A DNA stretch of 64,000 nt, from the NCBI GenBank assembly GCA_022340425.1, contig JAJDNY010000172.1, forward strand, positions 1,252 through 65,251. The letters run 5' to 3'. This DNA is from Desulfobacteraceae bacterium (GTDB taxonomy: Bacteria > Desulfobacterota > Desulfobacteria > Desulfobacterales > JAABRJ01). How positions within the stretch are numbered: the first letter of the stretch is position 1; each line of letters starts with the position of its first letter. The translations under genes were made by a program, and so were the position numbers. Positions 1 to 64,000 of the stretch are shown in pieces. The notes below the pieces were generated by a model. The model was not told where the DNA came from. It was given only the letters and a program-made list of their open reading frames with translations, and ran no database searches.

Positions 1-2
1 TG

Positions 3-929
3 ATGCGCGCCGGCTTGACGGTGATTCTGGCAACCAACCGTTTGGAGGAAATTCCCCAGGGCGTCTCCCACGTCCTTGGGCTGAAAGAGGGGCGGGTGAT
101 GTTCAGCGGCTCCCGCGCATCACTTCTGAAGGCGGCATTTCTCGATCGGTTGTATGGCGCGCCGGCGGCGGCCGCCGGCCGTGGGCGGGTTTCTGGATCA
201 CCCCGCTCGGCCGCACGGGAATGGGGCGGGCGGCAACCCCTGGTTGAGATGCGAAAGATAACGGTCCGCCATGGCCCGCTGACGGTGGTTGAAAATCTCG
301 ACTGGGTCATCCGAAGGGGTGAAAATTGGGCCTTGGTGGGCCCCAACGGATCAGGCAAGACCACGCTGGTCAAAATGATCAGCGGTGATCATCTCCAGGC
401 GTACGCCAATGAAATTTATCTGTTCGGCAGGCGCCGGGGCAGCGGTGAGAGCATCTGGGAGATCAAAGAAAAAATCGGTCTGGTATCCTTCGAGCTTCAG
501 GTGGGCTACCGGGCGGAAATTGCGGCTTTATCCGTGGTGGTCTCCGGGTTTTACAGTTCCATCGGGCTCTACCGGATCGCCGAGCGCGAGCAGCGTCGGG
601 CCGCTTTGGGCTGGTTGGCCTTGCTGGGGATCGAAGACCTGGCCCCAAAGCCTTTCGCCCACCTTTCCCAGGGTCAGCAGCGGATGGTGCTGCTGGCGCG
701 GGCGATGGTGAAACGGCCGCTGCTGCTCTTGCTGGACGAACCTTGTCAGGGGTTGGACCCGTCCAATCGCCGGATGGTGTTTGAAGTCATCGAGGCCATC
801 GGGCGCCAAGCCGGGACCCAGATCCTGCTGGTGACCCATTTCGAAAGCGAAATGCCGGACTGTATCCGCCATGTCCTGCGGTTGGGAGGCGGCTTGCAGA
901 CCGATCAGAGCGTCCGCAAAGCGCGGTAG
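3..929 (+). CDS. modF: ABC-type ATPase, ModF-like (tandem ATPase family); 5' end lies outside the window
   Basis: ORF is open from the window edge. Walker A GPNGSGKTT, ABC signature LSQGQQRM, Walker B LLLLDEP. The stretch SGDHLQAYANEIYLFGRRRGSGESIWEIKEKIGLVS closely resembles my recollection of the second half of E. coli ModF. Confidence 0.75.
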   Translation: MRAGLTVILATNRLEEIPQGVSHVLGLKEGRVMFSGSRASLLKAAFLDRLYGAPAAAAGRGRVSGSPRSAAREWGGRQPLVEMRKITVRHGPLTVVENLDWVIRRGENWALVGPNGSGKTTLVKMISGDHLQAYANEIYLFGRRRGSGESIWEIKEKIGLVSFELQVGYRAEIAALSVVVSGFYSSIGLYRIAEREQRRAALGWLALLGIEDLAPKPFAHLSQGQQRMVLLARAMVKRPLLLLLDEPCQGLDPSNRRMVFEVIEAIGRQAGTQILLVTHFESEMPDCIRHVLRLGGGLQTDQSVRKAR

Positions 930-952
930 GTTGAAAGCGCGCCCCAGAGGGT

Positions 953-1138
953 TCAGGGATTGAGGCGGAGGGGTTTGGCGTGGGGAATGCGTTCGTCTTT
1001 TTTCCCTTTACGGCGTCGAATGACGCTGCAGCTTCCGACGGCAACGGATTCCTCGATTCTGGGGTTCTGGGTTCGCCCGCTTTGTTCAATCAACTTGCGA
1101 AGCCGGGCTTCAATCTCGTTTTTTTTGTTTTCATCCAT
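953..1138 (-). CDS. hypothetical small hydrophilic protein (61 aa)
   Basis: ATG lies 3 nt after the stop of the upstream PEP-CTERM gene (TAAAGAATG). K/E/R-rich product with no recognisable motif. Weak RBS. Confidence 0.3.
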   Translation of the reverse strand: MDENKKNEIEARLRKLIEQSGRTQNPRIEESVAVGSCSVIRRRKGKKDERIPHAKPLRLNP

Positions 1139-1141
1139 TCT

Positions 1142-1366
1142 TTAATCTTTCAAAACGTCATCATCGGCCCCTTTTTTGGGGTTTTTTCGGCGAATTATGC
1201 CGGCAAGTCCGATCATGACACAGCCTGTTGCAAAGACGGCCAGGGGTTCCGGGTTGAGGCCCTGCACTGATCCCTCAAGGGGAGTGAAAGGGCTGTAATA
1301 GACCGCGTAAGCGATCCCTGAAAAGAGCGAAATCCCCACAAGCACACTGCTGAACAGCCATTTCAT
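1142..1366 (-). CDS. miniature secreted PEP-CTERM-type sorting-signal protein (74 aa)
   Basis: N-terminal signal peptide MKWLFSSVLVGISLFSGIAYA. C-terminal NPEP followed by the hydrophobic helix LAVFATGCVMIGLAGII and then the basic cluster RRKNPKK, which is the PEP-CTERM architecture. Strong RBS GGAGGAGG 5-6 nt upstream of the ATG. Confidence 0.6.
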   Translation of the reverse strand: MKWLFSSVLVGISLFSGIAYAVYYSPFTPLEGSVQGLNPEPLAVFATGCVMIGLAGIIRRKNPKKGADDDVLKD

Positions 1367-1410
1367 TTTCTGCCTCCTCCAAATCGCGGGTGAAGTTGCG
1401 CTGAGGAGTC

Positions 1411-1426
1411 AGCAATAAGTGTGCCC
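1411..1426 (-). promoter_or_regulatory. candidate sigma54 (-24/-12) promoter for the PEP-CTERM gene
   Basis: Minus strand reads GGGCACACTTATTGCT, i.e. GGCAC-N5-TTGCT with exact GG-N10-GC spacing. The -12 element lies about 45 nt upstream of the ATG at 1366. Confidence 0.45.
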
Positions 1427-2038
1427 TGGGAGTGTTTTTGGTGTTAAGTCTAATAAAAAAAATAGGTTGTGGTTAAATTGGTATTGGTCGGGGCCTCAGT
1501 TTTTGGGATGGCGCCTTCTTGTATCTTGGGAAAAGCGTTTCTCAATTGGTAAAAAACCTTCTCACGTCCGAATGCCGCCGCAAGGACCCGTCGCTGGACA
1601 AAAGCGCGAATTCTGTGTGGTTGAAGGGCAAAGGGCAATCCGCAGCCGGCGCTGGGGCGGTAAGGCATCCCCGGCCGTCGCTGCGAAAAACCCGGTTTTT
1701 CGGCAACGGCTGCGTTTTTGCGGGGTGAAACGCTCAATTCTGGGCTGCGGTCGAAGTTTGGGCATATTTTGCTGGGCGGGCCCGACGGCATGACGTGGTA
1801 TTGTGCTGATTGGGTTAACGATCCCAGGGTTTATGCGCGGTGCGGCGCTTTCCGCAAGAAATTGTGCTGGAGAACTTATCGGTTGTCATTCGGGATGACT
1901 TGATGGTGTCGGGCGGCCCGCAGCACCGGGGCGGTTGTGCAAGCGCCCGATTTCTGTCTTCCACGGTTTCCGGGTGTTTGTGACAAAACCTGAAGCCCGC
2001 GCTATTTGTCGCAATTTCTGCGGCGCAAGTTGACCTTT

Positions 2039-2203
2039 TCAAGGGGCGTCATTTTTTTCGAGGCTGTTTAGAAAATCGCGAAACCAAGCCGGGTTCCATA
2101 TCAAGATGTAGGCCAGAAAAAGAGCCGTCAACGGCAAGTAAAAAACCACGGCATCCACGATGAGAATGACCAGCGCCACCACTATCCGATATGCACCGCG
2201 CAT
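2039..2203 (-). CDS. hypothetical small membrane protein (54 aa, below the ORF-track cutoff)
   Basis: Hand translation gives MRGAYRIVVALVILIVDAVVFYLPLTALFLAYILIWNPAWFRDFLNSLEKNDAP, with two hydrophobic segments. The listed 70-aa ORF 2049..2261 in another frame looks like noise. Confidence 0.35.
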   Translation of the reverse strand: MRGAYRIVVALVILIVDAVVFYLPLTALFLAYILIWNPAWFRDFLNSLEKNDAP

Positions 2204-2340
2204 GGGTCTGGTTGTCAAAAGCAGGGAAAGTCAGGAAAAGCGGCCAATCGGTTGAGCACATGGATCGGCCGCTGATTTGAGATTCGCGCCCGCGTGTGAA
2301 CCATATGGGCCTTGAAAGGGAGTAACGAGTTGATTTTTTT

Positions 2341-2416
2341 TGGTGGAGCTGAGGGGGCTCGAACCCCTGACCTCATGACTGCCAGTCATGCGCTCTCCCA
2401 GCTGAGCTACAGCCCC
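2341..2416 (-). tRNA. tRNA-Ala (anticodon GGC), CCA encoded
   Basis: Reverse complement GGGGCTGTAGCTCAGCTGGGAGAGCGCATGACTGGCAGTCATGAGGTCAGGGGTTCGAGCCCCCTCAGCTCCACCA folds as a 76-nt cloverleaf. It has the G3:U70 alanine identity pair, anticodon loop CTGGCAG and a TTCGAGC T-loop. Confidence 0.95.
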
Positions 2417-2670
2417 TTACCGAAAAGGCTCTATTAGCGGGGATTGCCGGAATTGTCAATCTTTTTTTTATCCACCCATCGACGGCCAGAAGGACCCGCA
2501 CGCTTGGCCTCGCCCCGCCTCTGGCGGCGGCTTGCGGCGCAGACTGCGGGACTTTCCGCAGGAGCTTGCTTCATATCGAATTTGTTGACAAAAAAGGAGA
2601 TTCTCCATAGGATTGGGCCAACCACTAAAGGCCTGCCGCCGGCGCGGCGGCCCAAAATAAAGATTGCATC

Positions 2671-2955
2671 ATGAGACCCAAAGGTGATTTCAAGAGCCGG
2701 CTGATGCCCGGATTTCAGACCCCTTCGGCCGCTGCGAGGTTCAGTCCGAAGCCCACAGACGCGCAGGGTTTTTTCGAGGACTTCGATGCCGCCGAACTTT
2801 ACTGTCCCCAGTGTGGACAGGCCGTCCCCGTCATTAAACGGCTGTTTTTGATCCTTCCGGAAGGAGACAGATACGAATACCGGTGCCGTTTTTGCGGGAC
2901 AACGGTGGGCACCAAGATCGAACGCTCCGGGCGTCCCAATATTCTGGTCAAATAG
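2671..2955 (+). CDS. hypothetical zinc-ribbon protein
   Basis: Two CxxC pairs (CPQCGQ ... CRFCGT). ATG start and coding-like composition. Confidence 0.55.
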   Translation: MRPKGDFKSRLMPGFQTPSAAARFSPKPTDAQGFFEDFDAAELYCPQCGQAVPVIKRLFLILPEGDRYEYRCRFCGTTVGTKIERSGRPNILVK

Positions 2956-3257
2956 CCGGTTTCCAACCTGCCCTGGCGGGTTGCGTCGGATGCGCAACCA
3001 CCTTGGCAGCCGGTTCACGTGTCATCCTCTGGCGCCAGGGCCTCGCGACCCTTAACCTGCCCGAAAAACCGCTGCGAGTCGCCACCCGCGGGGCGGTCAC
3101 GACGTGGGTCAAGGCTCACCCGACGCTGACCGCAGCCTGTCCGCCGGCAGTTCGCAGCGTTCTGTCGGCGGCTTTGCGCACGGGGTTTGCCGAATGGTGC
3201 GGTGATTAAAACTTTATTGCCTCTCGTCGATAATTACTGAACTAAAGGTGAAATAAA

Positions 3258-5150
3258 ATGTTGAGACTCATGCGCGACTACGCGACCAGTTGGTTGATCA
3301 AGGTCTTGTTGGGTGCGTTTGTTATCGTCTTTATTTTCTGGGGGGTGGGCAGCTTTCGGGAGCGGCGCGCGGGGCGGGTGGCGCTGGTCAACGGCCAACC
3401 CATCGACGTTGCGGCCTACAACCGTGCTTACAACAACCTGATTGAACAATACCGCGGGCGATTTGGCGGCAACCTGACCGATGAGATGCTCCAGATGTTC
3501 GGGGTCAGAAAACAGGCCCTGGAAGCCCTCGTCAACCAGAAACTGCTGCTTCAGGAGGCGCAGAAACTGGAATTCCATGTTTCCGAAGACGAGCTGGCCG
3601 CGGCAATCCGTGAAATTCCGGCCTTCCAGCAGGCCGGCAGCTTCGACCCGCGCCGCTACAACGCGCTCCTGACGCAGTTGCGTTTTAGCCCCGAGGAGTT
3701 TGAAGTCCAGCAAAAGGAAGCCATGCTCATCGACCGGTTGCGGGCGTTTGTGCTGGGCAATGTCAAAGTATCAGAGGGCGAGGCCCGCGCCTGGTACGAT
3801 TGGCAGAATACCGAGGTGAATCTCGACTATGTGCGCTTCAGCCCGGAGTCCTACGGGGAAATTGAATTAACGGCCGAGGCGCTCAAGGCCTACTACGATC
3901 AGCATCAGGAAAACTACAAGACCGAGCCCCAGGTCAGGGCCTCCTACCTGGTCTTTAATTTCGATGCCTACAACGACCGCGCTACGGTGGGCGATGACGA
4001 GCTCCAGGAGTACTATGACCTGCATCGCAGCGAGTTTGAGCAAGCTGAAACCGCTGAGGCGCGCCATATTCTGTTCAAACTGGAGGCCGGCGCCACCGCG
4101 GAAGAGGCTGCCAGGGCAGAGCAGAAGGCCCGCGAGGTCCTCAAGCTGGCGCGATCAGGCCAGGATTTTGCTGAACTGGCCAAGCAGTACTCCCAAGGCC
4201 CGTCCAAGGATCGGGGCGGGTTTTTGGGGGCCTTTACGCGCGAGGAGATGGCCGCCCCCTTCGCGGAAAAGGCCTTTTCCATGAAAGCCGGCGAAATCAG
4301 CGAGCCGGTGCGCACCGAATTCGGGTGGCACATCATCAAGCTGGAGAAGATCACCCCGGCTTCGGTCCAAAGCCTGGATCAGGCCAAGCCCGGCATCCTT
4401 GAGAAGCTAAAAGCCGAACGGGCCAAAAGCCTGGCCTATGATGATGCCGAGGCGGCCTACGAGGCGTCGCGGGACGGCGAAGATCTTGCCGAACTGGCCA
4501 AACGCCTGAATCTTGCGGTCCAAACCACCGGTTTTTTCTCCCGCCAGGGGACTGAAATCGATCTCAAGGAACCTGCCCGCTTTGCGGCCGAAGCCTTCGA
4601 ACTGGCGCCGATGGCGATCAGCGATATCCAGGATTTCGGTGATGGTTATTACCTGTTGCAGACCACCGAAAAAAAACCGGCCCAGGTGCAACCGCTGGAG
4701 TCGGTGGCGGCGGCGGTGCGGGCCGATCTTCTCAAAGAAAGACAGGCTGAACAGGCCGCCAAGGACGCCGAAGCTTTCCTGGCGGAAGTCAGGCAGGGGA
4801 AAACGCTCGCCCAAGCGGCCGCGCCGCTTAACCTCACGCCGATGGAAACCGGCTTTTTCAAGCGCAATGCCGCTATTCCCGAAATCGGCTATGAGCAGGA
4901 TCTCTCCGCGACGGCCTTTGAGTTGAACGCCCAAAACCCGCTGCCGGAAAATATCATTAAAGGCGCCGAAGGGGTTTATGTAATTCATTTCAAAGCCCGC
5001 AGGGCCCCGGAAGCCGATGGATTTCAGGCTGAAAAGGCGGATATCGAAGCGATGCTCCTGCAACAGAAAAAATCCAAGGTTTTCAGCGAGTGGCTGGGGC
5101 AGATCAGGAGCCGAAGTGAAATTAGCTACGAGGAGAACTACCGGGAGTAG
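3258..5150 (+). CDS. ppiD: periplasmic chaperone / peptidyl-prolyl isomerase PpiD-like (SurA_N plus parvulin domain)
   Basis: N-terminal membrane anchor WLIKVLLGAFVIVFIFWGVGSF. Parvulin region ARHILFKL...FGWHIIKLEKI. RBS AAAGGTG. Length 630 aa is typical for PpiD. Confidence 0.85.
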   Translation: MLRLMRDYATSWLIKVLLGAFVIVFIFWGVGSFRERRAGRVALVNGQPIDVAAYNRAYNNLIEQYRGRFGGNLTDEMLQMFGVRKQALEALVNQKLLLQEAQKLEFHVSEDELAAAIREIPAFQQAGSFDPRRYNALLTQLRFSPEEFEVQQKEAMLIDRLRAFVLGNVKVSEGEARAWYDWQNTEVNLDYVRFSPESYGEIELTAEALKAYYDQHQENYKTEPQVRASYLVFNFDAYNDRATVGDDELQEYYDLHRSEFEQAETAEARHILFKLEAGATAEEAARAEQKAREVLKLARSGQDFAELAKQYSQGPSKDRGGFLGAFTREEMAAPFAEKAFSMKAGEISEPVRTEFGWHIIKLEKITPASVQSLDQAKPGILEKLKAERAKSLAYDDAEAAYEASRDGEDLAELAKRLNLAVQTTGFFSRQGTEIDLKEPARFAAEAFELAPMAISDIQDFGDGYYLLQTTEKKPAQVQPLESVAAAVRADLLKERQAEQAAKDAEAFLAEVRQGKTLAQAAAPLNLTPMETGFFKRNAAIPEIGYEQDLSATAFELNAQNPLPENIIKGAEGVYVIHFKARRAPEADGFQAEKADIEAMLLQQKKSKVFSEWLGQIRSRSEISYEENYRE

Positions 5151-5266
5151 GGGTAGTGGCTGCTGAAAGCGGCGCCTTGCATCGGCCTGGTCACCCCCGG
5201 CCAATGCGGACAGGCCCCCTTTTCAGGCGGCGCGTGTGAAACACCCTTTTCAGGGAGAGACACCCA

Positions 5267-5503
5267 ATGGGATTCTTGAGGCCAAAAGCGCAAAACACGG
5301 ATCATTTCGCCATGAAAAAATGCCCGGAGTGTCTGACCGAGTTGCCCATAGAGGCCAAGGTCTGCGATGCTTGCCGACGAAAGGTCGGTCCGGTCACACC
5401 TTACGGGCACGCCAAAAAACCTTTTGACTGGAGGGCCTACAGTCTCTGCCTGGTGGCCTGGGCCACTCTGGGCATTTATGTCTGGTGGGCCTTTCTGAGA
5501 TGA
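5267..5503 (+). CDS. hypothetical zinc-ribbon membrane protein
   Basis: CPECLTEL...CDACRRK zinc ribbon followed by a C-terminal TM helix (YSLCLVAWATLGIYVWWAFL). RBS GGGAGAG. Its stop overlaps the next start (ATGA). Confidence 0.55.
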   Translation: MGFLRPKAQNTDHFAMKKCPECLTELPIEAKVCDACRRKVGPVTPYGHAKKPFDWRAYSLCLVAWATLGIYVWWAFLR

Positions 5504-6088
5504 AGCCACAAACCACGAGGAATTCCATGGCGGCATTGTCCCGGACGGAGAAGGCGCGCCTGCTGCACCTGGCGCGCTCGGCGATTGTGACCTGGCTGGA
5601 CACGGGGGCCTCCCCCCCGTTGCCGGCGGATCTGACACCGATAATGCTTCAAAAACGGGGGTGCTTCGTCACCCTTCACAAACACGGAGCGCTGCGCGGC
5701 TGCATCGGCACGCTTGAACCGGTCAAAGCCCTGGGGGCCTGCGTTGTTGAAAACGCCATCAACGCGGCTTTCCGCGATCCGCGCTTCACACCCCTGGAGT
5801 CCTCCGAACTGCCCGCCGTGGAAATTGAAATAAGCGTCCTGACGCCCCCCCGGGAGCTGCATTTTCAGGAGCCGGAAGGGTTGAAAAAGCAGCTCGAGCC
5901 CGGCAAACACGGGGTCATTCTCAGCCAGGGGGGGGGCTCGCGCGACGTTTCTGCCCCAGGTCTGGCAGCAGTTGCCCGATGTCGAAACCTTCCTCACCCA
6001 CCTCTGTCAAAAGGGGGGCATGCCAGGCGCCTGCTGGAAAGACCCAAACACACGGGTATCGGTCTACGAGGTTGAGTACTTCAAGTGA
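5500..6088 (+). pseudogene. AMMECR1-domain protein, reading frame broken at a G9 homopolymer (5928..5936)
   Basis: AMMECR1 signature LRGCIGTLEP. After the G-run the family-typical C-terminus (ARATFLPQVWQQLPDVETFLTHLCQKGGMPGACWKDPNTRVSVYEVEYFK*) continues in the +1 frame and ends at TGA 6086..6088. The annotated frame instead runs into unrelated sequence and stops at 6075. Confidence 0.75.
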
Positions 6089-6135
6089 GGCGGGCGGCTG
6101 CGGCTGCCGCCCGACCTGCTTTGAGGGCCCCGGAA

Positions 6136-6272
6136 AAAAAATAATTCCACATCTTGCTTGTCTTTTGGCCCGTCCCCGGCGTTACAGCCGCCGGCACATA
6201 TCTCGATATGCGCCAACGGATGTGCCTTGGTGACGAACCAAAATCCGGCGCCATATTGTGGAATTATTTTTT
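6136..6272. repeat. perfect 16-bp AT-rich inverted repeat (AAAAAATAATTCCACA / TGTGGAATTATTTTTT) enclosing 105 bp
   Basis: Arms at 6136..6151 and 6257..6272, read directly from the sequence. The element sits between the convergent AMMECR1 and DUF47 genes. Confidence 0.8.
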
Positions 6273-6286
6273 ACCGTGACCCTGAA

Positions 6287-6958
6287 TCAGCGGGCGATCA
6301 TGGCCCGCATCATATCCCCGGCGTTCTGGGCATGATCTGCGATGGAGCCGACAATCTCCGCCAGGCGGACCATATGGAATACGGTGATGGGATCGGTTTC
6401 GATCTGAAAGATTCTCAACTTCAGATGGTCTTCGGCCTCATCGGCCAGGCGCTCCTGCTCCCTTAAGGTGCGGACAATTCTTTTGACGACCATCCGCTGA
6501 TTTTCAGAATAGCTGCTGAAGTACTTGCGTGCTTCGGCCACCATCCTGCTGAGCTCATCCACCGGGTCGATAACCGCATCCACCAGCAGAAGAAAATCTT
6601 TTTCGAGTTCCCCGGGAACGCCGGGCTCGATCCTGAAGGAAATCCAGTTCAGGGCATCTTCCAGCGCATCCAAAACGCTGTCCTGTTCGCCCAGGTAGCG
6701 GAAGAGGGTGAATTTGTCCACCTGCAGGATCGCCCCTTTGGGGATATGGCCCCGGATGCGGCGCTTGATGGCGTCGGCCTGGCTTTCGATCCGGGCGACC
6801 TCTTTGCGCAATTCCTCGAAGGAATCGCATTTCTGGACCAGGAGGCACTCGATTGCGTGCTGGAATATCCAGGCGCATTCTTTGACCTTTTCCGCGTGCT
6901 CCTCCAAACCGCTGAAGGGCGAGGTCATGAACATTGAAACGAAGGGGATACGCATCAC
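6287..6958 (-). CDS. DUF47/TIGR00153-family protein (PhoU-like, phosphate-transport associated)
   Basis: N-terminal SPFSGLEEHAEKVKEC and IESQADAIKRRIR motifs typical of DUF47. Lies immediately downstream of a PiT transporter, the usual pairing. Confidence 0.8.
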   Translation of the reverse strand: MMRIPFVSMFMTSPFSGLEEHAEKVKECAWIFQHAIECLLVQKCDSFEELRKEVARIESQADAIKRRIRGHIPKGAILQVDKFTLFRYLGEQDSVLDALEDALNWISFRIEPGVPGELEKDFLLLVDAVIDPVDELSRMVAEARKYFSSYSENQRMVVKRIVRTLREQERLADEAEDHLKLRIFQIETDPITVFHMVRLAEIVGSIADHAQNAGDMMRAMIAR

Positions 6959-6965
6959 CGTCTCC

Positions 6966-8189
6966 TCAGATGAAAAACCGGAGCAGTTTGAAAATCACCA
7001 TGCTGGTGAGGGCTGCAGCCGGGACCGTTAACACCCAGTAGATCATTATTTGAACGACCACCCCGAAGTTAACCGCCTCCATGCCGCGCGCAAGACCCAC
7101 GCCCATGACACCCCCCACCGCCGCGTGGGTCGTGGACACCGGCAGCCCCAGCTTGGAGGCCAAAAGGACGGTGGTGGCGGCCGCGAAGTCCACGCAGAAC
7201 CCGCGCGTGTTGGTCAGCGTCGTAATCTTGTTGCCGATTGTGTGCATCACCCGGTGCCCGGCCATGGCGATCCCGCAGGCGATTCCCACACCGCCGAAAA
7301 ACAGCAGAAAAATCGGAACCGGGACCTTTGTGCCGACATTCCCGGTTTTGACCAAAAAATAGATGACCGCCACCGGCCCGATGGCGTTGGCGACGTCATT
7401 GGCGCCCTGGGCCAGGGCCACGTAACAGGAGGTACCGATCTGGATTCGGCGGAAGATCTCCTCCACGCCGCTGCGGTGGTCCCGGATATAACGTCGGATC
7501 AGCCCTTTGCCGGCCATTCCGAAAAAAACGGCCAGCAGGAAGGCCAGGAGCACCGCCATTGGGGCGCCGATGGCGATCTTGCTGCCCAGCGGGGTCTTGA
7601 AAAGAAACGAGAGGGCGATCACAAAAATGGTTGCGCCGATAAACCCGGGTGAGAGCCTGATCGCCGACTGGAAGGCATCCTCACGGGAAAGGATGAACTT
7701 CAGGATGATCTTGAAAAGGGCGATGGCGATAATCAGACTGAAAACCGGCGAAATGACCCAGCTCAGGACCACCGCCGCGAGTTTGCCCCATCGAATGCAG
7801 TCCGTCCCGCCGGCCATGATGCCGAAGCCGATCATCGCCCCGACAATGGAGTGGGTGGTGGAAACCGGGAGGGATTTCCAGGTGGCGAAACTGACCCACA
7901 GGGCGGCCGCCAGCAGTGCGGACAGCGCGCCGATGAGCGCCAGGTGGGGATCGGTCAGGATGTCGGTGGAAACGATGCCTTTGCGGATGGTGTCGGTCAC
8001 GTGGGAGCCCATGAAAACCGCGCCCACCACGTTGAGGATCCCGGCGATGAAGATCGCTTGGCGGATGGTGATGGCCTTGGCGCCCACCGCGGAGGCCATC
8101 GAATTGGCGACGTCGTTGGCGCCGATGTTCCACGCCATGTAGAAGCCAAACGTAAAGCCGATTATCAGAATAGAATATTCTGGCGTCAT
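6966..8189 (-). CDS. inorganic phosphate transporter, PiT (PHO4) family
   Basis: Duplicated GANDVAN motif (NIGANDVANSMASAVGA and QGANDVANAIGP). Polytopic hydrophobic protein of 407 aa. Confidence 0.9.
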   Translation of the reverse strand: MTPEYSILIIGFTFGFYMAWNIGANDVANSMASAVGAKAITIRQAIFIAGILNVVGAVFMGSHVTDTIRKGIVSTDILTDPHLALIGALSALLAAALWVSFATWKSLPVSTTHSIVGAMIGFGIMAGGTDCIRWGKLAAVVLSWVISPVFSLIIAIALFKIILKFILSREDAFQSAIRLSPGFIGATIFVIALSFLFKTPLGSKIAIGAPMAVLLAFLLAVFFGMAGKGLIRRYIRDHRSGVEEIFRRIQIGTSCYVALAQGANDVANAIGPVAVIYFLVKTGNVGTKVPVPIFLLFFGGVGIACGIAMAGHRVMHTIGNKITTLTNTRGFCVDFAAATTVLLASKLGLPVSTTHAAVGGVMGVGLARGMEAVNFGVVVQIMIYWVLTVPAAALTSMVIFKLLRFFI

Positions 8190-8701
8190 CGAAATTTCAA
8201 GCCGGGTTTCCGGTTGGCCGGATCGTCTCAGCGTCTGCGCCCCCGCAACCGGCGGCGGGGATTGCGGCCGGAGCTGAAAATGATGACACTCCTGGGGCCG
8301 AGTCTTTCAGTGCGCACCGCAGCAGTGCCTCACACCGATGCGCAGCGAGAATTCCGCCGTTCGGCCGGGTCCGGCCAGGCTGCGCGCTCACGCTGACGGG
8401 GCTTAACACGCCGGGGGCGAAAAATAAACCCCCAGACCCAAACCGAATTCCCCTTCGATGGCTCGCCCCGCTTGGCTGCGGTTTATCAGCCAAGCACTGC
8501 AGCCGATCAGCGGAGACGTTTGGGTCGGCCGGCCGCAAGGCGGTTGAATTCCCGGCGGGTGCGCTTATCTTGTCCGTCATGCGCGTCGGCTCGCGGCCCT
8601 TTTCCGCCGCTGAGGGTGTGTTTACGGCCGGAGGTTGCGGTCGGCCCGACGCTCCGCCGCGCTTCCGTTGACCGCCGAAATATCCTTCCCAAGGAGCTGT
8701 C

Positions 8702-11641
8702 ATGACCCACACCACATCCGCAGGCCGATATCTCAAGGCCAAGCGTTGGCCGCTGGTTATTTTTCTGATCATTTTGCTGGGCTTGCTGGGCGGCCTGCCG
8801 GGCGCATCCCCGGGCGAGGCTGCGGGGCCCGGCTGGCCCCATGAAACCAGCGACCTGGCACCGGATCCGGAGGTGACTTTTGGCCGGCTGCCCAACGGGT
8901 TCCGCTATGTTTTGATGCCCAACCGAACCCCCCGCGCGCGGGTCAGCATGCACCTCAACATTCAATCCGGGTCTTTGCAGGAATCCGATGCCCAGCAAGG
9001 CCTGGCCCACTTTCTGGAGCACATGCTTTTTAACGGCTCCACCCATTTCCCGCCCGGAGAGCTGGTGAAGTATTTTCAGAGCATCGGGATGCAGTTCGGG
9101 CCGGATGCCAACGCCCATACCGGCTTCGACGAGACCGTCTACGACATTCTGCTGCCCGACGGCGACCGCGCCAGCATCGAAAAAGGTCTTCTGGTGCTGC
9201 GGGATTACGCCGACGGCGCACTATTGCTGCCGGCTGAAATCGACCGCGAGCGCAAGGTCATTCTGGCGGAAAAGCGGACCCGCGACAGCGCAGCCTACCG
9301 CACGTTCGTGGCCTCTTTTGCATTTTCGTTCGGTGATGCGCGGATTGCCCGACGGCTGCCCATCGGCCTTGCGGAGGTCATCGAAAAAGCCGGCCGGGCG
9401 GAGCTCGAGGACTACTATGAAACCTGGTACCGGCCCGAGCGCATGGTTCTCGTGATGGTCGGGGATTTCGATCTGCCGACGGTCGCTTCGGCCATCCAGG
9501 AGCGGTTTGCCAGTCTCACCGCCCGGCGCACCCCCCAGCCCGATCCCGACCCCGGCCAACCGGAGAACAACGGGGAGCGTTTTTTTCACCATTTTGAAAA
9601 AGAGGCCGGAAAAACCCGGGTGAGCATCGAGGTGTTGAGCAGGGTCGACGAGGAGGCCGATAGCGTCGCCCTGCGCCACCGTGAACTGCTTGAAGAGATG
9701 GCCGACCGCATGGTCCAGAATCGACTCGACGCCCTGCTGGGCGAGCCGGAAACCCCCTTTACGGCCGCGAGCGTGGGATCCGGGCGTTATCTGGGACATT
9801 TCGACTACGCCGAAATATCGGCGGACTGCGACCCGCAAAAATGGGCCGAGGCCCTTTCCCAAATTGAACAGGTGCTGCGCCAGGCCCTGGCCTACGGGTT
9901 CACCGTGGCTGAACTGGATCGCGTCAAAAAGGACCTTCAATCCGAGTTGGATAAGGCCCTGGAACAAGCCGGTACCCGCGATAGCCGTGACCTGGCGCGC
10001 AGCATCATCCGCAGCGTCAACACGGGCCGGGTGTTCACCTCCCCCGCCCAGGAGAAAGCACTGCTCTCCGATGCCGTTCAGGCCGCCACCCCGGAGTCAG
10101 TTGCTGCTGCCTTCAGAGGCAACTGGCCGTCCGATCACCGCCTGGTGCTGGTGACCGGCAATGCCCCCCTCGGGGATACGACCCTGGCGGCACGCGATGC
10201 GATTCGGGCCGTGTACCAGACCAGCCGAAGCGTGGCCGTGCTCCGGCCGAGTGAAGCCGAGACGCCCCGCTTCCCCTACCTGGCGCCGCCCACCGCCGGT
10301 GGGGTAATCGTTCGGCGGGAGCATTTCGCCGATAACGGGGTCACCCGTCTGAGCTTTGCCAACGGCGTGAAGCTCAACCTCAAGCCCACCGATTTCAAGG
10401 AAGGCGAAGTGCTGGCCACCCTTATTTTCGGCGACGGCCGTTCCGCTCAGCCGCTGGACAAACCGGGGCTGGCGCCGCTGGCCGAGGCGCTGATTAACGA
10501 AAGCGGCCTCGGCGGGCTGACCAAAGACGCCTTGGAACAGGCCCTGGCCGGCAAAACCAGCCGGGTGGAGTTCAGCGTCGAGGATCAGTGGTTTGTCCTG
10601 CGCGGGCGGACCTTGCCAGCGGAGCTCGACCTCCTGTTTGCGCTGCTCTATGCGCATCTGCAGGACCCGGGGATGCGGGTTGAGGCCTTCGGTCTGGTGA
10701 TGCAGCGCTTCGATCAGGCCTTCGAGGCCCTGTCCCGTTCGCCGGACGGTGCCATGGAGCTTGAAGGGAGCCGTTTCCTGGCCGGCGGCGATCCGCGCTT
10801 CGGACTGCCGCCGCGCGAAAAACTCCAGACCCTTACCCTGGCCGATGTTCGCACCTGGCTCATGCCGGCCTTTGAAACCGAGCCGCTTGAAATCTCAGTG
10901 GTCGGGGATTTCGATCCTGAAGCGGTGGTCCAGGCGGCCGCCCGCTACTTCGGCGGCCTGCATGCGCGGCCCGGCCGCAAGGGCCCGGCGGCAGCTGCGG
11001 CGCCGCAGTTTCCGGTGGATCAACACCTGGCGCTGGAGGTAAAATCCGACATCCCCAAGGGCCTGGTGGTGGTGGCCTACCCGACGGATGACTTCTGGGA
11101 CATTCACCGCACCCGCCGGCTGTCGGTGCTGGCCGAGGTTTTTTCCGACCGCTTGCGCCTGCGGGTGCGTGAAAAACTCGGGGCGGCCTATTCCCCCCAT
11201 GCCTACAACTGGTCTAGCCGAGCCTTTCCGGGTTTCGGGATTCTGCGGGCGATGGTTTCGGTTGATCCCCGGGACGCCGAGCGGATTGCGGCCGAGGTGC
11301 GCGACATCGCCGCTGCGTTGGCCCGCGAGGGGGTCGCCGCCGACGAGCGCCAGCGCGCGTTGGAGCCGATTCTGACCAGCCTGCGGGAGATGCAGCGGAC
11401 CAACCGCTACTGGCTGGAGCGGGTGTTGACCGGCTCCGCGCGCTACCCCCAACAGTTGGACTGGAGTCGCAGCCTCACCCGCGACTACGCGTCCATCAGC
11501 GAGGCGGAGTTGTCGGGGCTGGCACGGCGCTTTCTGGACAACCGGCGCTCCGCCGAGATCATCATCAGGCCGGAGGCGGGGGCGGACGGCAGTCTGGCGG
11601 ATGCCGCCGGCGATGGCAGCGCCGCAGGCCACAGGAGATAG
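8702..11641 (+). CDS. large M16-family (insulinase/pitrilysin-like) zinc peptidase, secreted
   Basis: Inverted zinc motif HFLEHMLFNGS (HxxEH). N-terminal signal/anchor. 979 aa, consistent with a four-domain (two M16 pairs) PqqL-like architecture. RBS AAGGAG. Confidence 0.85.
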   Translation: MTHTTSAGRYLKAKRWPLVIFLIILLGLLGGLPGASPGEAAGPGWPHETSDLAPDPEVTFGRLPNGFRYVLMPNRTPRARVSMHLNIQSGSLQESDAQQGLAHFLEHMLFNGSTHFPPGELVKYFQSIGMQFGPDANAHTGFDETVYDILLPDGDRASIEKGLLVLRDYADGALLLPAEIDRERKVILAEKRTRDSAAYRTFVASFAFSFGDARIARRLPIGLAEVIEKAGRAELEDYYETWYRPERMVLVMVGDFDLPTVASAIQERFASLTARRTPQPDPDPGQPENNGERFFHHFEKEAGKTRVSIEVLSRVDEEADSVALRHRELLEEMADRMVQNRLDALLGEPETPFTAASVGSGRYLGHFDYAEISADCDPQKWAEALSQIEQVLRQALAYGFTVAELDRVKKDLQSELDKALEQAGTRDSRDLARSIIRSVNTGRVFTSPAQEKALLSDAVQAATPESVAAAFRGNWPSDHRLVLVTGNAPLGDTTLAARDAIRAVYQTSRSVAVLRPSEAETPRFPYLAPPTAGGVIVRREHFADNGVTRLSFANGVKLNLKPTDFKEGEVLATLIFGDGRSAQPLDKPGLAPLAEALINESGLGGLTKDALEQALAGKTSRVEFSVEDQWFVLRGRTLPAELDLLFALLYAHLQDPGMRVEAFGLVMQRFDQAFEALSRSPDGAMELEGSRFLAGGDPRFGLPPREKLQTLTLADVRTWLMPAFETEPLEISVVGDFDPEAVVQAAARYFGGLHARPGRKGPAAAAAPQFPVDQHLALEVKSDIPKGLVVVAYPTDDFWDIHRTRRLSVLAEVFSDRLRLRVREKLGAAYSPHAYNWSSRAFPGFGILRAMVSVDPRDAERIAAEVRDIAAALAREGVAADERQRALEPILTSLREMQRTNRYWLERVLTGSARYPQQLDWSRSLTRDYASISEAELSGLARRFLDNRRSAEIIIRPEAGADGSLADAAGDGSAAGHRR

Positions 11642-11750
11642 AGCTCTGCCGGCGCTTCTGGCGGATGCCTTCCGGCGGGCCCGAGAGGTCCCCGTTTGCT
11701 CCCTTTTTTACGTGACCCCAGCGCGGTTGGGTGTTTTTTAGGAGGCTGAG

Positions 11751-14030
11751 ATGCTGTTGGATAAAGAAGCGCTGCGCTATCACCGGGAGCCGCGCCCCGG
11801 GAAGATCGAAGTGGTGCCCACCAAGCCGACCCTCTCCCAGGCCGACCTGAGCCTGGCCTACACCCCCGGTGTGGCCGCTCCCTGCCGTGCAATTCACCAA
11901 AACCCTGAAGCCTCCTACGAGTACACCGCCCGCAGCAACCTGGTGGGCGTCATCACCAACGGCTCGGCGGTTCTCGGTTTGGGCAATATCGGACCCCTGG
12001 CGGGAAAACCGGTGATGGAGGGCAAGGCCGTTCTTTTCAAACGCTTTGCCAACCTGGACGTGTTCGATATCGAGATCGACGCCGCCGACCCAGACGAGTT
12101 CATCGCCACCGTGGCGCGTCTGGAGCCGACCTTCGGCGGCATCAATCTCGAGGATATCCGGGCGCCGGAGTGCTTCTACATCGAGGAGCAGCTCAAGGCC
12201 CGCATGCAGATCCCCGTCTTTCACGACGACCAGCACGGGACCGCGATCATTTCCGGGGCTGCGCTGCTCAACGCCTGTCACCTGACCGGGCGGCGGATGG
12301 CCGATATCCGTCTGGTGATCAACGGCGCCGGGGCCGCGGCCCTCGCCTGCGCCCGGATCTACTGCAAACTGGGGGTGCAGCCGGCGCATCTCCTGGTGGT
12401 GGACTCGCGCGGGGTGATCCACACGGGCCGCACCGAGGGCATGAACCCCTACAAAGCGGCGTTTGCGGCCGACACTGCGGCCCGCACCCTGCTGGAAGCC
12501 GTCCGGGGTGCGGACGTCCTGGTGGGCCTTTCGGTCAAGGGCGCCTTCACCCCGGAAATGCTGGCCGCCATGGCCCCCAAGCCGGTCGTGTTTGCGCTGG
12601 CCAACCCCGACTCCGAAATCGACTACCAGCAGGCCAGGTCCCTGCGGCCGGATGCGGTGGTGGCCACCGGCCGTTCCGACACCCCCAACCAGGTGAACAA
12701 CGTGCTGGGGTTTCCCTATATCTTCAGGGGCGCCCTGGACGTCCGGGCAACCGCCATCAACGATGAGATGAAAATCGCCGCGGTCATGGCTCTGGCGGCG
12801 CTTGCGCGCGAAGACGTGCCCGACAGCGTGGTGCGCGCCTACGGGGGGCGGCCGATCCGGTTCGGGCCGGAGTACATTATTCCCAAGCCCCTGGACTCCC
12901 GGGTCCTGCTGCGGGTGGTGCCGGCCGTGGCCGCCGCGGCGGTGAAATCCGGCGTGGCCCGCCTGCCCCTGCCCGGGCAGAGCGCTTACGTGAACCGCCT
13001 GGAGACCCTGCTGGGGCCCGAGCGCGAGATCCTGCGCAAGATCATCACCCGTGCCCAGCAGGCCCCCCGGCGGATCGTGCTGCCCGAGGGCAACCACCCG
13101 GTCATTCTGCGGGCCGCGCACCATGCCGCCAGGGAAAATATCGCTCGCCCGGTCCTGTTGGGCAACGAAGCCGAAATCAGAAACCTGGCCGACGAACTGC
13201 AGCTCTCCCTGGAGGGCATCGAAATCCTGGACAACCTCAAAAGCCCGCTCTACAATTCCTTCGTGGCCAAACTCTTTGCCGCCCGCGGCCGCAAGGGGTG
13301 GTCGCTGGCCCACACCCAGCGGCGGATGCGCAGCCGTTACGTCTTCGGGGCCATGTTGGTGCTGGAAGGGCTGGTGGACGGGCAGGTGCACGGGATTGTG
13401 CGTTCCTACCCTGAGGCGATCCGGCCGGTGCTGCAGGTGATCCCCCGGCGGGCGGGGGCGGCCAAGGTGTCGGGGGTGTACCTGATGATCACCCGCGACC
13501 GGACCCTGCTGTTTGCCGATACCACCGTCAACATCCACCCCGACGCCGCCGATCTGGCCGAAATTGCCCTCATGACGGCCGAGATGGCGGAATTTTTCGA
13601 CCTTCGGCCGCGGGTTGCGATGCTTTCCTTCTCCAATTTCGGCAGCGTGCGGCATCCGGACGCCCTGCGGGTGGCGGCGGCGGTTGACCTGGCCCGTAGG
13701 CGCCGCCCGGACCTGATCATCGACGGTGAAATGCAGGCGGACACCGCCGTGGTGGGGGAGATCCTCAACCGCGAATTTCCCTTCAACCGGCTCGCGGAAG
13801 CCGCCAATGTGCTGATTTTCCCGGATTTGGCGGCCGGCAACACCGCCTACAAGCTGTTGGAGCGCCTGGGCGGGGCCAAAGCGGTGGGGCCCCTTTTGAT
13901 GGGCATCAGCAAGCCCTTTAATGTTCTTCAGCGGGGAGCCGATATGGAGAATGTCGTCAATGTCATGGCGATTACCGCCGCCCAGGCCCAAGACCTGGCC
14001 GCAGCCCGGGGGACGGCCGTGGTTGGCTGA
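11751..14030 (+). CDS. maeB: NADP-dependent malic enzyme with C-terminal phosphotransacetylase-like domain
   Basis: N-terminus [19 protein letters not shown]...[10 protein letters not shown] is typical of MaeB. NAD(P) site [10 protein letters not shown]-terminal PTA-like region. 759 aa. RBS AGGAGG. Confidence 0.9.
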
Positions 14031-14186
14031 GAGGTGCCCGGCCGGATCCGCGGATGCCATCACCGGGGAGGCTGCCCAGCAGCCGGCGCGGCCCGATGGC
14101 GCTGAGAAAGAAACCGTCGCGGCGCGCGCTGCGTGGCAATCCTGGTCACGCGTCCACCCCAGCACCGCAGGCAGGGAGTCTAGTCA

Positions 14187-14714
14187 ATGGCCGTTGCCGC
14201 AGATTTTGCGCCTTTGATGCCGCTGATTCGTAAAATCCTGATCTTCTCTTATTTCACCGACGGGGAACTCAACCGCATGCTGGGGCTCTGCGATCTGCTT
14301 CGATTGCAGGCCGGTGAAAAGCTGTTTGTTCAGGGCGACGACAGCCTGGCGGTCTATGTTCTGATCCAGGGCCAGGTGGATCTTTCCTTTCGCAAAGCCA
14401 GCGGCACCCGCGTCAGTGTGGGGGCCGTTTCGGCGGGAGAGGTGTTCGGTGAGGCGGGGGTCTTCATGACAGTCAAACGCTCCGCGGACGCACTGGTGGC
14501 CGTCGAGAGCACCTTGCTGAGGATCACCCGCAGGAACATGATGGCCTTCATCAAGCAGCATCCCGTGGGCGGCAACAAGCTTTTGATGCTGATGATCTAC
14601 GGTCTGCTGAGCAAGCTGCGCGAGGCCAACCAGATGCTTTCGCTGGAAAACCCGGGGGCCATCGCGGTGGATTCGATCGATCCCCTCTTCCAGGATTTCA
14701 TGAACGAAACCTGA
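14187..14714 (+). CDS. cyclic-nucleotide-binding domain protein
   Basis: cNMP-binding beta-barrel pattern: LQAGEKLFVQGDDSLAVYVLIQGQVDL ... GEVFGEAGVF. Confidence 0.7.
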   Translation: MAVAADFAPLMPLIRKILIFSYFTDGELNRMLGLCDLLRLQAGEKLFVQGDDSLAVYVLIQGQVDLSFRKASGTRVSVGAVSAGEVFGEAGVFMTVKRSADALVAVESTLLRITRRNMMAFIKQHPVGGNKLLMLMIYGLLSKLREANQMLSLENPGAIAVDSIDPLFQDFMNET

Positions 14715-14781
14715 CCCCCGGCAGTCGTCCGCCGCCCTGCCGCGGGCGTGGGTCTAACCCAGCAGCAGGGTGCGCGCCCTT

Positions 14782-15243
14782 TCATGGGCCGCCGGCGTCG
14801 ATCCGGCCCCGCTGGCGCGCCACCGACTGCAGCCACCTGGGGTTGCCCCGCAGATAGAGTTCGGCCAGTCGGTTGAACTCCCGCGCCTGATCAAAATTCC
14901 CCTTTTGCAGCCAAGCTTCGCCAAGAAAATAGTAGTTGCGCCCGTTTTCCGCGTCCAGGCTCAGGGCCCGCTCCAGGACCGTGATGGCGTCGTCGGGGCG
15001 ATCGGCGGCCAGCAGTTTGCGCCCCTCTTCGGTCAGCTGGTGCGCGGCGATCTGCTGCGGGGTGGGCGCCGGGGCTGCGGGGGGCTCGGGAAGCCTGATT
15101 GCCGGGCGCGGCGGCGCTGCCGGCCGATCGCTGGGTACGCGGGCCACCAGCGGCTTCTGGCAGGCGGCCAAAAAAATCGCCGCCGCCAGCGCCGCCAGCG
15201 TGCAGCGCAGCTTATTTGTGGATCGAGCTGTTTTGGCTGTCAT
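14782..15243 (-). CDS. TPR-repeat lipoprotein
   Basis: The internal ATG at 15243 gives MTAKTARSTNKLRCTLAALAAAIFLAAC (lipobox). The C-terminal half contains TPR-like repeats (AITVLERALSLDAENGRNYYFLGEAWLQKGNFDQAREF). The longer listed ORF extends into the PBP gene. Confidence 0.65.
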   Translation of the reverse strand: MTAKTARSTNKLRCTLAALAAAIFLAACQKPLVARVPSDRPAAPPRPAIRLPEPPAAPAPTPQQIAAHQLTEEGRKLLAADRPDDAITVLERALSLDAENGRNYYFLGEAWLQKGNFDQAREFNRLAELYLRGNPRWLQSVARQRGRIDAGGP

Positions 15244-17533
15244 CCCAGAAGCTCCTGAAGGACTTGCGGCGCCCATGCAGCGGACAGGGCGCCGTGGGCG
15301 CATTGTTTTCCAGGAAGTATTCGCTGATCGGCTTGGGGCAGTTTTTCTGCGCCAGTTGACCGGATTGGCTGCAGACCCTGCGCTGAACGACGCCCGGAGG
15401 GGCGCTGAACCAGGCGCCGGAGACCGTCTGGGGGATCGCTTTGAGCAGGTCGGCCCAGATGGGCAGGGCTGCCGAAGAACCCGACGCGTGAATGCTGGCG
15501 CCGTCATCGAATCCCACCCAGACCAGCGCCAGCAGCTCCGGGGTGTAGCCCACGAACCAGGCATCCCGTGAATTGTCGGTGGTGCCGGTTTTACCGGCCG
15601 CCGGAAAGTTGATGCCGTGCTTGGCCAGGGAGGCCGCCGTTCCCTCGGTCACGACGCTGGCCAGGAGCGAATTCATGATAAACGCCGCGGCCGGGCTGAT
15701 AACCCGCTGGATTTTCATGTGCCGCCGCTCGAGCACCTCGCCCGCCTCGTTGACCACCGCCTTGAGGGACAGCGGAAAGGGCGCCAGGCCCCCGGCCGGA
15801 AACGTGCAGTAGGCCCTGGCCAGCTCCAGCGGGATCACCTCGAAGGCGCCCAGGGCGATGGCGGGCAGCGGGCGGAGGCGGGTGGAGAAGCCGAAGCGTT
15901 CGGCGGTGGCCACCACCGCCTCCAGGCCGGTCTGCATGGCCAGGTAGACCGTCGCCCGGTTGGCGGAGTGCGCCAGGGCCTGGCGCAGGCTGAGTTCAGG
16001 CACGCTTTCACGCTCGAAGTTGCGGGGCTCCCAGCGCCGGCCGTCGTGTTCAACCACCTGGGGGCGGTTGGACAGGCGTGAGGCCGGCGTGAAGCGCTCC
16101 AGGCCGGCCAGAAAAACAAAGGGTTTGAAGGTGCTGCCCGGCTGGCGGCGGGCCTGGCTAATGCGGTTGAACTGGCTTTGGGCATAATCGCGCCCCCCCA
16201 CCATGGCCAGGATGTGGCCGGTCTTGGGCTGCATCACGATCACCGCGCCCTGGAGTCTGGCGGACGCCTGCCGGTCGCGCAGCGCGGGGGTCTTTTCCAG
16301 GCGTGCCAGGCCCCGCAAGAGAGCGCTTTCGGCCGCGGATTGGATCTGGCTGTCCAGGGTGGTGTAAATCGACAGGCCCATGCTGGCCAGGACTTCGGGT
16401 GGGTAGAGGGCCCCCAGCTGCGCGGAAAGGTAATCCATGAAGTAGGGGGCCTTGCGGTGGTAGGTGCGAAAGCCGGCCGTGACGAGGGGTTTTTCCAGAG
16501 CTTGGAGAAGCTGATCCGCGCTCAGCCAGCCGTTTTTGGCCATGGCCTTTAATACCCGGTCGCGCCGTTGACGGCACCGGTCGGGGTTCTGGTAGGGGGA
16601 ATAGAGGTTCGGGGCCTTGATCAGGCCCGCCAGGGTTGCGGCTTCGGTCATAGAGAGGGCCGCTGCCGGCTTGCCGAAGTAAAAATCGGCCGCTTCGCCG
16701 ATGCCGTTGATGGAAACCGAACCCTTCTGCCCGAGGTAGATCTCGTTGAGGTAGATCTCCAGGATTTCATCCTTGGCGTAGTGGGCGTCGATGACCAGCG
16801 CCATGAGGAGTTCCTTGAGCTTTCGGCGCAGGGTTCTTTCCGGGGTCAGGAAGTAGTTCTTGCTTAGCTGCTGGGTGATTGTCGAGCCGCCCTGGCGGAT
16901 TTCGCCGGCGCGCAGGTTGGCCCACAGGGCCCGCAACAGCCCCCGCGGGTCGACCCCGTGGTGATCGTAAAAGCGGCTGTCCTCGGCGGCCAGAACGGCC
17001 TGGATCAAGGGCCGCGGCACGTGGTCGATGGCCACCAGTTTGCGCTGCTCGCGGGCGGCGCCGAAGAAGAGCCCAATTTTTTCAGGCTCCAGCTCAAGCA
17101 GTGGTAGAACGCGTCCCGAATGCTGGTCGGTGATGGTGCCGATCCGGTTTTGAACCAGGGTGAGTTGGACCGGAAAGCCGGCGCGGCTTTGACTGGGGGT
17201 TTTCAGATCGTTGAGGAAAATCTCCAGCCGGCCCGGCTGCAGACGGTATTCGCCGCTGGCCGGGGGACTGTTGACGCGCCGGTAGCCCAAGGCCTCCAAT
17301 TTGGCCAGGAAAAGGTCGCGGTTGCAGCCCTGGCCGGGAAAAAGGAGCGTAGAATCGGAATAGACGGTGGAGGGAATCTGCCAGCGTCGGGAGGAGAAGC
17401 GGCCGTCGATCTGCACCGCAAGATAGCCGACATAGACGCCCAGGCCGGCCACGGCGGCAACCGCCAGCATCGCCAGACAGAGCGCGAGCCGTTTGATGGT
17501 AGGTCTGGGCAAGGATCTCGCTTTTTCAGCCAC
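15212..17533 (-). CDS. class A penicillin-binding protein (glycosyltransferase GT51 plus transpeptidase)
   Basis: GT51 motifs EDSRFYDHHGVD and GGSTITQQL. Transpeptidase motifs PGSTFKP (SxxK) and KTGTT. N-terminal membrane anchor. GTG start. Confidence 0.9.
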   Translation of the reverse strand: MAEKARSLPRPTIKRLALCLAMLAVAAVAGLGVYVGYLAVQIDGRFSSRRWQIPSTVYSDSTLLFPGQGCNRDLFLAKLEALGYRRVNSPPASGEYRLQPGRLEIFLNDLKTPSQSRAGFPVQLTLVQNRIGTITDQHSGRVLPLLELEPEKIGLFFGAAREQRKLVAIDHVPRPLIQAVLAAEDSRFYDHHGVDPRGLLRALWANLRAGEIRQGGSTITQQLSKNYFLTPERTLRRKLKELLMALVIDAHYAKDEILEIYLNEIYLGQKGSVSINGIGEAADFYFGKPAAALSMTEAATLAGLIKAPNLYSPYQNPDRCRQRRDRVLKAMAKNGWLSADQLLQALEKPLVTAGFRTYHRKAPYFMDYLSAQLGALYPPEVLASMGLSIYTTLDSQIQSAAESALLRGLARLEKTPALRDRQASARLQGAVIVMQPKTGHILAMVGGRDYAQSQFNRISQARRQPGSTFKPFVFLAGLERFTPASRLSNRPQVVEHDGRRWEPRNFERESVPELSLRQALAHSANRATVYLAMQTGLEAVVATAERFGFSTRLRPLPAIALGAFEVIPLELARAYCTFPAGGLAPFPLSLKAVVNEAGEVLERRHMKIQRVISPAAAFIMNSLLASVVTEGTAASLAKHGINFPAAGKTGTTDNSRDAWFVGYTPELLALVWVGFDDGASIHASGSSAALPIWADLLKAIPQTVSGAWFSAPPGVVQRRVCSQSGQLAQKNCPKPISEYFLENNAPTAPCPLHGRRKSFRSFWDDSQNSSIHK

Positions 17534-17659
17534 GCCTGCCGCCCGTCCCCTTTGGTCCTTGACCCAAGCCCCGCGTTGCGGGGTGCCGATGAGCGCTGAT
17601 GCCGGTCAAAGGCGCTTGCGCCGCTGTGTTGGGCCGCCACCCGGTTTTCAAGCGGCTGG

Positions 17660-18076
17660 TTAAAAGGTTTGCCGGACAATCGTCAGGATCTCTGCCCGGG
17701 TATAGAGCAGACCCTGCCCGATGCCGGGGCATTGGGCTGCGGCCTGCTTCCACCTGTATTGCGAGCGCAAGTTGTCGAACCAGAAGGGATAACTGCGGCA
17801 CTGCCGGGGCCGCACGGAGTAGATGCGGCACCCCCCGTCAAAGAGAACGCAGGCCCCGGATGCGGTTTCACGAAGGCTGAAGCTGTCCCGAAAGGGATAG
17901 AGCATCTCGGCGATCAGCTGGGCCGGCGGCAGATCGAGATGGGCGGCGATGGGGCCGATCTCGTCGGCGGCCACATAGACGGTGCCCGGCTCCCCGGTGC
18001 AGCAGCGGCCGCAGCGGACACAGGCAAAGCGCAGACCACGGTCGAAAAAATAGGGGCGGTCTTGCAAAGTGGCCAT
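17660..18076 (-). CDS. YkgJ-family (UPF0153) cysteine-cluster protein
   Basis: CVRCGRCC (CxxCxxCC) motif plus downstream Cys residues. 138 aa. Confidence 0.75.
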   Translation of the reverse strand: MATLQDRPYFFDRGLRFACVRCGRCCTGEPGTVYVAADEIGPIAAHLDLPPAQLIAEMLYPFRDSFSLRETASGACVLFDGGCRIYSVRPRQCRSYPFWFDNLRSQYRWKQAAAQCPGIGQGLLYTRAEILTIVRQTF

Positions 18077-18102
18077 GGGCGGTGGCTCGGATTCAACACA
18101 TC

Positions 18103-18160
18103 AAAAAAGCCGGCAGGCGGAAGGGCAACCTCCAGGGTGCGCCGACTTCCCGCCTGCCGC
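18103..18160 (-). terminator. candidate intrinsic terminator downstream of the OmpA-like gene
   Basis: On the minus strand, CGGCAGGCGGGAAG ... CTTCCGCCTGCCG forms an imperfect stem of about 13 bp with one bulge, followed by TTTTTT. It lies about 30 nt after the stop at 18188. The loop is long (about 22 nt), which lowers confidence. Confidence 0.5.
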
Positions 18161-18187
18161 GATGCAAATCAGGGGGCCAAGGGTTTT

Positions 18188-18841
18188 CTATCCCTCCTGA
18201 ATCGGCACGATGACGATGCTCACCCGCCGGTTCATTTCGTGGCTAGATGAAATCGGCATGGATTCGCCGTAGCCAACCGCCTGGATGCGCGCCGGGTTGA
18301 CGTTGCGCTGGATCAGGGCGTTTTTGACGGCTTCGGCGCGTCGCTCCGACAGCTGCTGGTTGTATTCTTCCGCGCCCTGGGTGTCGGTGTGGCCCTCGAC
18401 CCGGATGGTGGTCTGGGGATATTTGTTCAAAACACCCGCCACCCGGTCGAGCTCCATATAACCGCCGGGTTTGAGGGCGGCAGAGTCGAAATCGAACATC
18501 ACATCGCCTTTGAAGGTGGCCGTCAGAACATCCTGGCTTCTGGCCAAGCTGACCGCATCGGACTGGGCCATGGCGTTGCGCAGCTCCGCTTCCTGACGGT
18601 CCATGTAGGCCCCGATCTGGTGGCCGGCCAGCCCGCCCACGGCCGCCCCGATGGCGGCGCCGATCAGCGTGCCCTGGGTGTTGCGCCCGATGGCCTGGCC
18701 CAGGCCGGCGCCCGCCGCCGCCCCGATCAGCACACCGGCGCCCGTACCTTTCTGGGCTTGGGTGGTTTGGGAACTGCAGGCGGCAAGGGTCCACAGCATG
18801 GTGAGGCTCAACAAGCCCGAGGTCAAAGCGTTTGGTTTCAT
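18188..18841 (-). CDS. OmpA-family lipoprotein with glycine-zipper region
   Basis: Lipobox LAACSS. Gly-zipper GAGVLIGAAAGAGLGQAIG...GAAIGAAVGGLAG. OmpA_C motif GHTDTQGAEEYNQQLSERRAEAV. Confidence 0.85.
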   Translation of the reverse strand: MKPNALTSGLLSLTMLWTLAACSSQTTQAQKGTGAGVLIGAAAGAGLGQAIGRNTQGTLIGAAIGAAVGGLAGHQIGAYMDRQEAELRNAMAQSDAVSLARSQDVLTATFKGDVMFDFDSAALKPGGYMELDRVAGVLNKYPQTTIRVEGHTDTQGAEEYNQQLSERRAEAVKNALIQRNVNPARIQAVGYGESMPISSSHEMNRRVSIVIVPIQEG

Positions 18842-19025
18842 GGAAGATCTCCCAGGGTTGATAAACGGCCGGGCCGTCTGAGGGCCGGGCCAGGGGCGCT
18901 GTCAGCCCCGTCCCGTCTTTATCGGCAGAATTAAAGCGCCAATTTAGTCCGCCGCAGTTGGAATGTCAAGGCTCCCGAAGTGGTCCAAACCCGCGCTGCG
19001 CCGAGCCTGGGGACCCCATCTTGGC

Positions 19026-19054
19026 TTGACATCGGGGTCGGATTGACCTAATTA
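19026..19054 (+). promoter_or_regulatory. candidate sigma70 promoter (TTGACA-N17-TAATTA) upstream of the GerMN/EF-G pair
   Basis: Read by eye. About 165 nt upstream of ATG 19218. Confidence 0.3.
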
Positions 19055-19217
19055 TGCTGATCTCCAGGGCCATGCCGCGGGCCTTTGCAGACCCTTGGGG
19101 GGGCTGTCCGGCCGAAGTGGCGGCCGCCGGTCGGCTTCCGCTGCCCTCAGACGGCACCCCGTCGACCACTTAACCGGTGGGCCGCGCCCCAACCGCCAAA
19201 AGGAAACCCCCCGCGTC

Positions 19218-19790
19218 ATGAAGCCGGCCAAACCCCGCAAGCGCGTGAGCGCCCCGGCATTGCTGTTGACGGCGTTCTGGTTGCTGCTCTTCGGGGTGGC
19301 TCAGGCCGGGGCCGCCCAGGGAGATCCCGACCTTCCCGGAGAGCCTGGAGGGCGTGCCCCGCTGGCTGCCGAAACGGTGGCGCATCTGTATTTCGCCGAT
19401 CCCCAGGGCCTGCTGTTGACATCCGAGGCGCGGGTGATGCCCCGCCAGGCCGATCCCCGCCAGCAGGCCCATTGGCTGGTGACCGAGCTGATGCGGGGGC
19501 CGCGGCACGGCGGGCTGACCACGCTCCCGCCGCAAACCGAGCTGCGGGCGCTTTTCGTTACACCCGATGAAACCGCCACCGTCGATTTTTCCGCCGCCGT
19601 TCGGGAGCATCACCCCGACGGGGTGCGCAGCGAATTGCTGAGCGTTTACGCCGTCGTCAACACGCTGATTTTGAACCTACCTGAAGTCAGCGCGGTTAAG
19701 ATTCTGATCGAGGGGCGCGAGGCGGCGACCCTTGCGGGCCATGTCGCCCTCACGGTCCCTCTCAATGCTGACATGCTGCTGATAAGATAA
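19218..19790 (+). CDS. secreted GerMN-domain protein
   Basis: Internal ATG at 19218 with RBS AAAGGAAAC. Signal peptide. GerMN-like pattern (HLYFADPQG...ELMRGP...TVDFSAA...VYAVVNTL...VKILIEG). Its stop overlaps the next start (TAATG). Confidence 0.6.
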
Positions 19791-21823
19791 TGAAAAAAAC
19801 ACGCATCAATCAGATTCGCAATATCGGTATCATTGCCCACATCGACGCCGGCAAAACCACCGTCACCGAGCGCATTCTGTTCTATACCGGGCGTTCCCAC
19901 AAACTCGGCGAGGTGCATGACGGTGAAGCCGTGATGGATTGGATGGTGGATGAGCAGGAGCGCGGCATCACCATCACCTCGGCGGTCACCAGCTGCAACT
20001 GGCGCGACAACGAGATCCACATCATCGACACCCCCGGGCACGTGGACTTCACCATCGAGGTGGAGCGCTCACTGCGGGTTCTGGACGGGGCCATCGGGGT
20101 TTTCTGTGCGGTGGGCGGGGTGGAGCCCCAGTCCGAAACGGTCTGGCGGCAGGCCGACAAATACCGGGTTCCCAAGATCGCCTTCGTCAACAAGATGGAC
20201 CGCATCGGCGCCAGCTTCGAGCGCACCGTGGAGATGATCAAAACCCGGCTGGGGGCCACCCCTTTGGTCGTCCAGCTGCCGGCAGGCGCCGAGGACGGCT
20301 TTGCGGGGGTCATCGACCTGATCCGGATGGAACAGATCACCTGGGAAGAGACCACGGCCGGTGAAAAATACGCTTACGGTGCGATTTCAGCCGTCTACCG
20401 CGAAGCGGCCGAAGCCGCTCGCGAAAAGCTGATCGAAACGGTGGCTGAAAACGATGACGCCATCATGGAACGTTACCTAGGTGAGGAAGCCATCGACGAA
20501 GCCGACCTGGTGGCCGCCATCCGGCGGGCGACCATCGGGCTGAAGCTGGTCCCCGTGCTGTGCGGCAGCGCCCTCAAAAACAAGGGGGTGCAGCCCCTGA
20601 TCGACGCCATCGTGGCACTGTTGCCCAGTCCCGTGGATGTCCCCCCGATCACCGGCCACCACCCCGAAACCGGTGAGCCAATCTCCTGTCCGCCCCGGGA
20701 AACGGCGCCGCTGGTGGCCCTGATCTTCAAGGTGTCGATGATCGAGGGGCGCAAGCTTTCCTTTGTGCGGGTATACAGCGGCAAGCTCGTCGCCGGCACC
20801 GAGGTCTACAACGCCTCGCGCAGCACCAAAGAGAAGCTTTCCCGGATCATGCTGATGCACGCCAACAAGCGCGAGCGGGTGGATACGGTCGGGGCCGGCA
20901 GCATCGTGGGGGTCGTGGGCCTCAAGGACTCCTCCACCGGCGAGACCCTGTGTCACAAAGACCACCCCGTGTTGCTGGAAAAAATCGAGTTCTACGAGCC
21001 GGTGATCTCCATCGCGGTGGAGCCCAAGACCCACGCCGATCAGGAAAAATTCGAGGAGGTGCTCGCAAAGTTCATGGCCGAAGACCCCACCCTGCGGGTG
21101 CGCCAGGACGAGGACACCGGCCAGACCATTCTTTCCGGCATGGGCGAGCTGCACCTGGAGATCATCATCAGCCGCATGCAGCGCGAGTTCAACACCCGCG
21201 TCAACGTCGGCAAGCCCCAGGTGGTCTACCGCGAAACCATCGCAAACCAGGCGGTCGGCTCGGCGCTCTTCGACCGCGAAGTCGGCGGCCAGCGGCACTT
21301 TGCCGAAGTGAGCTTGAAATTGCTGCCGCTGGCGCGCGGCACGGGCAACCGCTACCGCTCCGAGATCGGCGCGGATGGGCTGCCGGCGGCTTTTTTGGCC
21401 GCGGCCCAGCGGGGGATCCTGGAGGCCTTGGAAAGCGGCATCCTGCTGGGCTATCCGGTGGTGGACGTGGAGGCCGTGCTGACCGGGGCCGCTTCCCGGG
21501 AGTCGCTTGGCACCGAGCTGGCCTTTACCGTCAGCGCCTCGATGGCCTGCAAGGATGCCATCGAAAAGGGGGGCGCCTTTTTGTTGGAGCCGATCATGGC
21601 GGTGGAGGTTTACGTGCCGGACGCCTTCTTGGGGGAGGTCATCGGGGATATCAACGCCCGCGGCGGGAAGATCGAATCCATCGGCCCCAAGAGCGGTCTC
21701 CAGGAGATTCGCGCCACGGTTGCGCTCTCCCAGATGTTCGGCTACTCCACCGCCCTGCGTTCGGCCACCCAGGGGCGGGGCACCTTCACGATGCAGTTCG
21801 CGCGTTTCGATCGCAACGGCTGA
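19790..21823 (+). CDS. fusA: elongation factor G paralog (EF-G2-like)
   Basis: G motifs [14 protein letters not shown] and NKMD. Full five-domain length of 677 aa, slightly shorter than canonical EF-G. Confidence 0.88.
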
Positions 21824-21940
21824 CCCCTTTCGCTTCATCAAGCTTGATGAACCAGTAAAAAGTCAAAAACCAGACGGTTTCGAAAAAAGTTCAATTTACG
21901 GCGTGCAAATCTCGAGGAATGAGGACTACTTAGGTACGCT

Positions 21941-21981
21941 GCAGCGACTTCGAGATGCAGCGCAGCGCAGAAAGTGGACTT
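21941..21981 (+). repeat. REP-like intergenic element, copy 1
   Basis: GCAGCGACTTCGAGATGCAGCGCAGCGCAGAAAGTGGACTT. Position-by-position comparison gives 33/41 identity to the reverse complement of 34232..34272. Confidence 0.6.
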
Positions 21982-22078
21982 TTTGCGGAACCGTCAAAGC
22001 TTGGGACCCGCCCCATTTCAATCGCAAGCCGGTCCTTAATGCCGCCCACAGCCGCACCTCCGCTTACACGCTGGGTGC

Positions 22079-23509
22079 CTACCGGGTGCGCTCGGGCGCT
22101 TGCTTGGCTTGCAGGGCCGACTTCTTGCTGATCTTCAGGAGGGTCGCGATCTGCTCCGATTTTTGCGGGTCGTTGATGCTTTCCCGGGCCTTTTCCAGGT
22201 GGAAAACGGCGTTCTGGTGTTCTTTTTTTTGGTTGTAGTAAACCCCGAGGTTGTAATGGGCGTCGCCCATTTTTCCCAGTTTGCCGTAAGCCTGCCCCAA
22301 GTAGTAATAGACCTGCGGGTCTTCGGTGGTCCGGGTCAGCAGGGCCTCGAAGGTCGCGACGGCGTCGGCCAGGCGGTTCATTCCAAGCTGAGTCCGGCCC
22401 AGAAGGATTTGCACCTCGGGGTCCTCGGGCAGGATGTCGGCGCTGCCCTGCAGGATTTTCAACGCCTGGGCGTACTGGCCGTCCTGAAAATAGATCCCGC
22501 CCAGGTCCCGCAGCACGTAGGGGTCAAGGGCCCTATAGGTCAGGGCCGCACGCAGCTGGGCGATCGCCTCGCGGCGGTTACCGCTGCGGGCCAGGGCCAG
22601 GCCGTAGCCGTAATGGGCCACCGGGGCGCCCGGCCGGGCGGCCAGGGCCGCTTCAAAACGTTTCAAGGCGATCTCCTGGTCGCCGTAGACGGCGATCAGA
22701 CGCGCCTGGGTCCGGCGAAAGGGGTAGGGGTCGGCCGCCGGAAAGGGGGCGCCGGGTTCCTGGTGCGCCACCCATCGGTCGACATAGGCGATACGGTCTT
22801 CGGTGGCCGGGTGGGTCATGAGATAGTTGGGGATCTGCTGGTTGTCGTACCACTGCTTGGTGCGCATTTTTTTAAGGACGTCGATGATGCCCTGGCCGCT
22901 GTAGCCCGCCTCGTTGAGGTACCTGAGGCCGACCTGGTCGGCTTGGATTTCATCTTCGCGGCTATAGGCCAGCATGGCCGACTGGCCGGCCGCCATGGAA
23001 CCGATGGTCAGGGCACTGGCAGGCGAACCGGCCCCGCCGATGCCCAAAAAAACGCCCGCAGCGACCCCCGCCAGGGTGGCCAACTGGAGCTTCTTGCCGC
23101 GTTCGATCTTCTGCGAAATGTGGCGGCAGACCACGTGGGCGATTTCGTGGCCCAGAATGCCGGCCAGCTCCTCTTCGCTTTCCATCGCCGCGATCAGACC
23201 GCTGTTGATGAAAATGTGGCCCGCGGGGGTGGCAAAGGCGTTGTAGACATCCTCGCGAATGATGTGAAATTGGTAGTTGAAGGGCTGGGATGGCACCGTT
23301 GCCAGCACCTTGGCGCCTACTTCGCGGACATAGGCGTTCGCCATGGAATCATTGATGATTTCGAAATGGTCACCCACCACCTTGAGAAACTCCCGCGACA
23401 TCTCCTCCTCCTCCCGGATGGTGATGGCGTGGGCGGGCGGCTGGGGCCAGCAGAAGGCCAGAAGGAAACCGGCTATCAGCAGGCTGACGGATTTGAAAAA
23501 CGGGTTCAT
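22079..23509 (-). CDS. M48-family metalloprotease with C-terminal TPR repeats (BepA/YfgC-like)
   Basis: HEXXH motif GHEIAHVVCRH. Signal peptide. C-terminal TPR repeats. Confidence 0.85.
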   Translation of the reverse strand: MNPFFKSVSLLIAGFLLAFCWPQPPAHAITIREEEEMSREFLKVVGDHFEIINDSMANAYVREVGAKVLATVPSQPFNYQFHIIREDVYNAFATPAGHIFINSGLIAAMESEEELAGILGHEIAHVVCRHISQKIERGKKLQLATLAGVAAGVFLGIGGAGSPASALTIGSMAAGQSAMLAYSREDEIQADQVGLRYLNEAGYSGQGIIDVLKKMRTKQWYDNQQIPNYLMTHPATEDRIAYVDRWVAHQEPGAPFPAADPYPFRRTQARLIAVYGDQEIALKRFEAALAARPGAPVAHYGYGLALARSGNRREAIAQLRAALTYRALDPYVLRDLGGIYFQDGQYAQALKILQGSADILPEDPEVQILLGRTQLGMNRLADAVATFEALLTRTTEDPQVYYYLGQAYGKLGKMGDAHYNLGVYYNQKKEHQNAVFHLEKARESINDPQKSEQIATLLKISKKSALQAKQAPERTR

Positions 23510-23685
23510 GGGACTCCTGTGGCGCGACGCGACCGGTGCTGCTCCAGGGTGCGCCGGGTATTTCGTTTCGAATCATAAATTTTAACTATAAGGGTGGATG
23601 TCAGAAAATTCAAGCGTTCAGAAACGCTGGCGGCCGGTGGAGATGCTTTTCAAAGGGCCGCTTTTATGTTAAAGGCTCAAGCACT

Positions 23686-24444
23686 ATGGCCTACACCATC
23701 TGTATCGCAAACCAAAAGGGCGGCGTGGGGAAAACCACCACGGCCATCAATTTGGCGGCGGCCCTGGCGGTTTCCGAGAAACGCACCCTGCTGGTGGACT
23801 GCGACCCCCAGGCCAATGCCACCAGCGGTGTCGGGATCGACAAGGCCGCCATCCGATACTCCCTCTACCACGGCATGATCGGCCAGGTCGGCGCCGAGAG
23901 TCTGGTGCTGGATACGGAAATCGAGACCCTCAAGGTGATCCCATCCCGGCTGGAGCTTATCGGCTTCGAGGTGGAGATGATGGCGACATCCGGCCGCGAG
24001 CAGACCCTCAAAAATCTGCTGGCCGGGCTGGGGGACGCTTTTGACTACATCATTCTGGACTGCCCCCCCTCCCTCAGCCTGCTGACGGTAAACGCCATGA
24101 CGGCCGCCGATGCGATGCTCATCCCCCTACAGTGTGAATACTACGCCCTCGAAGGGTTGGGGCAGCTGCTGCAGACCATCAAACGGATTCAAAACAAGCT
24201 CAACCCGGGGCTCGCCATCGCGGGCATCCTGCTGACCATGTTCGACACGCGCACGAATCTCTCCCATCAGGTTGCCGAAAACGCGGAAAAGTATTTTCCC
24301 GAGCTGGTCTTCCGGACCCAGATCCCCCGCAACGTGCGCTTGGGGGAGGCGCCAAGTTTCGGCAAGCCGATCCTCCTCTATGACGCCGCCTCGGCAGGGG
24401 CCAAAAGCTATTTCGCGCTGGCCGACGAAATTCTGCACCGGTGA
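23686..24444 (+). CDS. parA: chromosome partitioning ATPase ParA/Soj
   Basis: Deviant Walker A NQKGGVGKTTT at the N-terminus, counting from the internal ATG at 23686. Followed by parB. Confidence 0.9.
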   Translation: MAYTICIANQKGGVGKTTTAINLAAALAVSEKRTLLVDCDPQANATSGVGIDKAAIRYSLYHGMIGQVGAESLVLDTEIETLKVIPSRLELIGFEVEMMATSGREQTLKNLLAGLGDAFDYIILDCPPSLSLLTVNAMTAADAMLIPLQCEYYALEGLGQLLQTIKRIQNKLNPGLAIAGILLTMFDTRTNLSHQVAENAEKYFPELVFRTQIPRNVRLGEAPSFGKPILLYDAASAGAKSYFALADEILHR

Positions 24445-24480
24445 AATACCCGCTGCCGCTCCGGTTGAAGGAAGGCCGCC

Positions 24481-25380
24481 ATGGCTAAACCAAAAGGCAC
24501 CCCGCAGGGCGTTGCGGCTGTCGCCAAACGCAAGAAACTGGTCTTGGGCCGGGGGCTGGATGCGCTTATCCCCGATTTCCAGCCGGCGGCGGGCAGTTCC
24601 TCCGCTTACCGCCGCTGCGCGGTGGATCAAATCCGCCCCAATCGCTATCAGCCCCGGATCCGTTTCGCCGAGGAGGAGCTGGCCGAGCTCGCCGACTCCA
24701 TCCGCAGCCAGGGGATTATCCAGCCGCTTTTGGTGCGTCAGGATGAGCACGGGTTTGAGCTCGTGGCCGGCGAGCGACGCCTGCGGGCCGCCAAAATGGC
24801 AGGGCTGACCGAGGTGCCCGTGGTGGTGCGGGAGGTCCCGGATGCCCAGATGCTGGAGTTTTCCATCGTCGAGAACATCCAGCGCGAAAACCTCAACCCC
24901 ATGGAGGAGGCCGAAGCCTATCACCGGCTGATGGCCGCCTTTGACCTCACCCAGGACCAGGTGGCCGCACGGGTCGGCAAAAGCCGTTCGGCGGTGGCCA
25001 ACATCCTTCGGCTGCGGCAGCTGCCCGAGGACATCAAAGCCAGCATCACCGGGGGCGAAATCGCCATGGGGCATGCCCGGGCGCTGTTGGGGGCCGAAAA
25101 TGCCGCCGTGCAGCGCGCCGCCTGGCGCAAGACCGTCGCCGAACGGCTCTCGGTGCGGCAGACAGAGGCTCTGGTCAAACGCTTGAACGCCGCCAAAGAC
25201 CGGCCCTCAGCCCTTCCGGATGCCGCCGGCAGCTATTTTCGCGGGGTCTCCGAAGACTTGTCGCGCCATTTCGGCACCAAGGTGGAGATTCGGCATCGGG
25301 GCGAAAAGGGCAAGGTGGAGATCGCCTTCTACAGCCTCGATGACCTGGACCAGCTGCTCGGACGGCTCAAGGGCCGCTGA
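24481..25380 (+). CDS. parB: chromosome partitioning protein ParB/Spo0J
   Basis: ParB box GERRLRAAK, an HTH region, and its position directly after parA. Confidence 0.9.
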
Positions 25381-25415
25381 GGCGCGTTGCTGCCGGCGGC
25401 TTCACCCCCCCGGCA

Positions 25416-25868
25416 ATGGATAATTCACCCCAACAGGCAGCCAGGATGGTGATCAGGCAAATCGGCGTGATTGACGGGCAGGGCGGCGGTATCGGCAGCG
25501 CCATCATTCGGAAGCTCAAGGAGCGGGTGGGCGAGCGGGTGGAAATCATCGCCCTCGGCACCAATGCCATCGCCACCGCCCAGATGTTGAAGGCCCATGC
25601 CAACCGGGGAGCGTCCGGGGAAAACGCCATCGTTCAGACCGTCGCCAAGCTGGACGTGATCATCGGGCCCATCGGAATCGTATTGGCCAACGCCATGATG
25701 GGGGAGGTCACGCCGGCGATTGCGGCGGCGGTGGCTGCTTGCCCCGCCAAAAAACTACTGCTGCCCCTGACCCAGGAGAATATCGAAATCATCGGGGTGG
25801 CGGCCACGCCGCTGCCCCAGCTGGTGGACGAACTTTTGCAGCGCCATCTGGACAACCTTTCGCAATGA
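25416..25868 (+). CDS. DUF3842-family protein
   Basis: IGVIDGQGGGIGSAIIRKLKE...IIALGTNAIATAQMLKA...GASGENAI matches the DUF3842 pattern as I remember it. The true start may be the internal Met (MVIRQ). Confidence 0.65.
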   Translation: MDNSPQQAARMVIRQIGVIDGQGGGIGSAIIRKLKERVGERVEIIALGTNAIATAQMLKAHANRGASGENAIVQTVAKLDVIIGPIGIVLANAMMGEVTPAIAAAVAACPAKKLLLPLTQENIEIIGVAATPLPQLVDELLQRHLDNLSQ

Positions 25869-25932
25869 TGCAAGCCGCGCACGCCCCCGGGCCCGAAGAC
25901 CGCTGCGACCCATCGTCCGGCGGGGCGGGGCG

Positions 25933-26781
25933 ATGAAGCTGGTCGTCGCCCGCACGGCGGGATTCTGCATGGGCGTGCGGCGGGCCGTCGAAATGACCCT
26001 TGAAGCCGTGGACACCTGCCGCAAGCCGATCTGCACCTTTGGCCCGCTGATCCACAACCCCCAGGTGCTGAATCTGCTCAGTCAGAAGGGCGTTGCGGTC
26101 ATCGAGACGGTCCCCCCGCGGGGTCACGGCACGGTCCTGTTGCGGGCGCACGGCGTTCCGCCGACGGTCAAAGCGGCGCTGGCGCGTGCCGGCTTCCGGG
26201 TGGTGGACGCCACCTGTCCACGGGTCATCAAGGTCCAGACCATCATCCGCCGCCATGCCGCCGAGGGCTATGGCACCATCATCGTCGGTGACCGAAACCA
26301 CCCGGAAGTCGTCGGGCTTTTGGGGTATGCCGGCGCCTGCGGGCATGTGGTCGGATCCTTGGAAGAGTTGGCGGCCCTGCCGCGTTTCAGCCGGGCCATC
26401 GTCGTGGCCCAGACCACCCAGAACACCGCTTTTTACCAGGGGATTAAAAGCTGGGTAGGATGCCACTGCCCCCGCTATCACGTCTTTGACACCATCTGCG
26501 ATTCCACCGAGAAGCGCCAGAGCGAGGTCAAGCAGCTGGCCGAGGCCGCCGATGCGGTGGTGGTTGTCGGTGGCCACAACAGCGGCAACACCAACCGTCT
26601 GGCGGAAATCGCCCGGCAGGCCGGAAAACCCACCCAGCAGGTCGAAACCGAGCACGAGTTGGACTTTGGGGCCTTGGCGGAGGCGCGCACCATCGCGGTT
26701 TCGGCCGGTGCTTCGACCCCCGAGTGGATGATCCGGCGGGTGATCCAGGTTCTGGCCGAACTGGGGCCAGAGGACGGTTAG
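25933..26781 (+). CDS. ispH: 4-hydroxy-3-methylbut-2-enyl diphosphate reductase
   Basis: The three cluster-Cys contexts FCMGVRRAV, DATCPRV and DTICDST. 282 aa. Confidence 0.9.
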   Translation: MKLVVARTAGFCMGVRRAVEMTLEAVDTCRKPICTFGPLIHNPQVLNLLSQKGVAVIETVPPRGHGTVLLRAHGVPPTVKAALARAGFRVVDATCPRVIKVQTIIRRHAAEGYGTIIVGDRNHPEVVGLLGYAGACGHVVGSLEELAALPRFSRAIVVAQTTQNTAFYQGIKSWVGCHCPRYHVFDTICDSTEKRQSEVKQLAEAADAVVVVGGHNSGNTNRLAEIARQAGKPTQQVETEHELDFGALAEARTIAVSAGASTPEWMIRRVIQVLAELGPEDG

Positions 26782-27395
26782 TCAAAGGCCCGCGGCTCGG
26801 TGCCCCGCAGCAGACGCCCGATATTGGTACTGTGGCGCCAGAAGATCATCGCCGCCAGCAGGGCGGCGCAGGCGGTGAAGACCGGGCTGGCGGTTGCCCC
26901 CCAGACGGCCGGCGGCAGGGATGCGGCCCCGGCCAGGGAGGCCGCCGACACGCGGCTGGTCAGGCAGAGGAAAAGCGTGAACACCAGCAGGGCCACCAGG
27001 CAGGCCAGCGGCGAAATCGCCAGAAAACACCCCAGGGTGGTGGCCACCCCCTTGCCCCCGTCCCGGAAGCCCAGGTAAATCGGATAGAGATGGCCCGTGA
27101 AACAGGCCAGGGCCAGCAGGCTGAGATAGGCCGCGGCCCAGGAGGTCGGTCGCGGACCCACCAACGCCAAGCCCAGCATCAGGGGCACCAGGCCTTTGAG
27201 GAGATCGCCGACCAGGGTCAGCAGGCCGACGGTCATGCCGCCGATTCGGTGCGCATTGGTGGCCCCGATGTTGCCGCTGCCGGCACGGCGGAGGTCGGTG
27301 GCATGCAGGCAGCGGGTCAGTATCAGCCCCCAGGGGATCGACCCCGCCAAATAGGCGGCGGCCGGCAACAGGATGAATTTCAAAATGGTCGGCAT
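26778..27395 (-). CDS. plsY: glycerol-3-phosphate acyltransferase PlsY
   Basis: GSGNIGATNAHR motif. Polytopic protein of 205 aa. Confidence 0.9.
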   Translation of the reverse strand: MPTILKFILLPAAAYLAGSIPWGLILTRCLHATDLRRAGSGNIGATNAHRIGGMTVGLLTLVGDLLKGLVPLMLGLALVGPRPTSWAAAYLSLLALACFTGHLYPIYLGFRDGGKGVATTLGCFLAISPLACLVALLVFTLFLCLTSRVSAASLAGAASLPPAVWGATASPVFTACAALLAAMIFWRHSTNIGRLLRGTEPRAFD

Positions 27396-27532
27396 CTCGG
27401 GTGGCCCTCGGGTGCTACAGCCGGGGTGGGCATGGGTTTCGTAGGATCTCCGACGGCGAGACTACCCGAAACCCGCTCGATGATCAAGGGCCTGTGCCGG
27501 TCGATGGATTTAAAGCGAAATATCACCCAAAG

Positions 27533-29719
27533 ATGAACCCCGTCCTCCACACCCCTGAAACCCGCTGCCCCGCCTGCCAGAGCCCCTGCCGGGTAGATGC
27601 GCATTTGGGCGATCAGCCGGTTTCCTGTCCGAAATGCGGCCACCGCTTCACGGTTCAGCCCGAGCAGCCTGAGAGCGCCTATCCCGTGCTGGGGCGGCTG
27701 GCTGTCAGCTACGGCTTCCTCAGCGAGGAGGATCTCAAAGGCGCCCTGGCCTTTCAGGATGCCCAGGCCCGGACGGGGGTCAGCCTGCCCCTGGCCAAGG
27801 TCCTGCTGGCGCGCCGGCTGGTGACCCCGGAGCAGGTGGACCAGCTGGAGGCGGCCCGAAAGTTTCTGGAAGCCCGCCAATCGGACAAGCGTTTCGGCCG
27901 TCTGGCCGTCAGGCTGGGGCTTGCCAGCGCCGAAGCCGTCGCCTCCGCCCTGGCGGCCCAGGCCCGTGAGTTCAGTGCAAGCCAGCGCAGCCGCTCCCTG
28001 GGCGATTTCCTGCTGGCAGCCGGTGCACTCACCGTCCAGGGGCGGGAGTTGATTCTGGCCGAACAGCAGCGCTTGGAAAGCGGCACACCAGACGGCGCGG
28101 CAACCGGCGCTGGGGCTGCGGACCCCGCCCCGGCGGCGGAGCTGCCGGCAGGGGTGGGACTCACCATGGCCCCGGATGGGCTCTCGGTCCACCTGACCCG
28201 CGGTGGCCCGGGGGAGCCGGCACCTTCCCTGGCGGCCGTCAAAACTCTGCTGGCCGAACACGGCGTTGTCGCCGGCGTGGTGGCGGACGATCTCATTGAC
28301 GCTTTTTTGCAACACCCCACCCCGGCCGGGGCGAGCCTCCAGGTTGCCACCGGCCGGCCGCCGGCTGTGGGGCGGGACGCCGAGGTGCGCTATTTTTTCG
28401 AAACCGATTTTCGGCGGGTGGGGGCGGTGACCCCCCAGGGCACCATGGACTTTCGCGACCGCGGGGAGATACCGCACGTCAAACGCGGTGAGTTGCTGGC
28501 CGAAAAGCAGCCCGCAACCCCCGGCACCCCCGGGCAGGACGTTTACGGCCGCCCCATCGCGGCACCCCAGGGGCGGGACGTCCGGCTGCGCTGCGGGCGC
28601 GGGGTGCGGGCGGCCGATGGCGGCAGCCGGTTCTTCGCCCTGAGCGACGGCCAGCCCCGGGTGAGTGTGACCGGCAAACTGATGGTGGCCCCGGCCCTGA
28701 CCATCCCCGGCGATGTCGATCTGAAAGTCGGTCATGTGGATTTTGACGGCATCATCCGGGTCCAAGGCGCCGTTTGCGAGGGCTTCAACGTTGCCGGGGC
28801 CGGCCTCTACGCCATGGAAATCCGCGGCGTGGAGGTGAAGGTCAGGGGGGATGTGACCGTCAGCGGGGGCATCATCGGGACGCGGGTCATCGTCCAGGGG
28901 GACCTCAAGGCGCGTTACATCAAAAATGCGACCGTCTCGGCCTTCGGCAATGTCCTCGTTGAAAAGGAGATCATCGAATCCACGATCGAGACCAGCGGGG
29001 CCTGCAAGGTCCTCAGGGGTGCCATGGTGGCCTCCGAAATTTCGGCCCGCTACGGCATCGAGGCCCGCGATGTGGGCACAGACGCCTCCAAGCCCTGCAC
29101 CCTGCGGGCCGGCTCCGAACAGCACATCCAACGCGAACTGGGCGGGCTGCGAAAGGCCATCGGCCGCGCCAGGGAGCAGCTGGGCGCGCTGCGGGCCCAG
29201 GAGGCGGCCCTGGCGCCGGCCGAGCAGGAAAACCACCGCCAGATTGCCGAGTTGGCCCAGATCCAGGACCGCGCCATGCTGCGCCAGCGGCAGCTGGGCG
29301 AGGAGCTGCGGCTGCAGCGTGATCGGGATGCCCCAGCGGCGGCGGCCAACCGCCGCGAAATCGCTCTTCTGGAAGCCCGCGCGCGTCAAGCGGAAGCCGA
29401 CCTCGGCGTCCTGTTCGCCCAGCAGGAGCAAATCGAGGCCCGGCGCAGCGCGCTTCAGGCCGCCATTGACGCCGCCGATGCTGAAATCCAGGACCTTTGC
29501 GATGAAAGGGATGCCATTCTGGACTGGTCCCGCAAGCGCCCGGGGGTGCCGCTGGTGGTGGTCGGCGGCGAAATCTGCGCCGGCACCCGAATCTATGGCC
29601 TGCATGCGTCGGCCGAGCTGAAAAAAGCCTATCGGCATGTGCAGATCCGGGAAATCAAACGCATCGACCCCCAGGCCGGGGAGTCCTGGGAGCTGCGGAT
29701 CCAGCCGGGCGGCGGATAA
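27533..29719 (+). CDS. DUF342 (FapA-like) protein with N-terminal zinc ribbon and three T2SSE_N/MshEN-like repeats
   Basis: ATG at 27533. Zinc ribbon CPACQSP...CPKCGHRF. Repeats LGRLAVSYGFLSEEDLKGALAFQ, FGRLAVRLGLASAEAVASALAAQ and LGDFLLAAGALTVQGRELILAEQ. DUF342 beta-helix region (GDVDLKVGHVDFDGIIRVQGAV...) followed by a long coiled coil. Confidence 0.7.
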   Translation: MNPVLHTPETRCPACQSPCRVDAHLGDQPVSCPKCGHRFTVQPEQPESAYPVLGRLAVSYGFLSEEDLKGALAFQDAQARTGVSLPLAKVLLARRLVTPEQVDQLEAARKFLEARQSDKRFGRLAVRLGLASAEAVASALAAQAREFSASQRSRSLGDFLLAAGALTVQGRELILAEQQRLESGTPDGAATGAGAADPAPAAELPAGVGLTMAPDGLSVHLTRGGPGEPAPSLAAVKTLLAEHGVVAGVVADDLIDAFLQHPTPAGASLQVATGRPPAVGRDAEVRYFFETDFRRVGAVTPQGTMDFRDRGEIPHVKRGELLAEKQPATPGTPGQDVYGRPIAAPQGRDVRLRCGRGVRAADGGSRFFALSDGQPRVSVTGKLMVAPALTIPGDVDLKVGHVDFDGIIRVQGAVCEGFNVAGAGLYAMEIRGVEVKVRGDVTVSGGIIGTRVIVQGDLKARYIKNATVSAFGNVLVEKEIIESTIETSGACKVLRGAMVASEISARYGIEARDVGTDASKPCTLRAGSEQHIQRELGGLRKAIGRAREQLGALRAQEAALAPAEQENHRQIAELAQIQDRAMLRQRQLGEELRLQRDRDAPAAAANRREIALLEARARQAEADLGVLFAQQEQIEARRSALQAAIDAADAEIQDLCDERDAILDWSRKRPGVPLVVVGGEICAGTRIYGLHASAELKKAYRHVQIREIKRIDPQAGESWELRIQPGGG

Positions 29720-29836
29720 GGGGCGCGGCCGGTGGGCGGGCCAGGCGGCGGCCGCGGCCCGGGATTTCGATTTGGCAACGGGCCGCTCAAAAAACCGGAG
29801 ATTTGCGCCCACCGCGACGGGCTTTGAGGAGGCAAG

Positions 29837-31264
29837 ATGGTGGCGAGCGATTTTTTCATGATCATTCCCGGCTCCGCGTTCTGGTCCGGGATCCTCTGGG
29901 TGCTGCTGGGGCTGGCGGTTCTTTTTTTCGCCCGCGCCCCCGCCCATCAGGCCATTCTCAGCCTCGGGCGGCTGGTATCCGGCGTTTTTCGGATGGCCTC
30001 GCGCAGCGCTGGTCGAACGGCGCTGCGGGTGGCGGCGCGAAACCGTGAAATTCTTCTGACGGCCGGCATCCAAGCCGCCGAGCAGCAGCTGGAAAACGAT
30101 TTCCTGCGTGTGGCGAACCTGGTACGCAGCGATCTCAGCGGCTTCCCCAGTTTGCAGCAGGCCCTTCTGGCGGAGCTGGCGCGCCTGGACAGCTGCTACC
30201 GTGAAAGCGCCGAACTGCCGCCGCCGCCACCCAGCTGGCTGGAAGCGGTGGATGCCGTGGCCCGCATCCCCGCCAGCGGCGACTCCGCCACGACCCGGAT
30301 TCTGGAGGTGATTCACAAGACCACCATCTCCCAGTACCAGGCGGCCATGGCGGAGTACCGCAAAAACATGGGGGGCCGCCACCAGTTGCTCAAGCGCATG
30401 CTGCCCTCGTGGCGCAAGGTTTCCGAGGCCTTGGGCCGCCTGGAGGATAAAATCGTCCGGCTCCAGACCCAATCGCAGCGCGTCGATCAGCGCATGGAGG
30501 AATATGCGGCGCTTCGCTCCGGCACCGACACCGCGCTGCGAGCGCTGGCGGCCTCCACCGTCAGCCGCTTCGTTCTCTCGCTCTTGGCGCTGCTGGTGAT
30601 GGCCGCCGGGGTGATGCTCAACTTCAACCTGATCGCTCTGCCGATGTCTGAGCTGGTGGGGGCCGGAAGCACCATCGGCAACTTCCAGACGGCTGACGTC
30701 ATGGCTCTGGTGCTGATTTTACTGCAGCTGGCGGTGGGGGGCTTTCTGATGGAAGCGCTACGGTTGACGCGCATTTTTCCGGCCCTCGGAAACCTCGAGG
30801 AAAAGACCCGCCGCCGGGTAATCACGGGGCTTCTGGCCCTGCTGCTGCTGCTGGCCGGCGTCGAAGCCAGCCTGGCCTTTTTGCGCGACCGGATTGTCGC
30901 CGATATCGCCGCCCTGAACCAGTCCCTGAACGATCTGGCGGCGGCCCAGCCGGTGGACCCCTGGATACCCGCCGTCGGGTATCTGGTACTGGGGTTTGTT
31001 TTGCCGCTTATCCTGTCGTTTAGCGCCGTTCCGCTGGAGGCCTGGGTGCATGCGGCGCGCACCGTTTTCGCGGCCATACTCCAGGTCCTCTTCCAGGCGG
31101 TCGCGTGGCTGCTGCGGCTGGGGGCGCAGATCATCGGCCTGGCGGCGGATTTGCTGGTCAAACTCTACGATCTCCTGATTTTCCCGGCGCTGTGGCTGGA
31201 TGCCCGAATTCATGCCCGTCGTCCGGCGGCAGACGCACCGGATCTGCCTCAGGAAATCGCGTGA
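29837..31264 (+). CDS. hypothetical polytopic membrane protein with central coiled-coil region
   Basis: RBS GAGGAGG. N-terminal TM helix, a soluble helical segment of about 200 aa, then 4-5 C-terminal TM helices. No family recognised. Confidence 0.6.
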   Translation: MVASDFFMIIPGSAFWSGILWVLLGLAVLFFARAPAHQAILSLGRLVSGVFRMASRSAGRTALRVAARNREILLTAGIQAAEQQLENDFLRVANLVRSDLSGFPSLQQALLAELARLDSCYRESAELPPPPPSWLEAVDAVARIPASGDSATTRILEVIHKTTISQYQAAMAEYRKNMGGRHQLLKRMLPSWRKVSEALGRLEDKIVRLQTQSQRVDQRMEEYAALRSGTDTALRALAASTVSRFVLSLLALLVMAAGVMLNFNLIALPMSELVGAGSTIGNFQTADVMALVLILLQLAVGGFLMEALRLTRIFPALGNLEEKTRRRVITGLLALLLLLAGVEASLAFLRDRIVADIAALNQSLNDLAAAQPVDPWIPAVGYLVLGFVLPLILSFSAVPLEAWVHAARTVFAAILQVLFQAVAWLLRLGAQIIGLAADLLVKLYDLLIFPALWLDARIHARRPAADAPDLPQEIA

Positions 31265-31908
31265 GCCGCAAAGTCGCCTGGCTCTGGCTGGTGCTTGCGG
31301 CGGGGGTGCTGGCGGGCTGCGCCGACAGGACCAGTCAGGTGCGCGCTGTTTTCCTCCTGATCGGCCCGGGGGCTCCGGCGGCGGAGAGCCAGGCCTCTGT
31401 GCGCGCGGTGACCCATGCGCTGCTGGGCCATCTGAGCCCCGGGGATTATTTTGCCGTCGGTCGGGCCGACGCGCCCCACTTCGGTCCCCAAAACATCGTC
31501 GCCCGGGTGCGTCTCAGCCGCCGACCGACGGTCGCCAACGGTCAGAAGCGGCTGCTGCGGCACCAGATCGACAGGCTGCTGGACGCGCCCGGTGGGCCCC
31601 GCGGCGACTTGACCGGCGGGCTGCTGACGGCCGTTGAGTTTCTCAAAAACAGCGCCGCCCCCCGCCGGGTGATTCTGATCGCGGCCGATCTCGGGGCCGC
31701 CGGCGCCGGGGCTGAGGGCGGCGACTTCCCCATCCAGGTGGAAGGCTGCCGGGTGCTGGCCCTGGATGGGGCCCCCCCGACGGCAGCACCCGACGACGAC
31801 CCCCCCGACGACCCGCTGGGTTTTTGGCGGCGGCGCATCGTTTCGGGCGGCGGCAGCTGGCATCCTTTCAGCGACCCGCAGCAGCTGGGCGAACTGCTGG
31901 CCGGCTGA
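31261..31908 (+). CDS. hypothetical lipoprotein (possibly vWA-like fold without MIDAS)
   Basis: GTG start overlaps the upstream stop (GTGA). Lipobox VLAGCAD. The alternating beta/alpha pattern with VILIAADLG resembles vWA, but no DxSxS motif is present. Confidence 0.5.
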   Translation: MSRKVAWLWLVLAAGVLAGCADRTSQVRAVFLLIGPGAPAAESQASVRAVTHALLGHLSPGDYFAVGRADAPHFGPQNIVARVRLSRRPTVANGQKRLLRHQIDRLLDAPGGPRGDLTGGLLTAVEFLKNSAAPRRVILIAADLGAAGAGAEGGDFPIQVEGCRVLALDGAPPTAAPDDDPPDDPLGFWRRRIVSGGGSWHPFSDPQQLGELLAG

Positions 31909-31938
31909 AGCAGCTGCGGCCGGCAGTGTGGACCACCG

Positions 31939-33297
31939 ATGATCGTCCTGATGCGACACAACCTGCTGCTCCAGGACCCCCCCGAGGCCCTGCGCCGGGT
32001 CTTGATGGAACGCCTGACGCTGCTCAACCCCCGCTGGGTCGAGAACCAGCGCATGGGCCGCTACAATTTCAAGACCCCCAAGGAACTCAGGTTTTATGGG
32101 CGCATCCGCAGCGGCGGTTTGGTGATTCCGCGGGGCTATATTCGACAGCTGATCGGCCATTGCCGTGAGTTGGGCGTGGCGCTGAGCCTGGATGACCGCC
32201 GGCGTCGGCTGCCGCCGGTGGCATTTTCGTTTTCGGGCCGGCTCAAGGGCTTTCAGCAGGCCGCGGTGGCGGCGATGCTGGCCAAGGATTTCGGCACCCT
32301 CTGCGCCCCCACCGGCTGTGGCAAGACGGTCATGGCCCTGGAGCTGATCGCCCGCCGCCGGCAGCCGGCGCTGATCGTCGTTCACACCCGGGAGCTGGCC
32401 CTGCAGTGGACCCAGCAGGTGGGGCGTTTTCTGGGGATTGAAGCGGGCCAGGTGGGATTGATCGGGGCCGGCAAAAAAACCATCGGCCCGGCCGTGACCG
32501 TTGCCCTTGTCCAGTCCCTGTGCAAATGCGCCGATGAGGTGGCCCCGCAGGTCGGCTATCTCGTGGTGGACGAATGCCACCGCACCCCCAGCCGCACCTT
32601 CAGCGAGGCGGTCAACCGCTTCGACGCCCACTACATGCTGGGGCTTTCGGCCACTCCCTGGCGCAGGGACCAGCTTTCCCCGCTGATTTTCTGGCACCTG
32701 GGGGACATCCACCACGAAATCGCCAAGGCCGACCTGGTGGCAACCGGGGATGTGCTGGCAGCGGAGGTGGTGGTGCGCGAAACGGCCTTCAGTCCCTATT
32801 TCGATCCCTCCACCGACTACAGCCGGATGCTCTCCGAGCTGACCCGCGATGACGACCGCAACCGCCTGATTGCCGCTGACGTCGCCGGCGAGCTGGCGGC
32901 GCGCCAGGGCGTCTGTTTGGTGCTCTCGGACCGCAAAAAGCACTGTCAAACTCTTCAGTCGCTGCTGCGTTACCGCCACCAGGTGGCGGCCGAAGTGCTG
33001 ACCGGAGACGTGTCCGGCGCCAGCCGGCGGGAGGTCCTGGCACGGCTGGCGGCGGGTCAGGCGCGGGTCCTGATCGCCACCGGGCAGCTGGTGGGGGAGG
33101 GATTTGACCTCCCGAACCTGGCCACCCTGTTTCTGGCGACCCCTGTGCGGTTCAGCGGCCGGGTGGTGCAGTACCTGGGCCGCGTGCTGCGGCCGGCGCC
33201 CGGCAAAACCAGGGCCCGGGTGTTCGACTACGTAGATGCGGCCGTGGCGCCGCTGGTGGCGGCAGCCAGGGCCCGACAGCGGGTTTACCGGGGCTGA
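31939..33297 (+). CDS. SF2 DNA helicase, XPB/ERCC3(Rad25)-like
   Basis: Motif I APTGCGKT, motif II VVDECHR, motif III LGLSAT followed by PWRRD (the position of the XPB RED motif), motif VI QYLGRVLR. 452 aa with an N-terminal extra domain of about 100 aa, like archaeal XPB. Confidence 0.7.
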   Translation: MIVLMRHNLLLQDPPEALRRVLMERLTLLNPRWVENQRMGRYNFKTPKELRFYGRIRSGGLVIPRGYIRQLIGHCRELGVALSLDDRRRRLPPVAFSFSGRLKGFQQAAVAAMLAKDFGTLCAPTGCGKTVMALELIARRRQPALIVVHTRELALQWTQQVGRFLGIEAGQVGLIGAGKKTIGPAVTVALVQSLCKCADEVAPQVGYLVVDECHRTPSRTFSEAVNRFDAHYMLGLSATPWRRDQLSPLIFWHLGDIHHEIAKADLVATGDVLAAEVVVRETAFSPYFDPSTDYSRMLSELTRDDDRNRLIAADVAGELAARQGVCLVLSDRKKHCQTLQSLLRYRHQVAAEVLTGDVSGASRREVLARLAAGQARVLIATGQLVGEGFDLPNLATLFLATPVRFSGRVVQYLGRVLRPAPGKTRARVFDYVDAAVAPLVAAARARQRVYRG

Positions 33298-34037
33298 AGC
33301 GGCAGGGGGGGCGCATCGGGGTGAACGCTGCCGGCGGCGAAGAGCGTCTGCCCGTCGCGGAGCTTGAAGCGCAGCGTGTCGCCGGCCGTCTGGAGTCCGG
33401 CCGTGAGGGAGGTCGTGCCGAGATCGATTTCGTGGTAAAACTGGATGGCCAGCCCGCGGGGGCTGAAGTTCGGGCCCAGCGCCCGGTGCAGCAGGGTCTG
33501 AAGATAGTCGAAGTAAACGGCGTTGTTGACGTGGCCGTTGGGGTCGAAGTCGCTGAAGCGGGTGGTCAGCGGCAGTGTCAGCTCGGGGGCGAAGGCCGAA
33601 TCGGCCTTCCAGTGGTCGAGATCCCGGGCGAAAACGCGGTCGTTCTCTACGGTGTAGGCCGCCGCCATCTCCTCTGAAATCCGGGAGAGTTTTTTCGTGC
33701 CCACCTCGCAGAAGAGCCACAGGCTGGCGGCGGCCGCAACCCGCGTGGGGCCGGCGTAGATTTCGAAATCGCGGTAGGCCCTGAAGTGCTTGGCGCCCCT
33801 GAACCAGGTTAGGACCTCCAGGCGCTCACCGTAAACCGGAACCCGCTGGATGGCCACCGCCAGACGGTTGAGCACCCAGCCCAGGGACCGGCGCTGCAGG
33901 GCATGGATGCCCAAGCCGATCTTTTCGGAGTGAAAAATGGCCGCCTCCTGCAGCAGGTTGACCAGGGCGCCCGGTCTGAGGTTGAAATTCGGATCCACCT
34001 CACCGTAGCCGATTCTTCGGGGATAGATAGCCTTCAT
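33285..34037 (-). CDS. acyl-ACP thioesterase family protein (double hotdog)
   Basis: Internal ATG at 34037 with RBS AAGGAGG. The patterns RIGYGEVDPNFNLRPGALVNLLQEAA and FSDFDPNGHVNNAVYFDY are typical of PF01643-type thioesterases. Confidence 0.7.
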   Translation of the reverse strand: MKAIYPRRIGYGEVDPNFNLRPGALVNLLQEAAIFHSEKIGLGIHALQRRSLGWVLNRLAVAIQRVPVYGERLEVLTWFRGAKHFRAYRDFEIYAGPTRVAAAASLWLFCEVGTKKLSRISEEMAAAYTVENDRVFARDLDHWKADSAFAPELTLPLTTRFSDFDPNGHVNNAVYFDYLQTLLHRALGPNFSPRGLAIQFYHEIDLGTTSLTAGLQTAGDTLRFKLRDGQTLFAAGSVHPDAPPLPLQPR

Positions 34038-34231
34038 GTCGCCTCCTTGGCGTCGATGCCGCCAGCTGGGAGCCGGGATGCCCGGCCTTCCGAGTCTTTG
34101 TAGCGGTTTTTGGCTGCCGCTGGCAATCCTTGATCGTCGGGCGCGGCGGCGGTTGACACGTTGAGGCAAGGGCCTTATTCCTAGCGGTTAAGAAGCGGCA
34201 AGGAAATCAGCATTTGGGATTGGTGGTGTAG

Positions 34232-34272
34232 AAGTCCGACTTCGGCGTTGCGCTGAACTTCGAAGTCGCTGC
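34232..34272 (-). repeat. REP-like intergenic element, copy 2 (inverted relative to copy 1)
   Basis: Reverse complement GCAGCGACTTCGAAGTTCAGCGCAACGCCGAAGTCGGACTT. Contains an internal 8-bp dyad, CGACTTCG/CGAAGTCG. Confidence 0.6.
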
Positions 34273-34322
34273 GGCCGGCGCTATCTTCCAGCCCCCTCAA
34301 CCGTCGCCAAAGGAGGAGTCTC

Positions 34323-34769
34323 ATGGAAATGAAAAAAGTTCTCTGGCCCACCGATTTTTCAGGCCGCTCGGCCCAGGCCCTGCCCTACGTGACCTCCCTG
34401 ACCGAAAAGTACGGGACCGAAATTCACGTGCTCTTCGTGATCGAGGACTTGACCAAACACAAGGGCTGGTACGGCGAGTTTGACCAGGAGCGGGTGGAAA
34501 AGTTGATGAATTGGGAGCAGCAGGCTGCCAAGAAAAAGCTGGATCAGATCTGCCAGAATCACCTTCAGGGCTGCCCGCTCTACATCAAGCATATCGCCGT
34601 GGGGGACCCGGCCGAAGAGATTCTCAAGCTGGTGGAAAAGGAGAAGGTCGACATGGTCGTGATGGCCACCCGCGGCCAGGAGGGCAAATTCAGCTTCGGC
34701 AGCGTGGCCGAGAAGGTCGTCAAAAACTCAACGGTGCCGGTGGTGACCATCCCGCTGGCCGGAAGCTAG
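34323..34769 (+). CDS. universal stress protein (UspA family)
   Basis: KKVLWPTDFS...VDMVVMATRGQ...GSVAEKVVKNSTVPVVTI is the classic Usp pattern. Confidence 0.85.
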   Translation: MEMKKVLWPTDFSGRSAQALPYVTSLTEKYGTEIHVLFVIEDLTKHKGWYGEFDQERVEKLMNWEQQAAKKKLDQICQNHLQGCPLYIKHIAVGDPAEEILKLVEKEKVDMVVMATRGQEGKFSFGSVAEKVVKNSTVPVVTIPLAGS

Positions 34770-34774
34770 CGCCG

Positions 34775-35806
34775 GTGGCAGCCCTCGACCCCCCGTCGGA
34801 AGGTCTCCCGCCCGCACCTGGTTGGACCCCTGGGCGCCTGTTGGAAGTATCGGGCAGCTACTGGCAGACGTGCGCCCTGCACACCGCCGTCAAGCTGGAC
34901 CTCTTCTCGCATCTCGCCCCGGGCTCGCGCTCCGCGGAAGCTCTGGCTCGTGAGCTCGGGGTCGACCCGCGCGCCCTCGAAATGCTGCTAAACGCCGTGG
35001 CCGCCATGGGCCTGCTGGAGAAATCGGCCGGCCGCTTCGGCTGCAGCGGCCCTGCACGCACCTACCTCAGCCGCAGTTCCGAGCACTACTTGGGGCATAT
35101 GCTGCTGCACCACCACCATCTTTTTGACGCCTGGGGGCGGCTGGATGAGGCCGTCCGGACGGGACAGGCCGTCCAGGTACGGGGCGGCGCCGATGAAACG
35201 CTGCGGCGTGAAAGTTTCCTGATGGGGATGTTCAACCTGGCCATGCAACTCGCCCCCAAGGTAGCGGCGGCGGTCGACTTGGCCGGGCGCAGGCACCTGT
35301 TGGACCTGGGCGGCGGGCCCGGTACCTACGCCGTCCATTTCTGCCTTGAAAACCCCGGTCTGCGCGCCACGGTTTTCGATCTGCCCACCAGCCGACCGTT
35401 TGCCGAAAAGACCATCGCCCGCTTCGGCCTGCAGGGGCGGGTGCACTTCGCCCCCGGTGATTTTCACGTGGACCCGGTCCCGCAGCCCTGCGACGTGGTG
35501 TGGCTGTCCCACATCCTGCACGCCGAGGACCCCGCCGCCTGCCGCCGCGTCATCGCCAAGGCCGTGGCGGCCCTGTCCCCGGGTGGCATCGTCCTGGTGC
35601 ACGATTTCTTTCTGACCGACGATCGCGCGCACCCCCTCTTTGCGGCCCTCTTCTCGCTCAACATGCTGTTGGCCACACCCGCCGGGCAGGCCTACAGCGA
35701 GTCCGAAGTCCGCCACATGCTGGCTGAAAACGGGGTCTCGGCCGTCCGGCGGCTGGACCTGAAAACGCCCAACGACTCCGGCGTCCTGATGGGCAGCGTG
35801 CCCTAA
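34775..35806 (+). CDS. class I SAM-dependent O-methyltransferase (dimerisation plus Methyltransf_2 type)
   Basis: SAM motif LLDLGGGPGTYAVHF. The N-terminal winged-helix-like dimerisation region is typical of the family. The start is uncertain: GTG 34775 is chosen, TTG 34841 is possible. The listed ORF start at 34511 lies inside the usp gene. Confidence 0.7.
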   Translation: MAALDPPSEGLPPAPGWTPGRLLEVSGSYWQTCALHTAVKLDLFSHLAPGSRSAEALARELGVDPRALEMLLNAVAAMGLLEKSAGRFGCSGPARTYLSRSSEHYLGHMLLHHHHLFDAWGRLDEAVRTGQAVQVRGGADETLRRESFLMGMFNLAMQLAPKVAAAVDLAGRRHLLDLGGGPGTYAVHFCLENPGLRATVFDLPTSRPFAEKTIARFGLQGRVHFAPGDFHVDPVPQPCDVVWLSHILHAEDPAACRRVIAKAVAALSPGGIVLVHDFFLTDDRAHPLFAALFSLNMLLATPAGQAYSESEVRHMLAENGVSAVRRLDLKTPNDSGVLMGSVP

Positions 35807-35902
35807 CCGCGGGCGCGGTGCGCGCCCGGCAGTGTCAACCGCCCAGGGGGTCAGTCCCGCCCACGAGCGCTTCGGTCGGTGGCGGCCCATGGAGGACATA
35901 AC

Positions 35903-36913
35903 GTGTACATCGCTCAGCAGCGCAAGGGCCGCGAGCTGGAATTTGTCATCCGGGAATCCTACCGGGACGGCGCCTGCTGGAGAAGCCGCGACCTTTTCCC
36001 GCTGGGGAAGGACCCCGGCCGCTTTCTGGTCTACCCCGGGGGCAACAGTTTTTACGTTCACGAGGCGGTAACCGACGTGCTGGCCGAACAAGCGGTTGCG
36101 CCGAGCCTGGATGAAATCGACGATCTTTTCTGGCCCTACCTGCGGCCGGACATACGGCGCGCGCTGGAGTCCTTCCGGCAGAAAGCCAGTGCGCGTGCCG
36201 GGCGGGCGCCCCTGGCGGCCGACGAGGAGCGGCACCTGCGGCAACGGGTGCACCAGTTCGACAAGCGCCGGGTCCACTTCCTGAAATTCGGGCGCCTGGA
36301 TCAGGGCGCCATCGGGCAGATGCCCATCTCCCTTTTTAGATGGATCTACGGCAAATCGCGCGATGAAATCGAGCAGTGCTTTCTCCGGAGCGAGCGCATC
36401 CTCAAGCCCCACGAGCTTCGGACCTATGTCTATGTGATATTCGACCTGCAGCGCTTTTTCACCGAGGCCATCGCCCGGCGGATGCCCCAGGGCCTGGATG
36501 AAGGGCGCCTGGAGGAGCATTTTTTGGCGGAGATCTGCCGCTTGAACCAGGCGGAGGGGTTCTGGGAAGGAGAACTGCCCGACGGCAGCTTGCACGCTTA
36601 CCTGGTGCGCTATGCCGTCATGTTTTTCGATTTCGAGTGGGTGGCGTCACCGTTTCTGCAGGACTACCTGCGTGATTTCATGGACCGCCACCGGGCCTAT
36701 CGACCACCGAGCGTGCCCCAGGCGCGGGTTTCGGCCGAGGAGGCCGGACCGCTTTTCGGGGTCACGGCGGCCGTGCTGCGGGCCATGTCGCGGCGCGAGC
36801 TGACCCGCCTTTTCCGCCAAAAAGCGCGTGAGCACCACCCGGACACCGGGGGACGGGCGGAGACCTTTATCCAGCTGCAGGAGGCCTACCAGTCCCTGGT
36901 GCGGCGCAAGTGA
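35903..36913 (+). CDS. hypothetical protein with C-terminal J domain
   Basis: GTG at 35903 preceded by RBS GGAGGA. The C-terminus LTRLFRQKAREHHPDTGGRAETFIQLQEAYQSLV carries the HPD tripeptide. The N-terminal 280 aa or so are unassigned. Confidence 0.6.
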   Translation: MYIAQQRKGRELEFVIRESYRDGACWRSRDLFPLGKDPGRFLVYPGGNSFYVHEAVTDVLAEQAVAPSLDEIDDLFWPYLRPDIRRALESFRQKASARAGRAPLAADEERHLRQRVHQFDKRRVHFLKFGRLDQGAIGQMPISLFRWIYGKSRDEIEQCFLRSERILKPHELRTYVYVIFDLQRFFTEAIARRMPQGLDEGRLEEHFLAEICRLNQAEGFWEGELPDGSLHAYLVRYAVMFFDFEWVASPFLQDYLRDFMDRHRAYRPPSVPQARVSAEEAGPLFGVTAAVLRAMSRRELTRLFRQKAREHHPDTGGRAETFIQLQEAYQSLVRRK

Positions 36914-36968
36914 ACGGCCGCGGTCCGGGTGGACGCACCGTTTGCCAGCCTCTCATGACCGGGGGCGC

Positions 36969-37829
36969 ATGAGCATCGTTTGGGGGAAACCGCAGGAGAG
37001 ATCGGGCGGCTGGAGGGCTTTGGGGGGCACCCTGCTGTCGGCCGCAGCACTGTGGGCGCTGCTGGCCTGGCCGGCCGCCGGCGGAGAGCAGCCGTTGCCG
37101 TTCCAGCCCGGGGAGCGTCTGCGCTACGTGCTCAAGTGGGAGATGGTGCCCGTCGGCGAAGCGCTGCTGGAAGTGTTGCCGATGAAGGAGATGGCCGGCC
37201 AGATGGTCTTTCATTTTGCGCTGACGGCGACCTCCTACCCGCTCATTGACCCCTTCTTCAAGGTCCGCGACCGGGTCGAATCCTTTGCCGACCGTGGCAT
37301 GACCCGCTCGCTGCACTACCAAAAAGACCAGCACGAGGGCCGCACCCGGCGCCGGGTGGTGGTCCGCTTCGATTGGGAGCGGGGTGAGGCCCGGATGACC
37401 AATTCCGGCCGGCAGCGGGAGCCGATCCCGGTGGCCCCCGGGACATTCGACCCGCTGGCCGCTTTCTATTTTTCCCGCCTTTTCGACCTTGAAACCCATC
37501 GTCTCATCGAGCGGCCGGTCAGCGACGGAAAACGCTGCGTGATCGGCCGGCTGCGGGTGGTCAAACGGGAAACGATCACCGTGGGCAGGCGCGTCCACGA
37601 CACCTTTCTGGTGCTGCCCGAGATGACCCACATTCGGGGCATATTCGAGAAGAGCAAGAATGCCGGCATCGCGCTGTGGGTTTCCGCCGACCACCGCCGC
37701 ATCCCCGTAAGAATCCAGAGCCGGGTGGCCATCGGAAGGTTTGTGGCCGAGCTGGTGAGCGATGCCGCCGAGCCCGGAACAGCCGCGGCGGCGGAAGTCC
37801 CCAGCGCTCAGCTCGCCGGCGTGCCCTGA
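36969..37829 (+). CDS. DUF3108-domain protein, secreted
   Basis: ATG at 36969. Signal peptide. LRYVLKWEMVPVGEALLEV... and DPLAAFYFSR patterns are typical of DUF3108. Confidence 0.6.
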   Translation: MSIVWGKPQERSGGWRALGGTLLSAAALWALLAWPAAGGEQPLPFQPGERLRYVLKWEMVPVGEALLEVLPMKEMAGQMVFHFALTATSYPLIDPFFKVRDRVESFADRGMTRSLHYQKDQHEGRTRRRVVVRFDWERGEARMTNSGRQREPIPVAPGTFDPLAAFYFSRLFDLETHRLIERPVSDGKRCVIGRLRVVKRETITVGRRVHDTFLVLPEMTHIRGIFEKSKNAGIALWVSADHRRIPVRIQSRVAIGRFVAELVSDAAEPGTAAAAEVPSAQLAGVP

Positions 37830-39472
37830 GGTGGGGTGGCGCATCTTTCGGCTACCTGCTGCGGGCGCCGCAGCATATGGCGCATAACCACGGTCTGCAG
37901 TCCCGAAAGGCCGATGAAATACCCTATCCAAGCCGGTACCCCCAGGACAACGGGATGGACCCGGCCCCAGGCCCAAAAATCCATTGCCAGGATGAAAATG
38001 CCGGCCTGCAGGTAGACGCAGGGGTCCCGCAGCCACGGCGGCATCCCCGAAGCGAGCGCCCACGGCCTACCGTGCAGCACGGCGTGGACGGCCAGATAAA
38101 CACCGAAGCTCACCAGCATGACCCATACCACCGGCAGAAAGGCCGGGCTGGGCAGCCACTCGAAATAGAAACAGACGACAGCCGCCTCGCCGGCGACGAT
38201 GGACGCGATTGCGGCGGGTGCAAAAACCCGGCGCAGGTAGAGCCCGAAGAGAACGCTGGGAAACAGCACCGCCAAGCCGGTGAAGGTCTGGGTGGCGATC
38301 TGCAGGATCGTGGCCGGCGGCTTGTAGGCCAGCGCCAGGCCGGCCAGGCTGAGGATCACGACCGCGATGCGCCCGGCCAGGCTGGTTTCCCCCTCACCGT
38401 GGGGGGGCCGGGTGGGGGGCGCCAGGTCGCGGGTGCAGATGGCGCTTAAGGTCAGCAGCTGGCTGTCCATGGTGGACATCAGGGCCGCCAGCCCGGCGGC
38501 GATCACCAGGGCGGCCATGAAATCGCCCGAGATCAGCGTCATGACCAGCGGCAGGATGCGGTCGGCCTCCTTGCCCGCAAGCTCCGGAAACGACAGGCGG
38601 CCCAGCACCCCAACCGAGATGGGCAGAAAAAAGACCAGGGTGCAGACCGTCGGGTAGAGGAGCATCGTGCGGCCAAGCGCGCGTTCGCTGCGGGCCGTGA
38701 AAAACCGTTGGAAAAGCTGCGGAAACATGGGGTCACAGAAAAACCACAGGAGGATATAGCTGAACCAGATGCCCAGGGTGTAGCGGCCCTGGCCGCCCGG
38801 CCGGGAGAAAAGCTCCGGGTTGAGGGCCAGGACTTTTTGGTTGGCGGCCGCAAACCCGCCATGATGGTCCGCCACCAGGAAAAGCGAGACCAGCAGCAAG
38901 GCGAACATCAAAACCCCCTGGAAGAGGTCCGTCCAGGCCACCGCCCGCAGACCGCCGCGCAGCGTGTAAAGCAGGATGATCGCGGTGACCAGGGCGCAGC
39001 CGTAAAAATAGGGCAGGCCCACGAGCGCCTCCAGGGCATAGCCGGCCGCCATGGGCTGCAGGGCCAGGTAGGGAAGGGTGAACAGGATCATCACCACCGC
39101 CGTGATCACCCGCACCACGCGGCTGTCGTGGAGGGCACCCAGCAGTTCGGGCGGGGTGACCAGGCCGCGCTCCCGGCCCACCTGCCAGATCTTGCGTCCG
39201 ACAATCCAGAAGGTCAGGGCCATGAATCCGGTCCCGAAACCCATGATCGGGAAAAAGGCGTAGCCGTCCCGGTAGCCGGCGCCCGAAGTACCGAATACCG
39301 TGAATGCCGAAAAATTGGTGGCCACCATCGTTCCCAGCAGCACCACCGTGCCCAGCCGGCGATCCGCCAGAAAATAGGTCACCGGCGACGAGCGCCAGCG
39401 GGTGCGAGCCACCAGCCCGATGATCAGAACTGCCAGGAAATAGGCGATCAGAACCCCGATACGAACCGCCAT
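37808..39472 (-). CDS. sodium:solute symporter family (SSF) transporter
   Basis: ATG at 39472 with RBS AAAGGAGAG. 13-14 hydrophobic helices. The N-terminal YFLADRRLG motif region is typical of SSF. Substrate unknown. Confidence 0.8.
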   Translation of the reverse strand: MAVRIGVLIAYFLAVLIIGLVARTRWRSSPVTYFLADRRLGTVVLLGTMVATNFSAFTVFGTSGAGYRDGYAFFPIMGFGTGFMALTFWIVGRKIWQVGRERGLVTPPELLGALHDSRVVRVITAVVMILFTLPYLALQPMAAGYALEALVGLPYFYGCALVTAIILLYTLRGGLRAVAWTDLFQGVLMFALLLVSLFLVADHHGGFAAANQKVLALNPELFSRPGGQGRYTLGIWFSYILLWFFCDPMFPQLFQRFFTARSERALGRTMLLYPTVCTLVFFLPISVGVLGRLSFPELAGKEADRILPLVMTLISGDFMAALVIAAGLAALMSTMDSQLLTLSAICTRDLAPPTRPPHGEGETSLAGRIAVVILSLAGLALAYKPPATILQIATQTFTGLAVLFPSVLFGLYLRRVFAPAAIASIVAGEAAVVCFYFEWLPSPAFLPVVWVMLVSFGVYLAVHAVLHGRPWALASGMPPWLRDPCVYLQAGIFILAMDFWAWGRVHPVVLGVPAWIGYFIGLSGLQTVVMRHMLRRPQQVAERCATPPQGTPAS

Positions 39473-39529
39473 CTGCTCTCCTTTCGGACCCTCTACGTCC
39501 GGCCGGCGGCGGACCGCCGGGCGCCGCAA

Positions 39530-39563
39530 TAAAAAAAGCCATCCCGTTCAGGTCGGGATGGCT
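39530..39563 (-). terminator. strong intrinsic terminator inside the 5' leader of the SSF gene (attenuator, riboswitch expression platform or small-RNA terminator)
   Basis: Minus strand AGCCATCCCG-ACCTGAA-CGGGATGGCT forms a 10-bp perfect stem followed by TTTTTTTAT. It lies 58 nt upstream of the ATG at 39472. Confidence 0.7.
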
Positions 39564-39643
39564 TCCGGCGCCCCTGGAAGTCAAGGGCGCAAAAAACCTG
39601 ACATAACCTTGCCGCAGACCGCCCCCTGGCGGCCGTTACATGT

Positions 39644-39673
39644 CTTATAGCCCCCGGTTCCGGGGCCTGTCAA
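39644..39673 (-). promoter_or_regulatory. candidate sigma70 promoter TTGACA-N18-TATAAG driving the leader
   Basis: Minus-strand reading. The -35 is a perfect hexamer and the -10 matches TATAAT at 5 of 6 positions. Confidence 0.5.
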
Positions 39674-39819
39674 GCAGACGTTCTGCAACTATCCCGGGAT
39701 ATTGTTTTTTTGGGGCTTGACAGGCCGCCCGGCATCGGTCATCAAGACCCATTCCCCGCCCCGGGGTCCCGCGTCCAGCGGCTTTCGGCAACCCCTGTCC
39801 AAGGAGCGCAGCAGCCCCC

Positions 39820-41034
39820 ATGAAACAGCGACTCAGCAGCACCCTTTTCGATCTGCCGGTGCAGGAACTGCGCCGCGGCTACCGCAGCGACATCTATTTC
39901 TGGCGCGAAAAGATGAGCCTTGAAAAGCACAACCTGCACCCCCAGGTCACCATGCAGGTATTTCAGAAGAAGGATGCCGTCCTGTGCGGCATCGACGAGG
40001 CGATCGCCGTCTTAAAGCTGGCCTCCGGCCATTACACCGATCATGACCGCGCCTGCAAGCTCTTCGACCGTCTGATCGAGCTCAAGCGCAAGGCCAGGGG
40101 TCATTTTCTCAGCAACCGGCAGACCTATCTGCAAATCCTGGAGCAAAAGCTCGAGATTGCCCAGCAGCTCGACAGCCTCTGGGTGGAGGGCTTCAGCCAG
40201 CTTAAAATCGACGCCCTTTACGACGGCGACCCCATCGCCCCGCTGGAAACCGTGATGCACATCAGCGGCGACGCCAGCCTCTTCGCTCACCTGGAAACCA
40301 TCTACCTGGGGGTTCTCGCCCGGCGCACCAAGGTCGCCACCAACGTGCGCAATGTCGTCAACGCCGCCAACGGCAAGATCGTTCTTTATTTCCCGGCGCG
40401 CTTCGACCACTGGGCGGTTCAGGGCGGCGACGGCTACGCGGCCCATATCGGCGGGGTTGCCGGGGTCTCCACCACCGCCCAGGGCGAGTGGTGGGGCGCC
40501 AGCGCCTCCGGCACCGTTCCCCACGCCCTGATTGCCGCCCTGAACGGCGACACCCTCCAGGCGGTCAAAATTTTCAGCGCCACCTACCCCGACACCAACC
40601 TGGTGGCCCTGGTGGATTTCGACAACGATTGCGTCGGCACCGCCCTGCGATGCGCCGATGCCTTGGGCGACAAATTGTGGGGGGTGCGCCTGGACACCTC
40701 CGAGAACATGGTGGACAGGTCCATCGTGCCCATCATGGGCAGCTTCAAACCCAACGGGGTTGTCCCGGAACTGGTCTGCATGACCCGCAAGGCCCTGGAC
40801 AAGGCCGGCTATCAGCACGTCAAAATCGTGGTTTCCGGGGGGTTCACACCGGAGAAGATCGCGAAATTCGAAGCGCTCGGGGTGCCCGTGGACAGCTACG
40901 GGGTGGGCAGCTGCCTGCTGGGCGGGGCCTACGATTTCACCGCCGACATCGTTCAGCTGGACGGCCGCCCCTGCGCCAAGGCCGGGCGCGGTTATCGGCC
41001 CAATCCGCGCCTGGGCGGTGTCGGGGAGGGGTGA
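39820..41034 (+). CDS. nicotinate phosphoribosyltransferase-like (type II PRTase family)
   Basis: N-terminal SDIYFWREK..., the WGVRLDTSENM motif (corresponding to the G-x-R-x-D-S/T-G/E region of NAPRTase/QAPRTase) and a length of 404 aa. Confidence 0.65.
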   Translation: MKQRLSSTLFDLPVQELRRGYRSDIYFWREKMSLEKHNLHPQVTMQVFQKKDAVLCGIDEAIAVLKLASGHYTDHDRACKLFDRLIELKRKARGHFLSNRQTYLQILEQKLEIAQQLDSLWVEGFSQLKIDALYDGDPIAPLETVMHISGDASLFAHLETIYLGVLARRTKVATNVRNVVNAANGKIVLYFPARFDHWAVQGGDGYAAHIGGVAGVSTTAQGEWWGASASGTVPHALIAALNGDTLQAVKIFSATYPDTNLVALVDFDNDCVGTALRCADALGDKLWGVRLDTSENMVDRSIVPIMGSFKPNGVVPELVCMTRKALDKAGYQHVKIVVSGGFTPEKIAKFEALGVPVDSYGVGSCLLGGAYDFTADIVQLDGRPCAKAGRGYRPNPRLGGVGEG

Positions 41035-41165
41035 AAAAGGGGGTGGACTAGGTTTTGAACATATGTTAATAACCATCCCATGTGTGCCATGACGCAAGGC
41101 GTTGGCATGCGTCTTCCTTGGCCACTGTCGGTCAAGGCAACATACGCAGAAAAAGGAGACCCCAG

Positions 41166-42527
41166 ATGAAACCGAAAGACAAATTGGTCATCATCGGATG
41201 CGGGGGCGTGGGCGGGCCGGCCTCCATGCTCTCCAAGAAACTCATGCCAGAGGTGGAGGTCACCAACATCCGGGATGAGAAATGTTTCATTGTGCGCTGA
41301 GCGCTGCCCCACGTTGTGGCCGGTCTGGTCACGGGCGAATCGATTGTGAATCCGGATGCCAAGCTGGCGGATGCCGGGGTGAAGGTCGTGGTCGACCGCG
41401 TAACCCGGGTGGATCCTCAGGCAAAGAAGGTCTTCGTGGCGGGCGGGGACGAATACGCCTACGACAAGCTGATCCTGAGCACCGGTTCCAGCCCCATCTT
41501 GCCGCCGTTACCCGGCAAGGACCTGGAGGGGGTGTTCATGCTGCGCTCCCTGCAGCATGCCGAGGACATCTGCCAATTCCTGAGCACCCATGCGCCCCGC
41601 AAGTTGACCTTCGTCGGCGCCGGCTTCATCAGCCTGGAGGTGGCGGTCCTGCTCAAACAGGCCAACCCGGATTACGAGATCACCATCGTGGAGCTTCTCC
41701 AGCATCCCCTGGCCACCATGCTGGACGCCGAGCTGTGCCAGCGGGTGGAAAAATATCTGACCGAAAAAGGGTTCCAGCTCCAAATGGGGAAGAAGGTGGT
41801 CGGCATCCAGGGCAACGGCCGGGTGTCGTCCGTCACGCTGGATTCGGGGGAAGAGATCGCCGCCGACATGGTCTTCATGAACGTCGGTGCGGCACCCAAC
41901 CTGGAGCTGGCCAGGGAGATGGGGCTGGAGATCGGCCGCTTCGGGGTCAAGGTCAACGAGTTTTTGGAAACCTCCGACCCCGACATTCTGGCGGCCGGAG
42001 ACTGTGCCGACAACAAGCACTTCGTCACCGGAACCTCCAACCCCGGCGCCCTGCGGGGCCCCGCGGTGATCATGGGCAGGCTGGCGGCCAAACGCCTGGC
42101 GGGCTATGAGATCCCGTTTCCGGGGCTGCTGAATGCGGCGGCCTGCAACCTGATCGATTGGAACGTGGCTGCCACCGGCCTGACAGAAGCCCAAGCCCAG
42201 CACGAGGGGATCGAAACGGTGAGCGCCACGGTGGATTCCCGGAGCAAGCACGGGATGATACCGGGCATGACGCCCTGGACCCTGAAGCTGGTTTTCGACC
42301 GCAACCGGCGGACCCTCATCGGCGGGCAGATCCTGAGCCGGGAAATAGCGCCGGTCAAGGAGATCGACGCCGTCAGTGCGCTGATTCTGGGGCGCAAGAC
42401 GGTCGAAGACATCACCGTTTTCGTCACGGCGGGCAATCCGGACATCTCCTCGGAGCCCAGCCTGGAGCCCCTGACCATCGCCGCGGAGCAGTGCTTGCAG
42501 AAGATGGGCCGCCGGCAGGGCGTCTGA
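41166..42527 (+). CDS. CoA-disulfide reductase/NADH oxidase-family flavoprotein with in-frame UGA (41298..41300), predicted selenocysteine
   Basis: RBS AAAGGAG and ATG at 41166. FAD motif VIIGCGGVGG. The two listed ORFs (41082..41300 and 41316..42527) share one frame and are separated only by TGA. FIVR-[UGA]-ALPHVVAG aligns with the CoADR active site SFANCALPYVIG. Second Rossmann motif FVGAGFISLE. Confidence 0.75.
41314..41334 (+). other. candidate bacterial SECIS hairpin
   Basis: UUGUGGCC-GGUCU-GGUCACGG forms 6 Watson-Crick/GU pairs plus 2 GU pairs. The apical loop begins GGUC as in the E. coli fdhF minimal SECIS (GGUUGCAGGUCUGCACC). The loop starts at +25 from the U of UGA. Confidence 0.55.
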
Positions 42528-42626
42528 TAACCGGTCCAGGCGGGGTCTCGGGCCTTTACGCACCGGGTGTCCGTTTGCAATTTTAGCGGCGCCTCCGGTG
42601 GGGGGGTGCCTTTGCCACCCCGCCCC

Positions 42627-42687
42627 AAAAAAACGACCGGCAGCCGGAGTTCTTTTCTTGAACTCCGGCTGCCGGCCGTTTTTTTTT
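42627..42687. terminator. bidirectional intrinsic terminator between the convergent flavoprotein and pyrG genes
   Basis: A-run, then CCGGCAGCCGGAGTTC-TTTTCTT-GAACTCCGGCTGCCGG (16-bp perfect stem), then a T9 run. Confidence 0.85.
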
Positions 42688-42713
42688 GGCACCGGCATCC
42701 GTGGCCGACACGA

Positions 42714-44366
<1,653 letters not shown>

Positions 44367-44551
44367 TCAAGCCGCCGTGGCAGCCCCCGCTGGAGGGTTG
44401 CCCCGGGGCCCTGCATAGGTGCGGCATGCCAGCCTCAGGGAGCGCTTCGGCGAGGAATCGCGCGCCCGCCGCCGTGGCCGGCAGCTCTCCCCGTGCCGAC
44501 GCTGGATACACCGCCGGTTGGTGGACGTTCTCGACGCATGTCCAGACGACA

Positions 44552-45406
44552 TCAGTCAAAAATCTTCTTGAAATCATCGAGGGTTTTTTGCACATCCCCC
44601 CCGCTTGGGGGCTGCTCCGAAACCGGAGCGGCGGTCGTTGCTGCCTGATAGCGGCGCTTGAGCTGCCCGAGGTCGAAAAAATCCGCCGGCAGGGATGGGT
44701 CTTTTTCCACCCGGCTGATTTTCAGCTCCCGCTCCAGCCGGTCGCCGCGGTAGAAGAGGATATGCCACGGGTACCAGACGGCGTTGGTTTCACGCCAGTT
44801 TTGGAAGCGGATGTCCAATGCAGGATCTTCCCAGGAATCGGGCGCCGCGGGCAGGATGAGGCGCATGGGGCGAAAACTGCGCTGTTCGATCCATACCTGC
44901 GGGGCGGAGAAGTCCGGGTAGCGGGCCCCGATCACGAAGGCGGTTTCCATTTCCAGGCGGCCGAAGCTGGTGACCGAAAGGTCCACGCCCAAACGGATCA
45001 GGTGGTTTTGGAGGCGCACCCGCTCCCGGTGGAGAAGCAGATCTTTGTAGCGGTCCGCGGCCGTTTCGGCCTCAGCCGTGAGTACCCCGTCGGTCACCGT
45101 CAGTGATGCGTCGCGGTTGACCACGTGCAGTCGCTGGCGGCCCTGTCCTGCAAGGTCCGAACGGAACCGGTCGGGAAACCGGTAGATGATGGTTTCGGCG
45201 AATTCGGCGCTGGGGCCCTCCGGGCTGCCGCCATGGACCACCAGGGTCTGGACGACCCGCAGACCTTTGAGTTTTTTCTGCTGCCGGGCCATCAGTTCCA
45301 GGACCTGGGGGCCTTCCAGGACAAAGGCCCCGGCAGGCCCGGGAACGTTCGGCAGCAGGCACAGCGCGGTGAAGAGAACCCAACCGAGGGGTAGCAGTCG
45401 CTTCAT
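44552..45406 (-). CDS. hypothetical secreted protein (a LolA/LppX-like fold is only a guess)
   Basis: Signal peptide MKRLLPLGWVLFTALCLL. No motif recognised. Sits between eno and pyrG on the same strand. Confidence 0.5.
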   Translation of the reverse strand: MKRLLPLGWVLFTALCLLPNVPGPAGAFVLEGPQVLELMARQQKKLKGLRVVQTLVVHGGSPEGPSAEFAETIIYRFPDRFRSDLAGQGRQRLHVVNRDASLTVTDGVLTAEAETAADRYKDLLLHRERVRLQNHLIRLGVDLSVTSFGRLEMETAFVIGARYPDFSAPQVWIEQRSFRPMRLILPAAPDSWEDPALDIRFQNWRETNAVWYPWHILFYRGDRLERELKISRVEKDPSLPADFFDLGQLKRRYQAATTAAPVSEQPPSGGDVQKTLDDFKKIFD

Positions 45407-45456
45407 GTCAGGGGATGTCCCGCTTGAACCGGGTGAAGAACGGCCCGTGATCGCCG

Positions 45457-46857
<1,401 letters not shown>

Positions 46858-47041
46858 TCAGGGCTGCACCAAGGGACAGGATGCGACAGAACGGAGGTTT
46901 GCCGGAACCCCTCGACGCAAACCCAAACACCTACCCGTGCAGGAGCGCCGGTGGGCCGCCCCCTGGCTAACTGTCCAATAAAGTTGATTGAAATCAATTG
47001 GTTGGGGTGTCGAAGGCCGTGGCGATTGCCCATCCCCGAGC

Positions 47042-47069
47042 TTGACAATTTGCGCAAAAATGTTACTCT
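47042..47069 (+). promoter_or_regulatory. candidate sigma70 promoter TTGACA-N16-TACTCT (with upstream TGT)
   Basis: Read by eye. About 100 nt upstream of ATG 47172. Confidence 0.35.
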
Positions 47070-47090
47070 GCTTCGCCTTGCATGTCAAGC

Positions 47091-47107
47091 AGCACGCCTG
47101 GCGTGCT
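47091..47107. promoter_or_regulatory. perfect 17-bp palindrome AGCACGCCTGGCGTGCT (possible operator)
   Basis: 8 plus 8 bp around a central T. Located about 20 nt downstream of the candidate -10. Confidence 0.35.
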
Positions 47108-47171
47108 ACTAAAAATATACCGGATTCAACCGTACGGTTCGCCGAACCACCGCCCATTCAGGAAAAAAAGA

Positions 47172-47597
47172 ATGACCGCCCACCAGACCCTTTACCATGA
47201 TGCCCATCTCGTGGTTGCTGCCATTCGCGTTCTCGAACATCAGCACCAGGCCCCGCCGACTCTCGAGGCTGTCTGCGGGAGTCTGTCGTACCCTCTTGAA
47301 AAAGGCAACCGCATCTGCCTTAAACTGCATGAAATGGGGATTCTGCGCCTGGTGGAGGGCGGCTACGGTGTCAGGCTGTTTATCCGGGATCACCTGAAAC
47401 TGGAGGACCTTCCCCGTGAAGCGGCGGGCCCGTCTTTGGAGGACGCCCTCGAGGATTTCCGCCGCACCCGCCTGGCAACCGACCGGTCTTTGGACGCCCT
47501 CAAGGCCGAGCAGCAGAAATTGAAGGAGGGGCGGGTTTCCGCGATCGAAAAAAAGCTGCGGGAAGAGTTGCGCAAAGGCAAATCCGAGAGCACTTGA
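47172..47597 (+). CDS. hypothetical protein (141 aa), first gene of the NfeD/FloA cluster
   Basis: ATG at 47172. Helical product with a C-terminal charged coiled-coil. No motif recognised. Confidence 0.5.
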   Translation: MTAHQTLYHDAHLVVAAIRVLEHQHQAPPTLEAVCGSLSYPLEKGNRICLKLHEMGILRLVEGGYGVRLFIRDHLKLEDLPREAAGPSLEDALEDFRRTRLATDRSLDALKAEQQKLKEGRVSAIEKKLREELRKGKSEST

Positions 47598-47762
47598 GGC
47601 CCTCGCCATCCGCCAATTGCCCGCGCCGGCTAACGGGCCCCGGGGCTTGCCCGCCACACCGCAAAAAGCGTCATCATCGCTCACTTCTGAGGGTTGCGGT
47701 AATCGAGAATTTTACAAGATGAGGGCTTGTTTTTTCGAGGCCTTGGATGCGAAGTCAGTGCC

Positions 47763-49166
47763 ATGCATAATGCCATGAGCAGTTGGATGCAGCGATTGCT
47801 GATTGTCGGCCTCGGCCTGCTCGCCACCCTGGAATTCGGCCTGGGATTCGGCCGGTTTTCCTCCGCGCAGGGGACGCCTGCGGTTTACGTTGCGCCGATT
47901 CAGGGAACCATCGACTTGGGTCTCGCACCTTTTGTCGCGCGCACGCTCCAGGAGGCCACCGATGCCGGCGCTGCGGCCGTGATTTTTGAGATCAACACCT
48001 TTGGTGGGAGGGTGGATGCGGCGGTCCTTATCCGCGACGCGCTGCTCAATGCCCGGGTTCGGACCGTTGCCTTTGTGAACAAGCGCGCCATCTCCGCCGG
48101 CGCCCTCATCGGTCTGGCGGCCGAGACGATCGTCATGACCGACGGCGCCACGATCGGGGCCGCCACCCCGGTAAAGATGGGAGAGCCCGGTGCCTCCCCT
48201 CAACCGGTGGAGGAGAAGACCGTTTCCTATGTACGAAAGGAATTCAGCGCCACAGCCGAGGCCCGCAAGCGGCCCCCACTTATCGCCGAGGCGATGGTGG
48301 ATGCGGACGTCGAGATCCCCGGCGTCTCCGAGAAAGGCAAACTCCTGACCCTGACCACCGACGAAGCCATCAAACTTAAAGTTGCGGATTTACGCGCCCC
48401 GACCCTGGAGCGCTTGCTGGATCAGTTGGATCTTGCGGGGGCTGAAGTGCGGCGGGTGTCGCCCAACTGGGCGGAGGATTTGGTCCGATTCCTGACAGGC
48501 CCCGTCATCAGTTCGCTGCTCATCACGATCGGCATGCTTGGGATTATCCTGGAAATCCGCACCCCGGGCTTCGGCGTGCCCGGATTCCTGGGCATCGCAA
48601 GTCTGGCCCTTTTCTTTTGGGGTCACTGGCTGGTTCAACTGGCGGGCTGGGAAGAATTGCTGCTGCTGGGTGCCGGTGTCGTGCTGGTGGTCTTGGAGGT
48701 ATTTTTCATTCCGGGCTTTGGTATCGCCGGGGTGCTGGGGAGTGTGGCCCTCCTGGCGGGCCTGAGCCTGAGCCTGATGGGAGATGGGGTCACGTGGGAT
48801 TTCGCCCTCAGGGCAGTGGGGCGCGTTGTTTTTTCCCTGCTTTTAGCCGTGGTGGCAACTCTGGTTTCGCTGCGCTTTCTGCCGCGCCTGCCCTTCGGTC
48901 GACGCCTGATTCTGGAGACCGCGCTTCCGTCGGATCAAGGCTACTCCTCTGCGCCTGCGGGGGACAAGAGTTGGCTGGGGAAGGTCGGGACAGCGGTCTC
49001 GCCTCTGCGGCCGGCGGGCATCGCCGAGATCGAAGGTGAGCGGTTGGATGTGGTGTCCGACGGGGAGTTGGTCGAGCCCGGGGCGCCGATTGTCGTGACC
49101 CGTGTGGATGGCAATCGCATTGTCGTGCGGCGCCGGCGCACACCAACAGAAAGGAGTCAAGGATGA
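47763..49166 (+). CDS. NfeD-family membrane-bound ClpP-class serine protease
   Basis: ClpP-like N-domain ([20 protein letters not shown]...[13 protein letters not shown]...AISAGALI), central TM helices and a C-terminal NfeD OB-domain. The start is uncertain: the first ATG is chosen, and the listed start 47727 is TTG. Confidence 0.8.
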
Positions 49167-50143
49167 TAGGATTCGAGACGGGTATCGCCGGCGGTGTTAT
49201 TTTGTTGGTGGCGATTCTGGCGGTCTTGGGCTTTGTCCTTTACCTGGTTCCCGTCCCGCTTTGGATCGCCGCCTGGGCATCGGGTGCCTATGTGGGACTT
49301 ATGACCCTCGTCGGGATGCGGTTCAGGCGGGTACCGCCCAGCATCGTCGTCACGGGGCGCATCAGTGCGGCCAAGGCCGGGCTGCCCCTGCCGATCAACG
49401 ATTTGGAAGCGCACTATCTGGCCGGTGGAGACGTGGTCCGGGTCGTCACGGCCCTCATTTCAGCGGACAAGGCCAACATCCCCCTGCCTTTCAATCGTGC
49501 CGCCGCCATCGATTTGGCCGGGCGCGACATCGTGGAGGCGGTCAAGATGTCGGTCACCCCTAAGGTCATCGAGACGCCCAAAATAGCCGCCGTGGCCAAG
49601 GACGGGATCCAGCTCATCGCGGTCTCGCGCGTGACCGTCCGCACCAACCTCGACCGTCTGGTGGGCGGCGCGGGGGAAGAAACTATCATTGCGCGCGTCG
49701 GGGAGGGCATGGTCAGCACCATCGGTTCTGCGGCGACGCACAAGGATGTGCTGGAAAATCCGGATCACATCTCCAAACATATTTTGGCAAAGGGGCTGGA
49801 TTCGGGGACCGCCTATGAGATCCTCTCGATTGACATTGCGGATGTGGACGTCGGCGAGAACATCGGCGCCAAACTGCAAATCGACCAAGCCAATGCCGAC
49901 AAGCAAATCGCGCAGGCCAAAGCCGAGGAGCGACGCGCCATGGCGGTTGCTTTGGAGCAGGAAATGCGGGCCCGGGTGGTTGAGGCGGAGGCCGAAGTGC
50001 CACGCGCCATGGCGGAGGCTTTTCGCCAGGGAAATCTCGGCATCATGGACTACTACAAGATGAAAAATGTGCAGGCCGATACGGCCATGCGCGATGCCAT
50101 CGCCGGCACGGATGAAAAGCCCGATAGGACCCCGAAAAAATAA
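49163..50143 (+). CDS. floA: flotillin-like protein FloA (UPF0365, SPFH superfamily)
   Basis: [28 protein letters not shown]...AIDLAGRD...IIARVGEG...[11 protein letters not shown]...[12 protein letters not shown] matches the FloA pattern. Start overlaps the nfeD stop (ATGA). RBS AAAGGAG. Confidence 0.9.
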
Positions 50144-50154
50144 GGGAGGACGCT

Positions 50155-50514
50155 GTGGGAGAATTGAACTTCGGTCAGATCGTTTTTATGGTCGGCTTCA
50201 TCGTGCTGCTGCTGATCAGGTTTTTGCGCCAGCGAGCCCGGCGGCGCCTGGAGAGTCGAGAGCCGGATCAAATGGTGCCGGAGGCGTCCGCGGCGCCGCT
50301 TCGCCGTCAGACCCAAGCACCTCCCGGGCCGCAGTCGACACCGCGTTCGTCGGGCGGCCGCGTGCGCGAATCGCGGATGCAAAGTACTCGCCCCCCGCTT
50401 GGGGAGTGTCATTTTATCAAAAAAACGCTTTTGGAAAACCCGCACGATGCGCGCCGCGGCATCATTCTCATGACACTCCTGGGACCTTGTCGGGCGTTCG
50501 ATCCACGGGAATAG
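50155..50514 (+). CDS. hypothetical small membrane-anchored protein
   Basis: GTG start with RBS AAGGGAGGA. One N-terminal TM helix, then a basic, low-complexity tail. Confidence 0.45.
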   Translation: MGELNFGQIVFMVGFIVLLLIRFLRQRARRRLESREPDQMVPEASAAPLRRQTQAPPGPQSTPRSSGGRVRESRMQSTRPPLGECHFIKKTLLENPHDARRGIILMTLLGPCRAFDPRE

Positions 50515-50681
50515 CCTTGCCAGGCAGCCAAGGCCGTGGTGTGCCCTCGTATTGGCGCAGCGGCCGAAAGGGGTTCCGCCCCCTGTTACCGGCCTGAAAC
50601 CGTAATAAACAAACGCTACCGACACCCGGGCCTGGAGATCCATCGGGGTCTATCCACAAACGACCATCCGGAAACAAGCCC

Positions 50682-53399
50682 TTATCCGTTGTCTGTTATC
50701 TGGTGATCTGTATGATCCGGGACTCCCTCGATGGATTCAGTTGGTTCAGGAACGAGATCCGTTTTTTGGGCGGGTTCGGGTGGTAACGGCAGCACCTCAT
50801 CGCTTTGATCTGGTGAACCCTCCGGCAACGGGACAATGACCTCCCGGGGTTTTTGTTCCTCTATGAGTTTGTTGAGACGATCAAAGGCTCTTTCCAACGA
50901 GGTGTCAACCACCACGCTTTCTTCTGCACTGACAATCACCCGTTTCAGTTGAGGAATTTTAAGGGGCCCGCTTGCCTCGAGATATAGGGGCTGAATGTAG
51001 AGGATATGTTTGCCAAGGGGGAAAATAATCATTTTGCCCCGCTTGACCTCCGATCCCAGCTGATCCCATAAAGTGATAATTTCGGCAATGGTGGTATTTT
51101 GATCGATGAGGGCATTCATCTGGGAGGGGCCATACACCTGAGATCCCCGCGGAAACAAATAGACGATAATCCGCCCGTAGTTGTCCCCGTCGCATCCGGC
51201 AAGGGCCAGTGCCCGCAGGTTTTCGCGGTTATTGGGAAGCATGGGGGTAACCAGAATAAATTCCGGCTTGTTGTGCTCGATGAGATCCAGGGTCAGGTAA
51301 TAGGGCTGCATGCGGATTAAACGGTCTTCGTGGACAAGCTCCGCGAATTGCCATCGGTCCTCATCCTTGTAAAATGTTTCCGGGTTGGTCTGGTGATATT
51401 TTGAATACATTTTCATTTGGATTTCAAACAGCTTTTGGGGATACCGTATCTGTTTGCGTAATTTTTCGGGCATTTCCTCCATTGGTTTGATGAGGCCGGG
51501 ATACATCCGCTGATAGGCGCGCGCGATCGGGTCCTTGGCGTCCACGAGATAGTATTTTACGGAACCGTTATAAGCGTCCACGGTGATCTTGATCGAATTT
51601 CGGATATAATTGAATTCCTGGTCGTAGGGGGCCCCCTGGGGGTACCACTTACTCAGCGTATAGGCGTCCTGAATCCAGTACATAACATCATCAGTAACCA
51701 CCAGGTACGGATCTTCATCGAGCCGAATGAACGGCGTCAAAGTACTGATACGCTCCTGAATATTTCTTCTGAATAGAATGCGACTTCCTGAATTGGTTTT
51801 GGTGGTAAAGAAGATATTCCTGTCCTTGAAGTAGACGGCAAATAATGCCTTTTTAAACAAAGAGTTGACGGATACCCCGCCGGTGCCTTTGTAGTCGACT
51901 AAAACCTCTTCCAAGTCACCGGGATAGTGAAATTCTCGGCTGTCATTGGGAGCGATGGCATACTCGTAATCACCCGCGCCGAAATAAATGCTGGGTTCTT
52001 TGATCGAAAAGCCGTAAGAGGATACCGGCGGCATTTGATGGATAAACCATTGCATTCTTTCTTCGCCCGCTTGCGCCGCAGGAACCATAACCGGTGCGAA
52101 TCCATGGGTGTACTTGAGGTGCATGTTGATCCAGTTTTGAGCCGGTTGGGGAAGCTTGTTCAAGTTGATTTCACGTGCGGCCAGGTAAACTTGATACGTA
52201 AGGTCGTTAACGGTATAACGCGCCACATCGATATCGGTGAATTGATAGTAAGGGCGAATTACCTGCACCTCCTGGAAAACATCCATGAGCAGTTCCCTGT
52301 CCCAGAGAGGAATGTTTTCTAGGTCCGTTCTGAGTTCCGGATCGGTGAGGCTTCGAAGGTTTTCCATTCTGCCGTAATCGCGACTTTCAACATGGGTCAG
52401 ATTATAGGCACCCAGTGTTGATATCACCGCGTTTCGAATGTACGGGGCTTGGCGGGCAATCTCATTGGGCTTGACAAGATATTTTTCAACCGTGTCCGGT
52501 AAAAAATCCCACGTTCTGGCCGCATGGCTGAGGGCAAACAATACCGCAAAAATGGCAAGCGAATAAATCCCCTTGTCAGTGTGGACAAAAACGATCAGCG
52601 AGACCGCCATGGCCAGGAAAAATATCGCCGAAAGCCATATCAGCGGCAGCAAGACGGTCATTTCGGTATAGCCGGGACCATAAAATAGGGGTTGATTGTT
52701 AGTGTTGTAAACCAACATGTGTCTTTCGAGGATGTACCCCCAAGCCTGAACCAGAAATGCCAGCAATATCACAACCGAAAGATGAATTTTTGCAGCCTTG
52801 TACAACGGCTTGTGTTCCACAGCCAGCATGCGGCGTTCTATGTAGTAAAGAATAGCCAGGCCCACAAAAAGGAGCAATAACGTTATAATCAGGCGATTCT
52901 GAAGAAGGTTATAGATCGGGAGGGAAAACAGGTAATAACTGACATCGATGCCGTAAATCGGGTCTCTGATTCCGGCGTTGGGCCCGAATACGTATAGTAG
53001 TGTGGACTCCCACTGTTTATGAAGCGGGATGGCCAGAGGGATTGCAAGGATCACCGAAAGCGGGGCATACACCTTCAATGAACCGGAGCGAAAGGCCTGA
53101 ATCAATTTTCCTGTTTTTGTTGCCTCAGGTTTGCACTCGCCCGCGAGGGTGCAGCCCAAGTATCTTGAGGCCACCCAAAAATTGAGAAAGATGACCAGAA
53201 AAAAAAACAGCGTCGCCCCCACGAATATCAAGTACTTGTAAGTCAATTTGAGGAGCAGCACGCCGGTGTAACCGAGTGCGCCGTACCAGTAAAGATCTAC
53301 GAAAAAATTAACAAAAACAAAGTTCAACACCACATACGCAATGACCAATGCCGCAATCAGGGCCACAAACGCTATAAGCCATTTCTTCCAGCGCCCCAT
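50682..53399 (-). CDS. UPF0182-family large membrane protein
   Basis: 905 aa. About 7 N-terminal TM helices (DLYWYGALGY...) and a large extracytoplasmic domain. The C-terminal pattern TLWDQLGSEVKRGKMIIFPLGKHILYIQPLYLEA...IPQLKRVIV is typical of UPF0182. GC is markedly lower than the flanks. Confidence 0.8.
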   Translation of the reverse strand: MGRWKKWLIAFVALIAALVIAYVVLNFVFVNFFVDLYWYGALGYTGVLLLKLTYKYLIFVGATLFFFLVIFLNFWVASRYLGCTLAGECKPEATKTGKLIQAFRSGSLKVYAPLSVILAIPLAIPLHKQWESTLLYVFGPNAGIRDPIYGIDVSYYLFSLPIYNLLQNRLIITLLLLFVGLAILYYIERRMLAVEHKPLYKAAKIHLSVVILLAFLVQAWGYILERHMLVYNTNNQPLFYGPGYTEMTVLLPLIWLSAIFFLAMAVSLIVFVHTDKGIYSLAIFAVLFALSHAARTWDFLPDTVEKYLVKPNEIARQAPYIRNAVISTLGAYNLTHVESRDYGRMENLRSLTDPELRTDLENIPLWDRELLMDVFQEVQVIRPYYQFTDIDVARYTVNDLTYQVYLAAREINLNKLPQPAQNWINMHLKYTHGFAPVMVPAAQAGEERMQWFIHQMPPVSSYGFSIKEPSIYFGAGDYEYAIAPNDSREFHYPGDLEEVLVDYKGTGGVSVNSLFKKALFAVYFKDRNIFFTTKTNSGSRILFRRNIQERISTLTPFIRLDEDPYLVVTDDVMYWIQDAYTLSKWYPQGAPYDQEFNYIRNSIKITVDAYNGSVKYYLVDAKDPIARAYQRMYPGLIKPMEEMPEKLRKQIRYPQKLFEIQMKMYSKYHQTNPETFYKDEDRWQFAELVHEDRLIRMQPYYLTLDLIEHNKPEFILVTPMLPNNRENLRALALAGCDGDNYGRIIVYLFPRGSQVYGPSQMNALIDQNTTIAEIITLWDQLGSEVKRGKMIIFPLGKHILYIQPLYLEASGPLKIPQLKRVIVSAEESVVVDTSLERAFDRLNKLIEEQKPREVIVPLPEGSPDQSDEVLPLPPEPAQKTDLVPEPTESIEGVPDHTDHQITDNG

Positions 53400-54243
53400 C
53401 GTAATCTCCTCACCATTATACTATGTTGGATAACGCTGATTTCCGATTTCACAGCTTGAAATCTGTTTTTTGATTATTCTTTTTTTACTGGCGCTTCATG
53501 TCATTAAACAATTTATCAAGCTATGATGCAACAATAAATTGTCAATCCCTCTGCTGTGCGCGTTCTGGCGCTAACGGCCGATTTGCGGCAGCCACGCAGC
53601 AATCCCGGTTCCGGGAAGGTTCAAATAGAGATCGCGCCCAAACTCTCTGAAATGGGTTTCCCCAGGCGTGCTTTGGATTCCCTGAATCAGGTCAAACGCC
53701 CCACGAGATTTCTTTGAAGGACTCCGGTTAAATGGCTGCCTACCCGGCATGGTGGATCCGCCGCCCCCCAAAGACGATCCCCGATAATCGGTTGGCCGTG
53801 GTTGACATGTCGGGATGACGACTTAATCTTCCCGATATTTTAACTTGACATGATGAGCGGCGTTAGGGAACTGGCCCAGGGATCGCCCGGCAACCTCTTC
53901 TTCCTGAAGGTGCCAAATCCAGCCCAAAAAGGGGAACATGTGGTCTTGATGACAAGGGAACCCCCGCGTTTTGCCAAGCGATTTCTCGCGTCACCATTCC
54001 ACCATTGAACACACGTTTTTTAAGACCCGTCGCCTTCGACCCGATCAAAAGCGCTGCATCCATCGAGTGCCGTTTTCCAAGGTTTGAGCTTGGGAACCTC
54101 GCGGCCTGCTGCCTTATGCGATCGGTAACTCTGCTTCCGCTTGGCGGTCGACAACGCCCGACCAAAATGAGCGCTGCAGAGTTTGCAGCCTGCGGTGTTT
54201 TCGATAAAACCCACGGTGGGCAAAGAAATGGGAGGTTTGCCAA

Positions 54244-57009
54244 ATGAAAAAAACCGTATTTCTATATTCGGGTGAAGGAACCCATAGCAGTCAAACCCGT
54301 TTCACGCTTTTGAAACAATCGCCGCGCTGGGCCGAAATTGAAAGTATTCTGCGCGCACAAATGGATCTGGAACTGGAGCCGCTCTGGGAGCGGGAAATCG
54401 GCAGGCATCGATGCCCCTACAGCCCTTTGCTGACCGTGGTGTCCCAGATTTGTCTGGCCGATATCTGGTGCCGCTGGGGTTACCACCCGGATGTGGTCAT
54501 CGGCCACAGCACCGGGGAACTGGCGGCAGCCTACCAGGCCGGTTTCCATACGCTGGAAGAAGTGCTGCTGCTGGCCTATGGGATCGGCGAGGCGGCTGCC
54601 AACCTCGATGGGGTGATGGCCCATGGCCGGGTATCCGAGGCGCGCCTTGGGGACCTGCCGGTGGGTCCTTCCTCGTTCAATTTCAAGGTCGAAAACGGGC
54701 GGCATGTCACCCTCTCCGGCTATGCCGGCGAGATGGAGGAATTTCTCCGGAAATACCCAGATTTTGTGAGAATGAAACTGCCCCACCCCTGGCACCACCC
54801 GGATTACCGACGCTTTGCCGACCGGCTGCCCCGTTTCCCATCGGCTGCGGTGGGGGGACCTGCTTTCTTATCGGGGGTCACCACGCGGTTTGAAACCCGC
54901 CTCGCGGATGACTACTGGCACGAGTGGCTGGTCAAGCCCATCGATTTCATTCGGGCCATGCAGGCCCTCAAGGACAACCACCAGGACGCCCCCATCGATT
55001 TCATCGAAATCGGTTTTCACCCGGTGCTGGAAAAGTGCTGCCAGATTTTCGATGACCATACCTACGTTTCCTCCATGTTCCGCGGCGAGGATGACGCCGG
55101 CTGGATTCTATTTCAGAGGAAAAAACTGGATCAGAATGTTTTTTTGAAAAGCCTCCAAAAGGCCCTCGCCGCATTCAAGCCGGAGCTGGATTTCACTGCG
55201 CCGCTGGCCTACCAGGGGCTGGGCTCCCTGGAATTTGCCGAACTATCCGTGCTATTGCAGCCCTATTTTCCTTCACTTGCCCCCCAGGATTTCTATCGCC
55301 ATAAAACAATCAACCACCTGATCGGCCACTTCGGCCTGAGGAAGGCGGTTGAGCCGGCGGGCAGGGAAACACTGCGCAAAAACCCGGTGGTGATTTCCGG
55401 GATGAGCTGCCGTTTCCCGTCCAGCGTGGAGACCCTGACCCAGTTCTGGGATATGCTGGTCAGCCGGGAAGACCAGGTGCGGCATGTGGCCGCCAGGGGG
55501 GGCGCGGAAGGGGGCTATCTGGCGGATGCCGTCACCCGCTTCGATCATCGCTACTTCAACATCCCTTCGGCCGAAGCGCGCACCCTGGATCCCCAGCAGA
55601 TCCTTGCCCTGGAGTTGACCGAAATGCTCTGGAAGGATGCCGGCATAGATCCCGAAACCCTGGACAAGAACCGGGTCGGTGTCTATCTCGGGGTCTGGAA
55701 CCAGGAGTACGGGGGGGATAGAAGCTCCGTTTTCTACCCAACTGGGGTCAATCCGAGCATTATCGCCGCCAGAATCAGCTACCACTACGATCTGAGGGGG
55801 CCGAGCTGGGTTTCCAACACCGCCTGCGCCTCCTCACTGGTGGCGGTCCACTACGCCCTCAAGGATATCGAGGCCGGCCGGGTGGACTACGCCATCGCCG
55901 GCGGCGTCAACATGCTGCTGAGCGACGCGTTTACCGGCAGCATGCGAAACTCCGGATTCCTCTCCCGGGACAACCGCTGCAAGGCGTTCGACGACGCCGC
56001 CAACGGGTATGTGCGCGCCGAGGGCGGCGGCCTGGTGCTGCTGGTCAACAAAGAGCTGGTCGACGCCTACTACGCCGAAATCCTCGGGTCCGCCATCAAC
56101 CAGAACGGCCGCCGCTCCCAGGTGATCACCGCACCCCATCCCGAAGCCCAGGAGGAGCTGATTTTGGCCGCCTGCCGTGACGCGGGGATAAGCCCCCGGG
56201 AGATCTCCTACGTCGAATGTCACGGGACCGGTACGAAGCTCGGGGACCCCATCGAAATTTCGGCCATCAAAAACACCATCGCCCGGGACAGAAAAGACAC
56301 CTGCTACGTCGGCTCGGTCAAAACCAATATCGGTCATCTGGAATCCGCCGCCGGCATCGCCGGGCTGCTCAAAGCGGTGGCCAGCCTGTACCACGGCATC
56401 ATCCCCCCCAATCTGCATTTTCATCATCCCAACCCATACATCGACTTCGAATCCCATTTGATCCGGGTGGTTTCCGAAGAAACTCCCATCGACCATCGGG
56501 CACTCATCGGTGTCAGCAGTTTCGGCTTTGGCGGCAGCAACGCGCATCTCATCGTCAGGGGGGCGGACGCATCGGTTCGCAAGGAAATCCGTCCCCTGGA
56601 AATCCCCTTTGACCGGGAAAGCGCCGCCCCTCTGAACGATTACCTCCAGCTTCAGACGCCGGACCCCGCGCTGGGCGCCACCGGGGGGGGAAACAAAGGC
56701 GGGGCCGCGGAAAAGGCCCTTAGCCGCGAAGATATCGACGCCCTGGTGCGGGACCTTTTTTCCCAATTGACCAATATCGATGAGATCCACCCGGACATCG
56801 CCCTGACCGATCAGGGCCTGAGCTCCCTGAGCGGCACGGAACTGATCACCATGCTGGAAGCAGCGTTGCACGTCGAGATCGGGCCGGAAATCCTTTTCGA
56901 GTATCCGTTGAAAGATCAGTTTGTCGATCAGCTTTGCACCTTGGCCGCCGGCGCCCCTGACATCAACCCGAAGACTGCTGCAAAGGGTGAAGCCCATGGA
57001 ATCAATTAA
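54244..57009 (+). CDS. type I PKS-like megasynthase, domain order AT - carrier - KS - carrier
   Basis: AT: FLYSGEG and GHSTGE. Carrier 1: LGSLEFAEL. KS: NTACASSL (Cys), ECHGTGT (His), KTNIGHLESAAG (His). Carrier 2: GLSSLSGTEL. No KR, DH, ER or TE motifs seen. Confidence 0.8.
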   Translation: MKKTVFLYSGEGTHSSQTRFTLLKQSPRWAEIESILRAQMDLELEPLWEREIGRHRCPYSPLLTVVSQICLADIWCRWGYHPDVVIGHSTGELAAAYQAGFHTLEEVLLLAYGIGEAAANLDGVMAHGRVSEARLGDLPVGPSSFNFKVENGRHVTLSGYAGEMEEFLRKYPDFVRMKLPHPWHHPDYRRFADRLPRFPSAAVGGPAFLSGVTTRFETRLADDYWHEWLVKPIDFIRAMQALKDNHQDAPIDFIEIGFHPVLEKCCQIFDDHTYVSSMFRGEDDAGWILFQRKKLDQNVFLKSLQKALAAFKPELDFTAPLAYQGLGSLEFAELSVLLQPYFPSLAPQDFYRHKTINHLIGHFGLRKAVEPAGRETLRKNPVVISGMSCRFPSSVETLTQFWDMLVSREDQVRHVAARGGAEGGYLADAVTRFDHRYFNIPSAEARTLDPQQILALELTEMLWKDAGIDPETLDKNRVGVYLGVWNQEYGGDRSSVFYPTGVNPSIIAARISYHYDLRGPSWVSNTACASSLVAVHYALKDIEAGRVDYAIAGGVNMLLSDAFTGSMRNSGFLSRDNRCKAFDDAANGYVRAEGGGLVLLVNKELVDAYYAEILGSAINQNGRRSQVITAPHPEAQEELILAACRDAGISPREISYVECHGTGTKLGDPIEISAIKNTIARDRKDTCYVGSVKTNIGHLESAAGIAGLLKAVASLYHGIIPPNLHFHHPNPYIDFESHLIRVVSEETPIDHRALIGVSSFGFGGSNAHLIVRGADASVRKEIRPLEIPFDRESAAPLNDYLQLQTPDPALGATGGGNKGGAAEKALSREDIDALVRDLFSQLTNIDEIHPDIALTDQGLSSLSGTELITMLEAALHVEIGPEILFEYPLKDQFVDQLCTLAAGAPDINPKTAAKGEAHGIN

Positions 57010-58141
57010 AACAACGCATGTGGGCTCTTTGCCGCGCCCCCAGGAGATGATCGCCAAAATCCTGCGAAAGCAGGCCTTCGCAAAGGAGGATTTGAGACGC
57101 TACGTCAAGAGTGTTGTGGAAAAACAGCTGCAGCTGGGAATATCCTACATCAACAACGGCGAGATGCCCCGGCTGGACTACGTGAACGCCACCGTCACCC
57201 GCATTTCGGGTTTCGGCGGCCAGGCATCGGCGCCCATGCCGCGGGATCTGGAGGAGCTGCCCGAATTGTCCGGCCGCTTCGGTGGCCGCAACGGGTTGAT
57301 CACCCTCAATCCCAAAGCGCCGGTCACGCTGCCGACGTGCTCCGGGCCGTTAACCTATTCCGGCGAGGCCTCCCTGCGGGAGGAGTTGGACATGCTGGCC
57401 GCGGTTTACGCTGAAATCAAGCCGTCCTATCCTGAGGCGCCCGCAGGGCTTTTTTTCACCGCGCCGTCCCCCGGGACCGTGGCGCTTTTTCTGGAAAACA
57501 GCTACTACCCGAATTACGAAGTGTATTTGGAAGCCCTGGGGGCGGTGTTGAAGACAGAGTATGACATCATCCGCAGCTACGGTTTCCACCTCCAGATTGA
57601 CTGCCCGGACCTCGCCATGGGGCGCCACACGCGTTTCAAAGACGTCAGCGAAGCCGAATTCCTGGCAACCGTTGACACGAACGTCCGCGTCTTGAACCAG
57701 GCCCTGGCCGCAGTCGATCCGGCCCTTTGCCGGGTGCACATCTGCTGGGGCAACTATCCCGGGACGCATCACTGCGACATCGACCTAAGGTCTATCTTCA
57801 AGCCCATCACGGCCCTGAACGCCAGGTACATTTCTCTGGAGGCCAGCAATCATCGGCACGCCCACGAGTGGGCCGTGTTCGCCGAATTGCCTTTCCCCGA
57901 AGACAAGGTGCTGATGCCGGGGGTCATCGATACCAGCTCCAACACGGTGGAGCACCCCGATCTGGTGGCCCAACGGATCTCCAATTTCGCGCAAATTCTC
58001 GGCCCGCACCGGGTGGTCGCCTCAACCGATTGCGGCTTTGCCACGACCGCATCCGCAGCCAGCGTTTCCGGCGAAGTGGCCTGGCTGAAACTCGCCTCCC
58101 TGGTGGAGGGGGCCAGGCGCGCAAGCGTGAAACTGTGCTGA
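56996..58141 (+). CDS. cobalamin-independent methionine synthase (MetE C-terminal domain)-like Zn thiol alkyltransferase family protein
   Basis: ATG at 56996 overlaps the PKS 3' end by 14 nt. N-terminus IKTTHVGSLPRP. Candidate Zn ligands H-I-C (VHICWGN), E (ISLEAS) and C (STDCGF). Confidence 0.7.
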   Translation: MESIKTTHVGSLPRPQEMIAKILRKQAFAKEDLRRYVKSVVEKQLQLGISYINNGEMPRLDYVNATVTRISGFGGQASAPMPRDLEELPELSGRFGGRNGLITLNPKAPVTLPTCSGPLTYSGEASLREELDMLAAVYAEIKPSYPEAPAGLFFTAPSPGTVALFLENSYYPNYEVYLEALGAVLKTEYDIIRSYGFHLQIDCPDLAMGRHTRFKDVSEAEFLATVDTNVRVLNQALAAVDPALCRVHICWGNYPGTHHCDIDLRSIFKPITALNARYISLEASNHRHAHEWAVFAELPFPEDKVLMPGVIDTSSNTVEHPDLVAQRISNFAQILGPHRVVASTDCGFATTASAASVSGEVAWLKLASLVEGARRASVKLC

Positions 58142-58282
58142 AGGGCCCCAGGCGGGGCGGGCACGCCGCCATGCCTTCGGCCTGGCCCGCGCAGCCGTGG
58201 GCAAAGGCAGCCAGAAGGAATTTCCGGTGGTTGGCCGTGAATTCGATTTGAAGATCAACAACAGACAAACGAGGACTTCCGT

Positions 58283-60127
58283 ATGAACCAGACATCGGGT
58301 CAAAGGCCCGGCGTTCGCGTGGCCAATTTCTCGAAAATAGCGTTGCCGGGTGAGCACCGCTTGGATTTCGACTCCCAGGACGTCGCGACCACCGTTCGCA
58401 CACTCAGAAGATATGCCGACCTGCCCTACGTGTTCGTCGCAGGAAAGGAAAACAGCGGCACCATCGCCGAATTGCTGCCGGCCTTGAAGGCGATCCGCTC
58501 CGCCTGCTACCCCTATGCCGTCTTACTGACGGGCGGCGCTGCCCTGGATTTCGATGACCCGGAGCTGGACATCGTCCCCGTCGGCGGCGAGGATCCGCAA
58601 ACGGTTCAGGAGCGCATCGACCGCTACGCCGCGGCCAGGTTCAGTTTTGACGTCAACCAGCTCCGGATACGGAATTCCAGCCCTCTGCCCACCCGGGTGG
58701 ATGTGGCCATTGTGGGCGCCGGCATAACCGGCCTTTACGCCGCCGACAGGTTACGCAAGGCCGGCCTTTCCGTCTGCATTTTGGAAAAAAGCGATGCGGT
58801 GGGGGGGATCTGGACCCGCTACGCCAACCACACCTCCAGGGTCAACTCCTCTGAATGCGCCTACCGCCTGCTGGAGAAAAAAACCAGGTCCAACCGCGAT
58901 CACTCGGCCACCTGGGAGATCCTGACAGATGTCGCCCGGCTGGCCCGGCAGGTGTTGCGTGAACTCTACACCGAGACCGAGGTGACCGGAATTGAAGCGG
59001 CTGGCGATCGCTATCGCATCCGGTTGAGCCGAGGGGGAGATGAAGCTGTCCTGGAGAGCAAGGGGGTCATTCTGGCGATCAACGACCGGGTGGGGACACC
59101 CCGCGAGGTGACCTGGCCGAATCAGGCGGTGTTTCGGGGGAAACTGGTTGCCGGGATGTCCGATCAGACGGCGGGGATCGATTGGCGCGACAAGAATGTG
59201 GTCGTCATCGGCATGGGCGCCTTTGCGGTTGAAAACACCCGCACGGCGCTGGAGGGTGGCGCGCGCCACGTGACCGTGGTGAGCCGCCGGCATGGCACCG
59301 TTTGTCCGAAAATTGTCGATTACCTCAATTTCATCACCCCTTACGACGAGACCTTCCAACACGACAAAAAAAGCAATTTTTTGAACATGATGTACTGGAA
59401 GAAAACCTATGAGCTGAGCGGGGCCACCCAGCCCGAGTGCTGGATGGCCAAGATCAAGCACCCCGGGCACACCATCAGCGTGTCGGACATCTGGTTTGTG
59501 GGGCATTACCTCAAAAAGATCGAAACGGTCACCGGTGAGATCAGCGGCATGACTGAAAGCGGCGTCACCGTCGACGGCCGGCGCCACATCCCGGCGGATA
59601 TCGTCGTAAACACCGTCGGCTTCGAGCGCAATACCCCGGCTGCCCGGGCGCTGAGCGGCTCTGGTGAAATCTACAACACCAACTATCTGGCCAAAGACTT
59701 CATGTACCTGGCGGATGCCTACATCGACGACGAGGCCTTCAATTCCCTGTTCGGCTCCAGCGTCCTGGAGATGGTGAAGTTCTACCTCGAGGTGTTTGTG
59801 ATGTTCTTCGACAGCCCGGAATACGACGCCATGGTCAAGACCGAGGGAGTGGAAAAGCTACCCATCGGGGAAAGAAAATGGTCCGACTACATCGCGGGTG
59901 CCATGGCCCTGATCCGAAAGTACCCCGATATCCAGGCCGTCGCCAAAAGACAAGTCGCCCAGAGGACGCAAAATTTCCTGCAGGCCCATGACCTCGAGAC
60001 CTACGTCGCAGCCAATAAAAGAGAGTGGATCGATACCCACGCGATGCTCGCCGGCAGACCCCTGACGGAGGCGGAGTGTCTGCCCTACGTTTTCGAGAAG
60101 CTGGTGAAAAAGCAAGGTTTGCGGTAA
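58283..60127 (+). CDS. FAD/NAD(P)-binding flavoprotein, flavin-monooxygenase-like, with N-terminal extension of about 125 aa
   Basis: Two dinucleotide motifs, VAIVGAGITGLYAA...GGIWT and VVVIGMGAFAVE. No BVMO fingerprint FxGxxxHxxxW seen. RBS GAGGA. Confidence 0.65.
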   Translation: MNQTSGQRPGVRVANFSKIALPGEHRLDFDSQDVATTVRTLRRYADLPYVFVAGKENSGTIAELLPALKAIRSACYPYAVLLTGGAALDFDDPELDIVPVGGEDPQTVQERIDRYAAARFSFDVNQLRIRNSSPLPTRVDVAIVGAGITGLYAADRLRKAGLSVCILEKSDAVGGIWTRYANHTSRVNSSECAYRLLEKKTRSNRDHSATWEILTDVARLARQVLRELYTETEVTGIEAAGDRYRIRLSRGGDEAVLESKGVILAINDRVGTPREVTWPNQAVFRGKLVAGMSDQTAGIDWRDKNVVVIGMGAFAVENTRTALEGGARHVTVVSRRHGTVCPKIVDYLNFITPYDETFQHDKKSNFLNMMYWKKTYELSGATQPECWMAKIKHPGHTISVSDIWFVGHYLKKIETVTGEISGMTESGVTVDGRRHIPADIVVNTVGFERNTPAARALSGSGEIYNTNYLAKDFMYLADAYIDDEAFNSLFGSSVLEMVKFYLEVFVMFFDSPEYDAMVKTEGVEKLPIGERKWSDYIAGAMALIRKYPDIQAVAKRQVAQRTQNFLQAHDLETYVAANKREWIDTHAMLAGRPLTEAECLPYVFEKLVKKQGLR

Positions 60128-60566
60128 AAAATAACGCCGCCGTATGGCGCTGGATTTTGGTTCGTCATCAAGGCACATCCGTCGACGCATGGCAAGGCGC
60201 CCGTCGGTGGCGGTAGGGCCGTGAACGGGCAAAAAGCAGGCGAGATGCGGAAATTTTTTTGACGGCGCCCCGGCGCCTTTTCCGTTGCCGAGCAATTCCC
60301 TCCATTTATCGCTTTCCCAAAAAATCAGCCCACCTCAAAAATTTTTTTGAATTTGAATGGACAGTCTCATTTTAACGCATTATTAATTAATTACTCACCT
60401 GTAGTTATTTTTAACTGTTCAATGTGAGCAACGAAAAGCCAGCTCCACTTGGGGAGCGGCAGTTGATGGCCTGGGTGAGTGTTTCGGTTTGAGATTACAA
60501 TGTGCTTTCTACGTTTTTTCCCTCTGCAAGTTACGGTGATAAAAAACGGAAGGGGAATTAACAGGT

Positions 60567-61055
60567 ATGCGAAATCCTTTTTTCTTGCTTACGGTGTTCG
60601 CCTTGTCCGCCTTGGCGGCGGGCTGGTTGTATCCGGGGAATCGAACACCTGATGTGGCCTCAACCGCCGCGACCGGCGGCGGGGTCGGGGTGTCGGAGGA
60701 GACTTTCAAGACCGGGACGGCGACGGTGGCACGCGTCGACCCGGCCGCGGACATGGCCGCGTCCAAGGGGCCGGATGCCGGGTCCACGGCCTCCGGAATG
60801 GGCGAAGGGGTGAAGGATCTGCCCGAGGTAAAGGCCGGTGATCGGATCCTCGAGCCCGGGAGCGATTCCGTTGCGGTCGTTCAGGAGGCGGTGATTCGTT
60901 CAGAAGCGAACCAGAGGAGCGCTGACGGGCTGGTTCAGCTGGTGGAAACGACCCGAGCGGCTGAAAGGCTGGGTGAGCGCCTAAAACTTGGGCCCCCGAA
61001 AGGTTCGCTGGCAGAAAGCGCAACGCCTAAAGTCCCGGATTCAAACGAATTGTAA
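60567..61055 (+). CDS. hypothetical secreted protein
   Basis: Signal peptide MRNPFFLLTVFALSALAAG. Preceded by an AT-rich region. No motif recognised. Confidence 0.45.
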   Translation: MRNPFFLLTVFALSALAAGWLYPGNRTPDVASTAATGGGVGVSEETFKTGTATVARVDPAADMAASKGPDAGSTASGMGEGVKDLPEVKAGDRILEPGSDSVAVVQEAVIRSEANQRSADGLVQLVETTRAAERLGERLKLGPPKGSLAESATPKVPDSNEL

Positions 61056-61248
61056 GGTGTCAAAGTCAAGTGGGATCGGCGCAGGGACCGCCTGGCCCAA
61101 ATTATCGCAGAGCCGGGGCAAATTTATGTATTGGACCGAGTGCCCCTCAAGAGCCGGTTTTGAAAATCCGAAAAGCCGGCCCGTGGAACCGAATGCTCAC
61201 CCACTCCAGTTGGTTCCCTGGGTTTAATGAGTTGCCAGCTGCCCCGGC

Positions 61249-61701
61249 ATGACCCAAACCGAGAATGCTGCAAACGGCAAACCTTGTCACACCACAAGCA
61301 GGAACCGGCCACCGGGAAATGAAGATAGGGTCATCCTTTCTTACGGGGGGCTGCTGATGGGCGGCAGCTGTCACGAGATCACCTTCGGACCGAGGCAGGA
61401 ACCGCCGGTCAACGCCTTCTGGTCGCTCACGCTTTACAACGAGCGCCTCTTCCTCAACCCCAACCCTCTCAAGCGTTACGCCCTGGGCAGCAGGGACCAA
61501 AACCTCCAGCGCAATGCCGACGGCTCGCTCACCCTGTACGTGGGGGAAAAATAACCGGGGGGCGAAAAGTATTCGAATTGGCTGCCCGCCCCCAATGGGC
61601 ACTTCTCGTTGCACATCCGGGCCTACTGGGGTAAACCGGCCATCCTGGACGGCTACTGGCAGCCGCCCCAGATCACGAAAATTGACGACCAGCGCGGATA
61701 G
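61249..61701 (+). pseudogene. DUF1214-domain gene remnant (N-terminally truncated, in-frame TAA at 61552..61554)
   Basis: EITFGPRQEPPVNAFWSLTLYN...DGSLTLYVGEK-[TAA]-PGGEKYSNWLPAPNGHFSLHIRAYWGKPAILDGYWQPPQITKI*. The pieces before and after the stop are in the same frame and together match the DUF1214 C-terminal pattern. The DUF1254 half is missing. Confidence 0.65.
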
Positions 61702-61776
61702 GATAGGAAATTCCCGCAACGGGCGGTATTCTTCTGAGCCTGGCGTGACTGCCAGCCGGGGGCAGTCCCCAATGCC

Positions 61777-62193
61777 TCACTCCCCGATGATTTTGACCAG
61801 CACCCGCTTGCGCCGCCGGCCGTCGAACTCGCCGTAAAAAATCCGCTCCCAAGTTCCGAAATCCATTCGCCCGCGGGTCACCGCCACCACCACCTCGCGG
61901 CCCATCACCTGACGCTTCATGTGGGCGTCGGCATTGTCCTCGCCCACATTGTGGCGGTATTGGGCCACCGGCTCGTGGGGGGCCAGCTTCTCCAGCCAAA
62001 CCTCGTAGTCGTGGTGCAGGCCCGGCTCGTCGTCGTTGATGAAGACCGATGCCGTGATGTGCATGGCGTTGACCAGCGCCAAACCCTCGGAAACCCCGCT
62101 CTCATCGATGCATTTCTGGACATCGGCGGTGATGTTGATGAAGGCCCGTCGGGTGGGCACATTGAACCAGAGCTCTTTTCGGTAGCTTTTCAT
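61777..62193 (-). CDS. yjbQ: YjbQ/UPF0047-family protein (secondary thiamine-phosphate synthase-type)
   Basis: Internal ATG at 62193. 138 aa. The patterns INITADVQ...[26 protein letters not shown] and [33 protein letters not shown] are typical of the family. Confidence 0.75.
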
Positions 62194-62405
62194 CCAACCA
62201 TTTCCTTGCTTGTCATTTGCTTCGCACGAAAATCCATCGACTCCAGCTATCAGCGAAACCGTAGCACATCTCGTTTGGAGATTCCAGGATGGCTGGACTA
62301 TCTTAGGCGGCGATCCGTCCACTATTTTGGGAGTAAAAATGTCAACCACCATATGTTGGGGTTGGCCTTTGCGTTGCTGGCGCTCTCTGAACCTGCAAGA
62401 GATAG

Positions 62406-62615
<210 letters not shown>

Positions 62616-62935
62616 AACGGTCATTTGGCACTGTAAATTGTTATCCAAATGCCGGTTGATGCCTGCGGGCATGACCGGCGTTTTTATCTGACCATCCGGT
62701 CACGCCATTATTTCACCTAAACACGCGAAACTTGAATTGCATGGAGGTTTTATTGTAAACAAGGGCTATCTGCCGTTTTTGTGTGTGGGCCAATCACATT
62801 TGCGCTATTCTGCCAAGAAACGGAAAATTCAATCGAGGCCAAGATGAAAAGATCAATTTCGTCGTGATTTAGATGGTTGCGCGATCATTCATTATGGCAT
62901 TCGTGGACTGGCATGATTGGAAATGAGCGCTCTCT

Positions 62936-64000
62936 ATGCCACTATTGCAAACAAAGCTCTACAGGCCGCCGATACCAGCAGACCATGTGAATCGCACGCG
63001 TCTCAAGGCGCGCTTGGAGAAAAACCTCGATCGCCCCGTGGCGTTGGTCATCGCACCAGCCGGATATGGCAAAAGTACCCTGGTCAGTTACTGGCTGGAA
63101 GACTCCGCCCGACCAAGCGTCTGGCTGTCCCTTGACGAAGCGGATAACGACCTGCATCTGTTTCTTTCATACGTTATCACCGCCGTTCATTCTATATACC
63201 CTGAGGCGTTAAACGAAACCGCCGACCTGATCGACGCACCGACTCTCCCGCCAACACCGACGCTGTTAGTGACTTTCCTGAACGAGTTGGATCGAATCCC
63301 GTCCCCGTTTATCGTCGTTCTGGATGATATTCACCGCATTCAAAACCAATTGATATACGAATTTCTCAATGGCCTGCTGCAGCATCCACCACGCTCCCTG
63401 CAGCTTGTCCTGGTGGGTCGGCGCGATCCCCTGTTGCCGATTGCCACCTTGCGCGCCAAAGGGTTGCTGAGCGAGTTTCGCATGTGGGATTTGCTTTTTA
63501 CGCCGGAGGAGACGTTTGAACTCCTGCAGCGGATGCTGGGGCGTCAGGGGACTCAGGCCATGGCGGCCGAATGGACGCAGAAGACCGAGGGATGGGTGAC
63601 GGGCTTGCGTCTGGCGGCCCTTGCCATGCGCGGGCGAAATCTTTCCAGCCAGCAATTGCTGCAATTGCAGGGCAACACGCGATATGTGATGGATTACTTG
63701 GTCAGCGAGGTTTTGGACAAACAGCCCCCCGGCATCCGCCGCCTGCTCCTGAATACCGCCATCCTGCATCGCTTCTGCGCGCCCCTCTGCGAGGCGCTTG
63801 ATTCAACCCACGGCACGACAGAAATGAATGGCATTACCGGTCAAGCCTTTATCCAGTTCTTGCGCGAGAACAACCTTTTTGTGATCCCCCTGGATACGGA
63901 AGACCGATGGTTCCGATATCATCATCTTTTCGGGGATTTTCTGGAGCGGCAGCTGCGAACCCAAAGAAAACCCGATGACGTTGTCGCGTTGAATAAAGCC
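62936..64000 (+). CDS. MalT/LuxR-type STAND ATPase transcriptional regulator, 3' end outside the window
   Basis: Not in the ORF track because it has no stop. Hand translation from ATG 62936: MPLLQTKLYRPPIPADHVNRTRLKARLE..., Walker A APAGYGKST, Walker B FIVVLDDIH, and the WFRYHHLFGDFL motif typical of MalT-like regulators. Confidence 0.75.
   Translation, partial: MPLLQTKLYRPPIPADHVNRTRLKARLEKNLDRPVALVIAPAGYGKSTLVSYWLEDSARPSVWLSLDEADNDLHLFLSYVITAVHSIYPEALNETADLIDAPTLPPTPTLLVTFLNELDRIPSPFIVVLDDIHRIQNQLIYEFLNGLLQHPPRSLQLVLVGRRDPLLPIATLRAKGLLSEFRMWDLLFTPEETFELLQRMLGRQGTQAMAAEWTQKTEGWVTGLRLAALAMRGRNLSSQQLLQLQGNTRYVMDYLVSEVLDKQPPGIRRLLLNTAILHRFCAPLCEALDSTHGTTEMNGITGQAFIQFLRENNLFVIPLDTEDRWFRYHHLFGDFLERQLRTQRKPDDVVALNKA

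What the first reader, a model, noticed from the sequence alone, without database searches (positions are those of the whole stretch)
41166..42527. In-frame UGA at the catalytic Cys position of a CoADR/NADH-oxidase-family flavoprotein: predicted selenoprotein
ORFs 41082..41300 and 41316..42527 are in the same frame and separated only by TGA 41298..41300. Neither piece is viable alone: the first has only the FAD GxGxxG motif, and the second lacks it. The junction FIVR-[UGA]-ALPHVVAG lines up with S. aureus CoA-disulfide reductase SFAN-C-ALPYVIG, where that Cys is the single redox-active residue (Cys42/43 of the Npx/Nox/CoADR family). Fifteen nt downstream a hairpin UUGUGGCC-GGUCU-GGUCACGG presents a GGUC apical loop like the E. 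coli fdhF SECIS. It sits one codon further from the UGA than in fdhF. Replacing a sulfenate or mixed-disulfide Cys with Sec is mechanistically plausible. I recall Sec-containing NADH-oxidase-like proteins being reported in computational selenoproteome surveys of deltaproteobacteria, so the family may not be new. An automated annotation would nevertheless split or truncate this gene.
Basis: partly seen in the sequence, partly recalled or inferred. Interest (0 to 1): 0.7.

Follow-up and report, generated by a model that had tools for sequence, protein, structure and literature searches.

The report
Selenocysteine flavoprotein gene, known family
The in-frame UGA is a real selenocysteine codon at the catalytic-cysteine position of a CoA-disulfide-reductase/NADH-oxidase-type flavoprotein and has its own insertion hairpin, but this selenoprotein family, and even this clade of it, is already catalogued, so it is a correct call about an ordinary, routinely mis-annotated gene.

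Summary
ATG 41166 to stop 42527 is one 453-codon frame interrupted only by TGA 41298-41300. The read-through product is a full-length Pyr_redox_2 / CoADR-Nox-Npx flavoprotein. The TGA falls exactly on the redox-active Cys column.

All 98 orthologous loci recovered from genomes and metagenomes carry TGA at this codon. The sister clade and distant relatives carry TGC or TGT.

Fifteen nt downstream lies a 6-bp hairpin with loop GGUCU (41316-41332). It is 97.5% paired across 81 sequences, and 4 of its 6 pairs show compensatory changes. Its four codons have the lowest synonymous variation in the whole gene. It meets the published bacterial SECIS consensus and shares GGUCUG with E. coli fdhF, one codon further from the UGA.

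Independent DNA and RNA runs show the TGA and a single transcript across it.

The family is known. [quoted passage not shown] The 2004 prototype from Geobacter metallireducens is 31% identical, with Sec in the same column.

Public gene calls do truncate it to about 400 aa. The substrate is unknown, and Sec machinery could not be checked in this genome.

Verdict: interpretation supported; a new member of a known kind; low interest.

The parts
41154..41158 (+). Shine-Dalgarno AGGAG, 7 nt before the ATG
   Evidence: Read from the sequence. Homologs start at the equivalent Met (MKxGEKLVIIG). RNA contigs begin at 41133 and 41163.
41166..42527 (+). Complete selenoprotein coding sequence: 453 codons including Sec45, then stop TGA 42525-42527 (followed by TAA)
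   Evidence: Pyr_redox_2 (E 1.7e-54), Pyr_redox and Pyr_redox_dim. Best PDB match is P. horikoshii CoADR (E 6e-52) over residues 4-436.
41196..41216 (+). FAD-binding GxGxxG (GCGGVGG, residues 11-17), upstream of the UGA
   Evidence: The motif lies only in the 5' piece.
41298..41300 (+). Sec codon UGA (residue 45) in FIVR-U-ALPHVVAGL
   Evidence: TGA in 98 of 98 orthologous loci. Cys (TGC/TGT) in the sister clade and in 57 distant relatives. No variant at this site in 2 RNA and 2 DNA runs.
41316..41332 (+). SECIS upper stem-loop: stem 41316-41321 / 41327-41332, apical loop GGUCU 41322-41326
   Evidence: 97.5% paired, 4 of 6 pairs compensatory; RNAalifold finds the same helix; synonymous sites frozen; -7.4 kcal/mol alone, -15.1 with context.
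41305..41337 (+). Possible lower stem (41305-41309 with 41333-41337) around the hairpin, in this lineage only
   Evidence: Predicted in the window but only 62.5% paired across the family. It is not a family feature.
41616..41633 (+). Second dinucleotide-binding motif GAGFIS (residues 151-156). Together with Glu176 at the end of the following strand it suggests NADH binding.
   Evidence: Invariant G151, G153, F154 and E176. The Pyr_redox domain covers residues 147-226. Nucleotide preference is an inference.
42637..42685 (.). Bidirectional intrinsic terminator shared with convergent pyrG (42714-44357, minus strand)
   Evidence: 16-20 bp stem, T runs on both strands. An RNA contig ends near 42604.

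Best explanation
This is a single gene for a 453-residue homodimer-type FAD/NAD(P)H flavoprotein of the CoADR/NADH-oxidase/NADH-peroxidase group, in which the one redox-active cysteine next to the flavin is selenocysteine. During translation the hairpin GUGGCC-GGUCU-GGUCAC, whose loop starts 21 nt after the UGA, is bound by SelB-GTP-Sec-tRNA(Sec). That complex delivers Sec to UGA 41298 in competition with release factor 2. In the enzyme, NAD(P)H reduces FAD, and FAD reduces an oxidised Sec45 adduct: a selenenylsulfide with a low-molecular-weight thiol or persulfide, or a selenenic acid. This regenerates the selenolate, which attacks the next substrate molecule. Shown here: gene continuity, the Sec/Cys column, a conserved and covarying SECIS, transcription across the UGA, and orthology to a catalogued selenoprotein. 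Inferred: SelB dependence, the catalytic cycle and the substrate. My best guess is a small disulfide or persulfide (CoADR / sulfur-reductase-like), with peroxide or O2 reduction as second choice.
For: One frame with a single internal TGA. Full-length family match, with the UGA on the active Cys of solved CoADRs. 98 of 98 orthologs carry TGA, with Cys in the sister clade (FIVRCSLPYVVSGL) and in 57 distant relatives. Codons on both sides of the UGA vary synonymously while the residues stay fixed; for example R44 uses AGG, CGC, CGG and AGA. So both pieces are translated in this frame. The hairpin is conserved and covaries. Its four codons are the least synonymously variable in the gene. It meets the published bSECIS rules: loop of 3-9 nt, stem of 4-16 bp, G in the first two loop positions, 16-37 nt from the UGA, and MFE of -7.5 kcal/mol or lower with context. 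It shares GGUCUG with fdhF. Three DNAs of the Cys sister clade lack the hairpin and use other synonymous codons. TGA is present in independent RNA and DNA runs, and RNA contigs span it. TGA is an ordinary stop elsewhere in the window, including in this gene and the upstream gene. The D. widdelii PP31 ortholog is a catalogued selenoprotein in an organism with 38-39 selenoproteins. Some orthologs sit next to a Sec-peroxiredoxin gene.
Against: No selA, selB, selD or tRNA-Sec occurs in the 64-kb window, and the rest of this genome could not be examined. No Rfam model hit the hairpin. The single-sequence fold is not better than shuffled sequence. The 17-nt hairpin alone reaches only -7.4 kcal/mol. 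The protein falls well below the NCBIfam equivalog cut-offs for CoADR and for H2O-forming NADH oxidase, so the substrate is open. No protein-level evidence of selenium exists for any member, as far as the papers read show.
Confidence: 0.92

Rival explanations
1. The TGA is a nonsense mutation, sequencing error or assembly error, and the locus is a pseudogene.
For: An in-frame stop in a single sequence is formally compatible with this. One ortholog (L007) does carry an additional in-frame TAG.
Against: The TGA is at the identical codon in 98 of 98 orthologs from many phyla. There is protein-level conservation with synonymous change on both sides. Four independent runs agree on the TGA. The gene is transcribed.
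Confidence: 0.01
2. There are two products: a 44-residue peptide ending at the TGA, and a 403-residue protein started at GTG 41316. This is how gene callers annotate it.
For: ORF 41316-42527 exists, and about 100 database entries are called this way.
Against: The 403-aa product lacks the FAD GxGxxG and the catalytic residue. GTG 41316 has no ribosome-binding site and lies inside the conserved hairpin. Full-length Cys homologs are colinear across the junction. Truncated calls start at varying residues.
Confidence: 0.02
3. The UGA is read through, but with an amino acid other than Sec. Candidates are Cys mis-charged on tRNA(Sec), or Trp/Cys by near-cognate suppression.
For: Selenium incorporation was not measured. 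Sec machinery was not seen in this window.
Against: A conserved, covarying SelB-type hairpin at the canonical distance has no role in plain suppression. The position is a redox Cys in homologs, the classic Sec/Cys pair. Relatives that carry the gene are documented Sec users. TGA terminates neighbouring genes normally.
Confidence: 0.04

Closest known systems
[quoted passage not shown]
   Same: 61% identity over 449 residues. Identical Sec context FIVR-U-ALPHVVAGL and identical hairpin core GUGGCCGGUCUGG (L046). The paper's sequence equals the L046 translation at 450 of 450 residues.
   Different: Different organism: an uncultured Desulfobacteraceae lineage whose closest MAG relatives are 90-93% identical. 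It has a lineage-specific lower stem and C-terminal tail. Nothing is functionally distinct.
Prototype Sec-containing NADH oxidase/CoADR of Geobacter metallireducens, WP_011365774.1 (Kryukov and Gladyshev 2004, as cited in PMC1794560, PMC9312934, PMC13188914)
   Same: Same superfamily, and Sec is in the same alignment column.
   Different: Only 31% identity. The Sec motif is U-G-I-P-Y (the 'UGxP' of the review), against U-A-L-P-H here. It is a separate clade, so the two Sec forms may have arisen independently; that was not tested.
Cys-type CoA-disulfide reductases, NADH oxidases and NADH peroxidase (PDB 4fx9/5l1n/3kd9, 6pfz, 1yqz, 1joa, 2bc0)
   Same: Same fold and domain order. There is a single redox-active residue on the flavin face, at the aligned position.
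   Different: Sec instead of Cys. Scores are far below the NCBIfam equivalog cut-offs (243 vs 579 bits for TIGR03385; 179 vs 600 for the Streptococcus NADH oxidase model). The clade has its own invariant motifs (DSRSKHxMIPG, AGNPDxSSEPSxEP). By alignment of the N-terminal motif, the residue at the Npx His10 position is Gly (inference).
E. coli fdhF SECIS
   Same: A hairpin inside the coding sequence just after the UGA, with the apical sequence GGUCUG.
   Different: The loop starts 21 nt after the UGA, not 18. The loop is a 5-nt GGUCU closed by C-G, not a 4-nt GGUC. No conserved bulged U is evident. Binding by SelB was not tested.
Mammalian thioredoxin reductase (from general knowledge)
   Same: A pyridine-nucleotide disulfide oxidoreductase that uses Sec.
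   Different: In TrxR, Sec is in a C-terminal GCUG tail that shuttles electrons away from a flavin-proximal CxxxxC. Here Sec itself is the flavin-proximal redox centre.

Membership tests
Bacterial SelB/SECIS-dependent selenoprotein gene | In-frame UGA inside a conserved ORF, conserved as UGA in orthologs | tested here: met
   98 of 98 orthologous loci carry TGA. Both flanks are under protein-level selection.
Bacterial SelB/SECIS-dependent selenoprotein gene | Cys in homologs at the aligned position | tested here: met
   15 sister-clade proteins plus P0047 have C. 57 distant loci have TGC or TGT. The position is the active Cys of solved CoADRs.
Bacterial SelB/SECIS-dependent selenoprotein gene | [quoted passage not shown] | tested here: met
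   6-bp stem, loop GGUCU, 21 nt spacing. MFE is -15.1 kcal/mol for UGA+48 nt, and all 81 sequences are at or below -9.8. The bare 17-mer reaches -7.4.
Bacterial SelB/SECIS-dependent selenoprotein gene | selA, selB, selC (tRNA-Sec) and selD in the same genome | not testable with these tools
   None in the 64-kb window. There is indirect support only: the D. widdelii ortholog-bearing genome has 38-39 selenoproteins, and Sec-Prx genes lie next to orthologs.
Bacterial SelB/SECIS-dependent selenoprotein gene | Selenium found in the protein | not testable with these tools
   Needs 75Se labelling or mass spectrometry.
[quoted passage not shown] | Pyr_redox_2-class flavoprotein with Sec at the Cys42/43-equivalent position, homologous to listed members | tested here: met
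   61% identity to the listed D. widdelii member and 31% to WP_011365774.1, with U aligned in both.
[quoted passage not shown] | Sec motif UGxP as tabulated in the 2026 review | tested here: not met
   The motif here is U-A-L-P (80 of 81 sequences have A, one has S). The tabulated motif describes the Geobacter prototype. The same authors list the UALP form under the same family name, so the motif is not truly defining.
CoA-disulfide reductase proper (TIGR03385 / NF007123 / NF010037 equivalogs) | Score above the curated equivalog cut-off | tested here: not met
   243 vs 578.8, 222 vs 458 and 131 vs 394 bits.
H2O-forming NADH oxidase (NF046103) | Score above the curated equivalog cut-off | tested here: not met
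   179 vs 600 bits.
Pyridine nucleotide-disulfide oxidoreductase, CoADR/Nox/Npx structural group | FAD domain, NAD(P)H domain and dimerisation domain in order, with a single redox residue after the first beta-alpha-beta unit | tested here: met
   Pfam PF07992, PF00070 and PF02852 are all above cut-off. End-to-end alignments to 4fx9/5l1n/3kd9.

The most novel reading that the evidence does not exclude
The UALPH clade is not a CoADR or NADH oxidase at all. It would be a distinct, never-characterised Sec-flavoenzyme of anaerobes, for example the dedicated NAD(P)H-dependent reductase of the Sec-peroxiredoxin encoded next to it in some Desulfobulbia/Desulfobacteria genomes. Its Sec form would have arisen independently of the Geobacter prototype and spread across phyla by transfer together with its nearly invariant SECIS.
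Probability: 0.25. Interest if true: 0.45.

Novelty: new member of a known kind. Interest (0 to 1): 0.2.

Why it matters
There are two practical points. First, this gene is systematically mis-called. Roughly 100 of the 120 closest database entries, including ones from complete genomes, are 400-aa stubs that lack the FAD motif and the catalytic residue. No NCBIfam model passes its cut-off for the clade. A clade-specific model flagged as a selenoprotein would fix hundreds of annotations in Desulfobacterota, Zixibacteria, Fibrobacterota and other phyla. Second, no Sec-containing member of this flavoprotein group has been studied biochemically, according to the papers read, so what Sec buys at a flavin-proximal single-residue redox centre remains an open enzymological question. 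Neither point is a surprise to a selenoprotein specialist.

Tried and rejected
- **Rfam.** Rfam at gathering threshold and at E <= 10 on 41200-41450 gave no SECIS-type hit. This is taken as uninformative, not as evidence against a SECIS.
- **Single-sequence folding.** Folding significance was not better than shuffles, so I relied on comparative evidence instead.
- **Lower stem.** An extended lower stem (41305-41309 with 41333-41337) is only 62.5% paired across the family and was rejected as a family feature.
- **Other selenoprotein genes in the window.** A scan for in-frame TGA flanked by long ORFs was too noisy at 62% GC and gave no credible candidate. Pfam and NCBIfam annotation of about 45 ORFs found housekeeping genes only: parAB, ispH, fusA-like, enolase, pyrG, NAPRTase and others. 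It found no sel genes.
- **Conserved gene neighbours.** None is universal. A CGGC-domain protein appears in 15 loci, a PAS histidine kinase in 16, a NifU-like protein in 9 and Sec-Prx in about 8 of 99.
- **Metagenome scan for the Cys sister clade.** It returned mostly Sec forms and distant Cys forms. Sister-clade DNA came from four direct look-ups instead.
- **Literature gaps.** Kryukov and Gladyshev 2004 is not held. Two papers had no supplements held as text.
- **Structure prediction.** Not run, because end-to-end alignments to solved CoADRs at E of about 1e-52 already fix the fold and the residue position.

Full report
**Observation.**
The sequence is as described. An ATG at 41166, preceded by AGGAG, opens a frame that runs to TGA 42525-42527. 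The only interruption is TGA 41298-41300. The upstream 44 codons carry the FAD-binding GCGGVGG. ORF 41316-42527, which gene callers would pick, lacks that motif.

Translated through the TGA, the 453-residue product matches Pyr_redox_2, Pyr_redox and Pyr_redox_dim. It aligns end to end with solved CoA-disulfide reductases, NADH oxidases and NADH peroxidase. The best match is P. horikoshii CoADR at E 6e-52. The TGA falls on the active-site Cys of that enzyme...haPCGIPYVVEGL aligned with ...fivr[U]ALPHVVAGL.

**Is the TGA real and conserved?**
The 120 closest database proteins fall into two groups. About 100 are roughly 400-aa calls covering 88% of the query and starting just after the TGA position. 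About 17 are full-length 449-aa proteins at 54-59% identity.

The full-length proteins read FIVRCSLPYVVSGL (P0047 reads FIVRCALPYVVAGL), with Cys in the UGA column.

DNA for 80 orthologous loci from species-representative genomes shows TGA at that codon in 80 of 80. A metagenome scan added 18 more, all TGA. The 57 more distant relatives (33-44% identity, CGIPY type) have TGC or TGT.

The carriers include these groups:
- Desulfobacterales, Desulfobulbales and Syntrophobacterales
- Zixibacteria, Fibrobacteraceae and Ignavibacteriaceae
- Dehalococcoidia, Phycisphaeraceae and Eisenbacteria

They also include cultured strains:
- Desulfosarcina widdelii PP31 and D. alkanivorans PL12
- Desulfocicer vacuolatum DSM 3385 and Desulfoprunum benzoelyticum DSM 28570
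- Desulfatitalea alkaliphila

Contigs from two metatranscriptomes and two metagenomes that hold this very sequence span the site with no variant. RNA contigs run from about 41133 to about 42604 as one piece. Codons on both sides of the TGA change synonymously while the residues stay fixed; for example, invariant R44 uses AGG, CGC, CGG and AGA. Both pieces are therefore translated in this frame. Error, pseudogene and split-gene readings are excluded for practical purposes.

**The SECIS.**
Fifteen nt after the UGA lies GUGGCC-GGUCU-GGUCAC (41316-41332). In a single sequence it is not distinguishable from shuffled controls.

Across 81 sequences the helix is paired in 97.5% of cells, against 17-49% when the 3' arm is slid by 1-3 columns. 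Four of its six pairs show compensatory changes, such as G-C to A-U in nine sequences and C-G to A-U in one. RNAalifold recovers the same helix unaided.

The loop is almost invariant: G34 and G35 are invariant, and the next three positions are at least 90% conserved.

The strongest evidence comes from synonymous sites. Among the 149 well-conserved codons of at least four-fold degeneracy in the gene, the four with the lowest normalised codon entropy are the consecutive V51, A52, G53 and L54. Their values are 0.18, 0.05, 0.08 and 0.04, against a median of 0.86. GCC is used in 80 of 81 sequences, GGT in 79 of 81 and CTG in 75 of 76. That is a constraint on the RNA, not on the protein.

Three sister-clade Cys genes use other codons there (TCC/TCG, GGC, CTG/CTC) and have no such hairpin.

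The element satisfies the published bacterial SECIS consensus: loop of 3-9 nt with G in its first two positions, stem of 4-16 bp, 16-37 nt from the UGA, and MFE at or below -7.5 kcal/mol (PMC13188914). Here the values are 5 nt, 6 bp, 21 nt and -15.1 kcal/mol with context, although the bare hairpin reaches only -7.4.

The fdhF SECIS sequence I recalled was verified in 5,419 of 5,426 E. coli genomes. A lower stem predicted in the window is not conserved. Rfam gave no hit.

**Mechanism.**
By homology, NAD(P)H reduces FAD and FAD reduces the oxidised form of residue 45. The second dinucleotide motif is GAGFIS, with invariant Glu176. In Cys enzymes of this group the oxidised form is a Cys-S-S-CoA mixed disulfide or a sulfenic acid. 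Here it would be a selenenylsulfide or a selenenic acid.

The substrate is not settled. The protein is far below the NCBIfam equivalog cut-offs for CoADR and for H2O-forming NADH oxidase. It has clade-specific invariant motifs, DSRSKHxMIPG and AGNPDxSSEPSxEP.

Gene context in the window is uninformative: a NAPRTase-like gene upstream and convergent pyrG downstream, with a shared bidirectional terminator. No neighbour is conserved across the family. In about eight loci the next gene is a peroxiredoxin with its own UGA at the peroxidatic Cys and its own hairpin. Cys homologs sit near thioredoxin, a rhodanese-fused CoADR-like protein, rubrerythrin and desulfoferrodoxin. Together these point loosely to thiol, persulfide or peroxide redox defence.

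**Comparison with what is known.**
"NADH oxidase" has been on prokaryotic selenoproteome lists since Kryukov and Gladyshev 2004. Those lists include:
- Geobacter metallireducens (PMC1794560)
- the Olavius delta-1 symbiont (PMC1976440)
- the GOS data (PMC2398784)

The supplementary sequence list of PMC12013277 contains, under that family name, a protein reading ...CFIVRUALPHVVAGLAAPE.... It is identical at 450 of 450 residues to the translation of locus L046, D. widdelii PP31, and 61% identical to the window protein. The Geobacter prototype is 31% identical, with Sec in the same column. D. widdelii is reported to have 38-39 selenoproteins.

So this is another ortholog in an already catalogued clade of a known selenoprotein family.

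**What remains open.**
- Sec machinery in this particular genome is unchecked. None is in the window.
- Protein-level selenium has not been shown.
- The substrate is unknown.
- It is not known whether the UALPH and UGIPY Sec forms arose once or twice.

A neighbour-joining tree without support values places all 81 Sec forms in one clade, sister to the Cys VSGL clade. One Cys protein (P0047) is nested inside the Sec clade.

**Verdict.**
This is a new member of a known kind. Interest is 0.2.

Noticed in passing
L161:6133-6183 (protein P0047; ENA ERZ21831104, 1.8-Mb contig): A Cys (TGC) homolog nested inside the Sec clade in a neighbour-joining tree still carries the hairpin GTGGCCGGTCTGGCTGC. It looks like a recent Sec-to-Cys replacement with a fossil SECIS.
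   Followed up: partly
L041:4687-5400, L068:4414-5127, L079:5110-5823; also L060, L080-L082, L084: Just downstream of the Sec flavoprotein gene lies a 2-Cys peroxiredoxin gene with an in-frame TGA at the peroxidatic Cys (FYPGDFTFV-U-ATE). It has its own hairpin with a GGUC or AGUU loop. So some Desulfobulbia/Desulfobacteria carry two adjacent selenoprotein genes.
   Followed up: partly
window 53845-53944 (+) and 54244-58141 (+): A SAM riboswitch (Rfam, 53 bits) precedes a 921-aa ORF with acyltransferase, ketosynthase and ACP domains, followed by a MetE-like (Meth_synt_2) ORF. A polyketide-synthase-like gene is an unusual cargo for a SAM riboswitch.
   Followed up: no
L007:1206-1208: The Eisenbacteria MAG ortholog has an extra in-frame TAG eight codons before the Sec TGA. 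This may be an assembly error or a decaying copy.
   Followed up: no
window 41285-41344: In metatranscriptome run X1, two short contigs match only the UGA-hairpin stretch and diverge on both sides. Other organisms' orthologs in the same sample share the nearly invariant SECIS nucleotides.
   Followed up: no
L004, L007, L010, L012, L018, L023 and others (15 loci); L011, L013, L020 and others (9 loci): CGGC-domain proteins (15 loci) and NifU-like proteins (9 loci) recur next to the gene, mostly on the same strand. No neighbour is universal.
   Followed up: partly
window 41166-41300 (residues 7-67): The N-terminal piece alone scores best against Aquifex sulfide:quinone reductase (3hyv, E 7e-4), where AFPH aligns with ALPH and a Pro occupies the Sec column. 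The full-length protein is clearly closer to CoADR.
   Followed up: no
window 42633-42690: A 16-20 bp GC-rich hairpin flanked by T runs on both strands lies between the convergent flavoprotein gene and pyrG. It is a likely bidirectional terminator.
   Followed up: no
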